Notes under the pieces: model-generated
Told to the model about the DNA's origin: nothing
What the model saw: only the letters and a program-made list of their open reading frames with translations
The model's database searches: none
Assembly: GCA_947095985.1 (NCBI GenBank)
Contig: CAMUPZ010000001.1
Coordinates: 1,025-65,024, forward strand
DNA length: 64,000 nucleotides
Direction: 5' to 3'
Source of the DNA: an uncultured Candidatus Saccharibacteria bacterium
Lineage (GTDB): Bacteria; Patescibacteriota; Saccharimonadia; Saccharimonadales; Saccharimonadaceae
Shown: positions 1-64,000 of the stretch, piece after piece
Layout of the letters: every line of letters begins with the position of its first letter
How positions within the stretch are numbered: position 1 is the stretch's first letter
Position numbers and translations under genes: made by a program

Positions 1-471
1 GTCGCACAATGTGCATTTTACGTAATAATAAATACACGACTAACATAGGTATACATGTGTCCATTGATGTATCCACACTCTATAAATATTACAATTATTT
101 ACCCAAAATAGTCAGGGGACTTCACTATCCATTCAACATAGACCATGCTACACAACAAGCTAAATAAAACTCACCGATAAACACGAACTTAAAATATTCA
201 TTTACCTAAAAGCACCCGCCACAAATGCCACATTGATATTTTTACATCACTGTATCATCCAATAAATATCACATACGGTTTGCTTACAAGTTTTCCACAC
301 ATATGATTTTACTTATTTGACATTTTCCTATTTTTATTTCCCCGCTCCCCTAACTTGCCGTGTCTCAATTATTTGACTTTTGCCTATTTTGATATTATTA
401 TATATAATTTTTAGATAGCCAAAATAGAACAAAAAGAGAACTTACTCTATCCAAAAGAGAAGTTAACTACT

Positions 472-1386
472 TTATTTATAGAAAGACCGCTGGTCTACCC
501 TAACATCTATATAGCCTGACGATTGACCATTCTTATCTAAATATCCCAGCGTTACTATTGCCTGCATTACCTGAGAGCGGGAAGATCTATCAACAGTCAT
601 TCTTATCTGAGACTCCCTGCCCTCAACCTTAAACCAGACTTGGCGTACGGTATTGGCTGGTAAAATAGCTTCCGATACCTTCAGCTTATGCTGCGAAAAT
701 TCAGACACAGCTTGCCCTAGAAAACTTAAAAATTGCCGATTTATGACCTCTTGTCCACCCCGAGTAGGTAATCCACTTTCGTCGCGAACCGCAACTGTAG
801 GCGGGTTAAAATAATTCTGCTCAAACGTAACACCACTATCATCAACAAAATAAACTTTATTTCCAGAAGACCACTGAGCTACTGGCTGACGAAAAGTTAA
901 CTTAGCGGCTGAACGCGCCAAGAAGTCGCCCTCTATACGAATAGTTTTTACTTCAGGAGCTTTCTGTAAGAAAAACTGCCTCAAATCATTATTGTTCAGA
1001 AAAAACCTAAACCGCTCAGCTGGATGGGCATTATAATATTCGTTAAGAACGCTGGCGTATTTACTAGAGTTACTAGAGCTTTTAGCGTCAGGAGTCTGGA
1101 CAGATACACTAATTGTCAGCTGAAACAATAAAAATACCACGACAGCCAGACACACTGCAGTTATAAATAACTTCTGCATCATATGACGACGTTTTTTTAC
1201 TAGATTATGCGCCTCAAGCCGTTCAGAGGCCTCTAGCGGTGAAATCGTCTGGCGACTATTAAGAGTTCTGTTTCGGCGGTATGACTGTGTTGGTAGATTA
1301 TCGTAATTCTCAGCCTGCCGACGAGCAGCAATCTCTCGACGGCTTAAATTTTTATCAGATTTCTTTCGAGAAAAAGATAATTTCAC
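472..1386 (-). CDS. ftsQ: FtsQ/DivIB-like cell division protein
   Basis: Basic N-terminal region, single TM helix, POTRA-like segment, C-terminal YIDVR motif; last gene of the dcw cluster after murG. Confidence 0.7.
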   Translation of the reverse strand: MKLSFSRKKSDKNLSRREIAARRQAENYDNLPTQSYRRNRTLNSRQTISPLEASERLEAHNLVKKRRHMMQKLFITAVCLAVVVFLLFQLTISVSVQTPDAKSSSNSSKYASVLNEYYNAHPAERFRFFLNNNDLRQFFLQKAPEVKTIRIEGDFLARSAAKLTFRQPVAQWSSGNKVYFVDDSGVTFEQNYFNPPTVAVRDESGLPTRGGQEVINRQFLSFLGQAVSEFSQHKLKVSEAILPANTVRQVWFKVEGRESQIRMTVDRSSRSQVMQAIVTLGYLDKNGQSSGYIDVRVDQRSFYK

Positions 1387-2552
1387 CTTCGCCTACCCTG
1401 TCTTCGTATAGTAGTCAGAATAATCTTCACCATATCTTTGGCCGCATCAGGCTTAGCAAACTTGCCAAAATTATCACCTAAGCCTTTAAGAATTTTCTGC
1501 GACTTCAATACGCCGATAATCTTCCGTGCCAAAATTTGATTATCCTTATCTAGCTCGTCCTCTGAGACTATCAAGGCAGCCAACGCATCCTGATACACCT
1601 TAGCGTTCTTTAACTGATGACCACCCGTCAGACGGCCATTAGGAATGATGATAGTAGGTTTATGAAGCGCAGCCAGCTCCAGAAGAGTAGTCGCTCCTGC
1701 CCTAGTTACAACTATATCTGCTGCTGCCAAAACTTCAGCCATACCATTATGAACAAAGGCTTGAAGACGCCATCCACTGCGCCTATCAGCCTGCTTAAGT
1801 ATTTCTTCGTACTGCAGGTTTCCAGATATTAAAAACACCGAAGCCTCAGCTAAGAGATCTTCCCTGATTGCTAAAATTGCAGAATTAATACGCCTAGCAC
1901 CCAGCCCACCACCAGTAACAACGACTAGCGGCCTGCTAATATCAAATCCTAATTTCGCTTTCAATTTTTGCCGCTCAGCCTCAGAATAAGGACGAAACTC
2001 TGGCGCTACTGGTATGCCAACATACGATGCTTTTTCAGGAGGATAATTGTAATATTCGAGGGGCGCACCAGTACCAATAGCTTTTGCAAATGGACTAAGT
2101 AAGCGATTAGTCAACCCCGGATGAGCATCAGAATCATGCAGGACTAACGGGATTCGCAACAGCCTCGCGGCATACCCTACAGGCAAACAAACGTAACCAC
2201 CTTTTATGAAAATAACATCCGGCCGCCAGGCTATTAGCTTAAACAAGCTCTGAAAAAATCCAACCATCACCTTAAAACCGTCGCGCAAATTTGGGAATAA
2301 AATTGACGGATGTAGATGAAATGAGATGCTTTTTCCGTGATATCGACGCAATTTTCCAGCAATAATCAAATCGACTGGGATACTTTCATCGAACTTAGCA
2401 AAAATCCCACGTGCGCTGGCGCCAAATTTTTTATCACACCAAAAACGAAGCTCGTGATCACCAGTTTTCTGTAATTCTCTAAATACGGCTACCACTGGCG
2501 TAACGTGTCCGCCTGAGCCGCCGCCGACCGCTAAGATCTTGGCCACTTTCAC
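1383..2552 (-). CDS. murG: UDP-GlcNAc:lipid I N-acetylglucosaminyltransferase
   Basis: GGGSGGH, KGGYV, GGGLGA, RAGATT and HQLKNA motifs; GGAGG SD suggests a GTG start at 2552 or 2546. Confidence 0.95.
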   Translation of the reverse strand: MKVAKILAVGGGSGGHVTPVVAVFRELQKTGDHELRFWCDKKFGASARGIFAKFDESIPVDLIIAGKLRRYHGKSISFHLHPSILFPNLRDGFKVMVGFFQSLFKLIAWRPDVIFIKGGYVCLPVGYAARLLRIPLVLHDSDAHPGLTNRLLSPFAKAIGTGAPLEYYNYPPEKASYVGIPVAPEFRPYSEAERQKLKAKLGFDISRPLVVVTGGGLGARRINSAILAIREDLLAEASVFLISGNLQYEEILKQADRRSGWRLQAFVHNGMAEVLAAADIVVTRAGATTLLELAALHKPTIIIPNGRLTGGHQLKNAKVYQDALAALIVSEDELDKDNQILARKIIGVLKSQKILKGLGDNFGKFAKPDAAKDMVKIILTTIRRQGRRR

Positions 2553-3771
2553 CCTCCTCTAATGCTTTATGTGACGTATATTTGGAAATTTGGAAAACTA
2601 AACCCAGTGCTGCCGCGATAAACAACATACTTGTACCGCCATAACTTAATAATGGCAATGGAATTCCTGTAAGCGGCGCCAACCCCGTCATTGCGGCAAT
2701 ATTTAATATTACATGCGACGCGATCCAGCCAAAAATTCCCGCCACAATTAACCGCAACGTCACATTCGGAAGTCTCGCGGCTACGTGCAAAATTGATAGT
2801 AGCAACGCTGTAAATAGCGCCAATATAGCTATTAGTCCAACAAATCCAAACGTTTCTCCCATGACAGCAAAAATAGAGTCATTAGTCGCCTCTGGGAGAT
2901 ATCCTGTCGCCTGAACGCTTTTTCCAATTCCAAGCCCCAGAAGCCCGCCAGAACCAATCGCAATCCTGGCCTGCTGGATGTGATAATTCTTGTTCTCCTG
3001 ACTACTCGTCCCTTTATGGCTATCGCCTTGCACGAAAGTCATCACGCGCTCAATTCGGTGTGGCGACGTAAAAATCATCACCAAACCACAAAGCGCAACA
3101 ATCGCCAGAATCTTCTTGAAAATCTTCCAATCAATTCCAGCCACTAAAATCATTGATAAGATAATCGCTATCAACGAAATTCCCGTTCCCAAGTCTTTTT
3201 GTAAAAATACAATCATCAGCAGCGATAATCCGGAAATAATGCCCAGCGGAATGATAGTTTCTTGGATATCGTTCAATTTTCCCTGTTGCGAGCGACGCCC
3301 TAAAAATCCCGCCAAAAACAATAGCACGCCATATTTAAGTAACTCTGCCGGCTGAAAGCTACCTAATCCTCCCAGATAAAACCATCGATACGCGCCGTTG
3401 GTTTCTTGCGCAAACGACAAATGAAGTACCGCGCCCGAGAGAAATAGTAAAATACATAGCGCAAATCCAGCGTAAAGAATGTATTTTGATCTCTCACCAG
3501 TAAACCATTTGTACGGCGTAAAATAAAACGCAGAAAAAGCCACGACAGCAATAAGCACACTCGTCAGCTGCTTGCCAAAGAAATACGTATCACTATAATT
3601 CGTGCCATAAGCATAATTCATCACGTTAGCGCGCTGCGGTCCCAACGCATACATAACAATCAGCCCAAGTAGTAGCAAAAGCCCCATATAAAGCACAATT
3701 TGATACATCGGTCGGTGACTTCGAACCGGCTGAGCGATAGATTGACGATTTTTGGCGACCGAATTACGCAA
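2479..3771 (-). CDS. ftsW: SEDS peptidoglycan polymerase FtsW
   Basis: Multi-TM; RW, FQPAELLK, DLGT, YLPEATNDSIF and LPLLSYGGTS motifs; dcw context. Confidence 0.93.
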   Translation of the reverse strand: MRNSVAKNRQSIAQPVRSHRPMYQIVLYMGLLLLLGLIVMYALGPQRANVMNYAYGTNYSDTYFFGKQLTSVLIAVVAFSAFYFTPYKWFTGERSKYILYAGFALCILLFLSGAVLHLSFAQETNGAYRWFYLGGLGSFQPAELLKYGVLLFLAGFLGRRSQQGKLNDIQETIIPLGIISGLSLLMIVFLQKDLGTGISLIAIILSMILVAGIDWKIFKKILAIVALCGLVMIFTSPHRIERVMTFVQGDSHKGTSSQENKNYHIQQARIAIGSGGLLGLGIGKSVQATGYLPEATNDSIFAVMGETFGFVGLIAILALFTALLLSILHVAARLPNVTLRLIVAGIFGWIASHVILNIAAMTGLAPLTGIPLPLLSYGGTSMLFIAAALGLVFQISKYTSHKALEEGESGQDLSGRRRLRRTRYASGSRI

Positions 3772-4801
3772 TATGACCTCCAGCGAGCGCCAGCATCACA
3801 CCAATAAACGCCATCACGCAGCCAATAACCCAGAAGCGCATCGTCACTTTAGTTTCTGGCCAACCAATCGCCTCCAAGTGATGATGAATCGGCGCAGATA
3901 AGAAAATCTTTCTCTTAAACAGCTTCTTACTGACGATTTGAGCCAAGCTTGATCCCGCCTCAATTACAAATAGCAGACCAATCACAGGAAGCAAAAGCAA
4001 AGAGTCGGTCAGCATTGCTACAACACCTAAGCTGGCGCCATAAGCAAAACTTCCAACGTCACCCATGAAGAATCGAGCTGGATAAATATTGAACCATAAA
4101 TAGCTCAAGAGTACTCCGACAACCGTAAAGCAAAATCCCGCCAACAGAACATGTTGCTGTAATAAAGCAATCACACCAAACGCACCAAAACTAGCACTTA
4201 GCAATCCGCCAGCCAGACCATCCATTCCGTCAGAGATATTAACGGCGTTACCGGTAGCCACCACTGCAAACGCAAATAGCGGAACAATCATCCACCCAAT
4301 ATTCATATCCCCCATGAACGGAACATGGAAGCTTGTCACGCCCAGTTTGGCAAAGAAAAACCAACCAAGAACTACGCCAATAAACGTAATCAGCACAAAC
4401 TTCACTGGACTACGAAGTCCAGCCGCGCCGCCACCCAAACCACGTAGATTGATGATATCGTCAATTAGCCCAACAACTCCACCGCCAACCAACGCCGCCA
4501 GAGGAAGCCAAGTCTGTGCTCGGTCTAAATTGAAAAATATTGTCACCACGAAAATTGATATTACACCAATTATCCCTGCCATGGTTGGAATATTTCGCCG
4601 CAATTTTGCCGCTTGGAATTTGGCAAAAACCTTTAGCTTTTTCCCATCAGTACTTTCCGACCTTTGGCGCTTCCAAAAGCGATATCGATAAGCGAAAAAC
4701 GTATAAATTGGCGTTAAAAACATCGCTAGTAAAAACGCGCCGACGCTCAGTAAAAACACGTGCGTCAATTCATTGGTCATTGTTTGTAAAGCTATTCCCA
4801 T
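3764..4801 (-). CDS. mraY: Phospho-N-acetylmuramoyl-pentapeptide transferase
   Basis: PTMAG, GLIDD, NAVNISDGMDGL, FMGDVGS and APIHHHLE motifs. Confidence 0.97.
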   Translation of the reverse strand: MGIALQTMTNELTHVFLLSVGAFLLAMFLTPIYTFFAYRYRFWKRQRSESTDGKKLKVFAKFQAAKLRRNIPTMAGIIGVISIFVVTIFFNLDRAQTWLPLAALVGGGVVGLIDDIINLRGLGGGAAGLRSPVKFVLITFIGVVLGWFFFAKLGVTSFHVPFMGDMNIGWMIVPLFAFAVVATGNAVNISDGMDGLAGGLLSASFGAFGVIALLQQHVLLAGFCFTVVGVLLSYLWFNIYPARFFMGDVGSFAYGASLGVVAMLTDSLLLLPVIGLLFVIEAGSSLAQIVSKKLFKRKIFLSAPIHHHLEAIGWPETKVTMRFWVIGCVMAFIGVMLALAGGHIA

Positions 4802-4803
4802 AT

Positions 4804-6552
4804 TTATTCCTTTGGTGCTATTTTCATATAATCAATCATCCAGTTGGATATATCTGTAAAAATTGGTCCAGCGTGAAGATTTCCTTGCAAATTAATCCCC
4901 TTGCCTGGAGCCGCTACACGTACCATTATGACATATTCGGCACCGTTTTTTCCACCGCCATAACCAATATATGCAGCAATCGTTTCCTTCTGCGTATAAG
5001 CGCCATTGACCACCGTTTCAGAAGTACTAGTTTTTCCGCCGATTTCATAACCAGACTTGTCGCTCTTTGACAAGAATGAAGATCGGCGCGCCGTCGTTAG
5101 CATCGTTCGCATCTGCGATGACGTGCCGCCGCTTACGGTTTGGCGAATAACTTTATTTTCCGACGGTTTCAAATTGCCAGATTCGTCAATTGCACCAACG
5201 AGAACGGTTGGCTTATAGTATTGACCGCCATTAACTAGCGATGAAAATCCAGCTGCGACCTGAATCGTAGTCAAATTCATACTTTGCCCGTAAGTCATGG
5301 CCGAATAACGAACCTCATTTCCTTCAGCGCTATCTGGCGGATAAATATAACCCGAAACCTCACTCAGCTCAATTCCAGTTTTGGCGCCAAAGCCAAATTT
5401 ATCGTGATAATATTCATACAAAGTCTGACGAGCCGGCAAATTAATCTGTGAACCATTTCCTAATTTTCGAATCGCAGTAATCGTACCAACGTTAAGAGAA
5501 TTATTAAACGCTCCTTGAATCGTAGTAGTGCCGCTTAGACCCCTTAAAGCGTTACACATAGTCCGATCGGCAACCTTAATACAATCCGTGTTATTATATG
5601 TACTAGACGGAGCAACAGCCCCTTTATCTATAGCCGTAGCAAAGCTAAAAGATTTGATAATTGACCCCGGCTCAAATGGCACCATTGAAGCACTATTCAT
5701 AAACACCGCCGCATTCTTTTGCTTATTAAACTCCGCTGGATTATATGTCGGGTAGTTTGCCAATGCTAATATTTGACCATTTTTGGGATTCATAATAACC
5801 GCACTTCCTTCAGTAGCATTTGCCGCCTCAATCCCCTTTTTAAGCGCCGACTCCGCCTGACTTTGAATATTTCGATCAACCGTCAACGCTAAATTATCGC
5901 CAGACTTTGCCTCAATTCGCATATTATTTTTTCCAACAGTGAGCGGCACATTTCTTACGTCAGTCACAGACTGCAATAGACCATCTTGCCCCTTCAATCG
6001 GTTGTTAAGCGAGCCTTCCACGCCATATTGACCTTCGCCCGCTACATTCACGAAACCTAAAACATGCGCGCCTAGCCCACCCTCAGGATAGCTCCTGACG
6101 GAACCCTGCTGATATAGCACCCCAGCAAAATTTTTCTCTTTTAATTTTTCTGCCTGAGTTCTGGTAATATTTTTTGCCAAAACTTCATATCGCGATTTTT
6201 TATTAGCCAAACGTTCAGCCGCCCCATCAGTCATCTCCCCGCCAGCAATCTCCCTCAGGCTCATAATAATCTGGTTCCGCTCTTTATTATCAACCGCCTG
6301 AGGATCCGCAATCACCGTGTAAGTCGCTTGGTTTAGAACTACTGGCACTGGCGTTTTCCCGTCCATCATATAAATTTTCCCACGCTCTGCAGGAATAACA
6401 AACTGACGCTGCTGACTAGCACGAGCCAGCTCTGTGTATTTACCATATTGCAGAATCTGCAATTGAAATAATCTCAACACAAAAGCCGCCATCGCTACGA
6501 GTAAAACGATGGCCAAATAACCAGTTCTTGAACGAATAATAAGCCGCTGCAT
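4804..6552 (-). CDS. ftsI: Class B penicillin-binding protein (FtsI/PBP3-like)
   Basis: N-terminal TM, RGKI and RSYP motifs, SxxK (SIIK), SxN (SLN); third motif reads KTS instead of KTG. Confidence 0.92.
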   Translation of the reverse strand: MQRLIIRSRTGYLAIVLLVAMAAFVLRLFQLQILQYGKYTELARASQQRQFVIPAERGKIYMMDGKTPVPVVLNQATYTVIADPQAVDNKERNQIIMSLREIAGGEMTDGAAERLANKKSRYEVLAKNITRTQAEKLKEKNFAGVLYQQGSVRSYPEGGLGAHVLGFVNVAGEGQYGVEGSLNNRLKGQDGLLQSVTDVRNVPLTVGKNNMRIEAKSGDNLALTVDRNIQSQAESALKKGIEAANATEGSAVIMNPKNGQILALANYPTYNPAEFNKQKNAAVFMNSASMVPFEPGSIIKSFSFATAIDKGAVAPSSTYNNTDCIKVADRTMCNALRGLSGTTTIQGAFNNSLNVGTITAIRKLGNGSQINLPARQTLYEYYHDKFGFGAKTGIELSEVSGYIYPPDSAEGNEVRYSAMTYGQSMNLTTIQVAAGFSSLVNGGQYYKPTVLVGAIDESGNLKPSENKVIRQTVSGGTSSQMRTMLTTARRSSFLSKSDKSGYEIGGKTSTSETVVNGAYTQKETIAAYIGYGGGKNGAEYVIMVRVAAPGKGINLQGNLHAGPIFTDISNWMIDYMKIAPKE

Positions 6553-6574
6553 ACTGCTTATTTTATTATATCAC

Positions 6575-6916
6575 TTATTGAGCATAACGCGTTTCGGTTG
6601 TAGTCATGGCTGAAGCAACATTGCTATTCTTCACCTTTTCTAACGCTGTCAAGCGCGCATTCTGGACTTCCAGTTCTGACTTTTTTGCGCTAAGTTCAGT
6701 AATCTTTGCGTCTAAATTTTGAGCTTCATAGCCATAAGCTGATAATCGTGTCGCCTGGGTTAGATAAATCAAGCCCAGTACTGTAATCATCAATGCCACT
6801 AGCACTGTATGAGCGACAGGACCAAGTTTGACCTGAGACTGAAAACGTGTCGAATTCTGATTGCGGCGCATTTGGCCATGTGAGCGTCGTGAAGTAAATG
6901 TGGTGGTGTTTGTCAT
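6575..6916 (-). CDS. ftsL: FtsL-like cell division protein
   Basis: Short protein with one TM and a coiled coil, between rsmH and ftsI. Confidence 0.75.
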   Translation of the reverse strand: MTNTTTFTSRRSHGQMRRNQNSTRFQSQVKLGPVAHTVLVALMITVLGLIYLTQATRLSAYGYEAQNLDAKITELSAKKSELEVQNARLTALEKVKNSNVASAMTTTETRYAQ

Positions 6917-6960
6917 TTGTCTCTATCTTTTTATTTTTATCTGGTTTATATTGACATAAT

Positions 6961-6993
6961 AAACCAGCCCGCCCGCTACAGACAGGCTGGTTT
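6961..6993 (-). terminator. Hairpin (terminator or attenuator) upstream of ftsL
   Basis: Minus-strand RNA AAACCAGCCUGUCUG-UAG-CGGGCGGGCUGGUUU forms a 15-bp stem including G-U pairs, followed by AUUAU. Confidence 0.65.
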
Positions 6994-7024
6994 TTCTAAG
7001 GTATATTCCGGAATACGCTTTAGT

Positions 7025-7096
7025 TTAGCCGCGGCGTACTGAAACAGTCTCTGCCTTGTCTGTATTCTGGAATTCTACTTTGATGTGGATTGGCAT
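7025..7096 (-). CDS. Unannotated 23-aa small protein MPIHIKVEFQNTDKAETVSVRRG
   Basis: AAGGAGG SD 4 nt before the ATG, 20 nt downstream of the rsmH stop; TAA at 7025-7027. Confidence 0.55.
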   Translation of the reverse strand: MPIHIKVEFQNTDKAETVSVRRG

Positions 7097-7116
7097 ATTG
7101 CCTCCTTCTTTTTGTT

Positions 7117-8037
7117 TTATTTTTTCACGGCGTAGCGAAATTTTGCACTTCGACTACGCGGATTGTGAACATCTTCAGTTCCAGACACTGGTTTTTTCTC
7201 TGGGACAATTAGCTCGGCTTCATATCCAGCCATCGCCTGCTCCGAAAAATAACGCTTAATCAATCGATCCTCCAAGCTATGAAAGCTAATTATTCCTACT
7301 CGCCCACCCTTATTAAGTAAACGTGGCAAAAGTGGTAATAATTCCTCAATCAGCCGAAGCTCGCGATTGACCTCAATGCGCAGTGCCTGAAAAGTACGAG
7401 TCGCAGGATGATGTTTCATGCTACCGCGACCAACGGTTTGCTTGATCAGATCAGCCAGTTCGGTCGTCCCCTGAATCGGTCTGGCGCTAACAATTGCCTG
7501 AGCAATCCGCCTGGCCCGCCCCAGGTTCTCCTCACCGTAACGAGTCATCAGCCGCGTCAGCTCATCAACCGAATACGAATTGACGATATCCGCTGCTGTC
7601 GTTTCCATCCGATTGTCCATCCGCATATCCAGCGGCCCATCAAACCGAAACGAAAAACCTCTCTCTGCTCTGTCAAGCTGCGGTGACGACACCCCCAAAT
7701 CAGCCAAAATCACGTCAAATGTACGTCCCTGCTTGACCAAATCCTGCGCCGCACTCACAAAATCCTTATGAATCAACGTCACGCCTTTTTCGGCCAAATC
7801 ACCCAATGTCTTAATCGCGTTTTCATCACGATCAACCAACACCGAGTCCAAGTAATTATCCGTTCTTTCTAAGAATGCCCTGGCATGGCCGCCATAGCCA
7901 GCCGTTAGATCGAGGTACGCCTCGCCCTTGGCTGGCTGCAGCTTGCTAAGGGTTATCTCTAAAAGTACGGGAACATGAATCGGTTCGCTCACTTGAAGCG
8001 CTTCCGACTGTGGTGGATGTTCTTTAATACTCATCAT
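7117..8037 (-). CDS. rsmH: 16S rRNA m4C1402 methyltransferase
   Basis: HVPVLL, DLTAGYGGHA, DLGVSSPQLD, FQALRIEVN, FHSLED and NPRSRSAK motifs; start moved to ATG 8037 behind TGCTACAAT. Confidence 0.97.
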   Translation of the reverse strand: MMSIKEHPPQSEALQVSEPIHVPVLLEITLSKLQPAKGEAYLDLTAGYGGHARAFLERTDNYLDSVLVDRDENAIKTLGDLAEKGVTLIHKDFVSAAQDLVKQGRTFDVILADLGVSSPQLDRAERGFSFRFDGPLDMRMDNRMETTAADIVNSYSVDELTRLMTRYGEENLGRARRIAQAIVSARPIQGTTELADLIKQTVGRGSMKHHPATRTFQALRIEVNRELRLIEELLPLLPRLLNKGGRVGIISFHSLEDRLIKRYFSEQAMAGYEAELIVPEKKPVSGTEDVHNPRSRSAKFRYAVKK

Positions 8038-8063
8038 TGCTTTATTGTAGCAGTCAGGTGCAA

Positions 8064-8418
8064 GATTTTCGAGATTTATTTCCGTACAGCGATTGCAGCC
8101 CAAGCGACCTTGAGTCGCCTGGCGCGTAAAGAGGAGTAAATCTCGACAAATCGCCGCGGCTGACACCACAACGTATAGCAATGCTCGAGATCACCTAACT
8201 GGATATTTAATTCTGGCTTTTTTGTATTTGTGTTCTGTTTGTTTTTGTTGTCTTAGAGTGGAAAGTTATTGATTGTCAGTAACAACCATGTTTTCCAAAG
8301 AGACTTATGTGTGAGGTGGAGTTTTTTGGGAGGTGTTTTAAGGAATGTGCGTTGCCGTTTTTAATGTGGAGCAAATTGCCACACGCCATTTTCAAATACC
8401 CAGATAGTTGATCTCGAG
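8064..8418 (-). ncRNA. Candidate structured RNA element (unknown family)
   Basis: 25-nt inverted repeat 8184-8208/8394-8418, second stem 8069-8078/8137-8146 with a nested hairpin 8100-8122, and a G-U-rich hairpin 8152-8173; several mismatches resolve as G-U only on the minus strand. Confidence 0.45.
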
Positions 8419-8451
8419 AGGTTTTAATTGTTAAGGTGCTTAGCTAATCTA

Positions 8452-8820
8452 CTATTCCGCATTTTCAGCCGCTATTAGCCGAAAATATTCCCCTGCTCGC
8501 ACAGCAACGACTTCTCTATCAATTCCAGCGTAGTCGAGCAAATGCTGCTCAATCGTCACTCGTCCTTGTTTTTGGTCGAGTGCTGATGCGGTTTTGCCAC
8601 GGCGAAACTTAACATTCAGGTCAGCCACGCGTTCATCTAGGATACTTCCAGTTAAAGCGCTCTCCACTTCCCGATCCCAAATTTGCTGTGGATATAAGTG
8701 AAGATATTTGCCAAACCCGCGAGTTAGTACGACGCCTGATGCAAACTCTGCTCTGAGTTCGGCTGGAATCGTCAAGCGCCGCTTGTCGTCCAACTTTCGC
8801 TCAAAGTAATCTGTCTGCAC
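8452..8820 (-). CDS. mraZ: Transcriptional regulator MraZ
   Basis: Two DxKxR-type SpoVT/AbrB repeats (LDDKRRLTIP, LDQKQGRVTI); first gene of dcw; GGAGG SD with GTG start. Confidence 0.92.
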   Translation of the reverse strand: MQTDYFERKLDDKRRLTIPAELRAEFASGVVLTRGFGKYLHLYPQQIWDREVESALTGSILDERVADLNVKFRRGKTASALDQKQGRVTIEQHLLDYAGIDREVVAVRAGEYFRLIAAENAE

Positions 8821-8902
8821 GTCGTCCTTCCTCCGTGGTAGATTAGTTGTTTTTTTATAGTGGATGTTTGTTTTTCGTTGGTGATTGCCATCAACTTTCG
8901 TT

Positions 8903-8943
8903 CCACTGACTCCACTATACTACCCACAACTACCCACTTGCAA
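8903..8943 (-). promoter_or_regulatory. mraZ promoter with MraZ-type GTGG(G) direct repeats
   Basis: Minus strand TTGCAA-N18-TATAGT overlapped by four GTGG repeats at 9-12-nt spacing (GTGGGTAG repeated at exactly 10 nt). Confidence 0.75.
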
Positions 8944-8985
8944 GCCCTTTTTATGACTTTTTACCCATTTTTGCGTCAACTAAAA

Positions 8986-9011
8986 ACTTTTCCACATTTT
9001 TGTGGAAAAGT
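8986..9011. promoter_or_regulatory. Perfect inverted repeat: terminator of the helicase operon and/or paired DnaA boxes
   Basis: ACTTTTCCACA-TTTT-TGTGGAAAAGT; each arm contains TTTTCCACA (fits TTWTNCACA); U-run follows on the minus strand. Confidence 0.6.
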
Positions 9012-9033
9012 CTAGTGTTGATACAAGTTGAAG

Positions 9034-10554
9034 CTACGCTACGGTATCTTCCCCAAAATGTTTCTGTAACCGTATCCTAATCGAGCCTCCGTGACGTCCA
9101 AGTTTTTTACTAAGCTGCTCAATAGTTGCACCTTGTATAAAGTCTTGCTTGAGAATGTTATCGTCGGCTTTTTCCCACGGCATGTATGCTTTCGGGTGGG
9201 TTTCGCGCATTTTGGCAATTTTTTGCTGCCAGCTGCCGGACTGAGACTTCTTGCCAGATTTTTTCGGCGTTGACTGCGCCCGCTTCATGTCCTCCAGTAT
9301 TGGACGATAATGCTTGGCCGCTTCACTACTTGCTCGCCGCAACACCTCGTCAATCGCTAACGCATCTGGCGAAATTTCCAACGCCTTGCGGTTAATGCCG
9401 TAAAGATATAGATTTTCAAGATCACGCACCCGGCTCAAGGCCACATAACCCATACCTTCAACAAAGGCCTTTCTCAGGTCAATTTTTGCCGCGTCAAGCG
9501 TCATGCCCTGGCTTTTATGCACAGTGATAGCCCACGCCAGGCGCAGTGGTACCTGGGAAATACTGGCGCGCCTACGCTCACCGTCACGCAATTCCCACAC
9601 ATCCGGCACCATCGTCACTCGACGACCATTCCGAAACTCAACAACAGGATATTCCGTCAGCGGCTCAAAATCCACCACCGTGCCGATGCTACCATTGGCG
9701 TACAATTTCTGCGGCGAATTTTTCACGGCCATCACCAACGCACCCAACTTCAACACGAGTTCGTTCGGCGCCAGCACCGACCGCTGCAAGTTCTCGACGT
9801 ACACTTTCGAGCCAGTCGTCGTCTGCTGATACCTTCGCTCCTCGCCTACTAGCTCAGCCAATTTCTGACTATTGATGGCGTCAACATCAACATTGACGGT
9901 GTGCAGTTCGGTGATATCACCATCAGGCAGCTCGACTTCAGTCCGCGCCAGCAGCGCCTCGGCATGATGCCGCCTAATATTGTCATTCCTCAGCGCCGTC
10001 AAAATCTCCAGCAGCTGCTCATCATTTTGCCGATATTGCCGCTCCAGGTACAGCACCGCTGGCTGCAATTCCTGCCACGCTTCCGAATACACCACGAAAC
10101 CGCCGCCCTGCTCGCCCGGACGATTGATCGGCGGCAATTGAAAAAAATCACCGCTCATCACTAGCTGCACACCGCCAAACGGCTGGTCGTTTTCCCTGAC
10201 ACCACGCAGCACCCGGTCAACCATGTCCAGCCGAAAATCATGCAGCATGGAAATCTCATCAATCACCAGCACATCAGTCTTGGTAATCACCTCACGCCGC
10301 GTTTTTGACAGCCGATCAAAAAAATTGTTCGCAAGGTGATCGCTGACGCCAATACCGCTCCAACTGTGAATGGTATTGCCGCCTAAATGCGTGGCCGCCA
10401 AGCCCGTTGTCGCTGTTACCGACACCTTTTTACCCTGGTCACGCGCCTGTGCAATAAATGTATTCAACAGGTGCGTTTTGCCGGTGCCAGCCGCACCCGT
10501 CAGCAGCGCTGACCGACCGCTCATCAAAATCGCCAGCGCCAATTCTTGATCCAT
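9034..10554 (-). CDS. PIF1-family (SF1B) DNA helicase with C-terminal HTH
   Basis: GAAGTGKT, TIHSWSGIG, IDEISML, GDFFQLPP, AWAITVHKSQGMTL and YVALSR motifs. Confidence 0.92.
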   Translation of the reverse strand: MDQELALAILMSGRSALLTGAAGTGKTHLLNTFIAQARDQGKKVSVTATTGLAATHLGGNTIHSWSGIGVSDHLANNFFDRLSKTRREVITKTDVLVIDEISMLHDFRLDMVDRVLRGVRENDQPFGGVQLVMSGDFFQLPPINRPGEQGGGFVVYSEAWQELQPAVLYLERQYRQNDEQLLEILTALRNDNIRRHHAEALLARTEVELPDGDITELHTVNVDVDAINSQKLAELVGEERRYQQTTTGSKVYVENLQRSVLAPNELVLKLGALVMAVKNSPQKLYANGSIGTVVDFEPLTEYPVVEFRNGRRVTMVPDVWELRDGERRRASISQVPLRLAWAITVHKSQGMTLDAAKIDLRKAFVEGMGYVALSRVRDLENLYLYGINRKALEISPDALAIDEVLRRASSEAAKHYRPILEDMKRAQSTPKKSGKKSQSGSWQQKIAKMRETHPKAYMPWEKADDNILKQDFIQGATIEQLSKKLGRHGGSIRIRLQKHFGEDTVA

Positions 10555-10556
10555 AC

Positions 10557-11534
10557 TTAACCTCGCGGCGGTTCGCCCTCAGGCTCACCCAGCAGTTTTT
10601 TCGACTTAATTTCGTAGCGCTTGCCAGTAATTTTGCTCTCAATGTAATCCTCATTGATCAAGTTCACAAACATATCCAGATCATTGCCGTCCATAATGAT
10701 AATCGCACCGTTATCATCGCTCATCAGCTCTAGTTGCATCTCGTCAGCATAGTCCAGCACCTGCTCTTGCCTGACCTCGCCGATCTCCAATTTCTGTAGT
10801 TTATTGATGGTCTTTTTGCGTTCCTTGACCAGCGCATTCAGGTCCAAGCCCTCCGGGAAACTCAGTTTATATTGCTTTTCAATTTCCGCCATTTTCTTAT
10901 CAGCAATCACCTGCTTCTTATATTCATAGCCAAACATCCGCTCAAATTTCGAAGGATTAAAGGCAAATATATCCTGACCGATGATCAGCACCTGGTTATC
11001 ATCTGGCACCTTAAAGCCAACTTCCGCCTTAAACGCACCAAACTTGCCGTCAGAAAACTCCCACGCCAGCGCGCTTTTGAGCGTCTGCCCCTGCTGAATT
11101 AACTTAACCGTATAAAAGATTTTTTCTGGATCATTCGGATCAGTAAACCGCGCTATCACGCCTTTCATTCGCTTAAACTCATGCTCAGTTTCCGAAAACT
11201 CCACAATGTCGCCGCGCTCATGCTCAATCAAATGAATTAGAGTTTCCGCCCGGCCAACCTTGGCGAGATCCGTCCGCAGCAATACGTTGTCTTCGGATTC
11301 GCTCAGTTCATAATCCCGCACACTAAGGCCAGTGCCCGCCCCCAAATTAACTTGATTGATATAATCAAACAAAAATAGCGGCCGGAGCTGCTGCTCGACA
11401 TCACCCTTCAAGGGCATAAAATACGGCGTGTAATTTTTATTAAACAAGAACAACTCTATCTGTAAATCGTTCTTTTTCGCATCAGTTTGATTCGCCCACA
11501 AAAAAATATCAGTCGTTTCCCTCACTTCTTCCAT
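10557..11534 (-). CDS. DUF4868 / Kiwa KwaB-like protein
   Basis: FERMFGY segment and C-terminal FVNLINEDYIESKITGKRYE resemble the KwaB/DUF4868 pattern; acidic, 325 aa. Confidence 0.65.
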   Translation of the reverse strand: MEEVRETTDIFLWANQTDAKKNDLQIELFLFNKNYTPYFMPLKGDVEQQLRPLFLFDYINQVNLGAGTGLSVRDYELSESEDNVLLRTDLAKVGRAETLIHLIEHERGDIVEFSETEHEFKRMKGVIARFTDPNDPEKIFYTVKLIQQGQTLKSALAWEFSDGKFGAFKAEVGFKVPDDNQVLIIGQDIFAFNPSKFERMFGYEYKKQVIADKKMAEIEKQYKLSFPEGLDLNALVKERKKTINKLQKLEIGEVRQEQVLDYADEMQLELMSDDNGAIIIMDGNDLDMFVNLINEDYIESKITGKRYEIKSKKLLGEPEGEPPRG

Positions 11535-11573
11535 TTTCCTAGTATAGCAATTTTTATCAGATGTCGCTAGCTG

Positions 11574-11999
11574 TTATTTTGTCAATCTTTCGCCTTCACG
11601 CGCTCGGTTGGCCCACTCATCAGCCAGCTCATTCCCCTCGTCGCCCTCATGGCCGCGCACCCAGCGGAGCTCCGCCTGCGAATTTGAATATAGCTCATAC
11701 AGTTCTTGGACAATATCCAGATTTTTAATCTCGCCACCCTTTTTCGTCCAGCCGCGCTTTTCCCAGCCCGGCGCCCACTTGGTAACAACATTAATCCAAA
11801 ACTCGCTGTCAGTATAAATCACGCACGGCGCGCCATTAGCATCCTTCAGTGCCGCAATTAGAGCCTTACCCTCCATGCGAATATTAGTAGTATCGCCGTC
11901 CTCTGACCCCAAAATATAAGGCTGAAGATCACGAATAACCGCAAACCCGCCTGGACCGGGATTTGGCGAAGCAGAACCATCAGTATAATACGTCGTCAT
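11574..11999 (-). CDS. rnhA: Ribonuclease HI
   Basis: YTDGS-NPGPGG, TTNIRME, YTDS, WVRGH and GNELAD motifs. Confidence 0.96.
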   Translation of the reverse strand: MTTYYTDGSASPNPGPGGFAVIRDLQPYILGSEDGDTTNIRMEGKALIAALKDANGAPCVIYTDSEFWINVVTKWAPGWEKRGWTKKGGEIKNLDIVQELYELYSNSQAELRWVRGHEGDEGNELADEWANRAREGERLTK

Positions 12000-12016
12000 T
12001 ATCCCTATTATAACAC

Positions 12017-13702
12017 TTACTGTACTCGCTTACGGTAGAGTATATTTGGCGCAAACATGACTGAATATACACCACGGATGATAGCCGTCAATGCAGTTTT
12101 ACCCATTGCCCTTGAGATTGGGTTGCCCTCACCGTATTCCATATGCTTCACGCGCTTGTGTAGCTTCTGCAGCCAACGCAACGAATCATTGCCGTTGTTC
12201 TTATACACTGCGTGGCTTGTAACGTCTGTTCTTGCTAATTTTCGGTCAAGGTCAGTCATGATCTGCACTTCTACTGGCAACCCCTCAGGACCAACGAGCG
12301 CCGAGGCCCTCGAGACACGGTAGGGTGTTTCTTCATCCCTCAGTTCCTGATTTACGACTGCTTTATTTGCCGAGGACAAAGCACCATGAACCGTGTTGAC
12401 GTATGTCGAGTCGCCTTGTACATAAATCGGCTGGCTAACACCATCACCTGAGCGTAACAGCAGATTGTCATTGGCAGTTATGGTGTCCACGAATGATGAA
12501 AATACCTTGGCAAGGTCTTCTGTCTGCGATGCGTGAATGTCTGCAATCTCCTCATCCCGCATCTCATAGTGATGATTTCTATCAAACGTATCGTCACCCG
12601 CGTTGCAAATCACAAGAAAGGCAAACGCGTCCATGATATCATACCCCTCACCCTTCACCGACATTTTCTTTGCGGTTGAGCCGATGGATTTTTGTCGGAA
12701 TAAAACTCGACGCGACGCACCAGCTATAGGTATCGTCAACTCAGCAAAACGGCAATTAACACCGCTATACACTTCATCTGATGTTTCATTAACGATCCAA
12801 CTCACTTCTGGCTTTTCAGACAAACCAAACATCTGCATCGCCAATTCTGCTGGGTCTTTTTCGGCATTCGTACGATACGCTTCAACGGCTTTGTCGATGA
12901 TGTCTTCGCGCCCTTGCCCACGCAATCGATAGATGTTACAGGTGCTGGCCATTTCTGCAGCCATCGCGTCATAACCAATCGCTTCCAAAAATGGACAATA
13001 AAATGATTCTGCTTCAAGAATATTGCGCAGCTGCTGTGAATCCTGCTTGGGCGGATTCTTGAGATTGTCCATCATTTCTGCTACTTTGATGACCAGAGAT
13101 TCAATGTTCACCTCTCCTGCCAATTTTTCCAGCGCAGTACCGCGGATCTCCGGCATACCCATACGCCAACCAGCCACGTTCACCATGCCTTCATATGATG
13201 AATCCATGATTTGTTCTTTGTCGTGTGCACTTATCCCATTTGACTGATGCTTGATAGCCTCTCGGTAATCACGAGCTTCCATACCGATAACCACCTGGTC
13301 GTGCATATAGTCAATGACTGATTTGTCTGAGTCCTCAAGCTGAGCGATATATTCTTTCCAGCCTTCTTGCACACGGTCCGACAGTTTCGCCCTCTCATCA
13401 GTCTCGCGGTGTAACGTACGCCCAGGAATATCGTGCAACAACATAGCATCAGCCATCGCGCGACGCCTTTCAGGGTCAAGTGTCTTGCAAAATGTTGAAA
13501 GTATCTTCAAAGAGCGATACGCGTGACCGATCGCATCTCCCTTCTCTCTGTCAACATCCGCTTCGAGCACGCCAACAAGCTTCTGTGCTTCAGGGCTCGG
13601 ATACCAACTCTCAGGAATATCATGTTTCAGCAGGTCCAGATGCGCAGCATCCGTCTGCCTTTCCTGTGTTGAAGTCGACGCACTTGAATTTTGTTCGCGC
13701 AT
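12017..13702 (-). CDS. Divergent RelA/SpoT-like protein (HD-like + synthetase-like, no TGS/ACT)
   Basis: LLHD, IKVAEMMDNL, EAESFYCPF, FRQKSIGSTAKKM, DIMDAFAF and EVQIMT...SHAVYK are collinear with RSH N-terminal motifs. Confidence 0.65.
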   Translation of the reverse strand: MREQNSSASTSTQERQTDAAHLDLLKHDIPESWYPSPEAQKLVGVLEADVDREKGDAIGHAYRSLKILSTFCKTLDPERRRAMADAMLLHDIPGRTLHRETDERAKLSDRVQEGWKEYIAQLEDSDKSVIDYMHDQVVIGMEARDYREAIKHQSNGISAHDKEQIMDSSYEGMVNVAGWRMGMPEIRGTALEKLAGEVNIESLVIKVAEMMDNLKNPPKQDSQQLRNILEAESFYCPFLEAIGYDAMAAEMASTCNIYRLRGQGREDIIDKAVEAYRTNAEKDPAELAMQMFGLSEKPEVSWIVNETSDEVYSGVNCRFAELTIPIAGASRRVLFRQKSIGSTAKKMSVKGEGYDIMDAFAFLVICNAGDDTFDRNHHYEMRDEEIADIHASQTEDLAKVFSSFVDTITANDNLLLRSGDGVSQPIYVQGDSTYVNTVHGALSSANKAVVNQELRDEETPYRVSRASALVGPEGLPVEVQIMTDLDRKLARTDVTSHAVYKNNGNDSLRWLQKLHKRVKHMEYGEGNPISRAMGKTALTAIIRGVYSVMFAPNILYRKRVQ

Positions 13703-13748
13703 AACCTGCTTATTATAACACACAAAGCTTTAAAAATCAATAGTAAGC

Positions 13749-14768
13749 TTAGGCAAAATAAATCCGCATCAGCTCGCGTGCCACCCTGTCGGCATCATGG
13801 CGAATTAGGCTACGTTGAGCTGCCAGCGGGTCGCTGCCGGAATTTTTATTCACCCAAGCAGTATCAGCAATCAAGCGCTTGCCCGAGGCATAATAATGCT
13901 TCTTTTTCAACAAATCCTTATCCCACTCCACTAAATATTCACCGTCATGAGCATATTTTTTAATCAAATCTTCTGGCGGACGATGATCGTTATATAACAC
14001 ATAGTCCATATTCACTCCTGAAAATCGCTCAATTTCATCCGCAAAATCCGCCACGGTAAAACCATCAGTCTGTGTTGGCTTAGTCACTAAATTACAAACA
14101 TAGACCTTCTTCGCCTTCGTCTCCGCCAGCGCCCTAGTTACTCCGCGCACCAGCAACGCTGGAGCCAAGCTACCATACAGCAGCCCCGGCGCAATCACCA
14201 CCAAATCAGCATCTAAAATCGCCTGACGCGCCCTTGGGTTAATGCCGGCTGGCGGCTTCAATTCCAGCCACGGACGCTCACCGCGCGGGATTTGCAATGA
14301 CTCAGCCGCGTGCTGTCCGTTAACAATTGTGCCGTCTTTTAGCTTAATCGACATCGTCGTATCATCCAGAGTAATCGGATATACTCGCCCGTTTACACCC
14401 AGAACTTCACTCGCCAGCTCCACTGCCTCGGCAAAACTCCCTGTCATTTTCTCCAGAGCTGCCATGAACAAGTTGCCAAATGCATGTCCCTTCATACTGC
14501 CTTCGTCAAATCGATAATTAAACAAGTCGCGTACCTTTGGCGAAGTACTCAGCGCCACCAAGCACTGTCGAACGTCGCCCGCAGGCAAAACACCCAGTTC
14601 ATCACGTAACGCTCCGGTTGAGCCGCCATCGTCAACCATGTTAACTAGCGCCGTAATACTATGCGTATATTTTTTTAACCCAGAAAGCAGCGTAAAGCTT
14701 CCTGTTCCACCGCCAATAACTACAACTTTTACCCCAAAATAATCGCTATTCGAACTACTAGTCATCAT
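13749..14768 (-). CDS. yvcK: YvcK/GlmR (CofD-related) UDP-GlcNAc-binding protein
   Basis: GGGTG, DDGGSTG.LR, GDVRQCL, GHAFGN, PGLLYGS and RHD motifs. Confidence 0.9.
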   Translation of the reverse strand: MMTSSSNSDYFGVKVVVIGGGTGSFTLLSGLKKYTHSITALVNMVDDGGSTGALRDELGVLPAGDVRQCLVALSTSPKVRDLFNYRFDEGSMKGHAFGNLFMAALEKMTGSFAEAVELASEVLGVNGRVYPITLDDTTMSIKLKDGTIVNGQHAAESLQIPRGERPWLELKPPAGINPRARQAILDADLVVIAPGLLYGSLAPALLVRGVTRALAETKAKKVYVCNLVTKPTQTDGFTVADFADEIERFSGVNMDYVLYNDHRPPEDLIKKYAHDGEYLVEWDKDLLKKKHYYASGKRLIADTAWVNKNSGSDPLAAQRSLIRHDADRVARELMRIYFA

Positions 14769-14795
14769 GACTTGAATTATAACACCTTGATGCAA

Positions 14796-15464
14796 TTACA
14801 CCAATGTACCTTTTGGTAATGCCCATTCTAAAAATGGCTGCTGCTGACAATTGACAGCATTAATTATATGTGTAGCAATTTTAGCTGGGTCATTGAAGAA
14901 TACATAATCAGTCGGTAAATCCCGACCGTTCCAAAACGGCGTTTTCATAGCACCCGGTAGAAATAGCGCAACTTTTACTGGTAATTTCTGTTCATCCGCC
15001 TGCATTCCCAAACTGCGCGCCAGCCCCGCCTGAGCGTGTTTGGTGGCCACATATACAGCCTCATCAGAGCGCGCCTTAATGCTGCTGGTTGACCCAATAA
15101 CCGTTAAAACTGATTTACGATTCTGAACCAGCATCTTACGCCAAGCCCATTGCACCAGAGGTAAAGCGCCAGAAAAATTCACCTCCGCCATGGAGCGAGC
15201 GTCTGGCTGATCTTCAAAATTTCCGCGCCAGCCATAACCTGCCGCCCAGACAAATTGCTCAATATCATCACCATTTAAAATCTGCTCAATTCGCGAAAAA
15301 GACGCCTCCACTTGATCTGCATAATAAACGTCCAGAGGAAAACCTTCACCATGTTTTTGCGAGTCGTGAGTTTTGCCTAACACCAATACTCGCTCGCCAC
15401 GTTTACGCAATTGCTTAGCCATCTCCAGACCAAGCCCGCTCGTCCCACCAAGAATAATATGCAT
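14796..15464 (-). CDS. Short-chain dehydrogenase/reductase
   Basis: GGTSGLG Rossmann motif, YxxxK (YVATK), PGAMKT. Confidence 0.9.
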   Translation of the reverse strand: MHIILGGTSGLGLEMAKQLRKRGERVLVLGKTHDSQKHGEGFPLDVYYADQVEASFSRIEQILNGDDIEQFVWAAGYGWRGNFEDQPDARSMAEVNFSGALPLVQWAWRKMLVQNRKSVLTVIGSTSSIKARSDEAVYVATKHAQAGLARSLGMQADEQKLPVKVALFLPGAMKTPFWNGRDLPTDYVFFNDPAKIATHIINAVNCQQQPFLEWALPKGTLV

Positions 15465-15488
15465 ATGGTTATTATAACAACGACAATG

Positions 15489-15977
15489 TTAAATGTAAAT
15501 TAATCCTCTGAATCTTGGCCAGGCTTCTTCCAATTCTTCGGCCGAAAATTCCATAGTAGAATCAAGTTTTGGTAAAGGAATTTCTAGGCAAAGTCCGACA
15601 GCAACAGCGGCTACTCGCCTCATAAAATACTCAGCTTTATTTGAAGAGAAGTAGGTATCGCCCCCCCTAAATCTCCCCTTTAATCCCCCAGCAGAAGATA
15701 TACCAAGCTCATCCCGCCAACTGCGCAACTCAGTCCTATCATAAGGGAATTCATATGGCGATTCTATAGACGTGGATCGACTAGCAAGATGCTTCTCAGC
15801 CAACGCTTTGTGTCCCATACATTTACCACTACGACTAGCCAATAATATACGCATATCAAAAACATCGTCCCTGATTTTTAAATCCGTCAATAGAGTAAAA
15901 AGTGAATTATTATCAACCTCACCATTAATAAGACTATCAATTTCAACTCTGGCACCGTAATTCTTAGATTTTTTCAT
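15489..15977 (-). CDS. Hypothetical protein
   Basis: 162-aa ORF co-oriented with its neighbours; no recognisable motif. Confidence 0.6.
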   Translation of the reverse strand: MKKSKNYGARVEIDSLINGEVDNNSLFTLLTDLKIRDDVFDMRILLASRSGKCMGHKALAEKHLASRSTSIESPYEFPYDRTELRSWRDELGISSAGGLKGRFRGGDTYFSSNKAEYFMRRVAAVAVGLCLEIPLPKLDSTMEFSAEELEEAWPRFRGLIYI

Positions 15978-15998
15978 ATATTAAACCTTAGAGATATG

Positions 15999-16580
15999 CT
16001 ACGGTCCTGTAACTACCCTCTTAATATCTCCCCATTCTCTGCCAAAATCTACATTGCCATGAAAACAAGAAACCAACTTGTCTACTTCACCCGAGGGAAA
16101 ATGCTTAGTGGGAGACTTCCTGAGTTTTTCTAATGATAATCCCGAACAATGCAAAGCTACAACCCCAACACGCAGGGCGACTCTAACAACCTCCAAACTC
16201 TGATTATTTTCAAGAGAATCAGGAACAAAAAGCTTGGTTGGTATCAATCTATAAATTCCGCTGCGTAACATAGGATCAGCCAACAGCCAACCACTCACCT
16301 CCACATTCTTGTCTTCGATACCCAGACATTCTGAAATAGATACTCGCGCCTCAGTCTCACCAACTCCACGGACCTTCTCTATCAAATTGCCGTGACTACG
16401 GACATCACCCGCCCTCCTGGCAAACGTCATAGACGCATTTACAGTACCGTCATCCCCCAAAGACCAATCGCCATCATAAACTCCTATCAAACGCCAACTT
16501 CCAACAGAATAATTTCCCTTATTATCGCCGGAATCAATAAAATTAACCTTAAAAGATACGCCACCTTTAAGACTTTCCAT
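15999..16580 (-). CDS. Hypothetical protein
   Basis: 193-aa ORF preceded by TTGACT-N17-TAGAAT with the ATG 7 nt downstream. Confidence 0.65.
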   Translation of the reverse strand: MESLKGGVSFKVNFIDSGDNKGNYSVGSWRLIGVYDGDWSLGDDGTVNASMTFARRAGDVRSHGNLIEKVRGVGETEARVSISECLGIEDKNVEVSGWLLADPMLRSGIYRLIPTKLFVPDSLENNQSLEVVRVALRVGVVALHCSGLSLEKLRKSPTKHFPSGEVDKLVSCFHGNVDFGREWGDIKRVVTGP

Positions 16581-16630
16581 GATTTATATTCTATACTATT
16601 ATATTATAAAAGTCAATGCTACTCTACTGG

Positions 16631-17113
16631 CTAACTCTTTAAGCTACATAGCTCCTGCCATTTCATATGCGCCCCATAGGCTCGAGCTGGCGCATCCACT
16701 TCACTTTTCTGAAGCAATAGCTCCTCAGGATCGATAAACATCACTTCGTCACCCTCTTCACCCGGCGCAAAGTCAAAATTCTCCGGCCAGACACGACAAT
16801 AAAAACAGATTTGATTAGCGTCAATCCGCTCAATATACATCTCGTCCGACGCATCAAAAAGCTGATAGCGCAAATCGCCTTTATAGCCAACTTCTTCGTA
16901 CAACTCGCGTTTCAGCGATGATTCAAAATCCTCATCATAATCCATGCCTCCGCCCGGCAAATCCCAATACGTCCGATTGATTTCCTTAACAACCAAAATC
17001 TGCCCAGCGTCGTTATAGATGAGAGCTTTGAGCGAGATACGGTATAGGTAATCATGGCGAGTCACTCCGACTGAATCTTGCGTTACGAGATGCCCGTTGG
17101 TGAGTTTTGTCAT
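16631..17113 (-). CDS. NUDIX hydrolase
   Basis: Nudix box LPGGGMDYDEDFESSLKRELYEEVG. Confidence 0.92.
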   Translation of the reverse strand: MTKLTNGHLVTQDSVGVTRHDYLYRISLKALIYNDAGQILVVKEINRTYWDLPGGGMDYDEDFESSLKRELYEEVGYKGDLRYQLFDASDEMYIERIDANQICFYCRVWPENFDFAPGEEGDEVMFIDPEELLLQKSEVDAPARAYGAHMKWQELCSLKS

Positions 17114-17121
17114 AGGGACAA

Positions 17122-17811
17122 TTATAACACTTTTAGTCTAAACCCAGCGTAAGTACCATCGTGCTTATATGCCTCCTCGCCAAGGAACGCCGGGATAGTT
17201 TGCAACGTATCGTTATAGACAAAGTTTTTAAGACCGACTGTATCTTTTTCTTCCTCGGGTAAGATCTTCCCCGTCATTTTATAAAAAGTTCGCTCTTGGT
17301 CAACCGCCTCCTCGTCCAAATATCTTGCTATGTCGGTGCATATCTGCTCGTACAGATCATCGTTCAGATGCGAATTTGGCACTTCATAAGCCACGAAATT
17401 CGACACCACCGTCGTGATATCATTTAATGGCGAGACCACTAAATTATCTTTTATGGCACTAGCATTGATAAATCTCTGCACTACTTCATTATCTTTATCT
17501 GCCGTTATCAAAATATCTGGCTGTTCGGTAGTGGTCGTATGAAAATCCAATACCAACTCCGGCTTCAGTAACCGAATCCGCTCCTCAATAATCTTCGCAC
17601 GCCGACCCTCATAAGTATCTAGACTAAGCCCATAACTCCTATTTAGGTCCGATTCGGTATACCGCACATTCTTTGCGTAAGCGCGCGGATTAGCTATGAT
17701 GAACTCTATATTTTCCAACAATTTAGACCGCTTGGCGAGCATATACGCCAGCACATTTGGACCTAATAATTCATTACCGTGGGTGGAAATTATTGCGAGT
17801 ATTTTTGTCAT
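17122..17811 (-). CDS. Succinylglutamate desuccinylase/aspartoacylase-family (M14-like) protein
   Basis: HGNE, NPRA, DLNR and LDFH motifs. Confidence 0.88.
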   Translation of the reverse strand: MTKILAIISTHGNELLGPNVLAYMLAKRSKLLENIEFIIANPRAYAKNVRYTESDLNRSYGLSLDTYEGRRAKIIEERIRLLKPELVLDFHTTTTEQPDILITADKDNEVVQRFINASAIKDNLVVSPLNDITTVVSNFVAYEVPNSHLNDDLYEQICTDIARYLDEEAVDQERTFYKMTGKILPEEEKDTVGLKNFVYNDTLQTIPAFLGEEAYKHDGTYAGFRLKVL

Positions 17812-17946
17812 ATAGCTATTATTCTATGCTGTAAAAACAAATCTGCCAACAATATATGCGCTATTTATTGTATATTATTATAGCTTTATACAAAAAATTT
17901 TGACCATCAACATATACCCTCTTCATACACCTTATTATACCAAAAA

Positions 17947-17974
17947 CCTCGACGGGGACGAACCCAAGTCGAGG
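17947..17974 (-). terminator. Intrinsic terminator
   Basis: CCTCGAC...GTCGAGG stem followed by TTTTT on the minus strand. Confidence 0.65.
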
Positions 17975-18016
17975 TGCTGTGCTTATTATATTAGCAGAGA
18001 TCTCGCGCTTCAGCGA

Positions 18017-18142
18017 TTATTCAACAGTCTCGTCATAATCCATACCGCCGCCTGGCAAATCCCAATACGTCCGCCCAACCTCTTTGACAATCAAAATCTG
18101 CCCAACGTCTTTGTAAATTAGCGCTTTGAGCGAGATATTCAT
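18017..18142 (-). pseudogene. Truncated duplicate of the NUDIX gene (41 aa)
   Basis: Translates MNISLKALIYKDVGQILIVKEVGRTYWDLPGGGMDYDETVE* then SLKRE, versus ISLKALIYNDAGQILVVKEINRTYWDLPGGGMDYDEDFESSLKRE in the intact gene; the stop falls inside the Nudix box. Confidence 0.85.
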
Positions 18143-21100
18143 CCTATATCTTTCATTATTTTATCTGTCTCTAGTAAGATTTTAATAATGCGCTGATAGT
18201 GGTCGATATCGTTCGCAGTCAATACACGACCCCTTCTATCTTTGAGCCACTTTTGCGCCGGCTGATAGCCACCAATGTAAAAATTCCATGCCAGTTCTGG
18301 GATATTGCCAAAATACTGACTATTGTTAATAAAGACTTGGTCACCATCGCGCACCACTTTCTCCACTACGTTATCACCAATCTTAGGAAAAGTGGTATCA
18401 TAATCACCAATTTGTAACGCTTTCATTAAGTGTAATTGACGCAGCTGACCACCCAACTCTGCTTTGCGCCAAAATTCCGCCCATGACTCCGGTCGTGGCA
18501 CGCGTGGAAAATCAGTTTTTAAGAATTCTTTATATTTCTCGCGATAGCTTGGACTGTGTAGCGATGCATAAATATAGTCAAAAATATCTTCAGGGTAAAC
18601 TTTGCGCGACTCTTCAGTTGGCTGCTCAACTTCGGAGAATAATTGTTGTAATTTTTCGACATCAAAATTCGCCCGCCGACCATCTTCGCTTTCGAGGATA
18701 AAGAGCGGAAACTGACTAGATATCTCCGAGGTTTTATTAGATACATAGCTTGATTCCATAATAGCATCAGAAGCTAAAACATGATGAAAACCGTCATTAG
18801 TCTTCTGTTGGCGGCAGGCACCGATACTGATATTTTCATCCTGCTTTAGATAAAGCGGCGCCACCGATTCAATCCCTTGCATACCCGGGCGAGACCAGCT
18901 TCTTGACTCAGAAATCGAATCTATGGCAAAAACCGACGGCGAATCTTCACTTAAACCACGCTTAAAGATCATCGCGATATTCTCCTCGCGGCGCAATCGG
19001 TGTGTGTGTGTGTGTGTGTGTGGCTCGCTACGCTCGCCAATCATGTTCTTCATTACTTTTTCTCTGGACCTCTCAATTACACTAGCGTCATAATAAACAC
19101 ATCTTTTATCAAAAGGTCGGTAATTCATAGGAACGATATATTTCTCATCAAGTACAGCATTCTGCAAACGATCGTAAACTTTACCCCTAGAATAAGACTC
19201 TTTATATCTAGTTATTTTTCTTAATAAATTACTGCTGATTTCATCTACTAAGATATCATCCTTACCTGTCACAATCCCCACCGAATTCACAGGCATTAAC
19301 TCGTTCAACAGAATGCCCTTTTCATATTCCTCTTGGCCTTTCGTATCTTTTGCAACAAAATAAAGCATCTTTTGGTCAAGATTTATCTTTTTAAAAGTAA
19401 CTTCCGTACCTAATTGGTTAAACTTGTCTTGGCGCAGACCAAATATGTCTTGATAATAAACGTCAGCAAACTCGGCTTGTTTGGTATTGTTTTTAACCGC
19501 AATCATAATACTGACACCTTGCATAATATCAAAAACATTTTCGTCCTTACTGCCGTCTGGGGTCGTCTCTCGTTTTTTAGCATTACCGTGGAGATTCACC
19601 ACGAAAATCTTGTCAAAAGTTCTAGCCAAATGCCAGCGCATGCCGCGAAAAGTTGGATTGTCCAAAAACCCATTGTTAGTAATCATTCCTACAATACCAG
19701 AACCATTACGTTCAATCATATCTTCAGCAAAAGCAATAAATTTTACATAGTCATCATTAAGCCACTTAGGATTACGTTCTTTTAGTTTTTGCAATCCACC
19801 TGGCTCAACTTTGTATTTATTAACCAAGGAATTCGCATAATCAGTCTTGTTATTACTTTCGGCAGAATACGGTGGATTACCCATCACTACCATCACTGGC
19901 TTCTCACTCTTCACTTCAGCAGCCAAGCGCGACTCTTCGGTTACTGCCCCTGTCAGGCCAAGACTAAACAGATCTGGCTGTACTGGAATCCCCTCCTCTA
20001 GCGTATTGGTCAGAAAAACATTAAGACGAGTCTTTAGCTTATTGACACCAGTTTCGCGCAACATCATAGCTAGTTTCAGGTGCGCTACTGTATATGGCGC
20101 CATCATCAGCTCGAAGCCAAACAAACGCGGTATTAAATTATCGTTAGCGTAGCTTGGCCATAAGCCAGCTTGCCCACTTTGAAAGTTTTTTTCATAGATA
20201 TATCTGATGGTCTCATTCAGAAATGTCGCCGTACCAACTGCCGGATCAAGGATTTGCACTCGTGACTCTACAATGTCTCGCGTTAGACGATCCTTCCGCT
20301 CTCCTTTTTTACGCCATGGCTGCGTAGCAACCGTTCGCGTTATCGTATCGCTACTCGCAAGCCCCTTCGCAATCCTAAATTCAGTTTTAAGCAACTGGTC
20401 AATCTGTCGAACGATAAACCGAACTACTGGGGTTGGTGTATAGTAAGCACCCATCTTTTTACGTTCTAGGCTGTCATAGCTCTGTAGAAAATCCTCATAA
20501 AAGTGAATAATTGGATCTTTGGTATCACAAGCATTATTGTCTGCAATGCGTAGATGACGATGGACAATATTCCGTACATCACTGACGCTAAAAATTTCGC
20601 ATAACTCGTCAACAATTTTTGCAAGTCGCTTGTCAAAGCCCGTACCAGCGATATGATCGAAAAAATGACGCAGGAATGGATTGCTTGCTGGCACTAGATC
20701 ACGCGCCTCACTACGAGTAAAGTTTTCTGGCGTGTCGTCACCGTATCGCGCTACAAATAGTCCATATACCAATGTTTGAGCATACATATCGGCAAATTTC
20801 GTTTCATCAAGGTCATGCACAAGTAGCCGCTTCATCATTTCATAAATCTTTTCAAGTTCATGCGCTTCTACGTATTCGCTTTTGAGGTAGATCTCCACAT
20901 TATCACGAATACGCCGAGCCTTACCTCCCATAATCTGCGCAAGACGACGGCCACTTTTGATACTCTCTGGTGGCAAATCCAAAAATGCTTGTAGTTCACG
21001 TAACAAGCGCTCGCCGTTTTCGGGCTGAAGATGCAGTTTGCCTTGTTTTACACAACCAAGACTGACTGTCTCATATTTCTCACCATTCTTATAAAACCGA

Positions 21101-21414
21101 AACTCGAGATAATCTGTCAAAACAAGATTAGTATAGCCAGCATATCGCTCCATTTGGTTAGTTTTCTCAGTTTTATCAAGATTTACCGTGATGTCTTTTG
21201 CTTCAGCATAGCCACGAATAATTGAGTTGTTTGACTGCTTCAAGAAAATAAAGTCTGGTGCACCATGCTCTGAATGCTTTGGATCATTCACAGCGACCAC
21301 GTCATCAAAAGTCTCCATAAGGCGCTGCAAAGCAGGTCGATAAGCATGTTCTATGGCATGACCACTGTGAAATTGACGCTTTACTTCAGCAAGATAATCA
21401 TGTATTTGCTGCAT
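18139..21414 (-). CDS. Single-chain Type IIG / Type ISP-like restriction-modification enzyme (nuclease + N6-adenine MTase + TRD, no helicase)
   Basis: PD...EAK nuclease motif, GAYYTP, ILDPAVGT, GNPPY, YRPFD, DFPRVP and IGGYQPAQKWLKDR motifs. Confidence 0.92.
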   Translation of the reverse strand: MQQIHDYLAEVKRQFHSGHAIEHAYRPALQRLMETFDDVVAVNDPKHSEHGAPDFIFLKQSNNSIIRGYAEAKDITVNLDKTEKTNQMERYAGYTNLVLTDYLEFRFYKNGEKYETVSLGCVKQGKLHLQPENGERLLRELQAFLDLPPESIKSGRRLAQIMGGKARRIRDNVEIYLKSEYVEAHELEKIYEMMKRLLVHDLDETKFADMYAQTLVYGLFVARYGDDTPENFTRSEARDLVPASNPFLRHFFDHIAGTGFDKRLAKIVDELCEIFSVSDVRNIVHRHLRIADNNACDTKDPIIHFYEDFLQSYDSLERKKMGAYYTPTPVVRFIVRQIDQLLKTEFRIAKGLASSDTITRTVATQPWRKKGERKDRLTRDIVESRVQILDPAVGTATFLNETIRYIYEKNFQSGQAGLWPSYANDNLIPRLFGFELMMAPYTVAHLKLAMMLRETGVNKLKTRLNVFLTNTLEEGIPVQPDLFSLGLTGAVTEESRLAAEVKSEKPVMVVMGNPPYSAESNNKTDYANSLVNKYKVEPGGLQKLKERNPKWLNDDYVKFIAFAEDMIERNGSGIVGMITNNGFLDNPTFRGMRWHLARTFDKIFVVNLHGNAKKRETTPDGSKDENVFDIMQGVSIMIAVKNNTKQAEFADVYYQDIFGLRQDKFNQLGTEVTFKKINLDQKMLYFVAKDTKGQEEYEKGILLNELMPVNSVGIVTGKDDILVDEISSNLLRKITRYKESYSRGKVYDRLQNAVLDEKYIVPMNYRPFDKRCVYYDASVIERSREKVMKNMIGERSEPHTHTHTHRLRREENIAMIFKRGLSEDSPSVFAIDSISESRSWSRPGMQGIESVAPLYLKQDENISIGACRQQKTNDGFHHVLASDAIMESSYVSNKTSEISSQFPLFILESEDGRRANFDVEKLQQLFSEVEQPTEESRKVYPEDIFDYIYASLHSPSYREKYKEFLKTDFPRVPRPESWAEFWRKAELGGQLRQLHLMKALQIGDYDTTFPKIGDNVVEKVVRDGDQVFINNSQYFGNIPELAWNFYIGGYQPAQKWLKDRRGRVLTANDIDHYQRIIKILLETDKIMKDIG
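19001..19022. repeat. (TG)11 / (CA)11 simple sequence repeat inside the RM gene
   Basis: Read directly; encodes PHTHTHTH; currently in frame. Confidence 0.97.
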
Positions 21415-21418
21415 ACTA

Positions 21419-22846
21419 TTACCCTAAAAGCCTGTCCATACTTACTCTCCTCTGCTCCGTCGTATCCCGCTCACGAACAGTAACGGTGTCATCTTCCAGC
21501 GTCTGAAAATCGATAACCACACAGTGCGGGGTGCCGATTTCGTCTTGGCGGCGGTAGCGTTTGCCGATATTGCCGTTGTCGTCCCACATCACCCGGCCGG
21601 GGTTAATTTTGGCGAGGCTCGCGTAGACTTCACGGGCTTTTTTCACCAATTCTGGCTTGTTCTTGAGTAGTGGCGAGACGGCAAATTTGACTGGCGCTAA
21701 GTGCTCTGGCAACGCCAAATACACCCGCTTTTCACCGTTTTGCTCGTCCTCACGGTACGCACCCGACAACACCGCCATAAGTGCCCGCTCGACACCAAAC
21801 GACGGCTCGATGACGTGCGGAACAAATTTTGTGTTCGTCCCCTTGACGGTGTATTCCATGCTTTTGCCACTGACCCGTTGAATGTTCATCAGATCAAAAT
21901 CGGTCCGGTAGGCGATGCCCATCAACTCCTCGCGACCAATTGGATAATCGTACTCAATGTCGATCGTCTTTTTGCTATAGTGCGCCCGATCCTCCGCCGG
22001 CACGTCCAGCTCGTGGATGTGCTCTGGTTTCAAGCCCAGTTCTGCCAAAAACGCATGCGTCGCCGCCAGCAATTCATCAAACGCCTCCTGCCAATACTCA
22101 GGGTTGACGAAGTATTCAATCTCCATCTGCTCAAACTCCCGAGAACGGAAAACAAAATCTCGCGGCGCAATTTCATTGCGAAATGCCTTGCCCTGCTGAG
22201 CAATTCCAAACGGCAAGTCTGGATAAAAACTATCAACAACGTTTTTGAAATTGGTGAAGATTCCTTGGGCTGTTTCCGGGCGAAGATAACTTATAGAAGT
22301 TGGATTATATTGCAACGCATATATCGTCTTACCTTTTGGTACTATAGCCCCCTCTACGTCCTTACCTATTTCAATTGAATCTCCACCAGAAGGTCCAACA
22401 AAAGTTTTAAACATCATATTGAACATGCGCGATTTACTCAAAGGATTACCGTCGGGGCTTTTGATACCCTTCTCCGCAATCAACTTGTCCATTTGCTCCA
22501 TCGTCAAGCCATCCGCGTCAATTCCATTGTCTTTAAGGATATGATCCGTACGATAACGGCGGTGATTGACCGTATCTTCGCACAGCGGATCGACGAACGT
22601 ATCGACATGACCACTGGCCTGCCAGACTTTCTGATTCATCAAAATCGCCGCATCAATACCGTACATGTCGTCGCGCTCGTCAACAAACCGGCGCCACCAC
22701 AAATTCATGATATTACGCTTCAGCTGCACGCCCAGCGGACCGTAATCCCACGTACCGCTCAGGCCGCCATACACATCTGACCCCTGATAAATAAAGCCGC
22801 GACGCTTACACAGGCTGATAATATCTTCCATTTTTGCTTGACTCAT
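21419..22846 (-). CDS. glyQS: Glycine--tRNA ligase (homodimeric GlyQS type)
   Basis: CKRRGF, DYGPLG, YLRPETAQG, FRNEI, REFEQME, IEPSFG and IGKRYRRQDEIGTP motifs; start uncertain (22846-22885). Confidence 0.97.
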   Translation of the reverse strand: MSQAKMEDIISLCKRRGFIYQGSDVYGGLSGTWDYGPLGVQLKRNIMNLWWRRFVDERDDMYGIDAAILMNQKVWQASGHVDTFVDPLCEDTVNHRRYRTDHILKDNGIDADGLTMEQMDKLIAEKGIKSPDGNPLSKSRMFNMMFKTFVGPSGGDSIEIGKDVEGAIVPKGKTIYALQYNPTSISYLRPETAQGIFTNFKNVVDSFYPDLPFGIAQQGKAFRNEIAPRDFVFRSREFEQMEIEYFVNPEYWQEAFDELLAATHAFLAELGLKPEHIHELDVPAEDRAHYSKKTIDIEYDYPIGREELMGIAYRTDFDLMNIQRVSGKSMEYTVKGTNTKFVPHVIEPSFGVERALMAVLSGAYREDEQNGEKRVYLALPEHLAPVKFAVSPLLKNKPELVKKAREVYASLAKINPGRVMWDDNGNIGKRYRRQDEIGTPHCVVIDFQTLEDDTVTVRERDTTEQRRVSMDRLLG

Positions 22847-22922
22847 CAAAAAACCTTTCTCCATGTTGGCAACATGGCGATTCACAATTATTACCTACAG
22901 TATACCATTTTTGACGGTAATA

Positions 22923-23600
22923 TTACACCGCCGCGTGTTGCCGCACTGCCAGCCAGCAATCATTGACCACCTCAGTTATCCCGCCAATTTGCGCCACATT
23001 CGCTAGCGGTTTCGCTTGAATGAGCCGAAGCAGCTTGATGGCGTCCGCCGACAAGTCGCCCTGCTCCGCTGGCCGCAAGCCCTTTTCTGTACTGTCGTAC
23101 ATATATTTTTTATCAGGCGACAACGCCTGAGCCGCCACATCGGTGCGCAGATTCAACTCATCGCCCAGCAGACTGGCATATTGCATATAAAACCAGGTTT
23201 CAATAAGCTTTTGGTTAACTACCGGATTATTTAATTGCTCTAGCACCTGACTTAGCACAAAATACCATTCCGGCTCGTCAATATTTTCACTCGCCGCCGA
23301 CACCAGCTTCATCGCCGCATAAGCAAATTGCATCCGCTCGTAATCTTCCAAAATATGCCGATAAAACGCCGCCAGCCGCGCCGAGGTCAACAATCCCAAA
23401 TCTCCGCGTCCGGAACGAATCACCACGTCACAAATCGCAAATAGTTCAATGCCGCCCGCCAGTTTCGACCGCTCGCGCCGCACACCCTTGGCAATGACAC
23501 TGCGCCGGCCTTTCGGCGTCAGTAGTTGCAATACTCGATCCGCCTCGGCGTAATTCGTCCGCCTCAGTACAATCGCTTTTAACCGCTCACTCTTTCCCAT
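22923..23600 (-). CDS. recO: DNA repair protein RecO
   Basis: AIVLRRTNYAEADR..LT..G..AKGVR..SKL N-terminal OB-fold pattern. Confidence 0.92.
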   Translation of the reverse strand: MGKSERLKAIVLRRTNYAEADRVLQLLTPKGRRSVIAKGVRRERSKLAGGIELFAICDVVIRSGRGDLGLLTSARLAAFYRHILEDYERMQFAYAAMKLVSAASENIDEPEWYFVLSQVLEQLNNPVVNQKLIETWFYMQYASLLGDELNLRTDVAAQALSPDKKYMYDSTEKGLRPAEQGDLSADAIKLLRLIQAKPLANVAQIGGITEVVNDCWLAVRQHAAV

Positions 23601-23955
23601 CCAAAACCTCGCTAAAAACTGCCCGCGCTTCATCCGGGTGCATTGACGCCTTATCCAGCAGCTCTCTCACGCCAAACGGCCGCAAATCCTCCAAATTAAC
23701 ATCCGCATTACTACAAACCACAATTGGTAATCTCGCCAAATCAGCATGCGACCTCAGTTCATTCAGCAGCGCCACCGCCGTTTCGCCCGCCAGCAGCATA
23801 TCCAAGACAATCGCTTCCGGCTGCCAATTGTCAATCATTTCCATCGCCTGACCGCCAGAAACCACCACCCGCGCTTCCGCGCCAACCGCCGCCGCATAGC
23901 TGCATAAAATATCCGCCCAATTTTTATCATCCTCGACAATCAGCAACTTTTTCAT
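23587..23955 (-). CDS. Single-domain response regulator
   Basis: LIVEDD, LDMLL and DK receiver motifs; ATGA overlap with the kinase stop. Confidence 0.88.
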   Translation of the reverse strand: MKKLLIVEDDKNWADILCSYAAAVGAEARVVVSGGQAMEMIDNWQPEAIVLDMLLAGETAVALLNELRSHADLARLPIVVCSNADVNLEDLRPFGVRELLDKASMHPDEARAVFSEVLDGKE

Positions 23956-24668
23956 AGCAAGCTCAGCTGCCAACTAATCGGCACTTCCACGTAAAATGTC
24001 AATCCGTCCCGATGCCTGATTAGCCCAATTTGGCCATTCATTGCCCGGGCAAATTGGCTAGCCACATAAATACCCAAGCCGCTACTTTCCGGCCGCGTCC
24101 GCACCGTTTTTCGCGCATCCATCTCATCAAGCAGCCGCCGATATTCCTTCAAACTCATCATCGGTCCAAAATCACGCACACTTAACCTCACCGCGCCACC
24201 AACAGCCTTAACCGACACTTTTATCTCTGAGTCGTCCTCGGTATATTTCAGAGCGTTGTTTAAAAAATTTGCCAAAATCCGCCCCAATAACGTCCGATTC
24301 GCCAATATCAATCGGCTATTGCGCCCGCTCCGAGGCCAGCTAATTTTCCGCCCATAAAGCACTGCATTAAATCGCGTTTCCGCGGCCATTTGCTGACATA
24401 TTGCCAACGGATTAACTGGCTCCAGCGGAAACAATGACGGTGTCAAATTTGCCGAATTTGCTAAGTCGACCGTTAACTGCAGTGCCTGCTCGGACGTCTG
24501 GACGATACGCTGCTGGATCTGTTTTTTATCAGCCTCACTCGTCAAATCATCGCCGAGCATTAGCGTCAATTGCCGTATTAAAGACAACGGCGTTTTTAGC
24601 TCATGCGCCGCCACCAAGACACTCGGCAGCCCTCCAAAATCAGCATCACTCCACTCTTTACCTGCCAT
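23952..24668 (-). CDS. Histidine kinase lacking sensor/TM domains
   Basis: H-box AHELKTPL near the N-terminus, N-box NFLNNALKY, DFG, GLG. Confidence 0.9.
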   Translation of the reverse strand: MAGKEWSDADFGGLPSVLVAAHELKTPLSLIRQLTLMLGDDLTSEADKKQIQQRIVQTSEQALQLTVDLANSANLTPSLFPLEPVNPLAICQQMAAETRFNAVLYGRKISWPRSGRNSRLILANRTLLGRILANFLNNALKYTEDDSEIKVSVKAVGGAVRLSVRDFGPMMSLKEYRRLLDEMDARKTVRTRPESSGLGIYVASQFARAMNGQIGLIRHRDGLTFYVEVPISWQLSLL

Positions 24669-24703
24669 ACATTTCTAGTATAGCAAAACTTGAGCCGGTT
24701 TTT

Positions 24704-25363
24704 CTATTCAGCAATTTTTACAGTGCCTAATATCGTCTGGAAATCTGGCTTGAATGTGTCCGCATCAGTTGAGAAGCGGATGGTCTTGTCACGGACCTTC
24801 ATCAACACGACAGATCCACGCAGCTCCTTCTCGAACGTACCATCAATGCGCGTAGCGGAGATTCCGTTAAACTCAGTGCTACTTGAGGTCAATTCACCCT
24901 TCTTTAGTCGTGATTGATACTCATTCAGCACCGTATCCATATTCTTGTTGATAATCTCCAGCCTTAATGCAAATCGACTATTTTTATTAGTTATCGAAGG
25001 AACTGAAACAGGGTGAAAATAAGCTTTGTAATCACCCCTGTCGCTGCCATCGTTTGCTATATACACACTCCAAGTTTTTGTATACATGAACGATACTCGA
25101 CCGTATTCAGTAGGACCAACAAATTCAACACGTAGATTCTTAGCTTCGTCTGAATACTTCCTCCAATCAAACTCAGCCTGCTCGCGCTTACCCTTGGCAA
25201 CCTCAATTGCCACTTTACTATCAACATTGCTTTTTTCATGGGAATATTGCATGTACGCCCAAATAGCCAGTGAACCAGCAATTAAAAATAATATCAAACA
25301 GCCGATTGTACCGACCATCCAGCCGTTAACTGAGCCGCGCTCTTTTTTATCTCTTTTCATCAT
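24704..25363 (-). CDS. Membrane-anchored protein with pilin-like N-terminus
   Basis: Basic leader ending KKERG, then a hydrophobic helix and a beta-rich soluble domain. Confidence 0.6.
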   Translation of the reverse strand: MMKRDKKERGSVNGWMVGTIGCLILFLIAGSLAIWAYMQYSHEKSNVDSKVAIEVAKGKREQAEFDWRKYSDEAKNLRVEFVGPTEYGRVSFMYTKTWSVYIANDGSDRGDYKAYFHPVSVPSITNKNSRFALRLEIINKNMDTVLNEYQSRLKKGELTSSSTEFNGISATRIDGTFEKELRGSVVLMKVRDKTIRFSTDADTFKPDFQTILGTVKIAE

Positions 25364-25404
25364 ATTTTAGAGTATAGCTTATGCTTTAAGTGATGTAAAG
25401 CACT

Positions 25405-25614
25405 CTATTCTACGCTAAAATCTTCCCCAAGCACTTCAATATCATGTCGCATATCTTCTAACGTAGACGTAATTTTCTTTGACAGCTCTCGAGCCTCAAT
25501 AAACTTCTGCTTAGCTTCATCCAAATTAAAATCATCGCTCCGAAACCACGCAATTCGCTCGTTTAACTCTGTCATCATCTGCTCAATTGTCATTTCGTCG
25601 TTCACTATCTTCAA
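25405..25614 (-). CDS. xseB: Exodeoxyribonuclease VII small subunit
   Basis: Short helical ORF directly after xseA with an LDEA...F pattern; start uncertain. Confidence 0.8.
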   Translation of the reverse strand: MKIVNDEMTIEQMMTELNERIAWFRSDDFNLDEAKQKFIEARELSKKITSTLEDMRHDIEVLGEDFSVE

Positions 25615-26683
25615 TCCTCGCTTTCATAATTATATCCTTTGTTGTAATCTTAACAATACTACCAACCTGTAAATCACCGCTAATCATAGCGTAGCCCCTC
25701 TGTAACGCCATTTCTGGATCGTATTCAGCAATAATTTTTTGTTGCGACAATGTTGCATTTATAGCATCCCTGACCTGACTTGACCACTGCTCAAGCGCGT
25801 CTTTTTGCAACATTGTTGCTCTAAGTATCTGCTCGTCAATAGCTCTCTTAATTTCATCTTTTACACCAATTAACCGAAAATGTAGATGCCCGACTAATTC
25901 ATGTTTATCTGGAAATAGCAGCTGAGCAACATTACTAGGTGTTGCACCTCGCACATCCGCCGCCAGATCACATAAACTTTCATCAATCTCGTGCCCAATG
26001 CCGGTTATTATGGGCACGCGACTACCTGCTACCACTCTAACTAGCTGTTCATCATTAAAGCTTGCCAAGTCCTCAGCACTACCGCCACCACGAATTAAAG
26101 CAATTACCTCTGGCGGTTCTGCCATTTGATTGAAATATGAAATTGCCCGTATAATCTGATCTGCCGCGCCGTCACCCTGAACATTAACATTAGCGACAAT
26201 AAATTTCACACCGCCCCAACGATCTCGAGAGATTTTCATAAAGTCCGCGTAACCTGCCGCCTTTGTACTAGAAATAACAGCCACCCGCTGTGGATACCGT
26301 GGTAGCGACCGTTTACGATTAACGTCAAATAGTCCTTCGGTAGCCAATTTCTGCTTCAGAATGTCGAAACTCCGTTTTAGATTACCCTCGCCTAGTGGAA
26401 AAACTTTCTGAACTTGCAAATTAAACTTACCGTCGTCCCTCAGGCTTGGCGTCGCCCGGACCACCACTTTCATACCATCCTCGATTGGCGTCCGCAAATT
26501 ACCAAACCCTACAAAACAATTAACCGATCCTTCCTCATCCTTCAGAGTAAAAAAGGCATATTTTGGCGGGTACGACTTAAAGCTGGCAACCTCACCCTCA
26601 ACTTCAACCGCGCCAGCAAAAACAGCCTCAAAAGTCTGATTAACGACCGCCAGGAAATTACTAACGCTAAACCTGGGAGTCAT
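25583..26683 (-). CDS. xseA: Exodeoxyribonuclease VII large subunit
   Basis: EGEV, FFTLKD, RGGGSAEDL, GIGHEID and ATPS motifs. Confidence 0.95.
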   Translation of the reverse strand: MTPRFSVSNFLAVVNQTFEAVFAGAVEVEGEVASFKSYPPKYAFFTLKDEEGSVNCFVGFGNLRTPIEDGMKVVVRATPSLRDDGKFNLQVQKVFPLGEGNLKRSFDILKQKLATEGLFDVNRKRSLPRYPQRVAVISSTKAAGYADFMKISRDRWGGVKFIVANVNVQGDGAADQIIRAISYFNQMAEPPEVIALIRGGGSAEDLASFNDEQLVRVVAGSRVPIITGIGHEIDESLCDLAADVRGATPSNVAQLLFPDKHELVGHLHFRLIGVKDEIKRAIDEQILRATMLQKDALEQWSSQVRDAINATLSQQKIIAEYDPEMALQRGYAMISGDLQVGSIVKITTKDIIMKARIEDSERRNDN

Positions 26684-27734
26684 TTGGCTTGCCATATTTA
26701 ATCAATGCGTGCTGGTAAAAAATATAGCCAAAGATAATAGTGCCGGTTAGTAAAATTGCCCTCGTTAAAATAATTCCAGCAATTGCTAAGTCCGGTGGCG
26801 TGCCTGCCATGCTTAAGAATATGATCATGATTGTCTCGTAAACCCCCGTACCACCGGGCGTAAATACAAAAAGTGCCGCTAATCCCGCAACTCCATAGCC
26901 CACCATTAAGATTGCTGGATTAACAAAAACCCCTAGCGACATAAACGCTACTGTAAACATTGCCACGTCAAAGGCTGTATAGACAATCCCCCATATCATA
27001 GGTTTCCTTAGCAGCTTTGGATGATTCGCCAAATCCTGGAAATCATCTTGCATGTCAACAAAGAAGTCCTCCACCTTCTGAGCATTCATAATCCGTCGTT
27101 TTTTACCGAAAGTCACATATTTTACTAGTATATTAATAAACTTCGAGACACCTGCGGCCGTTGTCTGCATACGCCGCTTGGATGAAAATATAAATATTAA
27201 TCCAAAAGTCAGCGCCAGTACCATTATAATCAACAAAAAGCTCGCCGCTACAATATACCTATTGACCTTACCATCAACAGCCAGAGCCAGCACGGCAATC
27301 ACCAATAGGATCAAGAGAGATAAAAATCCTGTCACATAACGAATCACCTGGGCAAATGTCGAGCGCGCCGAACTCACCCCCAGCTTATGCATCCGCCATG
27401 TTGTATATGAAATTCCACTAACGCCCCCCGACGGAAAAATATGGTTAACCAGGTTCAATTCTAGGGCAATCCTTGTCTGTTCTAATCTGGAAATATGGTG
27501 AATCAGATTCTTATCCCTAAGATAAGAGAAGATCATTTCGCCACCAGCAAAATACACGATAATTTGAAATGGTAATAGTAAGAATAACAGCCATAAATCT
27601 GCGTTTAAAAATAGTCCCCACGCCTTTACCAGCTCATGTCGTGACAGGAAAACAACAATAGCTAAAACTGCCAACGTCAAAACGCTCATAATAGTTCGCG
27701 GCGACTTAAATAATTGCAAGACCTTAGGTAGCAT
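26667..27734 (-). CDS. Lysylphosphatidylglycerol synthase TM-like / flippase-like membrane protein (UPF0104)
   Basis: About 8 TM helices; PSGG and TPGGTGVYE motifs. Confidence 0.8.
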   Translation of the reverse strand: MLPKVLQLFKSPRTIMSVLTLAVLAIVVFLSRHELVKAWGLFLNADLWLLFLLLPFQIIVYFAGGEMIFSYLRDKNLIHHISRLEQTRIALELNLVNHIFPSGGVSGISYTTWRMHKLGVSSARSTFAQVIRYVTGFLSLLILLVIAVLALAVDGKVNRYIVAASFLLIIMVLALTFGLIFIFSSKRRMQTTAAGVSKFINILVKYVTFGKKRRIMNAQKVEDFFVDMQDDFQDLANHPKLLRKPMIWGIVYTAFDVAMFTVAFMSLGVFVNPAILMVGYGVAGLAALFVFTPGGTGVYETIMIIFLSMAGTPPDLAIAGIILTRAILLTGTIIFGYIFYQHALIKYGKPNDSQV

Positions 27735-27772
27735 AACCTTCATTATACCACGATAAATGGTATAATTACGAT

Positions 27773-28966
27773 ATGTTCATCGCTATCCTTGGCCGACAAC
27801 CAGAAATATCTATCGCCGAGTTAGAGGCGGTTTATGGTGCTGAAAGAGTTAAAAAAATCTCTAGTCAAGCTGCTACAATCGACTCTGATAACTTTTCTAT
27901 TGATAAACTGGGTGGAACAATCAAATGTGGCCGCGTCGTAAGTCGCGTAAAATCACAAAAATCTGACCATTACACCCTACTCAAGGCATCTAAAATTATC
28001 ACTGAAAAGTACACAAAAAATCTTTCACATAGCCAGAAAAAAATAACTTTTGGAATTAGCTTTTACGGCAATAAAGTAGATCCCCGAAATATTCAAAAAA
28101 TCGGAATTATTTTGAAAAATTCCCTAAAAAAATCTGGCGTTAGCCTACGTCTAATTCCCAATAAAACCGCCGCCCTCTCCACGGCCACCTCTCATAATAA
28201 TAAACTTGGCAGGTTTGAAACGAAGATTGAGATTATCATAGTCAGAGCTATAAATGGAGATTTTTTGATAGCCGAAAGCCGTGGCACTCAAAATATCAAT
28301 TCATACACACAGCGCGATCGCGAGCGCCCAAAGCGTGATGCCTTTGTCGGAATGCTCCCGCCTAAGCTAGCGCAAATTATGATTAACCTTTCTGGCGCAA
28401 AACCTGGCGATTACCTCTGGGATCCGTTTTGTGGTACAGGAACCGTTCTCCAAGAGGCCACTCTGCTAAGCATCAACGCCTACGGCAGCGATCTCAGCGA
28501 TAAGATGGTCGATTACACATCGGAAAACATGCGCTGGCTGGAAAAAACTTTTTCCACAAACACCGCCTGGCAAGTTTTTCAAGCTGATGCCACCTCTGTC
28601 AAACTAACCTCCGAGCAAAAACAGCAAATTACCCATATTGTCTGCGAAACATACCTAGGTCAACCCTTCTCCGCCCCACCCAGTCCCGCAAAGCTTAAAG
28701 AGGTGGTTGGAAATTGTAATCATATTATTAGTGAGTTTTTGAAGAACATACATGATCAAATTAGCCCAGAATCGATGCTGTGTATAGCCGTTCCCGCCTG
28801 GCAAAATCAACATGAACAATTTACACATTTGCCCCTGATAAAAAGCCTAAGCAAACTTGGATATCAGCCAATTACCGATAAAAATCTCATATATCATCGT
28901 CCAGATCAGGTAGTTGCCAGAGAAATTATGGTATTAAAGCCCATAGACATGACTAAAACCGCTTGA
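27773..28966 (+). CDS. Trm11/UPF0020-like RNA methyltransferase
   Basis: MLPPKLAQIMINL, DPFCGTGT and GSD motifs. Confidence 0.8.
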   Translation: MFIAILGRQPEISIAELEAVYGAERVKKISSQAATIDSDNFSIDKLGGTIKCGRVVSRVKSQKSDHYTLLKASKIITEKYTKNLSHSQKKITFGISFYGNKVDPRNIQKIGIILKNSLKKSGVSLRLIPNKTAALSTATSHNNKLGRFETKIEIIIVRAINGDFLIAESRGTQNINSYTQRDRERPKRDAFVGMLPPKLAQIMINLSGAKPGDYLWDPFCGTGTVLQEATLLSINAYGSDLSDKMVDYTSENMRWLEKTFSTNTAWQVFQADATSVKLTSEQKQQITHIVCETYLGQPFSAPPSPAKLKEVVGNCNHIISEFLKNIHDQISPESMLCIAVPAWQNQHEQFTHLPLIKSLSKLGYQPITDKNLIYHRPDQVVAREIMVLKPIDMTKTA

Positions 28967-29029
28967 CAACTGGCTTTATTTTCGATAAACTAGAACAGAT
29001 TGTTTTTAGAAAACTATAAGGAGTAAAGA

Positions 29030-29302
29030 ATGTCAAAGGTTAAAGCTGGCGGCTCTAGTAAGAACATCCACAACAATGCTGGTCAACGTCTTGGCGTAAA
29101 GCGATTTGGTGGCCAAAAAGTTACTGCTGGACAGGTCTTAGTCCGCCAAACTGGCGCTACAAAGATTGCTGGTGACGGCACATACATTAGCCGCAATTTT
29201 ACCATTCATGCTGCAAAAGACGGCGTGGTTGGATTTAAGCAGGTTAAGAAAACCAAATTTACCGGTAAAACAGAACGCCGAACACAAGTTGTTGTTCTTT
29301 AA
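29030..29302 (+). CDS. rpmA: 50S ribosomal protein L27
   Basis: GGSSKN, RLGVKRFGG, VRQTG and TIHA motifs; AGGAG SD. Confidence 0.96.
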   Translation: MSKVKAGGSSKNIHNNAGQRLGVKRFGGQKVTAGQVLVRQTGATKIAGDGTYISRNFTIHAAKDGVVGFKQVKKTKFTGKTERRTQVVVL

Positions 29303-29319
29303 TCGGTAAAAACTTTGCT

Positions 29320-29352
29320 TAAAATAGCTCCGGTAAATGCGGAGTTATTTTA
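29320..29352. terminator. Bidirectional intrinsic terminator
   Basis: TAAAATAGCTCCG...CGGAGTTATTTTA between convergent genes. Confidence 0.8.
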
Positions 29353-29368
29353 ATATCAATCACCTCTT

Positions 29369-30748
29369 TTAATGATATCCCTCACTCTTAATTCCCTCAA
29401 TACCACCTACGATACCCCGACGGCATCCACTAGCTATCGACAAATCATTAATAATTCCATCAATCACCTGAGCTATATTACTTTTGTAGTAGTCTATTCC
29501 CCAACTACTGCTCTGCGACTCCGCAATATTACTTCTTATTCTTATTAATTTATCCAACAAGTCATTAGTTGTATCACCCAGAACCGTATTATCCTCACCC
29601 ATCTGATTTACATGCTCAGTCAGCTTAACCAGACGCCTACGCTCGTCATCATTTTCAATCTTATTTTCTAAGTCTTCCAGGATGTTATTTATTTTATTCT
29701 TAAATTCATTCGCATCCTCAGCCCTAGAATCTTCAAGATTTCTAATTCTATCCGGCTCAGATGTTATCATCTCTGATATCACAGGATCATTCATTGCTGC
29801 TGTTGGATTATATTTAATTAGCCCCCTAAACCGATCCAGCTCTCCAGTTATATATTTAACCTTTGCAAAAAACTGATTATTATTATCTTCGGCAAGTTGT
29901 TTAAACCTATCAATCGCAGCCTCAAAGTCCTCAGGTAATATGTCTGTATTGGCTTCATTCGTCTCCATCGACTTTTCAACCACTGGGTTTTCAACCGATT
30001 TAGCTGCTGGCAAATCTACTGGGTCATTGACTTTGATCGCCCCAATCGACGCCATAACCTCTTCAGTCATCACCAAGGTTGATGAACCGGCGCCAGTCTC
30101 ATCCCTCTTCACTAGCTCTCTAACTGGCTCGTTGGTGTCTACCTTATTCGTCTCTACTGGATCTCTAACTCCAGTAGCCTTAACAGCCACGTCTCCCATT
30201 ACAGGACCAACTTTATCCATTGAAGGTCTCTCATGACCAGAAACTTCCTTTACAGCTGAGCCATCACTGGAGTTTTCTGGACGCGTCCCTGTAGTCGAAG
30301 ACTCAGAGCCATTGTTAGCTGGATATTTTTGTCGCCAAATTTGCTCAGCAGCCTCTACTCCTTTTTCAATCATTTCCTTAGTAGTTTTTCCATAAAGATA
30401 CTTAATATAATCTTCATTTTCTTCTAGACCCTGAATGTTCTCCAATGGCACAATCTCAGTTTCAGTAGTATACTCTCCATTAACTTTAACCAGTTTATAT
30501 ACTTCCATAAACAACTTAATCGGACCAATACCCTTCTCGGAATCAGTGTCACACACGACCAACATACGAATAGGATTCCAACCTTCATCTGGCCTAACGT
30601 CCTCTCCGTCTTGACCACTGCGAATAATAGTTAGTGGATACCTTGCATTATCTGGATCAGTATCAGCAGGAAAAGTCTTAACTACATAATCTTCCAGCGT
30701 TTTTCGTTGTTCTTGTTCGCGGCTTTGTGTTGGTTTTAAGTTTTCCAT
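29369..30748 (-). CDS. Hypothetical acidic protein (disordered middle, helical C-terminus)
   Basis: 459-aa ORF with its own TTGACT/TATAAA promoter; no known motif. Confidence 0.7.
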   Translation of the reverse strand: MENLKPTQSREQEQRKTLEDYVVKTFPADTDPDNARYPLTIIRSGQDGEDVRPDEGWNPIRMLVVCDTDSEKGIGPIKLFMEVYKLVKVNGEYTTETEIVPLENIQGLEENEDYIKYLYGKTTKEMIEKGVEAAEQIWRQKYPANNGSESSTTGTRPENSSDGSAVKEVSGHERPSMDKVGPVMGDVAVKATGVRDPVETNKVDTNEPVRELVKRDETGAGSSTLVMTEEVMASIGAIKVNDPVDLPAAKSVENPVVEKSMETNEANTDILPEDFEAAIDRFKQLAEDNNNQFFAKVKYITGELDRFRGLIKYNPTAAMNDPVISEMITSEPDRIRNLEDSRAEDANEFKNKINNILEDLENKIENDDERRRLVKLTEHVNQMGEDNTVLGDTTNDLLDKLIRIRSNIAESQSSSWGIDYYKSNIAQVIDGIINDLSIASGCRRGIVGGIEGIKSEGYH

Positions 30749-30780
30749 ATATGTTTATTTTATATCAAAAAACTAACAAA

Positions 30781-30808
30781 AAGTCAACCCCCCAACAGAG
30801 GTTGACTT
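30781..30808. terminator. Intrinsic terminator after the response regulator
   Basis: AAGTCAACC...GGTTGACTT with T-runs on both strands. Confidence 0.75.
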
Positions 30809-30830
30809 GCTTTTTTTACTGAAATAATTT

Positions 30831-31214
30831 CTATTTAACACCTAAATGGTGCTTTACGCGCGCTACCACGTCACCAATAACAACCTGAGATTTCACCAAA
30901 TAATCATCAACCCCCAAACTCTCGGCCCGCTCCTTATCCTTCGGCTGACTAAGTGCCGTTAGCATAATTATCCTTACATTGGCGGTTTCTGGAGTATTAC
31001 GTAGGATATCCAGAACGTCAAATCCGCTAATCTTTGGCATCATCACATCCAATAAAATTAAGTCCGGACGATATTCTACAGTTGCAGACAGCGCGTCCTC
31101 GCCGTTATTTGCCTCCCTAACATCAAAACCTTCAATTTCTAATCGAGACCTATACACCGCAGATAGTGCAATATCATCCTCAACTAGTAAAATCTTCTTT
31201 TTCTGCTCGTTCAT
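30831..31214 (-). CDS. Single-domain response regulator
   Basis: LLVEDD, LLDVMMPKISG, MLTA and DYLVK motifs. Confidence 0.93.
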   Translation of the reverse strand: MNEQKKKILLVEDDIALSAVYRSRLEIEGFDVREANNGEDALSATVEYRPDLILLDVMMPKISGFDVLDILRNTPETANVRIIMLTALSQPKDKERAESLGVDDYLVKSQVVIGDVVARVKHHLGVK

Positions 31215-31255
31215 CCTACCTCCATTTTATGTCGTATCTCATAAAAACACAAGCT

Positions 31256-32431
31256 CTATAGCGATTTTGCCTTATCCATCTGTGGATCACGATTATTATT
31301 AATGTCATCCGCCGATAAATCAACCTTCACATCAGGCTCTATACCTGTCTTATCTATGTTACTACCCTTTGGCGTGTACCAACGAGCTTCCGTAACTTTC
31401 ATCTGTGATCCGCCAGGCAGCCCTATTACTATCTGAACACTACCTTTACCGTAGCTCTTTTGTCCGACCAACTTTGCTTTATCATAATCACGGAGCGCCC
31501 CAGCAACAATCTCACTAGCACTAGCACTGCCGCCATTAATCAGCACCACAGTCTTCATATTACCCAGAATTGGCGAACCGGTCGTATTAATAGTCTTAAC
31601 GATTTCAGAACCGCGCCGCTCAGTCATCGCCACTTGCTTATCTAGCCAAAGACCCAATAACCCTTGTGCCGCACTAACTGTACCGCCCGGATTATTGCGC
31701 AGGTCTAGAATAACCTTCTTAACGCCTTTTTCAACAAATTCAGAACCATATTTTCGAGCCAAGCTTGCCGTATCATCGCCAAACCGACTCACCTTCAATA
31801 TGCCAATTTCCCCATCAATTTTTAATTCGACAGCAGGCGAAGTTATGTTTTGGCGCACAACTGACACTTCACGAGTCTGGCCATTACTTAACAAAGTTAG
31901 TTTTACAGAGGTACCAACTTCACCGCGAATTTTACTAACAACCTTATCAACATCCCAGTCAGAAACGTTTTCATCATTAACTTTAACAATAACCTCACCC
32001 GCCTTAATACCATACTTTTGAGCTGGGCTACCCTCAAGAGGTCTTATGATAGTCGGCTTACCGTTCCTTGAACCAATTTCCGCACCGATACCACCGCCAA
32101 TATTGCCAGTTAAAGACTTATTGAATTCCTTTGTCTCATCTGGATCCATATATGCAGTATGTTGGTCTCCAGCTGCCGCCACTAGTCCTCGACTGGCGCC
32201 ATGGATAAGCTTCTCGGTGTCTAGTTTACCGTCATAATTTGCGAGTAGCTGCCGATACGTCTCCTGAACACTTGATAAATCAATCTTTTCCCTCGACGTT
32301 CTAACGCCAAACAATGGCGCTACTGAAGCAGAAAATTGATCAAAGCGCGTCCCAGCAACAAAACTGATAGTCGCTACAATCATGAGCGTTAAAAACCAAC
32401 CCAGGCGCTGTTTATTTTCTCCCGTAACCAT
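31256..32431 (-). CDS. ctpA: S41A C-terminal processing protease with PDZ domain
   Basis: GIGA, DLRNNPGG, SASASEI, SYGKGSVQ and GIEPD motifs. Confidence 0.93.
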   Translation of the reverse strand: MVTGENKQRLGWFLTLMIVATISFVAGTRFDQFSASVAPLFGVRTSREKIDLSSVQETYRQLLANYDGKLDTEKLIHGASRGLVAAAGDQHTAYMDPDETKEFNKSLTGNIGGGIGAEIGSRNGKPTIIRPLEGSPAQKYGIKAGEVIVKVNDENVSDWDVDKVVSKIRGEVGTSVKLTLLSNGQTREVSVVRQNITSPAVELKIDGEIGILKVSRFGDDTASLARKYGSEFVEKGVKKVILDLRNNPGGTVSAAQGLLGLWLDKQVAMTERRGSEIVKTINTTGSPILGNMKTVVLINGGSASASEIVAGALRDYDKAKLVGQKSYGKGSVQIVIGLPGGSQMKVTEARWYTPKGSNIDKTGIEPDVKVDLSADDINNNRDPQMDKAKSL

Positions 32432-32449
32432 ATACTTCTTTTATTATAC

Positions 32450-32482
32450 TACAAAACGCCCGCCTAGCACGAGCGTTTTGTA
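32450..32482 (-). terminator. Intrinsic terminator
   Basis: TACAAAACGC...GCGTTTTGTA inverted repeat after the CHAP gene. Confidence 0.7.
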
Positions 32483-32497
32483 AAATACATAAGATGT

Positions 32498-33637
32498 TTA
32501 GAAGTAGACGTAAGTCAATCCTGAAGCCGAACGCGTGTAATATCGATACAGGCCGTCCCACTTCCAATTATAGTCGCTAACAGTAATTGTACCATTACCA
32601 TTGACAGATTCGACATACATGACATGACCGTATTCCCCCTCCATGAACACTGCTGCCGAACCTACTTTTGGCGTTGAGCCACTGGATATGCCATGACGAG
32701 CTGCTGTTGATGGCCACTGATTAGCGTTACCCGCACCGCCGAAGTGTGGTACGTAACGACCGGTACTATGGATCTTCCAAGCTACATAGCTCACACACTC
32801 GCGCGTGTACAATCCCCACGGATCAACATAAGCGTCCAGTGGCGCATTTGCCCAAGCACCTGGATAACCGCCACCGCCTGGAATGCCGCCCGGGATTGAT
32901 ACACCACTTCTACTAAGAGACCGTCGGTTAGCTGCGACCTGCTCTTCTCGCAACTTCGCTACCTCGGAATTGCGCTTCTGAGCCAGCGCCGCATAGTTAT
33001 TTTGGTCATTCTTTGTATCAGCGATAAGCTTTGCTTTCTCGGATTGCTTATAAGCCATAGCGTTGCGTTGCAATTCTTGATCGCGCAACGTATTCTCGAC
33101 AGATTTCTTATTTTCTTCCAACTTTTTCTGCAAAGATTTAATCTCTTTAATTTTATCGTTAAGAGAAGATTTTAATGAACTTCGCTGCTCCTGCTTATCG
33201 ATATAATCACTAATATTCTTTGAGCTGGCTAACATCTCCAACGGAGAAATCTGATCGTCAACATATAGGTCTGCTAAAATCCGACCCATAGCCTTCCGAT
33301 TTTGTTTAATAGACGCTTCGTTCTTTTTTATCTGGTCATTTAGATTATTAATCTTTGTCTGGCTATCAGCAATTTGCGCCTGAATAGCCGCAATCTGACC
33401 ATTAATCTTGTCTAATTCTGACTGCAGACTGTCAGCCATCTGCCCCAGGCGTGAAGCCTCGGAGTTATAACTTTCTGCTTCCTTTTGCTTTGCTTGGATT
33501 TCGGCATTATAATCACGCGCCAATACGTGCGACGCCAAGCCAAAAACGCCCGACCCAGCGAGCAATACAGACATCGCCACCAGAGACGCTCTGCTGACTA
33601 ATGATACCGAAACTGGTGTGGTGGACCGTAGTTTCAT
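32498..33637 (-). CDS. PcsB/CwlO-like coiled-coil CHAP peptidoglycan hydrolase
   Basis: Signal peptide, long coiled coil, CHAP Cys (RECVSYV) and His (YGHVMYV); follows ftsEX. Confidence 0.9.
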   Translation of the reverse strand: MKLRSTTPVSVSLVSRASLVAMSVLLAGSGVFGLASHVLARDYNAEIQAKQKEAESYNSEASRLGQMADSLQSELDKINGQIAAIQAQIADSQTKINNLNDQIKKNEASIKQNRKAMGRILADLYVDDQISPLEMLASSKNISDYIDKQEQRSSLKSSLNDKIKEIKSLQKKLEENKKSVENTLRDQELQRNAMAYKQSEKAKLIADTKNDQNNYAALAQKRNSEVAKLREEQVAANRRSLSRSGVSIPGGIPGGGGYPGAWANAPLDAYVDPWGLYTRECVSYVAWKIHSTGRYVPHFGGAGNANQWPSTAARHGISSGSTPKVGSAAVFMEGEYGHVMYVESVNGNGTITVSDYNWKWDGLYRYYTRSASGLTYVYF

Positions 33638-33680
33638 GCATCTATAGTAGCATAAGCGTAATCCGACTGTCAAGGATATT

Positions 33681-34664
33681 TTATAGTTTAAGATATTTAC
33701 GTGTTGCCACCCAAGACGAGGCTACGCCGATTGTCGCACCGACCAAAATCATACCTAAGAAAACCAACCCGCCATAAACTGTTAAATGCCCTAAAAGATT
33801 ATCAACTGGAATACCGTACTTCGTCATTGGGTCGTGAGCAAAAAACAGTAAACTATAGCCAGCCACTGTGGCGATAATTGCTGCAATGAACCCATACATT
33901 ATTGCCTCAACAATAAACGGACCCCTAATAAAGCTGCGTTCAGCACCGATTAACTTCATCATTTCAATCTCATCTTTGCGGTTGAAGATTGCCATGCGGA
34001 TAGTATTAAAGACCACCAGTGAAGATATCACCACAAACACTACTGTAGCAATCGAACCGCCTATACTAGCCAGCCGTACCCAATTGCCCACCGTCTTAAT
34101 GGCCTGTTGGCGCTCGCCTGAGAATGATGGCTCCCTGCGAGGATCTTTATATTTTTTATACAAATCGTCGGTTTTAACAAAATTATTTAATGACTGTTGA
34201 TTATTCAATTCCTTAACGGAAACACGAAGCGTCGCCGACATTTCGTTGCTAGATTCGCGAATTGCCTCTAGTGTATCTGGATCATCCTTATTTTGCTCAG
34301 CCTGCTTTTCTCTAGCCTCTGCTGCAGAAATATACTTTACGCTGTCTACGTTATCTAGTTTTTCAATACGAGATTTGATAGTATTTATGGTCTTTTCAGG
34401 AGTATCACCCTTCAAATAAATTGACATATCAGCACGTTTAGAGACATTTGAGACGGTATCAACCAAAATCTGTCGTGCCGACAAAGTCATAAATACAATT
34501 ATTAGTGTCACACTCATCACCGCAGTGGCGGCAATCGTCAACCAAGCATTACGGCTAAAGTTATTAATACCATACCGACACATCCGCACAAAAGTCAACC
34601 AGCCCCGTCGGCGTTGACGTATACGAATATTATCCTTACTTTTACTGGATTTAGATGATTTCAT
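33681..34664 (-). CDS. ftsX: Cell division permease FtsX
   Basis: 4 TM; NTIRMAIFNRKDEIEMMKLIGA..FIRGPF motif. Confidence 0.93.
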   Translation of the reverse strand: MKSSKSSKSKDNIRIRQRRRGWLTFVRMCRYGINNFSRNAWLTIAATAVMSVTLIIVFMTLSARQILVDTVSNVSKRADMSIYLKGDTPEKTINTIKSRIEKLDNVDSVKYISAAEAREKQAEQNKDDPDTLEAIRESSNEMSATLRVSVKELNNQQSLNNFVKTDDLYKKYKDPRREPSFSGERQQAIKTVGNWVRLASIGGSIATVVFVVISSLVVFNTIRMAIFNRKDEIEMMKLIGAERSFIRGPFIVEAIMYGFIAAIIATVAGYSLLFFAHDPMTKYGIPVDNLLGHLTVYGGLVFLGMILVGATIGVASSWVATRKYLKL

Positions 34665-35347
34665 TATTGCTTATAACTCCCCCTCGCCTGATCAGAGGTG
34701 ATTTTACCATGATCAATTGTAATAACGCGCCGCTTCAATTTGTTAACAATCTCTACGTTGTGAGTCGTCAAAATAACCGTCGTGCCATACTTGTTAATCT
34801 TTTCCAGTAAGCGAACAATATCCCAGCTGTGCTTTGGGTCCAAGTTTCCAGTCGGCTCATCGGCAATTAGAATCTTCGGCTGCCGCACCACCGCCCTGGC
34901 AATTGCCACGCGCTGACGCTCTCCACCAGAAAGCTGATGTGGAAATTGCTTTTCCTTACCCTTAAGACCAACCAACTCAATCACCTTCGGCACAGTTGAT
35001 TTAATCTCTCGATTAGTCATTCCCGCAATCTCTAGGGCAAACGCCACATTCTCAAACACCGTCCGATTCGGAAGCAACTTAAAATCCTGAAACACCACAC
35101 CAATCTTACGACGCAACAACGGAATGTGCTTATCCTTCAAATTATCATAATCAATTCCACCAACCACAATTTTTCCAGAGCTCGGTTTCTCTTCTCTTGT
35201 CAAAAGCTTCAATAGTGTTGATTTACCAGCACCCGACGTACCAACAATAATTACAAACTCGCCAGCACCAACATGAATGCTAGCTCGATTCAGTGCCGGC
35301 TTATTACTTTTACCATAATTCTTCGTTACCCTATCTAACAGAATCAT
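34664..35347 (-). CDS. ftsE: Cell division ATP-binding protein FtsE
   Basis: GTSGAGKST, VFQDFKLL, LSGGE and ADEPTGNLD motifs. Confidence 0.95.
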   Translation of the reverse strand: MILLDRVTKNYGKSNKPALNRASIHVGAGEFVIIVGTSGAGKSTLLKLLTREEKPSSGKIVVGGIDYDNLKDKHIPLLRRKIGVVFQDFKLLPNRTVFENVAFALEIAGMTNREIKSTVPKVIELVGLKGKEKQFPHQLSGGERQRVAIARAVVRQPKILIADEPTGNLDPKHSWDIVRLLEKINKYGTTVILTTHNVEIVNKLKRRVITIDHGKITSDQARGSYKQ

Positions 35348-35367
35348 CAATAGTATTATACCATAAG

Positions 35368-36459
35368 CTAAATATTTTTAGAATTAGCGTTCTGCTCTAA
35401 ATATGCCGTGATAAATTCATCAATATCACCGTCCAATACTCCCTGGGCATTACGGTTTTCGTACTTAGTGCGAGTATCTTTGACTAATGTATACGGATGT
35501 AAAACATAATTTCTAATCTGGCTACCCCAGTTGGCCGACTCGCCAGCCCTCAGATCAGACAAAGCTTCAGCATGCTGCTCCAACTTCATCGCTAGCAATT
35601 TGGAGCGCAAAATCTTTAATGCCATCTCTTTATTTTGGATCTGCGAACGCTCATTCTGAATCGCCACGGTAATACCAGTAGGAATGTGCGTCACCCGTAC
35701 TGCTGAGTCGGTCGTGTTCACCCCTTGACCACCCTTGCCACCCGAGCGGTAAACATCAATCCTCAGATCATTCGGATCAATCGCAATTTCATCTGGCGTA
35801 TCGATCTTTGGCAGCACTTCCACCAACGCAAAGCTGGTCTGACGCAAATTGTCGGCATTAAACGGACTCAGTCGCACCAACCGATGTACGCCGTTCTCTG
35901 AACGCATTTTTCCGTAAGCAAACGGCCCAGAAATCTCCAAAACAACAGTTTTAATTCCAGCATCATCATTAGTCGATCGCTCCAGTGTGTCGGTTTTCAT
36001 ACCTGACTTTTCTGCCCAGCGTAAATACATTCGCTCCAACATCGCTGCAAAATCCTGAGCATCCAAACCACCCACACCAGCGGAAATCCGCACAATTGCC
36101 GAGCGATTATCGTATTCACCAGAGAACAACAAATCCGTTTTATGAATCTCAAACGCCTTTTCAATTGCCGCCACCTGCGTCTGAAACTCTGGCAACAAAT
36201 CATCATCGCCAAGCTCCATCAACTCAGCCATGTCACCCACCTGCACCGTCAACGTCTGCCACGGCTCAACCGTTTGACGAAGACTAGCTGCATGCTTGGT
36301 CAATTCTTGAGCGTGATCAGGGTTATTCCAAATCTCTGGCTGATTAAGCTGCTCGTCCAGCTCTGCCAATTTCTGCTCCAGCTCAGAAAACTTCAGTGCC
36401 TCCTTAGTCTGCTCAATTTCCTTTTCCAACTCTCCAATTTTCTTTTTTAGCGGTTGCAT
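35368..36459 (-). CDS. prfB: Peptide chain release factor 2 (no programmed frameshift)
   Basis: SPF tripeptide, GGQ motif, WGSQIRNYV; a single continuous ORF. Confidence 0.96.
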   Translation of the reverse strand: MQPLKKKIGELEKEIEQTKEALKFSELEQKLAELDEQLNQPEIWNNPDHAQELTKHAASLRQTVEPWQTLTVQVGDMAELMELGDDDLLPEFQTQVAAIEKAFEIHKTDLLFSGEYDNRSAIVRISAGVGGLDAQDFAAMLERMYLRWAEKSGMKTDTLERSTNDDAGIKTVVLEISGPFAYGKMRSENGVHRLVRLSPFNADNLRQTSFALVEVLPKIDTPDEIAIDPNDLRIDVYRSGGKGGQGVNTTDSAVRVTHIPTGITVAIQNERSQIQNKEMALKILRSKLLAMKLEQHAEALSDLRAGESANWGSQIRNYVLHPYTLVKDTRTKYENRNAQGVLDGDIDEFITAYLEQNANSKNI

Positions 36460-36510
36460 ATATTCTATTGTACCATTTTTCAGAAGCAGCTTCTCTGCTA
36501 GAATATGAGA

Positions 36511-37050
36511 ATGGATAACGACATTGAAAAGATTTTATTTACCAGCGAAGACATTAAAGCAGCCATTCAAAAACTTGGACAAAAATTAACCGAGGATTAC
36601 CAAGATAAAAATCCAATCGTTGTGGGGATTTTACGCGGTGCGGCACCGTTCATGATTGATTTGATACGAGCGATGGATTGCTACATGGAAATTGATTTTA
36701 TGGCAGTTTCCAGTTACGGCGACGACACGGAATCTTCTGGTACGGTGAAGATTATTAAGGATTTGGATACTGATGTTACCGATCGGCACGTGCTGATAGT
36801 TGAGGACATTATTGACAGTGGTCGAACCGCCCAAGCGTTGAGGAAATTGTTCGCCGCCAAGAATGCCGCCTCGGTAAAAATATGTTCATTATTAGATAAG
36901 CCTGAACGGCGTGAAGTTGACATTCAGGCAGACTACATCGGCATCGATACACCAAATGAGTTTGTTGTCGGCTATGGTCTGGATTTTCGCCAGCAATACC
37001 GAAACTTGCCATACATTGGCGTGTTAAAACCAGAAGTTTACCAAAGTTAA
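36511..37050 (+). CDS. hpt: Hypoxanthine phosphoribosyltransferase
   Basis: [27 protein letters not shown] and YRNLPYIG motifs. Confidence 0.96.
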
Positions 37051-38291
37051 AGCTTTTCTACAGCCGCCACGAACTGCTCGCCGCGGTCATTATAGCTCTT
37101 AAACATGTCAAAACTGGCGGCGGCTGGGCTGAGAATTACCACGTCGCCAGGCTGAGCTTGGCTTTTTGCCGTCTTAACCACCTCTGGCATCATTGCCATT
37201 TTTAAGCATACAACTCGGCAAGAGACTTTTTCCTCGCTTAAAGCCTTGGCAATTTCACTAGCATTTTCACCGTTAATAACCACTGCTCGCATTTGCTGAG
37301 CCGCAATTTCACTCGCCAATTCTCTATAATCCGCCCCCTTATCAGATCCGCCCAAAATCAGAATCTTTGGCTCGGCGAAAGATTTTAGTGCAGCAACGGC
37401 ACTACCAGGCGTAGTCGAGATGCTATCGTCATAATACTTCACGCCATTTTTTTCAGCGACAAACTTTAAACGGTGCGGCAAACCCGTAAAATTGCTCAGC
37501 CCAGCTTTTATGTCATTATCAGAAATATCAGGAATGATCGCACATGCTGCCAAGATTGCGGCACAGGCATTATCGATACTATGTTTTCCTGGCAGGCGAA
37601 TTGCCGAAATTATATCACCCGAAAGAGTGAACGGATATCCTTTTTTCTGTGCCAAACTAACGCTGGCAATTGATGAACTAAACTCATTTTTAGAGTTATA
37701 AATTAGATAGTCATCTGCAGTCTGGAATCTGGCAATATTCGACTTCGCCAACAAATAGTCATCAAAGTCAGCATGAACATTCAAATGATCTGGTTCAATC
37801 ATCAGCACCACAGCCACATGCGGCGACTTTTCCAGATCCCACAACTGAAAACTCGACAGCTCATAAACGATGATGTCATTTTTCTTAATCTCGGGCAGAA
37901 TATCCAATGCTGGCACGCCGATATTCCCCACCAGATGTACCGTTTTTCCAGCCGCCCGCAAAATACTAGCGACCAGGCTGCACGTTGTTCCCTTACCTTT
38001 CGTCCCAGTTACGCCGATAATCGTGGCTGGACATTCTGCAAAAAACTCATTCGTCGCCGACCAAATTTGACCGCTGGTTTTTATTTTTTCTGGCGAAAGA
38101 CTGGGAGATCTTATGATTAAATCCGCGTTGCCCAAACCAGCAAACCCCGTTTGAAAAGAAACGCCATCTGGCAGATTATCGACAGAATCTCGCTCGTCAG
38201 CCACCAAAAAACTGGCACTCGGAAACTTTTTCTGGAAATAACGCAGATTAGATTGACCTTCGACCCCATAGCCAGCGATGACAATTTTCAT
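37047..38291 (-). CDS. murD: UDP-MurNAc-L-Ala--D-Glu ligase
   Basis: [30 protein letters not shown] and SPAAASFD motifs. Confidence 0.96.
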
Positions 38292-38327
38292 AACATAATT
38301 ATATCACGGTCAATCTATATAATATCT

Positions 38328-39605
38328 TTAGAAAAGCTTACTCAGCTTATCGTGTAGCTTCGTCAGCAACTCTTTTTCTTCTGAACTGACTGCTGCCAGG
38401 GTCCATGTATTTGCTGCAAAGAATTGACGAGCCGTCTCAATCATCTGTTCCGAAGTGACTGCCAAAATCGAAGCTGGCACCCCGTCATAATCCCTAACAA
38501 AATCATCAGCAAAATACCGGCCTACGTAAAAATTACTGATCTGACCAACTGTCTGAGCGCCCATCTGATAACGACCCAGCGAGTATGATTTAACACTTTC
38601 TAAATCTTCAGCAGAGATAGAGCCAGATAAAACTCGCTTTAATTCTCTGACGATGATATCAAATAGCTTTTCGGCCGTATCAATATTCACTTGCCCGCCA
38701 AAATCCCAGGCCGAATCATAAAAACCGACTGAGGTATCACTAAATATACTGTAAGCCAAGCCCTTTTTACGCGCCGAACCAAAAATCCTTGAACTCATCG
38801 TGCCAGTAAGTATATGATTTAAGGCACTCATAGCGTCAGCCTCTTCATCTGTTAATTCACGCGACACGACCATTGACCAGCCAAATGTCAGATTTGTTGC
38901 TTCTTTGCGTCGAATCAGAACCGGATTTGCCCTACGAGGCTCATCATGCGGAATCGCAAACCTCTCACCAGTCTCCAATTGCCACCCCTCCAAATGCTCC
39001 TTAATAGCAGACTTTCGCCCTGTCAATTTTCCAGCCACCACAAACCGCATATTATTCAAAGTGTGCGTACGCTTATGGTGATTTTTTATATCTTTAAGCT
39101 CAATATTAGCAATCGTCTTTAATCGCTGATTATAGGTCAATATATCCTCACCCAGTGCCTGCTGGATGCGTGGCCACATCACACGGTTATGATTATTAAG
39201 ATAGCCCGTTAATTCAGAACGAACATTGCCCTTTTCTGCCTCCAGCTCATCAGTATTGAAGCGCGGCGTTGTAATTGCTAACCGCTGGAGTTCCAATATC
39301 CGGTCCCATTCAAAATCAGCACAGATTGCCTCGTAAACCATCGAATAATCTGACGTATAAGCATTATGATAGGCGCCATTTTTAGTGAATTCTTGCTCAT
39401 AATTATGCTCTGAGCGGAATTTTTCATTAGCGCCAAATGCCATATGCTCCATAATATGCGCCGTTTCATAGATATTTTTATCTAGGACATAACGATTGCC
39501 CGCCCTAAATTGCACCTGAAAACTCATCACTGTAGCGTCTGGGACATCAATCAGTAAACCACGCGCGCCATTTTTCAGCCTAACTTCTTCAACTGTATGT
39601 TTCAT
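38328..39605 (-). CDS. M16 family zinc peptidase
   Basis: Inverted zincin HxxEH (HIMEH), NAYT, SSRIF...KKGLAY. Confidence 0.9.
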   Translation of the reverse strand: MKHTVEEVRLKNGARGLLIDVPDATVMSFQVQFRAGNRYVLDKNIYETAHIMEHMAFGANEKFRSEHNYEQEFTKNGAYHNAYTSDYSMVYEAICADFEWDRILELQRLAITTPRFNTDELEAEKGNVRSELTGYLNNHNRVMWPRIQQALGEDILTYNQRLKTIANIELKDIKNHHKRTHTLNNMRFVVAGKLTGRKSAIKEHLEGWQLETGERFAIPHDEPRRANPVLIRRKEATNLTFGWSMVVSRELTDEEADAMSALNHILTGTMSSRIFGSARKKGLAYSIFSDTSVGFYDSAWDFGGQVNIDTAEKLFDIIVRELKRVLSGSISAEDLESVKSYSLGRYQMGAQTVGQISNFYVGRYFADDFVRDYDGVPASILAVTSEQMIETARQFFAANTWTLAAVSSEEKELLTKLHDKLSKLF

Positions 39606-39620
39606 CGCCTAACTTTCTGA

Positions 39621-42251
39621 CTACTTACGATTCTTTTTGCGGTTTTGGCGCTGCGCTTTTTTCTTCTTGCGCGCTTGGTTTTTAGCACGATTAGATTCCG
39701 CGCTAGTCTTCCCCTTTTTCACCGAAAAGTCATCATCACGATTTTCTTCACCAGAACCAATTTCGTTCACGCCACGCTCGACGGCATTTTCTGCCAAGCG
39801 CGTCAGTTCTGTGTCGTATTCATCATCCTGTGATTGACGAACCACGGCATCAGCTTTATGGATGTTAAATATTGTCGCCAAGACTTCATTGCGTAAATTA
39901 GCCTGCAAGCTCTCAAATAGCTTCTGAGATTCTGAGCGATATTCAACCAACGGATCGCGCTGGCCAACACTACGCCAGTGAATTCCTTCACGCAAATGTT
40001 GCATGTTTTCCAAATGTTGCATCCACAATGTATCCAGCACAGCCATATAAACCTCGCGCTCAACACCACGCAAATCATCAGCACCAATCTCAGATTCTTT
40101 AGCTGCGTAAGCTTCTTCTGCCAGCTTCAACGCCTTTTCGTAGCGAAGCTTATCTTTCTTTTCCTTGCCAATTTTTGAAAGTTTGCCCTCATCAACCGGG
40201 AAAGTCGCCACAAATTCTTCAACAAACTTTGGATTATTCTTAATTGGCAATGTCGTCAATTCACTAACTTTCGCTCTCAGCAAGCGTTCAATTTCTGGCT
40301 TAATGTTATCGCCTTCCAAAATCTTGCGGCGCATGACGTACACCACGCGGCGGTGACGATTGATGACGTTGTCGTACTGAACAACATTTTTGCGCGTATC
40401 AAAGTTGTAACCCTCGACACGCTTTTGGGCCGCCTCCAGCGTCTTAGACACCGCGCGATTTTGAATCGGCGTTTCTTCGTCGACGCCCAGCCGATCCATC
40501 AACGCCGCGATACGCTCGCCCTGGAAAATTCGCATCAAATCATCTTCGGTCGACACGTAAAACTGCGTCTCACCTGGGTCGCCCTGACGACCGCCACGAC
40601 CGCGCAGCTGATTGTCGATGCGTCGTGATTCGTGCCGCTCTGAACCGATCACCACCAGACCACCTAACTCCTTAACGCCCTTGCCGAGCTTAATGTCGGT
40701 ACCGCGTCCGGCAATGTTCGTCGCTAGCGTAATCGCACCCTTTTCACCAGCTTTCTCAATGATGGCCGCCTCACGCTCATTATTCTTAGCGTTCAAAATC
40801 TCAAACTTGATGCCTTCTTTTTCCAAATATTTAGCAATCTGCTCATTCTTGGCAATTGAACCAGAACCAACCAACACTGGACGGCCTTGCTTGTGATAAT
40901 CCTTGATGGCTTCAGCCACCGCCTTCAGCTTGCCTTTTTCGGTCTTGAAAATCAGGTCTTCTTTGTCGTCGCGAATCACTGGCTTGTTCGGCGGAATCTG
41001 GATAACGTCCAGTGAATAAATTTGTTGAAACTCCTCAGCTTCAGTAAACGCCGTACCAGTCATACCGGAAAGCTTATTGTACAGACGGAAATAATTCTGG
41101 AACGAAATGGTCGCTAGCGTCATGCTTTCTTCCAGCACTGGCACACCTTCTTTCGCCTCAATTGCCTGGTGCAAGCCTTCGTTGTAACGGCGTCCTTGCA
41201 TCAAACGACCAGTGTGCTCATCGACGATAATCACTTCACCGTCATTAGTCACCACATAATCTTTGTCGCGCTTGAACAATGTTTGTGCTCGCAGCGCCTG
41301 ATCCATGTGGTAAACGCTGCGCACGTGATCTGGCGTGTACAAATTTTTTATACCCAACAATTTTTGGACTTTTTCCACGCCCTCATCGGTCAACGCCACG
41401 CTGCGGCGCTTTTCATCCAAAACATAGTCCTCTGGCACTAATTTACTGGCAACCTTGGCGAAGGTGTAGTAATTATCTGGGTTCTCTGCTGCTGGCGCCG
41501 AGATGATCAGCGGCGTCCGCGCTTCGTCGATCAAAATCGAGTCCACCTCGTCAACGATGGCAAAGTTCAGCTCGCGCTGCCTGAGCAAGTCAACGTCGTT
41601 CACCATGTTGTCGCGCAGATAGTCAAAGCCAAACTCGTTGTTGGTTCCATAGGTAATGTCCGCCGCGTAAGCCTCTTTACGCGTAACTGGGCGGAGCTTG
41701 CGCATGCGCGGATCATCATGATGCTCATTGTCATAATCCTTATCGTACACAAATGACGCTTCGTTAATGATCACACCAGTCGTCAGGCCCAAAAAGTCAT
41801 ACACCTGACCCATCCAGCCCGCGTCGCGCTGCGCCAGATAATCGTTGACGGTCACCACGTGAACGCCTTTTCCTTCCAGCGCGTTCAGATAGGTTGGCAA
41901 TGTCGCCACCAAAGTCTTACCTTCACCTGTCTTCATCTCAGCCACATTTCCCTCATGAAGGACCATGCCGCCGATTAGCTGAACATCATACGGACGCTCG
42001 CCGATGACACGCTTGGCTGCCTCGCGCGCCACTGCAAAGGCATCCGGCAAAATCGTATCCAAGGTTACGTTTTTCTTATCCAAACGCTTTTTCAACTCAT
42101 CAGTCTGCGCCCGAAGCTCCTTATCAGACATTTTTTCATATTTGTCATTTAGACCATTGATAACGTCAACTTGTTTTCGCAGTCGTTTCAGAATCTTCTT
42201 CTGCGGATCGCCAAAAATCTTACTCAGCGCCTTTTGTTGTGTCATTGCCAT
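39621..42251 (-). CDS. secA: Preprotein translocase ATPase SecA
   Basis: MKTGEGKT, DEVDSILIDEARTPL, AGRGTDI and QLRGRGGRQGDPG motifs; start uncertain (42251-42287). Confidence 0.98.
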   Translation of the reverse strand: MAMTQQKALSKIFGDPQKKILKRLRKQVDVINGLNDKYEKMSDKELRAQTDELKKRLDKKNVTLDTILPDAFAVAREAAKRVIGERPYDVQLIGGMVLHEGNVAEMKTGEGKTLVATLPTYLNALEGKGVHVVTVNDYLAQRDAGWMGQVYDFLGLTTGVIINEASFVYDKDYDNEHHDDPRMRKLRPVTRKEAYAADITYGTNNEFGFDYLRDNMVNDVDLLRQRELNFAIVDEVDSILIDEARTPLIISAPAAENPDNYYTFAKVASKLVPEDYVLDEKRRSVALTDEGVEKVQKLLGIKNLYTPDHVRSVYHMDQALRAQTLFKRDKDYVVTNDGEVIIVDEHTGRLMQGRRYNEGLHQAIEAKEGVPVLEESMTLATISFQNYFRLYNKLSGMTGTAFTEAEEFQQIYSLDVIQIPPNKPVIRDDKEDLIFKTEKGKLKAVAEAIKDYHKQGRPVLVGSGSIAKNEQIAKYLEKEGIKFEILNAKNNEREAAIIEKAGEKGAITLATNIAGRGTDIKLGKGVKELGGLVVIGSERHESRRIDNQLRGRGGRQGDPGETQFYVSTEDDLMRIFQGERIAALMDRLGVDEETPIQNRAVSKTLEAAQKRVEGYNFDTRKNVVQYDNVINRHRRVVYVMRRKILEGDNIKPEIERLLRAKVSELTTLPIKNNPKFVEEFVATFPVDEGKLSKIGKEKKDKLRYEKALKLAEEAYAAKESEIGADDLRGVEREVYMAVLDTLWMQHLENMQHLREGIHWRSVGQRDPLVEYRSESQKLFESLQANLRNEVLATIFNIHKADAVVRQSQDDEYDTELTRLAENAVERGVNEIGSGEENRDDDFSVKKGKTSAESNRAKNQARKKKKAQRQNRKKNRK

Positions 42252-42328
42252 AAAACTTAAAACTCCCTCACTTTCAGGCATTTTCAAAAACTTCTTTTAT
42301 TATAGCGTTTTTAGGTCAATTTGAAAAG

Positions 42329-42355
42329 AAAAAGCGCCCAGAAAGTGAGCGCTTC
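42329..42355 (-). terminator. Probable intrinsic terminator after hpf
   Basis: AAGCGCTCA...TGGGCGCTT followed by a T-run on the minus strand. Confidence 0.6.
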
Positions 42356-42375
42356 ATGACAACTTCAGCTAATAA

Positions 42376-42747
42376 TTATTTTCGGCCCAGACCTCTCTTC
42401 AACTTAGCCAAAATTCCGCGGCTACTACCAACGTGCGCCAACACGTCATCCTTATACTTTCTCACCTGACCGTTCAACTTTGCCTCGACAATATCCACTG
42501 CCGCCAAAACGTTCATAGTTGAATCTTTAGCAGTAATTTTCTTATCTGGAACGTTAATAATAACTTCAACTTCGTATTTATTACCACCAGGATTATCGAT
42601 TTGCTTAATCTTTACATCTGCGGTCACGCTTTTACGGGCATGGCGTGGTAGATATTTGCCCAAACCACCAATTTTTCGCTCAACATATTTCTTAGTCGTA
42701 TCGTTTAACTCGTACTTAACGCCAGTAATAGTAATATTTTTAATCAT
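42376..42747 (-). CDS. hpf: Ribosome hibernation factor HPF/RaiA (short form)
   Basis: ITG...YVERKI..L.KY ... AAVD.VE.KL..Q.RKYK pattern; upstream of secA. Confidence 0.9.
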   Translation of the reverse strand: MIKNITITGVKYELNDTTKKYVERKIGGLGKYLPRHARKSVTADVKIKQIDNPGGNKYEVEVIINVPDKKITAKDSTMNVLAAVDIVEAKLNGQVRKYKDDVLAHVGSSRGILAKLKRGLGRK

Positions 42748-42777
42748 TTTTCCTCCTACTAACTAATATGTCTTTCA

Positions 42778-44019
42778 TTATATCACGTCACGGCCATTCA
42801 TATATGGTCGCAATACCTCTGGAACCGTCAAACTGCCATCTTCGTTTTGGAAATTCTCCAAAATCACCACCAATGACCGCGCCAATGAAACCGCCGTGCC
42901 ATTCAGGGTGTGAACCGACTCGATGTTGCCATTCGCGCGTCGCACGCGAATATTCAAACCGCGCGCTTGATAATCCGTACAATTCGAGCAGCTCGTCAGC
43001 TCGCGGTAGGTCTGATCAACTGGCGACCAATATTCAATATCATACTTTTTGGCAGCTGGCGCACCCAAGTCGCCCGCCGCGATATTCACCACGTGGTACG
43101 AAATACCAATTTGCTGCCACAGTGATTCCTCGACGCTGAGGATTTTTTCATGAATTTCCTTGGACTGTTCCGGCAGACAGAACGCATACATTTCCAATTT
43201 GTTAAATTGGTGCACTCGGAACAAACCGCGGGTGTGCTTGCCATACGTGCCCGCTTCCCTGCGGTAGCACGGGCTATACCCAGCGTAGAGCAGCGGCAAA
43301 TCTTTCTCATCAAAAATTTCATCAGCGTGGTAGCCCGTCAGTGGCATTTCTGCAGTACCGATTAGGGTCAAATCTTCGCCCTCAACCACGTACTCATTGC
43401 TACCCTCGCCTTTTGGCGTAAAGCCCGCACCTTCTGCCGTGCGTAAATTCACCATATGAGGCACGGTCATAAAAGTAAAGCCTTGTTTCGTCACATAATC
43501 CAGCGCGAATTGCGTCACAGCATTTTCCAACAATGCCAGATCGCCCTTAAGGTAATAAAACTTCGCACCAGCTACTTTTGCTCCACGCTCAAAGTCTACC
43601 CAGCCGCGACTAACAGCATAGTCCAAATGATCCTTGGCGCCCGTTTTACGTTCGCCGTAAGCCTTTATCTCAACCGAATCTTCCTCACCACCAAGCGGCA
43701 CGTCATCAAAGGTGATGTTTGGCACGTTTTTCAGAATTGCGGCTATTTTTTCTTCAGCGGCTTTCAAGTAGCCCTCGCGCTCCGCTAGCTCAATTTTCAG
43801 CTGTTTCCCCTGATCAATCAATTCCTGATCTGGACGACCGCCCTTCATCTGCGCCGAAATTGCATTCCGCCGTTCGCGCAATGCCTCAACTTGTTTTTGC
43901 AGGTCGCGGCGCTCGTCATCCAATTGCAACATTGTTGCAATATCGACCGCGTATCCCTTATCATGTGCTGATTTTTGCACCAAATCAGCATTTTCTCGAA
44001 TAAATTTGATATCTAACAT
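42778..44019 (-). CDS. serS: Serine--tRNA ligase
   Basis: MLDIKFIREN, GTAE, CYRREAG, GLFRVHQF, SCSNCTDYQ and HTLNGT motifs. Confidence 0.98.
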   Translation of the reverse strand: MLDIKFIRENADLVQKSAHDKGYAVDIATMLQLDDERRDLQKQVEALRERRNAISAQMKGGRPDQELIDQGKQLKIELAEREGYLKAAEEKIAAILKNVPNITFDDVPLGGEEDSVEIKAYGERKTGAKDHLDYAVSRGWVDFERGAKVAGAKFYYLKGDLALLENAVTQFALDYVTKQGFTFMTVPHMVNLRTAEGAGFTPKGEGSNEYVVEGEDLTLIGTAEMPLTGYHADEIFDEKDLPLLYAGYSPCYRREAGTYGKHTRGLFRVHQFNKLEMYAFCLPEQSKEIHEKILSVEESLWQQIGISYHVVNIAAGDLGAPAAKKYDIEYWSPVDQTYRELTSCSNCTDYQARGLNIRVRRANGNIESVHTLNGTAVSLARSLVVILENFQNEDGSLTVPEVLRPYMNGRDVI

Positions 44020-44044
44020 ATCCTAATTATATAACAACTTCCGC

Positions 44045-44884
44045 TTAAACGTGAGAGATTATCCCTGCGCCAAGCAGCCCTATTATCACCAACCCTAACA
44101 CAAATCGATAAATTATGAACGAACGAAAATTATTACTTTGGATAAATTTCAACAGCCAGGACACTGCCATATAACCCACGACAAACGAAACCGCAGTAGC
44201 AATGATGGTTGACGTCCAACCCACGCCGCCGTAAATGTGCTTATACTTGGTGACGACCTCCAATAGTCCTGCCGCCACCAAAGCCGGAATCCCTAAGAAA
44301 AAGCTCAGTTTCGTGACCGATACGCGGTCAAATCCGCGGAACAAACCAACAGAGATTGTCGCACCAGAACGGCTGACCCCAGGAATCAGCGACAGACATT
44401 GCCCCATGCCAATCGCCAGCGTATCCTTCCAGTTCGTCTCTGCTTCATTGCGCTTATTTTTTGCCGCCCGATTATCCGCCAGCCACATCACCACGCTCCA
44501 GCCGATCAGCCCGATTGCCACAAACCACAAACTCCGCAGCACCGTCTCAACTTCATGCTTAAACAATAAACCAACGACAGCGATAGGAATTGAACCAATG
44601 ATGATCGCCCAGCCGTATTTATAATCAAACTTCCGGCGCGCCCGCTTCCACCATAGCCCGCGCCACCAAGCTTGCAGAATCCGCCAAATATCGCTCCAGA
44701 AATAAATTACCGCCGCCAGAATTGCCCCAATTTGGATCACCGCCGTAAACGCCACCACGCTCGGATCGTCGATTTTCATCCCCATCAATTTCTCGACAAT
44801 CGTCAAATGTCCAGTCGAAGAAATCGGCAAGAATTCCGTAATTCCTTCAATCACGCCAAGAATAATTGCTTGCCACCAAGCCAC
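44045..44884 (-). CDS. uppP: Undecaprenyl-diphosphate phosphatase
   Basis: EGITEFLPISSTGH and PGVSRSGAT motifs. Confidence 0.96.
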   Translation of the reverse strand: MAWWQAIILGVIEGITEFLPISSTGHLTIVEKLMGMKIDDPSVVAFTAVIQIGAILAAVIYFWSDIWRILQAWWRGLWWKRARRKFDYKYGWAIIIGSIPIAVVGLLFKHEVETVLRSLWFVAIGLIGWSVVMWLADNRAAKNKRNEAETNWKDTLAIGMGQCLSLIPGVSRSGATISVGLFRGFDRVSVTKLSFFLGIPALVAAGLLEVVTKYKHIYGGVGWTSTIIATAVSFVVGYMAVSWLLKFIQSNNFRSFIIYRFVLGLVIIGLLGAGIISHV

Positions 44885-44952
44885 GCTTAAAAATTACCTT
44901 TCATCTTTCAAGTGTAGCATTAGCGGTAAAATCATTCAAATTAATTCTTATC

Positions 44953-46239
44953 TTAAGCGTCAGAGTGATCTACATTATCAGTGCCATAATACGCTGGACC
45001 ATCTACATTTACGCCAGCAGGAGCATAAATCTTAAGCCCAATTGGCGTATAGAACAGTTGACAGCCACTAAAAAATATCGTTCGCGGACATTTTTCAGCA
45101 ATAGACACTATCAATCGATCGCCCTCGCGTCGTACATTGACGTCCGGCTTCTTCATGTTTGGTAATTCTATGTACTCGGCCTCGATTTTCAGCTTATCAG
45201 AGTTGGTTCGTTTTACACTTCCCATTGCGCCGTTGATGGAAATTGTTTTTACATTATCTGCATCCGGAATTTCGACATTCATTCTCTTTGTCAGGTACTG
45301 CGATTCATATATAAATTCTGAGCTAGCTTTCATGCCAAATACAATTGAGCTGGCCATACCCATAGATATAACGACCGTAGCAATAATCATCGAGAGTGCA
45401 GACACGCGACTCATCGTCCAAGTAAAAACGCTACGCGACAACATCATACCCAAAACCGCCGCTGAAATGCCGCAAATCACTAGTGAAATCCATAGACCCC
45501 AAGCCCATATTTGTGCATTTAATCCACTCAGCAGATCAATTACAGATAGTCCAACTGCGCCACCTACAATCAGCCCAATCACTACCCCAAGAGTCATCAG
45601 GAAAATTATAATTCCAGCAGAATAGCGAAGAATCTTAGAGGCCAAATCCCTACTCTCATTAGCTATTGCTGAGCCACCCTCAACAGCTGCTTTTTTAAGA
45701 GCCGCCAGAGTTACTGACTTGCCGTGCATTCTTAATTTATCTGACGCTGTCCTCGCTGGAGGCATTGATAGCCACATCACAACGTAAATTAATACAGCCG
45801 TACCAAAAGTTACGAACGGAGAGACAATTGCAATTAGCCGTACCCACAGCGGATTGATGTTAAAATATGCCGCCACGCCTGCACACACGCCACCGATAAT
45901 AGCATTATCAGTATCACGCATTAGTTGCTTTTCTGACTTTGACTCTGAACCATCACCATCCAGATCATCATCTACTGGGCTATCTCCATCAGCAAAATCA
46001 CGCGACTCACCCATTTGCTTTTGAATCGCTAAAACATCGTCAACACTAATGACTCCTTCTTTCATTACGCCGCGCTCTGCCAAAATCTCAACCATCCGCG
46101 CTTCGATTTCCCTCATAGCTTCCGGCTCAGCGTGCATATTTTTTTGAATTGAATTAAGATATTTTTCTAGCAAACTTTTAGCTTCAATTTCTATACTAAA
46201 AGCCGTTTTTGCTAGATGAATTCTAGTTATCTCTTTCAT
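44953..46239 (-). CDS. PspC-domain membrane protein
   Basis: LMRD..NAIIGGVCAGVAAYF PspC motif, EIEARM.E N-terminal domain, several TM helices. Confidence 0.85.
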   Translation of the reverse strand: MKEITRIHLAKTAFSIEIEAKSLLEKYLNSIQKNMHAEPEAMREIEARMVEILAERGVMKEGVISVDDVLAIQKQMGESRDFADGDSPVDDDLDGDGSESKSEKQLMRDTDNAIIGGVCAGVAAYFNINPLWVRLIAIVSPFVTFGTAVLIYVVMWLSMPPARTASDKLRMHGKSVTLAALKKAAVEGGSAIANESRDLASKILRYSAGIIIFLMTLGVVIGLIVGGAVGLSVIDLLSGLNAQIWAWGLWISLVICGISAAVLGMMLSRSVFTWTMSRVSALSMIIATVVISMGMASSIVFGMKASSEFIYESQYLTKRMNVEIPDADNVKTISINGAMGSVKRTNSDKLKIEAEYIELPNMKKPDVNVRREGDRLIVSIAEKCPRTIFFSGCQLFYTPIGLKIYAPAGVNVDGPAYYGTDNVDHSDA

Positions 46240-46583
46240 TAATTCACACCTTTCTCAAGATCTTTAAGCGAACTATTCAACATTTTTATGCGATACTTTA
46301 ACTCATCAACTAACTGAAAGCCACTATCTGTTAATGAGTAATATTTTCTGGGCGGCCCCTGCTCACTTTCCCGCCATTCATGCAGTAAATACCCATACTT
46401 CTGCAGTCTGTTTAGCAGCGGATAAATTGTGCCCTCAACAACCATTAGATCCGAGTCACTTAATCGCCTAACGATGTCACCAGCATACTGCTCCTGCTTA
46501 GAGCAGGAAAGCAGCACGCAGTACACCAAAAAACCTTTACGTAGCTGAATGGTTAGGCTTTCAGCATAATCACTAGGATTCAT
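46239..46583 (-). CDS. PadR-family transcriptional regulator
   Basis: QLRKG, EGTIYPLLNRL and GPPRKYYSLT motifs. Confidence 0.93.
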   Translation of the reverse strand: MNPSDYAESLTIQLRKGFLVYCVLLSCSKQEQYAGDIVRRLSDSDLMVVEGTIYPLLNRLQKYGYLLHEWRESEQGPPRKYYSLTDSGFQLVDELKYRIKMLNSSLKDLEKGVN

Positions 46584-47271
46584 ACCTTTCCTCTTGTGGA
46601 ATATTAGTACCTTCAATTTGCCCGTCTTTTATACGGATTTGGTAATCGCATTTTTTAGCCAAATCATCATCATGAGTCACCACTATCAACGTCGCACCTT
46701 TTTGTTTGTTATAGTTAAACAGTAGCTCTTCTATCTTAGCGCCAGTTTCGCTGTCTAGATTACCCGTTGGCTCATCAGCAAAGATAATCTGCGGATCGCC
46801 AACAATCGCCCTGGCAATCGCCAAACGCTGCTTTTGACCACCAGACAAATCTTTGGCGCGGCTTTTACGCTTCTCATACAAATCCACCGCCATCAGAGCC
46901 TCGTTGATTTTCGCTTCGCGCATTTTTTGTGGCAGCTGTGCGATTTCTAGCGGCAGACTAACATTATCCTCAACACTTTCGTTACCTTGAACGAAAAAGC
47001 TCTGGAAAATAAACCCTATTTTTTTAGCCCGGAATTCATCAACCTGCTTCTGTTTCAGCTGCAAAATATCTTGCCCATCAATAATCACTCGACCCTGCTG
47101 CGGACGGTCAAGTCCAGAAATTGCGTGCATCAATGTCGACTTTCCTGAGCCAGATTTACCAAGAATCGCCACACTAACGCCCGTTGGAATTTTCAGACTG
47201 ACATCATTTAACGCTACAAATTGATTTTTCTTTTTGCCATAAATTTTCGTTACGTTATTAAGTTCAATCAT
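46573..47271 (-). CDS. ABC transporter ATP-binding protein (LolD/MacB-like)
   Basis: GKSGSGKST, LSGGQ, ADEPTGNLD and VTHD motifs. Confidence 0.94.
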   Translation of the reverse strand: MIELNNVTKIYGKKKNQFVALNDVSLKIPTGVSVAILGKSGSGKSTLMHAISGLDRPQQGRVIIDGQDILQLKQKQVDEFRAKKIGFIFQSFFVQGNESVEDNVSLPLEIAQLPQKMREAKINEALMAVDLYEKRKSRAKDLSGGQKQRLAIARAIVGDPQIIFADEPTGNLDSETGAKIEELLFNYNKQKGATLIVVTHDDDLAKKCDYQIRIKDGQIEGTNIPQEERYES

Positions 47272-47281
47272 GATATTTCTC

Positions 47282-48589
47282 CTATTCTGTCCTTAACGCC
47301 TCAATTGGGTCTAACTTTGTTGCCTTGCGGCTCGGTAGCCAACCAGCCAGCACTGCCATCACCATTAGGCTGACTATCAGTAAAATAATTTGTATTGGAT
47401 TAATAACCAGAAGATTAGTACCCGCCCCCAGTTTTAGCGCACTAGCAATTGCTGGATTAAACAATGTTATCGAGCTTGCAAAGCCAACACCGATTAGTCC
47501 GCCCAATAAACCAACCCAAGCTGCTTCATATCTAAATAACCTACCGATATCGCGGCCACTCGTGCCCAACGCCTTCATCAAACCGATTTGACTGGTTCGC
47601 TCCAGAACTGAAATATACATAGTATTAATGATACCAAACACACTTGCCAGTAGCGCCAGTCCACCAAAACCTATCAAAGCCATCTGAGCCACATTAACCA
47701 TTGTCAGAAGCGCCTTACGAGCATCTTGAATTGACGACGCAGTATAGCTTTTGCTGATTTCATCCTTTACGGCGTCAACATTCTTTACGTCATCAACAGA
47801 CACAATCACCAATGAGTATTCGTTAGGCAACCGCTTATAATGACTATATTCGTAAATATCCTTAGCGTCGTCTGACGATATCCTCACGGCAGGCTGATAG
47901 AAGATTGTTGTGTCTGACTGTTTATCAACCGCTACAATTTTTAACGAGATCTCTTTAGAAGCACTAGCACTCCACGATGATCCGCCACGAATACCTAGTG
48001 TAATAGTTTTACCGATAGCCGACTCAGCACTAGCAAAGCCCATTTTTTGTACATAAGACTCTGGAATAATAGCTTCACCCGACTTCAACATAAAATCGTC
48101 CAAACTACCAGCCGCCAATTCCGCCCGAGTCCGGTCCGCCTTAACTGCTATATCTGGAGTAAATTTCTTACCATTCCCCGAACTTTTAACATACACAATT
48201 CCAGACGTAGAGTAGGATGGTATGACTTTTTCTACGTGCGGAATACTGCGTAATTTTGCGAGATCCTCATCGCCCATTGAATACTTACTACGCAATGAAG
48301 AATCATCCTTTACCTCGCTACTTTTATTTTTATCTTTTGAGTCGCTATACTCTGGTAAAGACTCCTCCTCTGCTGATGATGAAACAGCTTTTTTATATAC
48401 TGTAATCACCTTCTTATCGCCAGCAGAATCAACTATGTTATTGGTATATAATCGACCACCCTCACCCGCCATCATCGCTAGCCCAATTGTAAATGCCCCG
48501 ACTGAAATCGCCAGTGCCGTTAAAATCGTCCGACCTTTCGACTGGCGAAGGTTGCGCCCGGCTCGCTTAATAATATCTATTCTTCTCAT
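47282..48589 (-). CDS. MacB/FtsX-like ABC permease
   Basis: RTILT, large extracytoplasmic loop, SVLERTSQIGLMKALG and LDPIEALR motifs. Confidence 0.92.
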   Translation of the reverse strand: MRRIDIIKRAGRNLRQSKGRTILTALAISVGAFTIGLAMMAGEGGRLYTNNIVDSAGDKKVITVYKKAVSSSAEEESLPEYSDSKDKNKSSEVKDDSSLRSKYSMGDEDLAKLRSIPHVEKVIPSYSTSGIVYVKSSGNGKKFTPDIAVKADRTRAELAAGSLDDFMLKSGEAIIPESYVQKMGFASAESAIGKTITLGIRGGSSWSASASKEISLKIVAVDKQSDTTIFYQPAVRISSDDAKDIYEYSHYKRLPNEYSLVIVSVDDVKNVDAVKDEISKSYTASSIQDARKALLTMVNVAQMALIGFGGLALLASVFGIINTMYISVLERTSQIGLMKALGTSGRDIGRLFRYEAAWVGLLGGLIGVGFASSITLFNPAIASALKLGAGTNLLVINPIQIILLIVSLMVMAVLAGWLPSRKATKLDPIEALRTE

Positions 48590-48614
48590 ACTACGCTCCT
48601 TATAGTTTTGCTAT

Positions 48615-48653
48615 ACATAGTACTATGTTATACAAGGTACTGTAAATAGTCAA
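48615..48653 (-). promoter_or_regulatory. Promoter and palindromic operator of the ABC-PadR-PspC operon
   Basis: TTGACT-N17-TAACAT on the minus strand; perfect palindrome ACATAGTACTATGT (48615-48628) and imperfect AGTAC..TGT...ACA..GTACT (48619-48641) overlap the -10. Confidence 0.65.
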
Positions 48654-48735
48654 GTACTCTATTTATTTTTAATTAGAATACCACCGTATTGTTAAAAATA
48701 TCTTTTAGAATACCACGAAACAGAATCCGAATGCC

Positions 48736-49689
48736 CTACTCCTCGTCATATTCATCTTCAATTTCCTGATCCAAAATCTCCTCAATCACATCTTCCAGTG
48801 TAATAATTCCCAGCTCAGTTTCATCGTCCATCACCACAAACAAATGATTGCGAGTTTGGATAAATCGGCTCAGCACCGTGTCCAGCCGCGACCGCGCGTC
48901 AATGTCATGAATCTTGTCACGGTACAATTGGCTAATCGGCAGTGGCAGATCGCGCCCCACCACATCCTTCACATATAAAACGCCGACCAATCTTCCTTCG
49001 GAGCAAACTGGGATTCGCGAATGGCCAGCGTGTTTAATTTGCGCTAGTAGTGTCGCGTCAAGTTCATCATCCAAATCGACAGTGAAAACATCACTCATTG
49101 GTGTAACCAAATCACCAGCCGTCTTTTTACTAAACTGCAACGCTCCCGCCGCGATTCGACTTTCATCATAATCGACTGGGCTATCCGAACGCTCAGCATG
49201 TTCATGAATGATCTGTTCTAGCTCTTGGTGTGAGTACAGCTGTGGCGCTTCCTTACCTACCCAGCGATTGAGTAGCTTGGACATCGGCCGGGCCAATGGC
49301 CAAAATAGCACATAAATCACATCTAGCAGCCAGAAGAAATAACGCGTGATCTGATAGCCGCGCTGCGTAAAAATCGCTTGCGGCAAAATCTCGCCAAACA
49401 TCGTGATGAGTAGTGTGGCGATCAGCCCACCAACCACGCCATTCGTCATATTGCCCAGCAAAATCGACATCGCCGTATTCACGCCGACATTGCCCAGCAA
49501 AATACAGAAAATCAGATAGTAGCCATCTTTGCGGTAGCGATACACCCGTGCAGCGATCACATCGCCGTGTCTGGCTTTGCGCTTCAAGTCGTCTGGTCTC
49601 GCCATCATCAAGCCAATATTCAGGCCTGAAAATATCCCAGATAACGCCAATAATAAAACGGCCATCAACCACAGTAAAATATCAGACAT
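48736..49689 (-). CDS. CNNM/DUF21 + CBS domain protein (CorB-like)
   Basis: FSGLNIG, LLGNV.VN, FGEILPQ, HSRIPV and GIITLEDVIEEIL motifs. Confidence 0.92.
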   Translation of the reverse strand: MSDILLWLMAVLLLALSGIFSGLNIGLMMARPDDLKRKARHGDVIAARVYRYRKDGYYLIFCILLGNVGVNTAMSILLGNMTNGVVGGLIATLLITMFGEILPQAIFTQRGYQITRYFFWLLDVIYVLFWPLARPMSKLLNRWVGKEAPQLYSHQELEQIIHEHAERSDSPVDYDESRIAAGALQFSKKTAGDLVTPMSDVFTVDLDDELDATLLAQIKHAGHSRIPVCSEGRLVGVLYVKDVVGRDLPLPISQLYRDKIHDIDARSRLDTVLSRFIQTRNHLFVVMDDETELGIITLEDVIEEILDQEIEDEYDEE

Positions 49690-49692
49690 AGC

Positions 49693-51447
49693 TTACCAGC
49701 CGCCACCTCCGCCGCCACCTCCGCCACCACCAGCGAAGCCGCCACCAGTCGAACCACCAGAGGTCGATGAATAGTCGCTGGCGCTACTGGCCACGCTTGA
49801 CAGACTGTTCATTCCAGCCGCAAATGCCGCCGCGTTGAACGCGCCCTGACCACTGTACCAATCTGGCTGCTCACCAACTTGCTCATAGTATTTGCCCAAC
49901 TGCTTACTCCACTCTTTTTCCTGCCCGAACAGCACCGCGTATGGCAAAACTCGCTCATACAATTTCACCAATTGCCGCTCATCAGCCGTATCAATCTTCA
50001 CTTTTTCCGCACCCTCAGGACTTTGTAACATCTGTAGGCGCTCAGCTTCAGCCACACCAATATACATTTTCAATCCCGCCAAATACCGCCTGAGTGCTAA
50101 GCCCTCATCAGTCAGTGACCAACCAAATGACAAGGCAAATACTATACCCGCCATTATTAATAATACCGGCGACAGCAATAATGCACCGATAACAAAAAAC
50201 CATAAAGCCCACTTCTGTACAATTCGCTTATTTTCTGGTTTTTGCTCACACAAAGCATACTTACCGCGAGCCAAACTCTTCAAATTGTTATCATCATCAC
50301 CTGTTCGCGCCGCATACGACAAATTATTCTGTAGCTTTTTCAGATTTAGCCGCTGACCTGGTTTTGGCATCGACTCGCCAAACATGTCCCGAATAACTTC
50401 AGACTCTTCCGGCCTCAGCTCTGTCAAGTCTTTGACAATTTCAATTTCATACTGCGCCGACCGTAAAAATGACGCCTTTTTCACTTCGTACAATTTGATA
50501 TAATGCCGCACCGCTAAATCCAGCAACTGAGCAACCTTCGCCGAGCCCTTAACTATAAAGAGATCATACCTTTTCAAAATATATGTTGACATCATCACAC
50601 TCGCCTGTTTTGGCGGCAAATATTCTGGCGGAATTGGCTTGAGTTCGCTATATCTACCAAACAGCCGTCGGTAGCGCCAGATTAGTAACAATATTAAAAT
50701 GGCCGTCAAACTACTCACTACCGCTTGTACCGTTGACCAAATTTTTATAAACTTTTCGATCAACGTCTCCTGATAACCAGCAAACGTACCGCCAGTAAAA
50801 CCAACCGCCATCGTTATGCCCTCCCGACGGTCCAGTCGATTCACATTTGCAACAATTTCACTCTTATCACCACTGATGCTACACCGCTGCCTCGATCCCT
50901 GCTTACCAACATAACAGAAAGCTTCGCCGCGCCGCGCCGCCTGAAGTGACTCGTCAAGCTTCACTGAAACTCGTACATTCTCCATGGGCACCCGCCACTC
51001 ATTGCCGATGACGTCCCAGTAGAACTCATCACGCCCCGTATTGTCATAGTGCTTAGTTACATCACGCTGAGTAAACTTGATGACGTAGGTTTTCTCACCC
51101 TGAACGTAAACATCTTTCTTGCCAATCCTTAGCTCATCGCCATTCCAGTTATACTCCAGTGTTTTCCCCTGCTCATCAGTCACCGATTGCAATGAAAAAC
51201 TCGTCGGATGACTATCATACTTCTTCACAAATATTGGTGCAATACCACGGTTTTGATTCGGCGGAAAATTAGCAGTAATTCGCCACGTTGCCGCCAACGT
51301 TGAACGATTCTCGCCGTCGCGGCCCAATGAATACTCTGCATCAAATTTAGTGACGGTAAAATTGTCCGTCTGCGCCGCAAACGCCGCTTGGCCAGATCCA
51401 ACCAACAGAGATCCAGCGATTAGTATCCCCAATATAAATCGCTTCAT
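49693..51447 (-). CDS. DUF2207 membrane protein
   Basis: Signal peptide, EFYWDVIG, LLDLAVR, LPYAVLFG, Gly-rich tail ending in W. Confidence 0.9.
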   Translation of the reverse strand: MKRFILGILIAGSLLVGSGQAAFAAQTDNFTVTKFDAEYSLGRDGENRSTLAATWRITANFPPNQNRGIAPIFVKKYDSHPTSFSLQSVTDEQGKTLEYNWNGDELRIGKKDVYVQGEKTYVIKFTQRDVTKHYDNTGRDEFYWDVIGNEWRVPMENVRVSVKLDESLQAARRGEAFCYVGKQGSRQRCSISGDKSEIVANVNRLDRREGITMAVGFTGGTFAGYQETLIEKFIKIWSTVQAVVSSLTAILILLLIWRYRRLFGRYSELKPIPPEYLPPKQASVMMSTYILKRYDLFIVKGSAKVAQLLDLAVRHYIKLYEVKKASFLRSAQYEIEIVKDLTELRPEESEVIRDMFGESMPKPGQRLNLKKLQNNLSYAARTGDDDNNLKSLARGKYALCEQKPENKRIVQKWALWFFVIGALLLSPVLLIMAGIVFALSFGWSLTDEGLALRRYLAGLKMYIGVAEAERLQMLQSPEGAEKVKIDTADERQLVKLYERVLPYAVLFGQEKEWSKQLGKYYEQVGEQPDWYSGQGAFNAAAFAAGMNSLSSVASSASDYSSTSGGSTGGGFAGGGGGGGGGGGW

Positions 51448-51475
51448 ACTCTAATTATAACAAACTAAAATCACG

Positions 51476-52984
51476 CTACAATTGCAACTTCACCTGCGGG
51501 TAGATCGCCCGCGTTGTCTCATCAATCTCATAACGCAGTTGTGGAAATGGTACGCCCTCGCGGGCAGTTACGCCTTCAAAAATCCAAAATACCCGCTCAG
51601 AATAGCCCCAGCCGCAAGCTGGCGGCATACCGTACTCCAACATTTCCACAAAGTCAATATCCAACATCATCGCCTCATCATCGCCAGCATCGCGCATCTG
51701 TTGCTGCTCAATAAAGCGGTTCAGCTGGTCAATCGGGTCGTTCAGCTCGGAAAAACCATTCCCCAGCTCTGACCCGGCAATAATCGGCTGGAAACGCTCC
51801 ACCGTCTGCGGATTCTCGGGGTTAGTCTTAGACAGCGGACTGATAAACTTCGGCGTATTCACCAACCACACCGGCCCCGCCACATCTTTGCGAATATTCT
51901 TCCATAGCTTATCAATACCGCGTGGAATGGAATCGGTCTTCTCCACTTCCAAGCCATGTTCTTTCAGCTTGGCAGCTACCTCTTCAATCGTTGTATTATA
52001 CACATCAATTCCATAGTGCTTGCGAATAACTTCAGCATAATCCCAAACTTCCCACTCGCCGCTCATATCCACCGTGAACCGGCCCAGCTGAAACTGCAAC
52101 GTACCAAACGTTTCCTGCAGAACATATTTGTACATGTCCTCCATGAAACGCATGCCAGCTCGCCAATCCCAGTACGCGGCGTACCATTCCATGGCGATAT
52201 GCTCTGGCAAATGCTCATCGGAATAATTCTCATTGCGAAAACGCGGCCCGAGATCATACACCTTCTCAAACCCAGCGCCAACCAATCGCTTCAGCGGCAG
52301 CTCGTGAGAAATGCGTAGGTAAAACTGCTGATTATCCAGCGCGTCCATATGCGTCACAAATGGGTTAGCATCAGCACCACCGGTGGTATGCTCCAATACC
52401 GGCACATTCACCTCAGTAAAGCCGTGGCTATTCAGATAATCGCGCGTCGCCTGCCAAAACTTACTGCGGCGAACAAACCGTTCGCGTACCTCTGGATTGA
52501 CATTCATATCGACATAGCGGCGGCGAAAACGCTCTTCTTTATTCTCGAGCTTTTCGGGCATCGGCCTAAGCGACTTAGTTAGCAACCGTAGCTCATGCAC
52601 GCCAACCGACCTTTCGCCAGTCTGCGTCGTCATCATCACCCCGCGCGCCTCGGCAAAGTCGCCCGTATCCAAAAGCTTCAGCTGTTTCATACCCAACACG
52701 CCGCGGCTAGCATCCAGCTCCGCCACATCATCTCGCTGCAAATATAGCTGTACTTCACCAGACTGGTCGCGCAGTTTGATGAACGCCAGCTTACCAAAAC
52801 TGCGGATTGAAGTAATGCGACCTGCAACCACCACTTCCCGGCCCGCCAATTCATCATACCGTGCCAAAACCTGGCCGCAACCATGCGTCCGCTCCGACTT
52901 TGCTGGATATGGATCAACGCCCAATTGGCGTAATGTCTCTAATTTTCGTAATCGTTCGTTTCGATAATCTTGCAGTGTGGCCAT
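51476..52984 (-). CDS. lysS: Lysine--tRNA ligase (class II)
   Basis: GKLAF, GGADANPF, LRISHEL.LKRL, FRNE and EYGMPP motifs. Confidence 0.97.
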   Translation of the reverse strand: MATLQDYRNERLRKLETLRQLGVDPYPAKSERTHGCGQVLARYDELAGREVVVAGRITSIRSFGKLAFIKLRDQSGEVQLYLQRDDVAELDASRGVLGMKQLKLLDTGDFAEARGVMMTTQTGERSVGVHELRLLTKSLRPMPEKLENKEERFRRRYVDMNVNPEVRERFVRRSKFWQATRDYLNSHGFTEVNVPVLEHTTGGADANPFVTHMDALDNQQFYLRISHELPLKRLVGAGFEKVYDLGPRFRNENYSDEHLPEHIAMEWYAAYWDWRAGMRFMEDMYKYVLQETFGTLQFQLGRFTVDMSGEWEVWDYAEVIRKHYGIDVYNTTIEEVAAKLKEHGLEVEKTDSIPRGIDKLWKNIRKDVAGPVWLVNTPKFISPLSKTNPENPQTVERFQPIIAGSELGNGFSELNDPIDQLNRFIEQQQMRDAGDDEAMMLDIDFVEMLEYGMPPACGWGYSERVFWIFEGVTAREGVPFPQLRYEIDETTRAIYPQVKLQL

Positions 52985-53030
52985 AACAGAGATAATTATA
53001 GCACATTATCTGTAAATTATTTTAGAGGAC

Positions 53031-53486
53031 TTAAGAGATGGACTTAACAACGTAAGTGATTTCCGCTTTCGGCGTTTTAATCGTCACTTCATCACCAATT
53101 TTCTTACCAATTAGCTCTTTACCAATTGGTGATTGATCAGAAATTCTTCCTGCCAACGGATCAGCCTCAACCGGCCCAACCACCGTATAAGACACAGTTC
53201 TTTCCGGACACTGCAATTCAACCGTACTGCCCAGACCAACACTTGAACTGCCACTTGATTTAATGATTTCAGCATTCTGCAAAATATCCTCAATCTCTAA
53301 AATCCGTGTCTCCACCAAGCCCTGCTCTTCGCGTGCAGCGTCATATTCTGCGTTCTCGCTTAAATCGCCAAAATCTCGCGCTACCGCAATTTTTTCAGCA
53401 ATTTCACCACGCCTGCCTTTTAACTCCGCCAACTCGACTTCCAAGTCAGCTTTTCCAGCTTCGGTAATCTGGTAAGTTTTTTTCAT
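53031..53486 (-). CDS. greA: Transcription elongation factor GreA
   Basis: GDLSENAEY and ISDQSPIG motifs. Confidence 0.97.
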   Translation of the reverse strand: MKKTYQITEAGKADLEVELAELKGRRGEIAEKIAVARDFGDLSENAEYDAAREEQGLVETRILEIEDILQNAEIIKSSGSSSVGLGSTVELQCPERTVSYTVVGPVEADPLAGRISDQSPIGKELIGKKIGDEVTIKTPKAEITYVVKSIS

Positions 53487-53616
53487 AAAAATCTCCTCCT
53501 CTATTACATATAGCGGTATTAGTCTTATAAACTACACTAAATATAGTGTTCTATCTAGTCTTATGAAGTCTATCTGAGTATAACAACCGCCATTTATTAT
53601 GTCAATATAGCCGAGC

Positions 53617-54864
53617 TTAACGACTTAGACAAAATTCAAGTAGCTGCTGATAGTTCATCTTTTTCGTCTCGCCAGTTGCTCGCTCAGTTAGTTCAAATAA
53701 TCCATCACTGTCAATCGCCCGATCACCAATCGTAATCCGCCATGGCAGACCCATCAATTCCGCATCAGCGAATTTCACGCCCGGCCGCTCATCACGATCA
53801 TCAAGTAGCACATCCACGTCGCTATCCGCTAGTTCACTATAAAGCTTACCCGCCAATTCCTTACCCTTTTCACCGATTGCGACAATATGAACCTTAAACG
53901 GTGCAATATTTTCCGGCCATACCAGTCCTTTGTCATCGGCAAATTTCTCAACAATCACCCCCATCACTCGCGTAATGCCAATTCCATAGCTACCCATATA
54001 TGCATATTGCTCTTTGCCGTCGGCATCGGTGAACACCAGCTTCATCTCCTCTGATTTCTGTGTACCAAAATTAAAGATATTGCCAACCTCAGCCGTCTTC
54101 ACTTTTTCCAACTCACTACGGTCAACGCCAAGCTCCGCAACTGCCTCATCCAAGACTTCTTCATTCACCGCAATATTTTTAGCACGATGTAAATAAATAT
54201 AGTCCTCGCCAGCATCGCAAATTGTCTGGAATTCGTGACTAAATTTAGTAAACGCACCGCCCGAAGCAAACGTTACATAAGTTTCATCACCGATACCAAA
54301 ACGATCGTAACAGCGCTTATACGCCTCAATAACGGTATTATAGTAATTATCTAGGTCCTCTTTACTAGCATGCACCGAATACATATCTTTCATGACAAAT
54401 TCACGACCACGCATAATTCCGCTCTTGGCGCGCAGCTCGTTACGCAGCTTGTTTTGGAACTGGTAAACGCTAATTGGCAAATCTTTGTAACTCTTTAGAT
54501 AATTACGCAATAAATCAACAATCGGCTCTTCGTGCGTCCAGCCAAAACCTACATCAGTGCCGTCTTGCAATTTAGACTTGAACCAGACGTCAACAACTTC
54601 ATCGCTCCAACGACCGGTTTCCTGCCATAATTCTTTACGCTGCAAAGTGCTCATTGTTAGCTCTTGGCTATCAACCTTATCCATTTCCTCACGAACAATC
54701 TGCTTAATATTCTCAAGCACCCGCAGACCAAGCGGTAAGAAAGAATAGACACCTGCCATCGTCTTATGCACATAACCAGCACGAATTAATAGCTGAGCGT
54801 TACGAGCCACCTCACCTGCTGGCGCCTGCTTCAAAGTTCTGGTAAAAAGTTGTGTCATTCGCAT
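53617..54864 (-). CDS. proS: Proline--tRNA ligase (short form, no editing insertion)
   Basis: LLIRAG, THEE, RNELR, REFVMKDMYS, EVGNIF and GSYGIG motifs. Confidence 0.96.
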   Translation of the reverse strand: MRMTQLFTRTLKQAPAGEVARNAQLLIRAGYVHKTMAGVYSFLPLGLRVLENIKQIVREEMDKVDSQELTMSTLQRKELWQETGRWSDEVVDVWFKSKLQDGTDVGFGWTHEEPIVDLLRNYLKSYKDLPISVYQFQNKLRNELRAKSGIMRGREFVMKDMYSVHASKEDLDNYYNTVIEAYKRCYDRFGIGDETYVTFASGGAFTKFSHEFQTICDAGEDYIYLHRAKNIAVNEEVLDEAVAELGVDRSELEKVKTAEVGNIFNFGTQKSEEMKLVFTDADGKEQYAYMGSYGIGITRVMGVIVEKFADDKGLVWPENIAPFKVHIVAIGEKGKELAGKLYSELADSDVDVLLDDRDERPGVKFADAELMGLPWRITIGDRAIDSDGLFELTERATGETKKMNYQQLLEFCLSR

Positions 54865-54876
54865 ATTTTTCCTCCT

Positions 54877-55677
54877 TTATATAAATGGCAATAAAGCACC
54901 TATTTGGTCGACGGCGTTTGTATTGATAAACAGAAAATAAAAAGCTATACCGTTTTTCATCATATGCATCATCATCGGCACCCAAATTGCCCCAGTATAC
55001 TCCCTAGCGGCACACATGACCAAACTTAAAGTAAATGTATCAACTGCCACTGCCCACTGCAAAGGCGTGCCCGGACCGACCCAAAGATGCGCCAAGCCAA
55101 ATGTTATGCTCGTCATAAGAACCGACAGCCAAATTGAAAATGAATTGCGTAGTTTGCCGTAAAGATATCCACGATACAACAACTCCTCGACAATCGGACC
55201 CAATACTACCATTACCGTAAATGCCATTAAGAGCTGCCAGTGTGACGCAAGCATACTCTGACTAAAGGGTATCTCCTGCCGCTGCTGTACATCAACCGAG
55301 AAGACACCACTAGCGATACTCATCGTGACTATCGTCAAGAGAAAATAAGCCACAAAAGCCAAGGGCGAAATAAATATCTCCAGAAACGTTGGCCAGTCAT
55401 TTACCCCTAAATCCTGAAGAGACGTTCGCCGTTTTTTAATGTATATTGGTACACCAACAACTACAGCCAAGGATATACCATAAACAAAAACTGAAATCGC
55501 GGTATTAAAAATAACTGGGTTTATCGATTTTAGAGGCACACCAAGCCCGACTAGCTGATTAATCAGAAGTGAAATAATGAGCTCCACTATTAAGAACGCA
55601 CCGTAAACCCAAATTGGCAGTGCCACCAATAGCCACCACTTTCGGCCTTTTAATTTCTTATAGAAGCTTCCCCACAT
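54877..55677 (-). CDS. CPBP-family (CAAX) intramembrane metalloprotease
   Basis: EELLYRG, FGLAH and HMMKN motifs. Confidence 0.9.
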   Translation of the reverse strand: MWGSFYKKLKGRKWWLLVALPIWVYGAFLIVELIISLLINQLVGLGVPLKSINPVIFNTAISVFVYGISLAVVVGVPIYIKKRRTSLQDLGVNDWPTFLEIFISPLAFVAYFLLTIVTMSIASGVFSVDVQQRQEIPFSQSMLASHWQLLMAFTVMVVLGPIVEELLYRGYLYGKLRNSFSIWLSVLMTSITFGLAHLWVGPGTPLQWAVAVDTFTLSLVMCAAREYTGAIWVPMMMHMMKNGIAFYFLFINTNAVDQIGALLPFI

Positions 55678-56818
55678 CGCTCACAGTCACCAAAATTGTT
55701 AATATTAATAAAATCAACATGCCGGTAGCTTGAATATTTTCTTCACGCTCTTTCGTCAGCTCTTTCTTAAAAATACGGAATATCGCCATCGTAAACCAGC
55801 GCCCACCATCAAGTGCTGGTATTGGCAATATGTTCATTACCGCCAGCGTCAGTGAAATCAACGCCGCCACAAAAATGACTTGGGCTATTCCAGAATTAAC
55901 CACCGACGGAAATAGCACGCCCAATATACCAATCGGCCCGGCGACGTTTTCGCCAACAGAAGACAAATCAGCACGGGCTGACTGCTTTGACTGTTCGGAG
56001 CCAAAAATCTGCCCGAATAAACCATGTGCGGTTTTCGCCAGCAGTACGCCAACACCTTTTATAGTCTCATAAGACAGCTGTCCGGTCGTCGCTATCCCCA
56101 TAATAGGCGCTGACCAAGTGCTGTATATTTTTTCTGACTGACTAGGAACAACCCCCAAATATCCACCAGCTTTGGCAGTCTGTTCAGAATTTAACTGCAC
56201 ATCAATCAACGACTCTTTGCCATCACGACTATACTTAATTGGCACTTTTTTGCCAGCGTTCTGCTTAGTTATAATTGGCAATTTTTCCGCCTCATTCAGT
56301 GGTTGATTATTTATGTCAATCAATTGATCGCCCACTTTAATCCCTGCTCTATCAGCCGGCGAGTCGGGAGTAATTTTTACCACCGATACCGGCGAACGAC
56401 GTACTTCAGTGTCAAATGGCAACTGGACCTGATTCGACAACACCTTTGGTAGCCCAATTACCGCCAGAACCGTAAACAAAATAATTGCCGTCAGCCAGTT
56501 CATCATAACGCCGGCTAGCAAAATCTTGGTTTTTACCCAAAATGTCGAACCACCATACGTACCTTTGCCCTTCGCTGAATCATACTCGCCTTTTAGACGA
56601 ACAAATCCACCAAGTGGCAACCAGTTTAGGCTGAAAATCACGTTTTCACCTAAAAAGCTCCGCTTAACTTTCCACTTTTTTGCAGCTGGCGGAAATCCAA
56701 TCCCGAACTCCTCAACCTTAACGCCGTTTCGCTTAGCCGCCAGTGCGTGACCCAACTCGTGCAAGACCACCAGCGACATAAGCAAAAATAGACCTAAAAG
56801 AATCCCCCAAACAATCAT
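55658..56818 (-). CDS. rseP: M50 site-2 protease RseP with PDZ domain
   Basis: HELGH, FGIGF, LPLGGFV and NILPIPALDGG motifs. Confidence 0.94.
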   Translation of the reverse strand: MIVWGILLGLFLLMSLVVLHELGHALAAKRNGVKVEEFGIGFPPAAKKWKVKRSFLGENVIFSLNWLPLGGFVRLKGEYDSAKGKGTYGGSTFWVKTKILLAGVMMNWLTAIILFTVLAVIGLPKVLSNQVQLPFDTEVRRSPVSVVKITPDSPADRAGIKVGDQLIDINNQPLNEAEKLPIITKQNAGKKVPIKYSRDGKESLIDVQLNSEQTAKAGGYLGVVPSQSEKIYSTWSAPIMGIATTGQLSYETIKGVGVLLAKTAHGLFGQIFGSEQSKQSARADLSSVGENVAGPIGILGVLFPSVVNSGIAQVIFVAALISLTLAVMNILPIPALDGGRWFTMAIFRIFKKELTKEREENIQATGMLILLILTILVTVSDVGKLL

Positions 56819-57510
56819 TTACCAAACCGCCTATTCCGATTAGCATACTCCTCTAAAATCACCGCCACATCGTCAGTAGTCATGTCTGGCCAATTTTTCT
56901 CCACAAACATCAGCTCGCTATAGGCCGAACGCCACAACATAAAATTACTGAGACGCTGCTCGCTAGAAGTCCTAACAATCAAATCACAGGGCGGCACATC
57001 TGGCGCATATATATTTTGCGCTACTAACTCCGGTGTAACATCCTCGGCAGGAACCCCAGATTGAACAATTTTTTTAACCGCATCAGCAATCTCCAAATGT
57101 CCACCATAATTTAGACATAAGACCAATTCGCCACTATCTAAATTAGCTGTCTTTGCTTCAGCATCGTCAATTGCCTCAACTAGCGCGTCCGACAACTCAT
57201 CCCTAGATCCAATCACCCTCAGGCGTATATTGTTCTCAATAAATGCCGGCAAGTCAGCCTTCAGCATCTTTAACAGTAATTTCATCAAGTGGCCAACCTC
57301 TTCCTCTGATCGTTTCCAGTTTTCCGTACTAAAAACATAAGCACTGACATATTTTACGCCACTCTGAAGCGTTTCTAAAGCCACATCTTTCAGTGCATTA
57401 TAGCCCGCCAAGTGACCTTCGTACGCCGGCAAACCATGCTGCTTGGCCCATCGTCGATTTCCATCCACGATAAAACCAATATGTTGCGGCAACTCTGATT
57501 TTCTATTCAT
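56815..57510 (-). CDS. uppS: Undecaprenyl diphosphate synthase
   Basis: DGNRRWA, FSTENWKR, NYGG and RTSSEQRLSNF motifs. Confidence 0.96.
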   Translation of the reverse strand: MNRKSELPQHIGFIVDGNRRWAKQHGLPAYEGHLAGYNALKDVALETLQSGVKYVSAYVFSTENWKRSEEEVGHLMKLLLKMLKADLPAFIENNIRLRVIGSRDELSDALVEAIDDAEAKTANLDSGELVLCLNYGGHLEIADAVKKIVQSGVPAEDVTPELVAQNIYAPDVPPCDLIVRTSSEQRLSNFMLWRSAYSELMFVEKNWPDMTTDDVAVILEEYANRNRRFGK

Positions 57511-57922
57511 TTTTTGCCCTCCACTCATCAATTAATTCAACATCTCGAATATCTTTTTCTCGCCCGCGCCAATTTTTCCATCGTCGTAAAAATTCCAAAT
57601 TAACAAACCTAACGTCATCACACACCACTGAATAGCTCAATAAATCGTCATAGCCAACAACCTGACCGTCAAACTCCCAACCGTCCCACAACTCAGCCGA
57701 GCCATCAATCTTTACAAAATACGGACGCTGATTACCATCAAGCTTTTTAGTCCAATCGCCATAATCTTTAGAAAGTTTTTTTATCAACTCAGGGCTCGCT
57801 ACAATATCAACATCTTCAGCCCGACGAATTCCTAATTGGTCTAAAATACCACTGCCAATAACAATAATCTGCTCAAGAGGCAGCCCCAACTCTTTTACTC
57901 TATCAGCAAAAGTTTCGCTCAT
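57503..57922 (-). CDS. Small nucleotidyltransferase-fold hypothetical protein
   Basis: VIGSGIL...GIR...DVD and C-terminal GREKD..DV.LI. Confidence 0.55.
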   Translation of the reverse strand: MSETFADRVKELGLPLEQIIVIGSGILDQLGIRRAEDVDIVASPELIKKLSKDYGDWTKKLDGNQRPYFVKIDGSAELWDGWEFDGQVVGYDDLLSYSVVCDDVRFVNLEFLRRWKNWRGREKDIRDVELIDEWRAKNE

Positions 57923-58476
57923 TAAACAGTCAAGACGTCCTTTTCCTTCGCCTTAAACGCCTCATCGATTTGCGCCTGCATTTTACTCATTAAGCTATCA
58001 ACTTCCTTCTCGACCAACTTCAAGTCATCTTCGCTTAGCTCTTTTGTATCCTTCATCCGCTTTGCTTCTTTTAGGGCGTCCTGACGGATATTTCGCATCG
58101 CAATTCGAGCCTCCTCAACCTTCTCGCTCACCTGCTTTACTAACTGACGACGGCGCTCTTCAGTTAAAGCTGGGACTGGCACGCGCACCACTCGTCCATC
58201 GTCAGACGGATTAAATCCTAAGCTCTGGTTGTCGCGAATTGCAGAAGTAATTGCAGTAATATTACCTGGATCAAATGGCGTCACCAGCAGCGTCTGAGCT
58301 TCTGGTGCAGTAATATTAGCCACTTGATTAAGCGGCATTTTTGTACCATAAGCCTCAACCATAACACCATCCAGCATTCCAGCATGCGCTCGGCCCGTTC
58401 GAACTTTCTTCAATTCATCTTGGAAAAAGCCAAATGCGGCATTCATTTTCTCTTCATAAGGGTTTGTGTCAAACAT
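57922..58476 (-). CDS. frr: Ribosome recycling factor
   Basis: RTGRA, PSDDG, LTEERR and RNIR motifs; GGAGG SD. Confidence 0.97.
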   Translation of the reverse strand: MFDTNPYEEKMNAAFGFFQDELKKVRTGRAHAGMLDGVMVEAYGTKMPLNQVANITAPEAQTLLVTPFDPGNITAITSAIRDNQSLGFNPSDDGRVVRVPVPALTEERRRQLVKQVSEKVEEARIAMRNIRQDALKEAKRMKDTKELSEDDLKLVEKEVDSLMSKMQAQIDEAFKAKEKDVLTV

Positions 58477-58566
58477 ATATTCCTCCAATTTATCTACCGC
58501 TATTATACCAAACTTCAGGCGCCTTGTCTGCTAATTTCACCTATTGACCCGTGATATAATAACAGA

Positions 58567-59619
58567 GTGATTTCTAAGATTAAGCTATATAATTTCCGAT
58601 CTTACAGCCTACATGAAGCAACGTTTAGTGATTCTGGTACAGTTATCGTTGGGCCAAACGGCACCGGCAAAACAAATCTACTTGAAGCGGTTTACGTAGC
58701 CTTACGCGGTAGTAGTTTTCGTGGCAGTCTTAGTGATTGCATGACATTTAACGCCCCTCAAACAGTTATTCACCTAGAGGGGGACTTTGGCACAAGGCGA
58801 ATTAAATTAAACACAGCATCAGGAAAAATTAGCAAAGAATTCATCATTAACGATAATAAATCAAAGGCCTTGACCAGGAAAAGCCGTTTGCCTGTAGTCC
58901 TGTTTGAGCCAAGTGAGCTACGTTTAATCTCCTCCTCTCCTTCCCGCAGGCGCGATTTTCTAGATGGGCTAATTGCTCGACTTGACTCCAAATACGACAC
59001 TGACCTGCGAGCCTTCAATCGCACACTATTACAGCGCAACGAGCTCCTAAAATCCCATCAAGAAGATTCACAAATCTGGCGCGATAACCTGTTTGCATGG
59101 GATATAAAATTTGTTCAATACGCAACCAACGTAACCCAAAAAAGAGCTAAATTTCTCCAAGCTAACGAGCCTCGTATAAAAAATTTATACGAATCACTAG
59201 CGGGGAAAAATACACAATTATCAATAGAGTATAGCGCCACTGCACCCCTAGAAAACTACGACCAATCTTTACTTGACCGCCTAGAGAAAGCTCGCGAATA
59301 TGAAATTGCCACAGGCTTCACTTCTGTCGGCCCACACCGTGAAGATTTCACAATTTTTCTCCATGACCAGCCCGCCGTTAAGGTTGCCTCACGTGGCGAA
59401 ATGCGCACTATTATGCTAGCCTTTAAGCTACTAGAATTGGAGCTCCAAACAGAAATCAGCCAATCGCGACCATTAATTCTACTAGACGACGTTTTCTCGG
59501 AGCTAGACGCCACACGCGAAAAACTCCTCCAGGAAACCATTCAGCATCATCAATTCATCGTCACCACAACAGACGCACGACACCAAAAAGACGGCTGCTT
59601 AATTATTTCCACGCAATAA
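58567..59619 (+). CDS. recF: DNA replication/repair protein RecF
   Basis: NFRSY, GPNGTGKTNLLEA, RRDFLD, GPHRED, SRGE and LLDDVFSELD motifs. Confidence 0.95.
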   Translation: MISKIKLYNFRSYSLHEATFSDSGTVIVGPNGTGKTNLLEAVYVALRGSSFRGSLSDCMTFNAPQTVIHLEGDFGTRRIKLNTASGKISKEFIINDNKSKALTRKSRLPVVLFEPSELRLISSSPSRRRDFLDGLIARLDSKYDTDLRAFNRTLLQRNELLKSHQEDSQIWRDNLFAWDIKFVQYATNVTQKRAKFLQANEPRIKNLYESLAGKNTQLSIEYSATAPLENYDQSLLDRLEKAREYEIATGFTSVGPHREDFTIFLHDQPAVKVASRGEMRTIMLAFKLLELELQTEISQSRPLILLDDVFSELDATREKLLQETIQHHQFIVTTTDARHQKDGCLIISTQ

Positions 59620-59649
59620 AAATCCGCCCTCTCGCGTGAAGGCGGATTT
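59619..59649. terminator. Bidirectional intrinsic terminator
   Basis: AAATCCGCC...GGCGGATTT between convergent genes. Confidence 0.8.
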
Positions 59650-59666
59650 ATTTTTCCTAGGCTTAT

Positions 59667-60002
59667 TTATGCTTGAATCGCATCAGAATTATTAACTAAT
59701 TCGCCCAGAACAATCGCCACATTATCTTCGATGATCTCATCATATTCTGGAATTCGCTCACGAATCCATGCGTCAATTTCTTCAGCTGACGCGTCATTGT
59801 CCTGCATCTGCACCAACTCTTTCAGCTGATCATCATCCAGAGATTCAACGATTTCTTCGCCAATTTGGCTATTGATCGTATCTTCTACGTGCTGGATTAA
59901 CGCCTGCATCTGATCATCTGGTAAATTGATGCCGACTGAATTCAGCTGCGCCTTGGTGACTATTGTTGCTCGAATGTTTAATTGGGTTTGGTCGTTATTC
60001 AT
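59667..60002 (-). CDS. Small acidic protein (DUF5663-like)
   Basis: L..HVEDT....IGE.I...L.D.QL.E...W....IP.Y..I pattern. Confidence 0.65.
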   Translation of the reverse strand: MNNDQTQLNIRATIVTKAQLNSVGINLPDDQMQALIQHVEDTINSQIGEEIVESLDDDQLKELVQMQDNDASAEEIDAWIRERIPEYDEIIEDNVAIVLGELVNNSDAIQA

Positions 60003-60043
60003 GATTTTATGATATCCTTTTTATTTTTTATTATCAATTATGC

Positions 60044-61090
60044 TTATTTGTTACTATCTGACTCTACTGGATCAAGCCTGTCTGCCACCCTTCTGGCGAG
60101 CCTACCAGCTCCTGATGAAATACTCTTACCGAGCTGCTTCATCCAGTCAGCACCCTTGCCAGCAACTCGCGCAATTTTCTCTTTAGCAGATTCCCACTTA
60201 TCGCCAAGGTATTCCCTACGAGCCTCTCTTCGTTTAGTCTTACGCTCCTTGGCAGCTGCAGCACGATCTCTTATTTTCTCCTTGATTTCATTTATTGCTA
60301 CTTCAGTATTGTGAATTTTTTCCTCAGTAGAATCAATCGTATATTTGAGATTATCTACATCAAGCTTAGCACTCTCTAATGCCATATTAGCCGCCATACT
60401 TAAATTATATTTTTCAGCAGCCTTTAGACGTAATTTCTTATTAGACGGATCAGCATCTGAAGCTTGCTTGGCCTTATCAGCCTCAGCGGCCGCCTTCTTA
60501 GCCCTTTCTTCCGCTTCTCGTCGCTCCTTCTCTGCTTTCTCCAACTTGGCAGCCGCTTCTTTTTGCTCTTGCTTAGAATTTTTTACAGCCTCTTTATTGC
60601 TATCAATCGTCGACTTGTCAGCCTCATTATCTGCCTTATCCTGCTCTCGCGCTTGGCGGTATTGTTGTCTTTCGGCCTCACGCTCACTTCGAGATACGTC
60701 TCGATCTCCTGCACGCATTTCACGCTGCCACTGCCTCACCCTCTTGCGTGTACGAGCTTCTGCCGCTTTTTGAGAAATAACTTCACGACCACCCGCAAAT
60801 AATTCTGCAGCCTTGGCTTTTGCTGCAGTATAGGCGTTGCTGATTCTTTCCTTAGCTTGACCAGCCCTTTCTGCAACCTGCCCAGGTAATTCAGAGCCAC
60901 GACTCACTCCAATATAAAAGCTCTCGGACAATTTTTTCCATGTCTTAGAAAAACCTTCCTTCACCTTAGTCTTTAACGCATCCACCTTTTCTTTACCATC
61001 AGCAATTCGCTCATCACGCGTTTTCTTCTGTGGCTCCATATATGTAACTTCCGGAGAAGCGGCTGTATTTTTGCCTAACGTTTCACTCAT
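60044..61090 (-). CDS. Hypothetical coiled-coil protein
   Basis: 348 aa, K/A/E/R-rich helical; own TTGACA-N17-TAGTAT promoter. Confidence 0.7.
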   Translation of the reverse strand: MSETLGKNTAASPEVTYMEPQKKTRDERIADGKEKVDALKTKVKEGFSKTWKKLSESFYIGVSRGSELPGQVAERAGQAKERISNAYTAAKAKAAELFAGGREVISQKAAEARTRKRVRQWQREMRAGDRDVSRSEREAERQQYRQAREQDKADNEADKSTIDSNKEAVKNSKQEQKEAAAKLEKAEKERREAEERAKKAAAEADKAKQASDADPSNKKLRLKAAEKYNLSMAANMALESAKLDVDNLKYTIDSTEEKIHNTEVAINEIKEKIRDRAAAAKERKTKRREARREYLGDKWESAKEKIARVAGKGADWMKQLGKSISSGAGRLARRVADRLDPVESDSNK

Positions 61091-61193
61091 ATATTTCCTT
61101 TTTTTGTTTTTACTGTCATTTTTGATATGTACTCATACTAGCACATATTTGTAATATTGTCAATATGCTTATGATAAATATTGACAAAATAAA

Positions 61194-61221
61194 AAATCGG
61201 CCGCATTGCTACAGCCGATTT
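61194..61221 (-). terminator. Intrinsic terminator after tsf
   Basis: AAATCGGC...GCCGATTT followed by a T-run on the minus strand. Confidence 0.7.
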
Positions 61222-61239
61222 ATTTCTGTATGTGAAAAT

Positions 61240-61836
61240 TTATTCGCTGACGCCCAGCTCAATTCGCTTAAATTGGCGAACTACGATGTTCTCACCTAAT
61301 TTAGCAATTGCTTCTTTAACGTGCTGTTCAACGGTCTTGGAGTCGTCCAAGATGTACGCTTGGCTCATCAACACTTGCTCAGCAAAGTGCTTGTTCAGCT
61401 GACCAGCCACAATCTTCTCGCGCATCTCTTCAGGCTTGCTTGCTAGTGCCTCGCTGGTCATCAATTCCGCCTTTACCCGCTCCATTTCCTCAGCTGGAAT
61501 ATCCTCTGTAGAAGCATACTTTGGGCTCATCGCGGCAATCTGCATAGCAATTTCGTGCGCCAACGTCTTAAAGTCGTCCAAGCGAGCCACAAAGTCAGTC
61601 TCACAGTTAACCTCGACGATCACGCCAATTCGACCAGAGTGGACATAGCTTTCGATCAAGCCTTCACGCGCTTCACGGTCGCCTTTTTTCTCAGCCTTAG
61701 TCAAGCCTTTTTTGCGCATCTCTTCCAGTGCCTTGTCAAAGTCGCCATCAGCTTCAACCAACGCCTTCTTTGCGTCGGTCAAACCTACGCCAGTCAATTC
61801 ACGCAGTTTTTTAATGTCATCAACAGAAACGCCCAT
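61240..61836 (-). CDS. tsf: Elongation factor Ts (short form)
   Basis: LRELTG...KKAL and EVNCETDFVA motifs. Confidence 0.97.
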   Translation of the reverse strand: MGVSVDDIKKLRELTGVGLTDAKKALVEADGDFDKALEEMRKKGLTKAEKKGDREAREGLIESYVHSGRIGVIVEVNCETDFVARLDDFKTLAHEIAMQIAAMSPKYASTEDIPAEEMERVKAELMTSEALASKPEEMREKIVAGQLNKHFAEQVLMSQAYILDDSKTVEQHVKEAIAKLGENIVVRQFKRIELGVSE

Positions 61837-61837
61837 C

Positions 61838-62566
61838 CTATTTCTCCTCTTTTTTCACTGGTTTTTCTTCAGTTTTTACGCTACCCGCACCTTCGGCAAC
61901 AGCTTCAGTGAAATAATCCAACAACAATTGAATACCCTTGATAGCGTCGTCGTTACCAGGGATGACGTAGTCGATGCCAGTTGGATTGACATTGGTATCA
62001 ACGATAGCAAATACCGGCACACCCAACGTCTGAGCCTCACGTACTGCATTTGCATCAGTCAAGGCGTCAACCACGACCACTGCGCCTGGCTTACCCATCA
62101 AGTCTTTGATGCCGCCATATTTAACGTTCAAGCTATCGATTTCCTCTTGGAAACGCTGTACTTCCAATTTGTTGTAGCGCTTTTCCAAATCACCTGACGC
62201 CATGCGCTTTTCCAAGTTCTTCAGCTTTTTGATCTGCTGAGTAATCGTCGCGCCGTTGGTCAACATACCGCCAATCCAGCGTTCAACCACATATGGCTGA
62301 TTGATCTTTTCAGCAGCCTGACGCACCACGTCTTTGGCTTGCTTTTTCGTACCAACAAACAATACTTTGCGGCCTGACGCTGCGATTTTTGTTAGTTCTG
62401 GCAATGCCTTGTCCAATGCCTCAACTGTCTTGACCAAGTCAATGATGTGGCTGTCCTGACGCTTAGAGTGAATATACGGCGCCATCTTTGGGTGCCAGCG
62501 GCTGGTTTTGTGTCCAAAATGAACACCTGACTCCAGCAAAGCCTTAATGTCTACCTTTACAGACAT
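61838..62566 (-). CDS. rpsB: 30S ribosomal protein S2
   Basis: GVHFGH, RWIGGMLTN, DTN and PGNDDA motifs; AGGAG SD before ATG 62566. Confidence 0.98.
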   Translation of the reverse strand: MSVKVDIKALLESGVHFGHKTSRWHPKMAPYIHSKRQDSHIIDLVKTVEALDKALPELTKIAASGRKVLFVGTKKQAKDVVRQAAEKINQPYVVERWIGGMLTNGATITQQIKKLKNLEKRMASGDLEKRYNKLEVQRFQEEIDSLNVKYGGIKDLMGKPGAVVVVDALTDANAVREAQTLGVPVFAIVDTNVNPTGIDYVIPGNDDAIKGIQLLLDYFTEAVAEGAGSVKTEEKPVKKEEK

Positions 62567-62640
62567 TCTCTTCTCCTTTTGCCTCATCCGCTCACGATGT
62601 GGAGTGTGAAACGGATTGTGTCATTAAAATTAGTTACTTG
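62567..62640 (-). promoter_or_regulatory. rpsB 5' leader with hairpin (putative S2 autogenous control element)
   Basis: TGGTATAAT promoter about 80 nt upstream; ATCCG..TCAC...GTGA.CGGAT stem ahead of the SD. Confidence 0.5.
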
Positions 62641-62675
62641 GCAATTATACCAAATAGTCAATAAATCTGCAAATA

Positions 62676-63662
62676 TTACCCTTTCTCTAGCAATTGTCTA
62701 AATCGCGATAGACCGTCGAAATTTTTACCGTTTAGATACGGTCGCACTATATTTGCCAATGCCGGCAGATTTAGCTCATCAATGCCCTCTCCTTTGAGAA
62801 TTCCTCTTTTGATAGCACAGTACGCTATGCCATCAACTTCATAGCCAAATGTGTTATCGGTCGAAGAATGTATACCCGTTACCCTGCTCATACCTTCAGC
62901 ATCAGGACTATTCTTGAGTCTGTAGCAAGCCTCTACGGGATATGTCGCTCCTCCATACTGAGAGTACGCACTTATGCCGCCATCAAGATAATCTCCACTG
63001 GCCGCCATAACCAAAACACTTGCCTCATGATCCTCAGGATCATTATCTACTTCAAATCCTGCAATTCGCTCCTTTACCTGATTGCCGCTAACAATCCAAT
63101 CATCAAGAAATAAAATCTTAGAACTCTTGTCAATCCCACCTCTACCGCCATACACTTTCAGTCTACCTTCACATTCTTCGAATTCATCGTCTGGAAATTT
63201 AGATAAGACCAGACTTAAAATATACTGGCTACTTTTCATCTCTTTGTCATCGCGGCACTGACTTAGTGAATTTCCCACGTCAACATAGACGGGTTTATTA
63301 TCGACTTCCAAATGATGCCTAAGCCTTTTCGCTAGCGCTGTTGCCGCAAAATGCAATTCTGGCATACCCAAAAAAGTCAATTCACTTCTTAATTCTCTAG
63401 CGTCACCCTTTCTGTAATCAGGTAAATACGGCTCGACCATTTCCATAAAATATAAAAATTCATTCAGAGCTTCATATTCAGTTGTTTTACGTTGCATCCA
63501 TCTAAAGCAAGGATCGCTCGTCATCGTGTCAAGATATTCATCTGTACATACATAAGATACAGGGCTAGCTCGACTAATATCTTTAGCCTGTGACGATAAA
63601 TCTGGTAGTGTCGTCGGATTTAACCTATCCAAAACACCAGAACTAGTTGACAACTCAATCAT
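62676..63662 (-). CDS. Phosphoribosyltransferase-fold hypothetical protein
   Basis: PRPP-binding loop ILFLDDWIVSGNQ; upstream KSSQY. Confidence 0.6.
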   Translation of the reverse strand: MIELSTSSGVLDRLNPTTLPDLSSQAKDISRASPVSYVCTDEYLDTMTSDPCFRWMQRKTTEYEALNEFLYFMEMVEPYLPDYRKGDARELRSELTFLGMPELHFAATALAKRLRHHLEVDNKPVYVDVGNSLSQCRDDKEMKSSQYILSLVLSKFPDDEFEECEGRLKVYGGRGGIDKSSKILFLDDWIVSGNQVKERIAGFEVDNDPEDHEASVLVMAASGDYLDGGISAYSQYGGATYPVEACYRLKNSPDAEGMSRVTGIHSSTDNTFGYEVDGIAYCAIKRGILKGEGIDELNLPALANIVRPYLNGKNFDGLSRFRQLLEKG

Positions 63663-63753
63663 ACCTATATTATGTCATAATTTCGCCAAAATAGCAAAGT
63701 TAAGGTTACGGACTTTTGACATTTTCCGATAAATTATGTACAATTGAACAGTT

Positions 63754-64000
63754 ATGAAAAGCAGTATTCACCCACAGAACTATCGCCCTGTCGTATTTAG
63801 CGACGATCAAGCGGGCTTCGCGTTCTTGACTCAGTCAACAGCGCCAACAACAGAGACTATTAAATGGGAAGACGGCAACGAATATCCGTTAGTCAAAGTT
63901 CATATTTCATCAGCTTCTCACCCGTTCTTCACTGGTGAGGAGAAGATTATCGACACCGAAGGTCGAGTTGATCGCTTTAAGGCGCGTCAGGCAGCAGCTG
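63754..64000 (+). CDS. rpmE2: 50S ribosomal protein L31 type B (truncated by window end)
   Basis: Translates [17 protein letters not shown]...WEDGNEYPL...[10 protein letters not shown]...DTEGRVDRF; no Zn-binding cysteines. Confidence 0.95.

Follow-up and report, generated by a model that had tools for sequence, protein, structure and literature searches.

A (CA)n tract in a Type IIG restriction-modification gene of Saccharibacteria may toggle the enzyme between fused and split forms

The window, a 64,000-nt stretch of contig CAMUPZ010000001.1 from an uncultured Candidatus Saccharibacteria bacterium, contains a Type IIG/IIL restriction-modification (RM) gene at 18139..21414 on the minus strand, the strand of all gene features given below. 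In its in-frame (fused) state the gene encodes 1091 amino acids. The protein matched PF18135, PF02384 and PF07669 in Pfam, under the names Type_ISP_C, N6_Mtase and Eco57I, and PADLOC assigned it to REase_MTase_IIG (E 3e-266). DrdV (7LO5) was its top match both by sequence (E 4.8e-36) and by fold (Foldseek E 2.9e-34). The PD...EAK nuclease motif (residues 53-73, 21196..21258), which aligns weakly to the DrdV nuclease region, and the NPPY methyltransferase catalytic motif (residues 513-516, 19867..19878) are both intact. The alignment of LlaBIII to the RM protein was mainly from LlaBIII residue 893 onward. No helicase domain was found in the 1091-aa protein using Pfam. Judged from its sequence, the enzyme is a DrdV-like, helicase-free Type IIG/IIL protein with nuclease, N6A methyltransferase and target-recognition domain (TRD) in one chain. 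A preliminary description of this DNA had called the ORF Type IIG/ISP-like. The first part of that label agrees with the DrdV match and the PADLOC assignment; Type ISP membership was rejected because Pfam matched no SF2 helicase/ATPase between nuclease and methyltransferase.

A class II aminoacyl-tRNA synthetase gene ends 4 nt before the RM gene. On the 3′ side of the RM gene, a hairpin followed by a U run (17941..17975, minus strand; z -2.35, with 4 of 200 shuffles equally stable) is likely an intrinsic terminator; it was absent from the listing of the consensus terminator scan. Directly after the RM stop codon, window positions 18098-18137 hold an 85%-identical remnant of a NUDIX gene start (17000-17039), a possible insertion scar. 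Promoter-like matches numbered 19 against a shuffle mean of 11 (sd 4) and were left out of the reading. No inversion or excision repeats flanking the TRD modules were present among the repeats listed (20 of 40 direct families and 25 of 30 inverted pairs).

A pure (CA)11 slippage tract, (GT)11 on the plus strand, is located at 19001..19022 and encodes a His-Thr repeat in a linker. The alternating dinucleotide run as a whole is 23 nt (19000-19022). The tract corresponds to codons 798-805 of the 1091-aa ORF and is currently in frame, as the preliminary description had reported, and the linker residues 796-809 were predicted to be disordered. The description had found no other such tract in the window, and the (CA)11 tract was indeed the sole dinucleotide array among the window's 28 tandem-repeat rows. 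In the 730-kb genome as a whole no dinucleotide run is longer, and those that follow measure 20, 14 and 10 nt; extrapolation of run-length counts gave about 7e-8 expected runs of at least 22 nt in the genome. When the number of units was changed in silico other than by multiples of three, products of 811-820 aa were obtained. Both alternative frames stop early, 10 or 13 codons after the tract where 10-12 had been given, and about 277 C-terminal residues, which include most of the TRD as had been claimed, are put out of frame.

Other repeats were observed elsewhere in the genome. The second-longest dinucleotide tract, (AG)10 at C11:19202-19221, is just upstream of a 134-aa ORF (L216). At L216:2221-5131 (G000 C11), a gene which we take to be lepA-like is in two ORFs of 323 and 319 aa, about 1 kb apart with two small ORFs between them. 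An intergenic (AT)7 tract (L217, G000 C20:10842-10855) lies upstream of a 321-aa ORF, presumably aldolase-like, and is a possible promoter-spacing repeat. In-frame hexanucleotide repeats at G000 C12:14022-14061 and C4:1247-1270 encode Lys-Glu runs, where a change of length keeps the frame.

The length of the (CA)n tract was compared between assemblies. In forty-seven distinct database proteins with the CA junction the implied unit number was 6 or 8-17; the reading frame was kept in 22 of them and shifted in 25, and the tracts of close relatives covered all three frames. Near-identical proteins of 1089, 1091, 1093 and 1095 aa were found together with truncations of 813-820 aa that carried both predicted shifted tails. 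Contigs of the window's own cluster encoded 11 fused versus 22 truncated forms (among 15 listed of 33 members), and those of a second cluster 24 fused versus 63 truncated (among 15 listed of 42 members). Among sequencing runs, small shares (0.06-0.14) were seen in 10 of the 22 listed, and the four that were examined had no coverage of the tract. Repeat length differs across strains, so that the invariance which the preliminary description had named as speaking against its proposal is not seen. Its slippage repeat in the Type IIG RM gene of a Saccharibacteria (CPR) organism is borne out as variable in length, with both frame states present in nature. Because close relatives hold 6-17 units in all three frames, sequence comparison between assemblies points to (CA)n as a contingency repeat, a simple repeat shifting the frame of an RM gene.

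Behind the tract, the TRD contains two modules in tandem: module 1, of type A (residues 812-855, 18850..18981), and module 2, of type B (residues 861-905, 18700..18834), which is contiguous with the C-terminal domain. Each is about 45 residues long and runs from an N-x-x-hydrophobic strand through a PL[YFW] strand. Using a profile built from 63 single-module TRDs, the module was aligned to DrdV 777-814, including D803 and K807, and to LlaBIII 1334-1372, including N1360. According to the accessible text of the respective papers, D803 and K807 of DrdV contact bases (bioRxiv 10.1101/2021.01.06.425610) and N1360 in Loop VI of LlaBIII reads position +3 (PMC4872093). Ordinary homologues have a single module, of either type, and no tract. 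At the thresholds of our script, 113 distinct single-module regions were in frame and tract-free and about 20 others had short chance repeats off the linker, while one low-quality locus (L182) was uninterpretable in this survey. Two typed modules were found in 49 of 240 cluster representatives; they were always different from each other and made 16 combinations of 12 types, with type E seen in both slots. Three matches covered both modules among the best 150 of a 50%-cluster search, and the top matches included no close relative that had lost one of the modules. Twelve same-type pairs had pN of 0.16-0.24 versus pS of 0.61-1.07 at both positions, values which indicate that both module positions are under purifying selection; part of this divergence may predate the tandem arrangement.

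An internal in-frame ATG (Met815, 18970..18972) is located behind the tract, and a Shine-Dalgarno (SD)-like GAGGAG (18982..18987) lies 9 nt before it. The TGA of one shifted frame (18971-18969) overlaps this ATG as ATGA, and the TAA of the other (18964-18962) starts 8 nt downstream. From the ATG, a 277-codon ORF (18139..18972) covers module 1, module 2 and the C-terminal domain; it is the predicted second chain of a split state, in which a start at Met815 would cost module 1 three residues of its first strand (812-817). In relatives, gene callers predicted the C-terminal piece as a separate 277-aa protein (P0135, P0139 and others), and among the downstream two-module proteins typed, also gene-caller predictions, 27 begin with MIF and 3 with MSR. 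An overlap of 4 nt is the most frequent spacing of neighbouring genes in this genome, and 33% of its 431 first ATGs have an SD motif ahead of them, versus 6% of 3150 internal ATGs.

The junction is conserved among tandem loci. All 13 of those with upstream DNA had ATG at the restart codon; in each, one shifted frame ends in TGA at +1 and the other at +8, in TAA, TGA or TAG depending on the codon. GGAG, GAGG or AGGA was found 5-10 nt before the restart ATG in 11 of the 13, and GGGGA in the other two. These loci represent five junction types with four repeat units in DNA (CA, AGGC, CAGAG and CT), and AG, CCAG and poly-C units are suggested from protein tails only. The 13 loci, with their five junction types, may share one origin, and the +1 TGA follows from Met-Ile, so that protein constraint may be its reason. 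In 96 single-module loci used as control, the homologous residue was Leu (83), Ile (11) or Phe (2) and never Met, and SD plus a start nearby was present in 2. In module E, Met was present in position 1 only (L010, P0240). In type C lineages the restart appears, from the proteins only, to be two codons later at GTG. P0023, a protein with one module and a lengthened linker, also has Met at this site and was perhaps derived from the tandem form via loss of module 2.

RNA structure gating the SD was unsupported in six junctions (z -1.36 to +1.06). Relief of Rho polarity was rejected as an unlikely purpose of the restart: none of 55 genomes from the genus matched a Rho RNA-binding domain, against 9 of 14 controls, and the hairpin follows the gene. 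The preliminary description had proposed an ON/OFF switch, and both states do exist; the out-of-frame allele, however, keeps the 277-codon ORF. Since this ORF is intact, with its own SD and ATG and two different modules, ON/OFF is probably incomplete, and a specificity switch appears to fit the anatomy of the locus better.

Named relatives with both the tract and the tandem layout belong to Candidatus Saccharibacteria. The distribution of the RM gene is patchy: matches were found in 9 of 131 genomes of the genus (6 as 3′ remnants only), in 16 of 400 of a family-level draw and in 8 of 400 of an order-level draw, the latter without tandem modules in the regions shown. The six genomes with remnants (L006:4872-5490, L007, L008, L170, L172, L193) keep only the 3′ ~200 codons. 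This shared remnant starts inside module 2, behind an unrelated gene and in a different neighbourhood. At L214:4486-6953 (G682), the nuclease head is out of frame (153 + 654 aa), yet members of the cluster still differ in their CA tract, so that this may be a switch of the methylase only. Decay of the gene is evidently common, because 6 of the 9 matches in the genus are 3′ remnants and at the split locus L214 the nuclease head no longer shares the frame. In the methyltransferase tree, 3-4 label changes were needed in a quick, unfinished search of 81 rows with near-duplicates dropped, where several truncated N-halves were typed as tandem from repeat-coded tails alone.

Two loci have interrupted tracts. 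L211 has a nonsense codon before its tract, and both L211 and L213 are split, each with two intact halves. They are fixed or slowed in that state and, as anecdotes, cut both ways; they could be young pseudogenes. One genome (G558) carries two paralogues (L211, L212) with different units (AGGC and CT) and different module pairs, both split.

The AlphaFold model of the fused chain had a mean pLDDT of 81.9, with module 1 docked (pLDDT ~80) and module 2 left outside as a loop. The repeat linker is disordered in it, and Met815 is mid-strand in the first strand of module 1 (812-817). This docked-module model is biased, as the input alignment set single-module rows on module 1; when tandem rows only were used, residues 781-916 were below pLDDT 50 and no module was chosen. 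Docking of module 1 in the fused chain is thus modelled as feasible at most. The residues before Met815 that complete the first strand of module 1 are conserved, though translated in the fused form only, which suggests that module 1 docks in that form.

We consider it somewhat probable that (CA)n slippage toggles the DrdV-like enzyme between two forms, one fused into a single chain and one split into two chains, which are predicted to read different DNA. Such a flip would be likelier than a plain off state because the tract sits before a conserved internal start and two different modules. At one length in three, the tract would be in frame and one 1091-aa chain would be made, in which module 1, with its complete first strand, would dock in the TRD core, alone or in competition with module 2. 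At the other two lengths in three, ribosomes would stop on the internal ATG and then restart, giving a nuclease-methyltransferase chain of ~815 aa together with a specificity chain of 277 aa. The two chains would reassemble, and module 2 would dock since module 1 would be short of part of its first strand. If LlaGI/LlaBIII and the Helicobacter pylori enzymes are taken as analogues, methylation and cutting would shift together, with the target altered at one or two base pairs adjoining the methylated adenine. A wider reading seems to us evenly balanced: that in host-associated Saccharibacteria one microsatellite toggles between a fused and a translationally coupled two-chain enzyme, that folding selects the module so that the enzyme is never off and has two targets, and that about a dozen modules are shuffled across two slots (16 pairs) as a natural modular code for Type IIL specificity.

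A plain ON/OFF switch is a possible explanation of lower probability, and a serious one because a tract at apparently the same linker turns H. pylori HP1353-54 off. The in-frame enzyme would then be active on one motif, or on two if either module docks, while the out-of-frame chain would be inactive and the C-terminal ORF silent or useless. In the accessible text of PMC3936762, the first poly-C tract of JHP1272/HP1353-54, at the same linker by primer translation, is ON/OFF, and CRTTAA/CRTCNA methylation in H. pylori 26695 was seen only once the frameshift was repaired; Campylobacter Cj0031 is given as a phase-variable Type IIG enzyme in that of PMC4889913. The chain break inside the TRD core also agrees with an off state, and the frame counts near 1:2 fit it equally well through a one-third in-frame share. 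What it leaves unexplained is the new Met with SD at 13/13 tandem loci against Met in 0/96 single-module loci, as well as a Met that moves with module position and stops that are kept at +1 and +8. Polarity, with the Rho domain in 0/55 genomes, is unlikely to account for these, and L211 and L213, unless they are young pseudogenes, are split with intact halves and interrupted tracts.

It seems rather improbable that both states are active and that the switch alters breadth or cutting, the fused form reading both motifs and the split form one, or the split form methylating without cutting. Full-length JHP1272 overexpressed in E. coli did methylate both GGWCNA (92.3%) and GGWTAA (72.8%), as given in the accessible part of PMC3936762; the long linker ahead of module 1 would permit module 2 to dock in the fused chain, and AlphaFold picked no module from tandem rows alone. 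The HP1353-54 switch, however, was clean according to the same part of that source, and the conserved strand residues of module 1 point to its docking in the fused form. It is very improbable indeed that the gene is decaying, that its tract is neutral or a stutter of the assembly, and that the second module is a recombination spare. The genome is a 58-contig assembly without stated read support, and gene remnants are frequent in the genus. Against this stand lengths that range from 6 to 17 units, four different repeat units at one site in DNA, the 113 single-module regions that are in frame and tract-free, and the lack of a one-module-deleted close relative among the top matches.

If the fused/split reading is true, a frameshift would alter the function of a protein instead of destroying it, the assembly of fused or split chains picking between competing sub-domains. 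Ultra-small epibionts would then operate contingency switches on defence and methylome, and genes annotated as frameshifted pseudogenes in Saccharibacteria genomes would be active. The locus and its relatives would also provide a catalogue of swappable ~45-residue specificity modules on one scaffold, which bears on the reprogramming of restriction enzymes, a goal of long standing.

Several known systems resemble this locus in part. JHP1272 (Hpy99XIV) and HP1353-HP1354 (HpyAXVI) of H. pylori have two poly-C tracts, one ON/OFF and one adding a spare module (Krebes et al., PMC3936762). In the accessible text of that paper, the spare TRD piece changes GGWTAA to GGWCNA or CRTTAA to CRTCNA, and the added module copy displaces the resident one. 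The spare-module principle is already known, because the H. pylori enzyme changes specificity in this way. The H. pylori primers translate to RGEVFKHML-PPPP before the first tract, where the Saccharibacteria protein has REKVMKNM, and to PFNTNIALIL after the second, where the module starts with NIALIL versus NIAMIF here. By these primer-length peptides, the slippage tract of this Type IIG gene is apparently in the same linker, and each of the two genes carries an extra base-reading module that differs from the first. In contrast to the two-tract design, there is here one tract, followed by SD, ATG and tandem modules inside the TRD, and no C-terminal spare module behind a second tract. JHP1272/HP1353-54 is thus an apparent homologue for which both spare-module switching and an OFF state at the linker are established, as far as the accessible text goes.

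DrdV (7LO5/7LVV) has the same domain order, no helicase and the corresponding module at 777-814 with D803 and K807, but at ~20% identity it has a single module and no repeat-coded linker. LlaBIII has a homologous methyltransferase and TRD, with Loop VI, the reader of +3, within the part duplicated here; unlike our enzyme, LlaGI and LlaBIII have a helicase/ATPase. In SSR-bearing Type I hsdS genes (NgoAV, and extended hsdS of Mannheimia and Fusobacterium), slippage likewise alters specificity rather than turning it off, but there the units are whole TRDs, a downstream TRD is lost or gained through the frameshift, and no second-chain restart is described in the accessible text of Atack et al. (PMC7383803). 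Cj0031 of Campylobacter jejuni, likewise a phase-variable enzyme of Type IIG, has effects on methylation and phage restriction; it was studied as ON and OFF variants, and the accessible text describes no tandem modules (PMC4889913). A BcgI-like switch in the accessible part of PMC4450513 has a different design. The full-text papers searched, which were largely open-access, held no description of one tract with restart and tandem modules, and none of a Type IIG gene under phase variation in Saccharibacteria. Two Saccharibacteria genome announcements (PMC7441243, PMC6797545) mention motif detection, with no motifs found in their accessible text, and in a 2026 preprint on CPR methyltransferases the terms 'phase', 'Type IIG' and 'repeat' do not occur. 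Repeat-driven specificity switching and phase-variable Type IIG enzymes were known already, and what appears novel here, within the papers searched, is a single tract combined with a predicted restart and tandem modules.

Follow-up and report, generated by a model that had tools for sequence, protein, structure and literature searches.

Tandem recognition units behind a frame-setting CA repeat in a DrdV-like restriction–modification gene of Saccharibacteria: a candidate specificity switch

The restriction–modification (R-M) gene at 18139–21414 on the minus strand of the window, the 64,000-nucleotide stretch of Candidatus Saccharibacteria DNA analysed here, carries two tandem recognition units behind a dinucleotide repeat, with a restart site inside the first unit. 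This two-unit and restart layout is a real and conserved feature. Judging from the ribosome-binding site and start codon with which unit 1 opens, the repeat may by itself switch specificity, through a one-chain or a two-chain enzyme; the initial annotation had taken it for a switch of expression. The reading that we put forward, with an even balance of belief and doubt, is a three-frame switch without an OFF frame, in which the gene would alternate between one chain and two translationally coupled chains, and the cut would pick the module that docks. If true, the mechanism would be surprising. A frameshift annotated as 'OFF' would give an active enzyme with another target, and pseudogene calls and phase-variation surveys would misread such genes. 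A host-dependent bacterium (assembly of about 0.7 Mb) would vary its anti-phage specificity with neither an invertase nor an undefended state, and the enzyme would be a natural case of competing sub-domains selected by chain connectivity.

The R-M protein and its two recognition units

In the assembly the gene is in the fused (in-frame) state as a 1091-aa ORF, and nuclease, adenine methyltransferase and recognition domain then all lie in one chain. The PD...ExK nuclease motif covers residues 51–73 (21196–21264, minus strand), and its residues P53, D54, E71 and K73 are invariant in 35 aligned homologues. The methyltransferase motifs (19867–20247, minus strand) comprise a SAM-binding motif at residue 390 and NPPY at residue 513. 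The N-terminal part of the recognition domain ends with its last conserved helix (residues 785–791; 19042–19065, minus strand) directly before the repeat-coded linker. Of four Pfam matches in all, PF18135 is found in two stretches (E = 2.6e-66) and PF02384 with E = 3.1e-14; a helicase family is not among the four.

The closest PDB relative is DrdV (7lo5), with E = 1.2e-19 using a profile of single-unit relatives. DrdV is a Type IIL enzyme (PDB 7LO5/7LVV) and, in the part of its description cited here (bioRxiv 10.1101/2021.01.06.425610), shares the order of nuclease, helical connector, methyltransferase and recognition domain. Unlike the R-M protein, it is one chain with one unit, and neither a second unit nor a repeat-coded linker occurs in the aligned region. 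The initial annotation had called the family Type ISP/LlaBIII-like. This label holds for the C-terminal domain PF18135, which is common to both, and for the unit, which in Type ISP enzymes (LlaGI/LlaBIII) includes loop VI and a conserved hairpin. It does not hold for the class. As far as the Type ISP sources cover them, those enzymes have a Superfamily-2 helicase-like motor between nuclease and methyltransferase and one unit only, and the LlaBIII chain is 1578 aa long against 1091 aa here. Because the helicase domain was not found, the R-M protein is set outside Type ISP proper and, judged from its sequence, is a DrdV-like Type IIG/IIL enzyme.

The gene is single-copy in the assembly. It starts 4 nt past the stop of a glycyl-tRNA-synthetase-like gene (window 21414–21421), with which it is probably co-transcribed in the lineage of loci L015, L016, L017 and L095. 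In other lineages the neighbours differ, and the downstream genes vary between loci. A 98%-identical counterpart of the C-terminal region is encoded in a Candidatus Saccharibacteria record. At the 3' end, the R-M stop codon is overlapped by the ATG of a truncated NUDIX copy (window 18002–18141, minus strand), of which 136 nt are 82% identical to 16904–17039 (minus strand) in the intact NUDIX gene at 16631–17113.

Unit 1 (KRG...SRSWSRPG type; 18847–18984, minus strand) has 46 aa and four predicted strands, and loses its first residues in the split state. Unit 2 (RQQK...SNKT type; 18694–18837, minus strand) has 48 aa and is joined in the ordinary way to the C-terminal part. These two consecutive units after the CA tract had been read from the sequence before; their coordinates and translations are exact, and both are in frame in the 1091-aa ORF. 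Their protein likeness to each other gives a score that is reached by 6 of 10000 shuffles. A unit profile of 46 positions, built from 82 single-unit homologues, matches the R-M protein at residues 812–857 (43.5 bits) and 861–907 (68.3 bits). Both matches span profile positions 1–45, and there is no other match of at least 10 bits in the protein. Each unit thus fills the whole single-unit profile, which answers the question of whether both map to the same position in homologues. With a broadened profile, 309 of 385 proteins have one unit, 51 have two, one has three and 24 have none detected, so ordinary family members carry a single unit, as the initial annotation had it. The idea of two alternative recognition modules also stands, as each unit lies end to end on the single module of about 46 aa in DrdV-like enzymes. 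Each amounts to a full recognition sub-module. Purifying selection acts on both, and they are as strongly conserved as the C-terminal domain, with pN of 0.08–0.26 and pS of 0.54–1.08 (19 pairs, 7 loci).

Sequence profiles align one unit to DrdV residues 777–814, including D803 and K807, which contact bases according to the cited part of the DrdV paper (bioRxiv 10.1101/2021.01.06.425610). The unit also aligns to H1368, G1372 and Q1373 of loop VI in LlaGI (with a numbering offset of 164 counted from the alignment). In the accessible portion of the LlaGI source, these loop residues read position +3, two bp from the methylated adenine.

The CA tract, the internal start and natural alleles

The (CA)11 tract (19000–19022, minus strand) sets the reading frame by its length and codes for part of a predicted disordered loop, with pLDDT under 50 at residues 795–809 in the AlphaFold model. 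It is the longest of three dinucleotide tracts of at least 7 units in the assembly. The other two, (AG)10 at C11 19202–19221 and (AT)7 at C20 10842–10855, possibly mark further phase-variable loci. A Shine-Dalgarno-like GAGGAG (18982–18987, minus strand) stands 9 nt ahead of an internal ATG (18972–18970), which encodes Met815 at the fourth position of unit 1. This start and the stops of the two slipped frames are packed into 18962–18972 (minus strand): TGA (18971–18969) overlaps the ATG, and TAA (18964–18962) stands 8 nt on. The stop at +8 largely follows from the Phe-Lys/Asn codons of the unit type and is not independent evidence. Shine-Dalgarno sites with this spacing are in use across the genome, where GGAG occurs in 95 of 379 start windows versus 13 of 379 controls, with a peak at −13 to −8. 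The ORF that opens at the ATG (18139–18972, minus strand) has 277 aa, comprises clipped unit 1, unit 2 and the C-terminal domain, and stands alone in slipped alleles.

The start is confined to the first slot. Met is found at unit position 4 in 16 of 18 first units with in-frame upstream residues, in none of 50 second units and in 2 of 289 single units. At the DNA level, ATG, Shine-Dalgarno word and a repeat of at least 10 nt occur together in all 13 distinct unit-1 contexts, which derive from about six lineages, and the counts therefore overstate independence. ATG is found in 0 of 10 unit-2 contexts; among 116 single-unit contexts, one has ATG and Shine-Dalgarno word and none has a repeat that long. 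Units of the ERS type carry the Met in the first slot but lack it in the second. One lineage without the Met has three-frame tails that imply a GTG start, overlapped by TGA two codons further, and gene callers start 267-aa ORFs at this GTG on contigs of up to 805 kb. The restart thus appears to have arisen in two forms, ATG and GTG. The two codons between ribosome-binding site and ATG retain the hydrophobic-small pattern of the first strand of the module, as expected if unit 1 docks in the fused chain.

The repeat unit turns over between lineages (CA, GA, CT and CAGAG in DNA, and four-base units deduced from protein). The repeat keeps the same site across lineages, and its unit is never a multiple of three. 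A short GC-rich motif coding for GERSEP (window 19023–19038, minus strand) stands before the CA tract and occurs once in the genome. It is common to the otherwise divergent CA-tract lineages L019, L021 and P0417, suggesting that the tract region itself may move between backbones. Three other accounts of the tract were discarded. Dual coding, with another module in a slipped frame, is out, since a stop ends each slipped frame no more than 10 nt from the ATG. Tuning of linker length, like that by Type I spacer repeats, is unlikely with repeat units of 2, 4 or 5 nt. An assembly artefact is out, as the layout recurs with other repeat units in independent assemblies.

Natural alleles are found in all three frames, and split ones are common. 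Among the 15 listed of 33 members of the cluster nearest to the R-M gene, the fused frame accounts for 6, the frame closed by the overlapping TGA for 5 and the one closed by the TAA for 4, and alleles of every frame lie on contigs of up to 118–170 kb. Tract length varies between near-identical genes and shifts the frame (for example L100 versus L101 and L102). The 13 rows of two-unit loci with both anchors, which include two pairs of rows from the same or nearly the same contig, divide into 7 in frame and 6 out of frame. The gene has the form of a repeat-driven phase-variable gene, in that a non-triplet coding repeat shifts the frame among near-identical alleles. Both halves are intact in the split loci L017, L022, L099, L101 and L102, where the whole gene is present. 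A stand-alone 277-aa ORF (P0400), with 267 residues identical, is found on contigs of up to 153 kb, and 31 of the 38 best matches to the C-terminal 277 aa are stand-alone ORFs whose first codon is the restart; some stand-alone C-terminal ORFs come from contigs broken at the repeat (L010, L020 and L097). Contigs from 4 of 19 sequencing runs are short scattered pieces that skip the CA tract.

A candidate fused/split switch and its rivals

Slippage in the CA tract would give either one long chain or two coupled chains cut in the predicted disordered loop. The second frame opens where unit 1 begins, with its ribosome-binding site and ATG; translation would restart there, and the two halves would come together as an active enzyme. 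In the fused chain, unit 1 with its complete first strand would emerge first and dock, alone or mixed with unit 2, and unit 2 would loop out. In the split enzyme, unit 1 would lack the start of its first strand, and unit 2, natively joined to the C-terminal domain, would dock instead. This polarity, with unit 1 in use in the fused enzyme, unit 2 in the split two-chain enzyme and a switched target sequence, is read from sequence, and we consider it equally likely to be right or wrong. Over longer times, strains also exchange units with one another through recombination, changing a single slot each time. In a first AlphaFold model, unit 1 has four strands and is docked, unit 2 is looped out with pLDDT under 50, and the C-terminal domain is mostly at pLDDT 75–94; the alignment behind this model placed all single-unit rows on unit 1 and so steered it toward unit 1. 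In a second model made with two-unit rows only, both units are near or below pLDDT 50. A geometry with unit 1 docked and unit 2 looped out is possible as modelled.

By analogy, the closest precedent is Hpy99XIV (JHP1272) of Helicobacter pylori, together with HpyAXVI (HP1353-HP1354). In the sections of the source drawn on here (PMC3936762), a second four-strand module, added through a frameshift, takes the place of the resident one and alters the −2/−1 bases of the motif, and full-length JHP1272 methylates both motifs (92.3% and 72.8%). A first tract is described by the authors as ON/OFF, and a figure legend puts it in the aligned four-strand region. Like the R-M gene, these are by that description single-chain Type IIG enzymes in which a slippery tract governs a second four-strand module without an invertase. 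Unlike it, they gain the extra module at the C-terminal end through a second tract, while the first tract acts as ON/OFF; here the modules are tandem and internal, with one upstream tract and fused and split states with a dedicated restart. The R-M gene accordingly shares with an Hpy99XIV-type switch the second module but not the C-terminally appended position. A G tract also fuses or splits the S gene of HpyUM032XIII (PMC4450513) and the hsdS gene of NgoAV (PMC6789123), and the motif changes, as stated in the parts of those papers cited. The likeness lies in a homopolymer tract that fuses or splits a specificity gene; the difference is that the tract there acts on a separate S subunit, which has two whole recognition domains. 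HpyUM032XIII can do without its second half, and its truncated first half functions on its own as a dimer (PMC4450513, in the same part), whereas in the R-M gene the cut falls within a single domain and would make the restarted half indispensable. In searches of the main texts of open-access papers, we found neither a description of a tandem-module enzyme with an internal restart nor a paper on this R-M gene in Saccharibacteria.

The strongest competitor, a tentative but serious one, is plain ON/OFF phase variation, in which activity would be limited to the fused chain, with a single specificity or a mixture, and the restarted C-terminal ORF would be inactive or have another task, such as inhibition or the retention of ribosomes on the message. 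The even spread over three frames also fits such a neutral switch, and the H. pylori genes agree with it in that the first tract of JHP1272/HP1353-54 is an ON/OFF switch and the full-length enzyme serves both motifs (PMC3936762, in the sections cited). It leaves unexplained why a ribosome-binding site and start, in two forms, are confined to slot 1. A Rho domain was not found in the source genome (88.7% complete), and there is no conserved downstream gene to protect; the variable downstream genes and the missing Rho match together weaken an anti-polarity role for the restart. A fused/split switch could also have another outcome, which we find rather unlikely: the freed N-terminal unit 1 would displace unit 2 when split, or the balance of cutting and methylation would change. 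The free-ended module wins in H. pylori (PMC3936762, again in part), and the unbiased fold from two-unit rows favoured neither unit. However, the first strand of unit 1 is clipped when split, almost wholly in the GTG lineage, and the upstream residues of unit 1 are conserved in the fused frame, as the switch with unit 1 docked in the fused chain would have it.

Joint folding of both units into one enlarged domain, reading a longer or degenerate site, seems improbable to us. It would suit the short linker between tandem units (about 0–8 residues) and the presence of both units in all upstream-complete members of the clade, but each unit alone fills the single slot of ordinary enzymes, single-unit relatives function with just one unit of these types, and the 14 pairings mix freely. 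More improbable still is a cassette array in which recombination between the units deletes one and leaves a single-unit enzyme, as the initial annotation had envisaged. Repeated flanks, which might permit such a deletion, exist at the protein level in P0107, a three-unit protein of another lineage. In the R-M gene, on the other hand, DNA likeness between the units is at chance (reached by 241 of 1000 codon shuffles), and the longest common word is 7 nt. Inverted or long direct repeats flanking the units were not found among the repeats listed for 12000–28000, and the gene does not have the form of an invertible or duplicated specificity cassette (shufflon or inverton). The one-unit derivative that had been sought is missing as well: all 17 clade proteins with upstream sequence have two units, and no single-unit member with the two-unit backbone was found in 385 proteins and 226 loci, of which 51 have no detected unit and may hide divergent pairs. 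One-unit entries with that backbone are gene calls that start inside a unit. The six same-genus remnants described below start inside unit 2 and are without the whole upstream gene, which is a further point against deletion between units.

Unit exchange, distribution and remnants

The expectation that units are exchanged between strains by recombination is borne out by 14 pairings of unit types, reshuffled such that different pairs turn up on backbones that are nearly the same. Within one 90% cluster, slot 2 is constant and slot 1 varies (P0124 and P0416). The same type never occurs twice in any of the 14 pairings, a statistically weak observation with only one type seen in both slots. The RQQK type is the commonest in single-unit relatives (120 of 287), yet is never seen in slot 1; the ERS type is seen in both slots. 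In the two-unit clade, about ten types of 46-aa module, interchangeable and in 14 pairings, form a natural library, which would offer a direct route to the recognition code of the large DrdV/Type ISP family and to enzyme reprogramming.

The gene is sparsely distributed. Nine of 130 same-genus genomes match it, two with the two-unit gene, six with a 3' remnant and one with a distant relative. No further two-unit locus was found among matches in 400 order-level and 400 family-level genomes. In a profile search of 1.84 billion representatives, the best 150 matches include, with near-full coverage, three clade representatives, P0246 and P0269; one unit was detected in P0246. Plasmid matches (15 listed of 201 records) mostly start at unit 2.

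Only the 3' remnant is present in six genomes of the genus and in one metagenome contig (loci L004–L008, L018, L098 and L222). In all remnants the first base is the same one within unit 2 (window 18753), the foreign sequence ahead of it is shared, and some copies now carry stops. They look like the product of one old capture or deletion event. Outside the clade, P0107 (1170 aa) has three tandem units and P0269 (720 aa) has two, with no repeat-like linker in the protein. The spacers of P0107 resemble normal post-unit sequence, suggesting that recombination-based switching may apply there.
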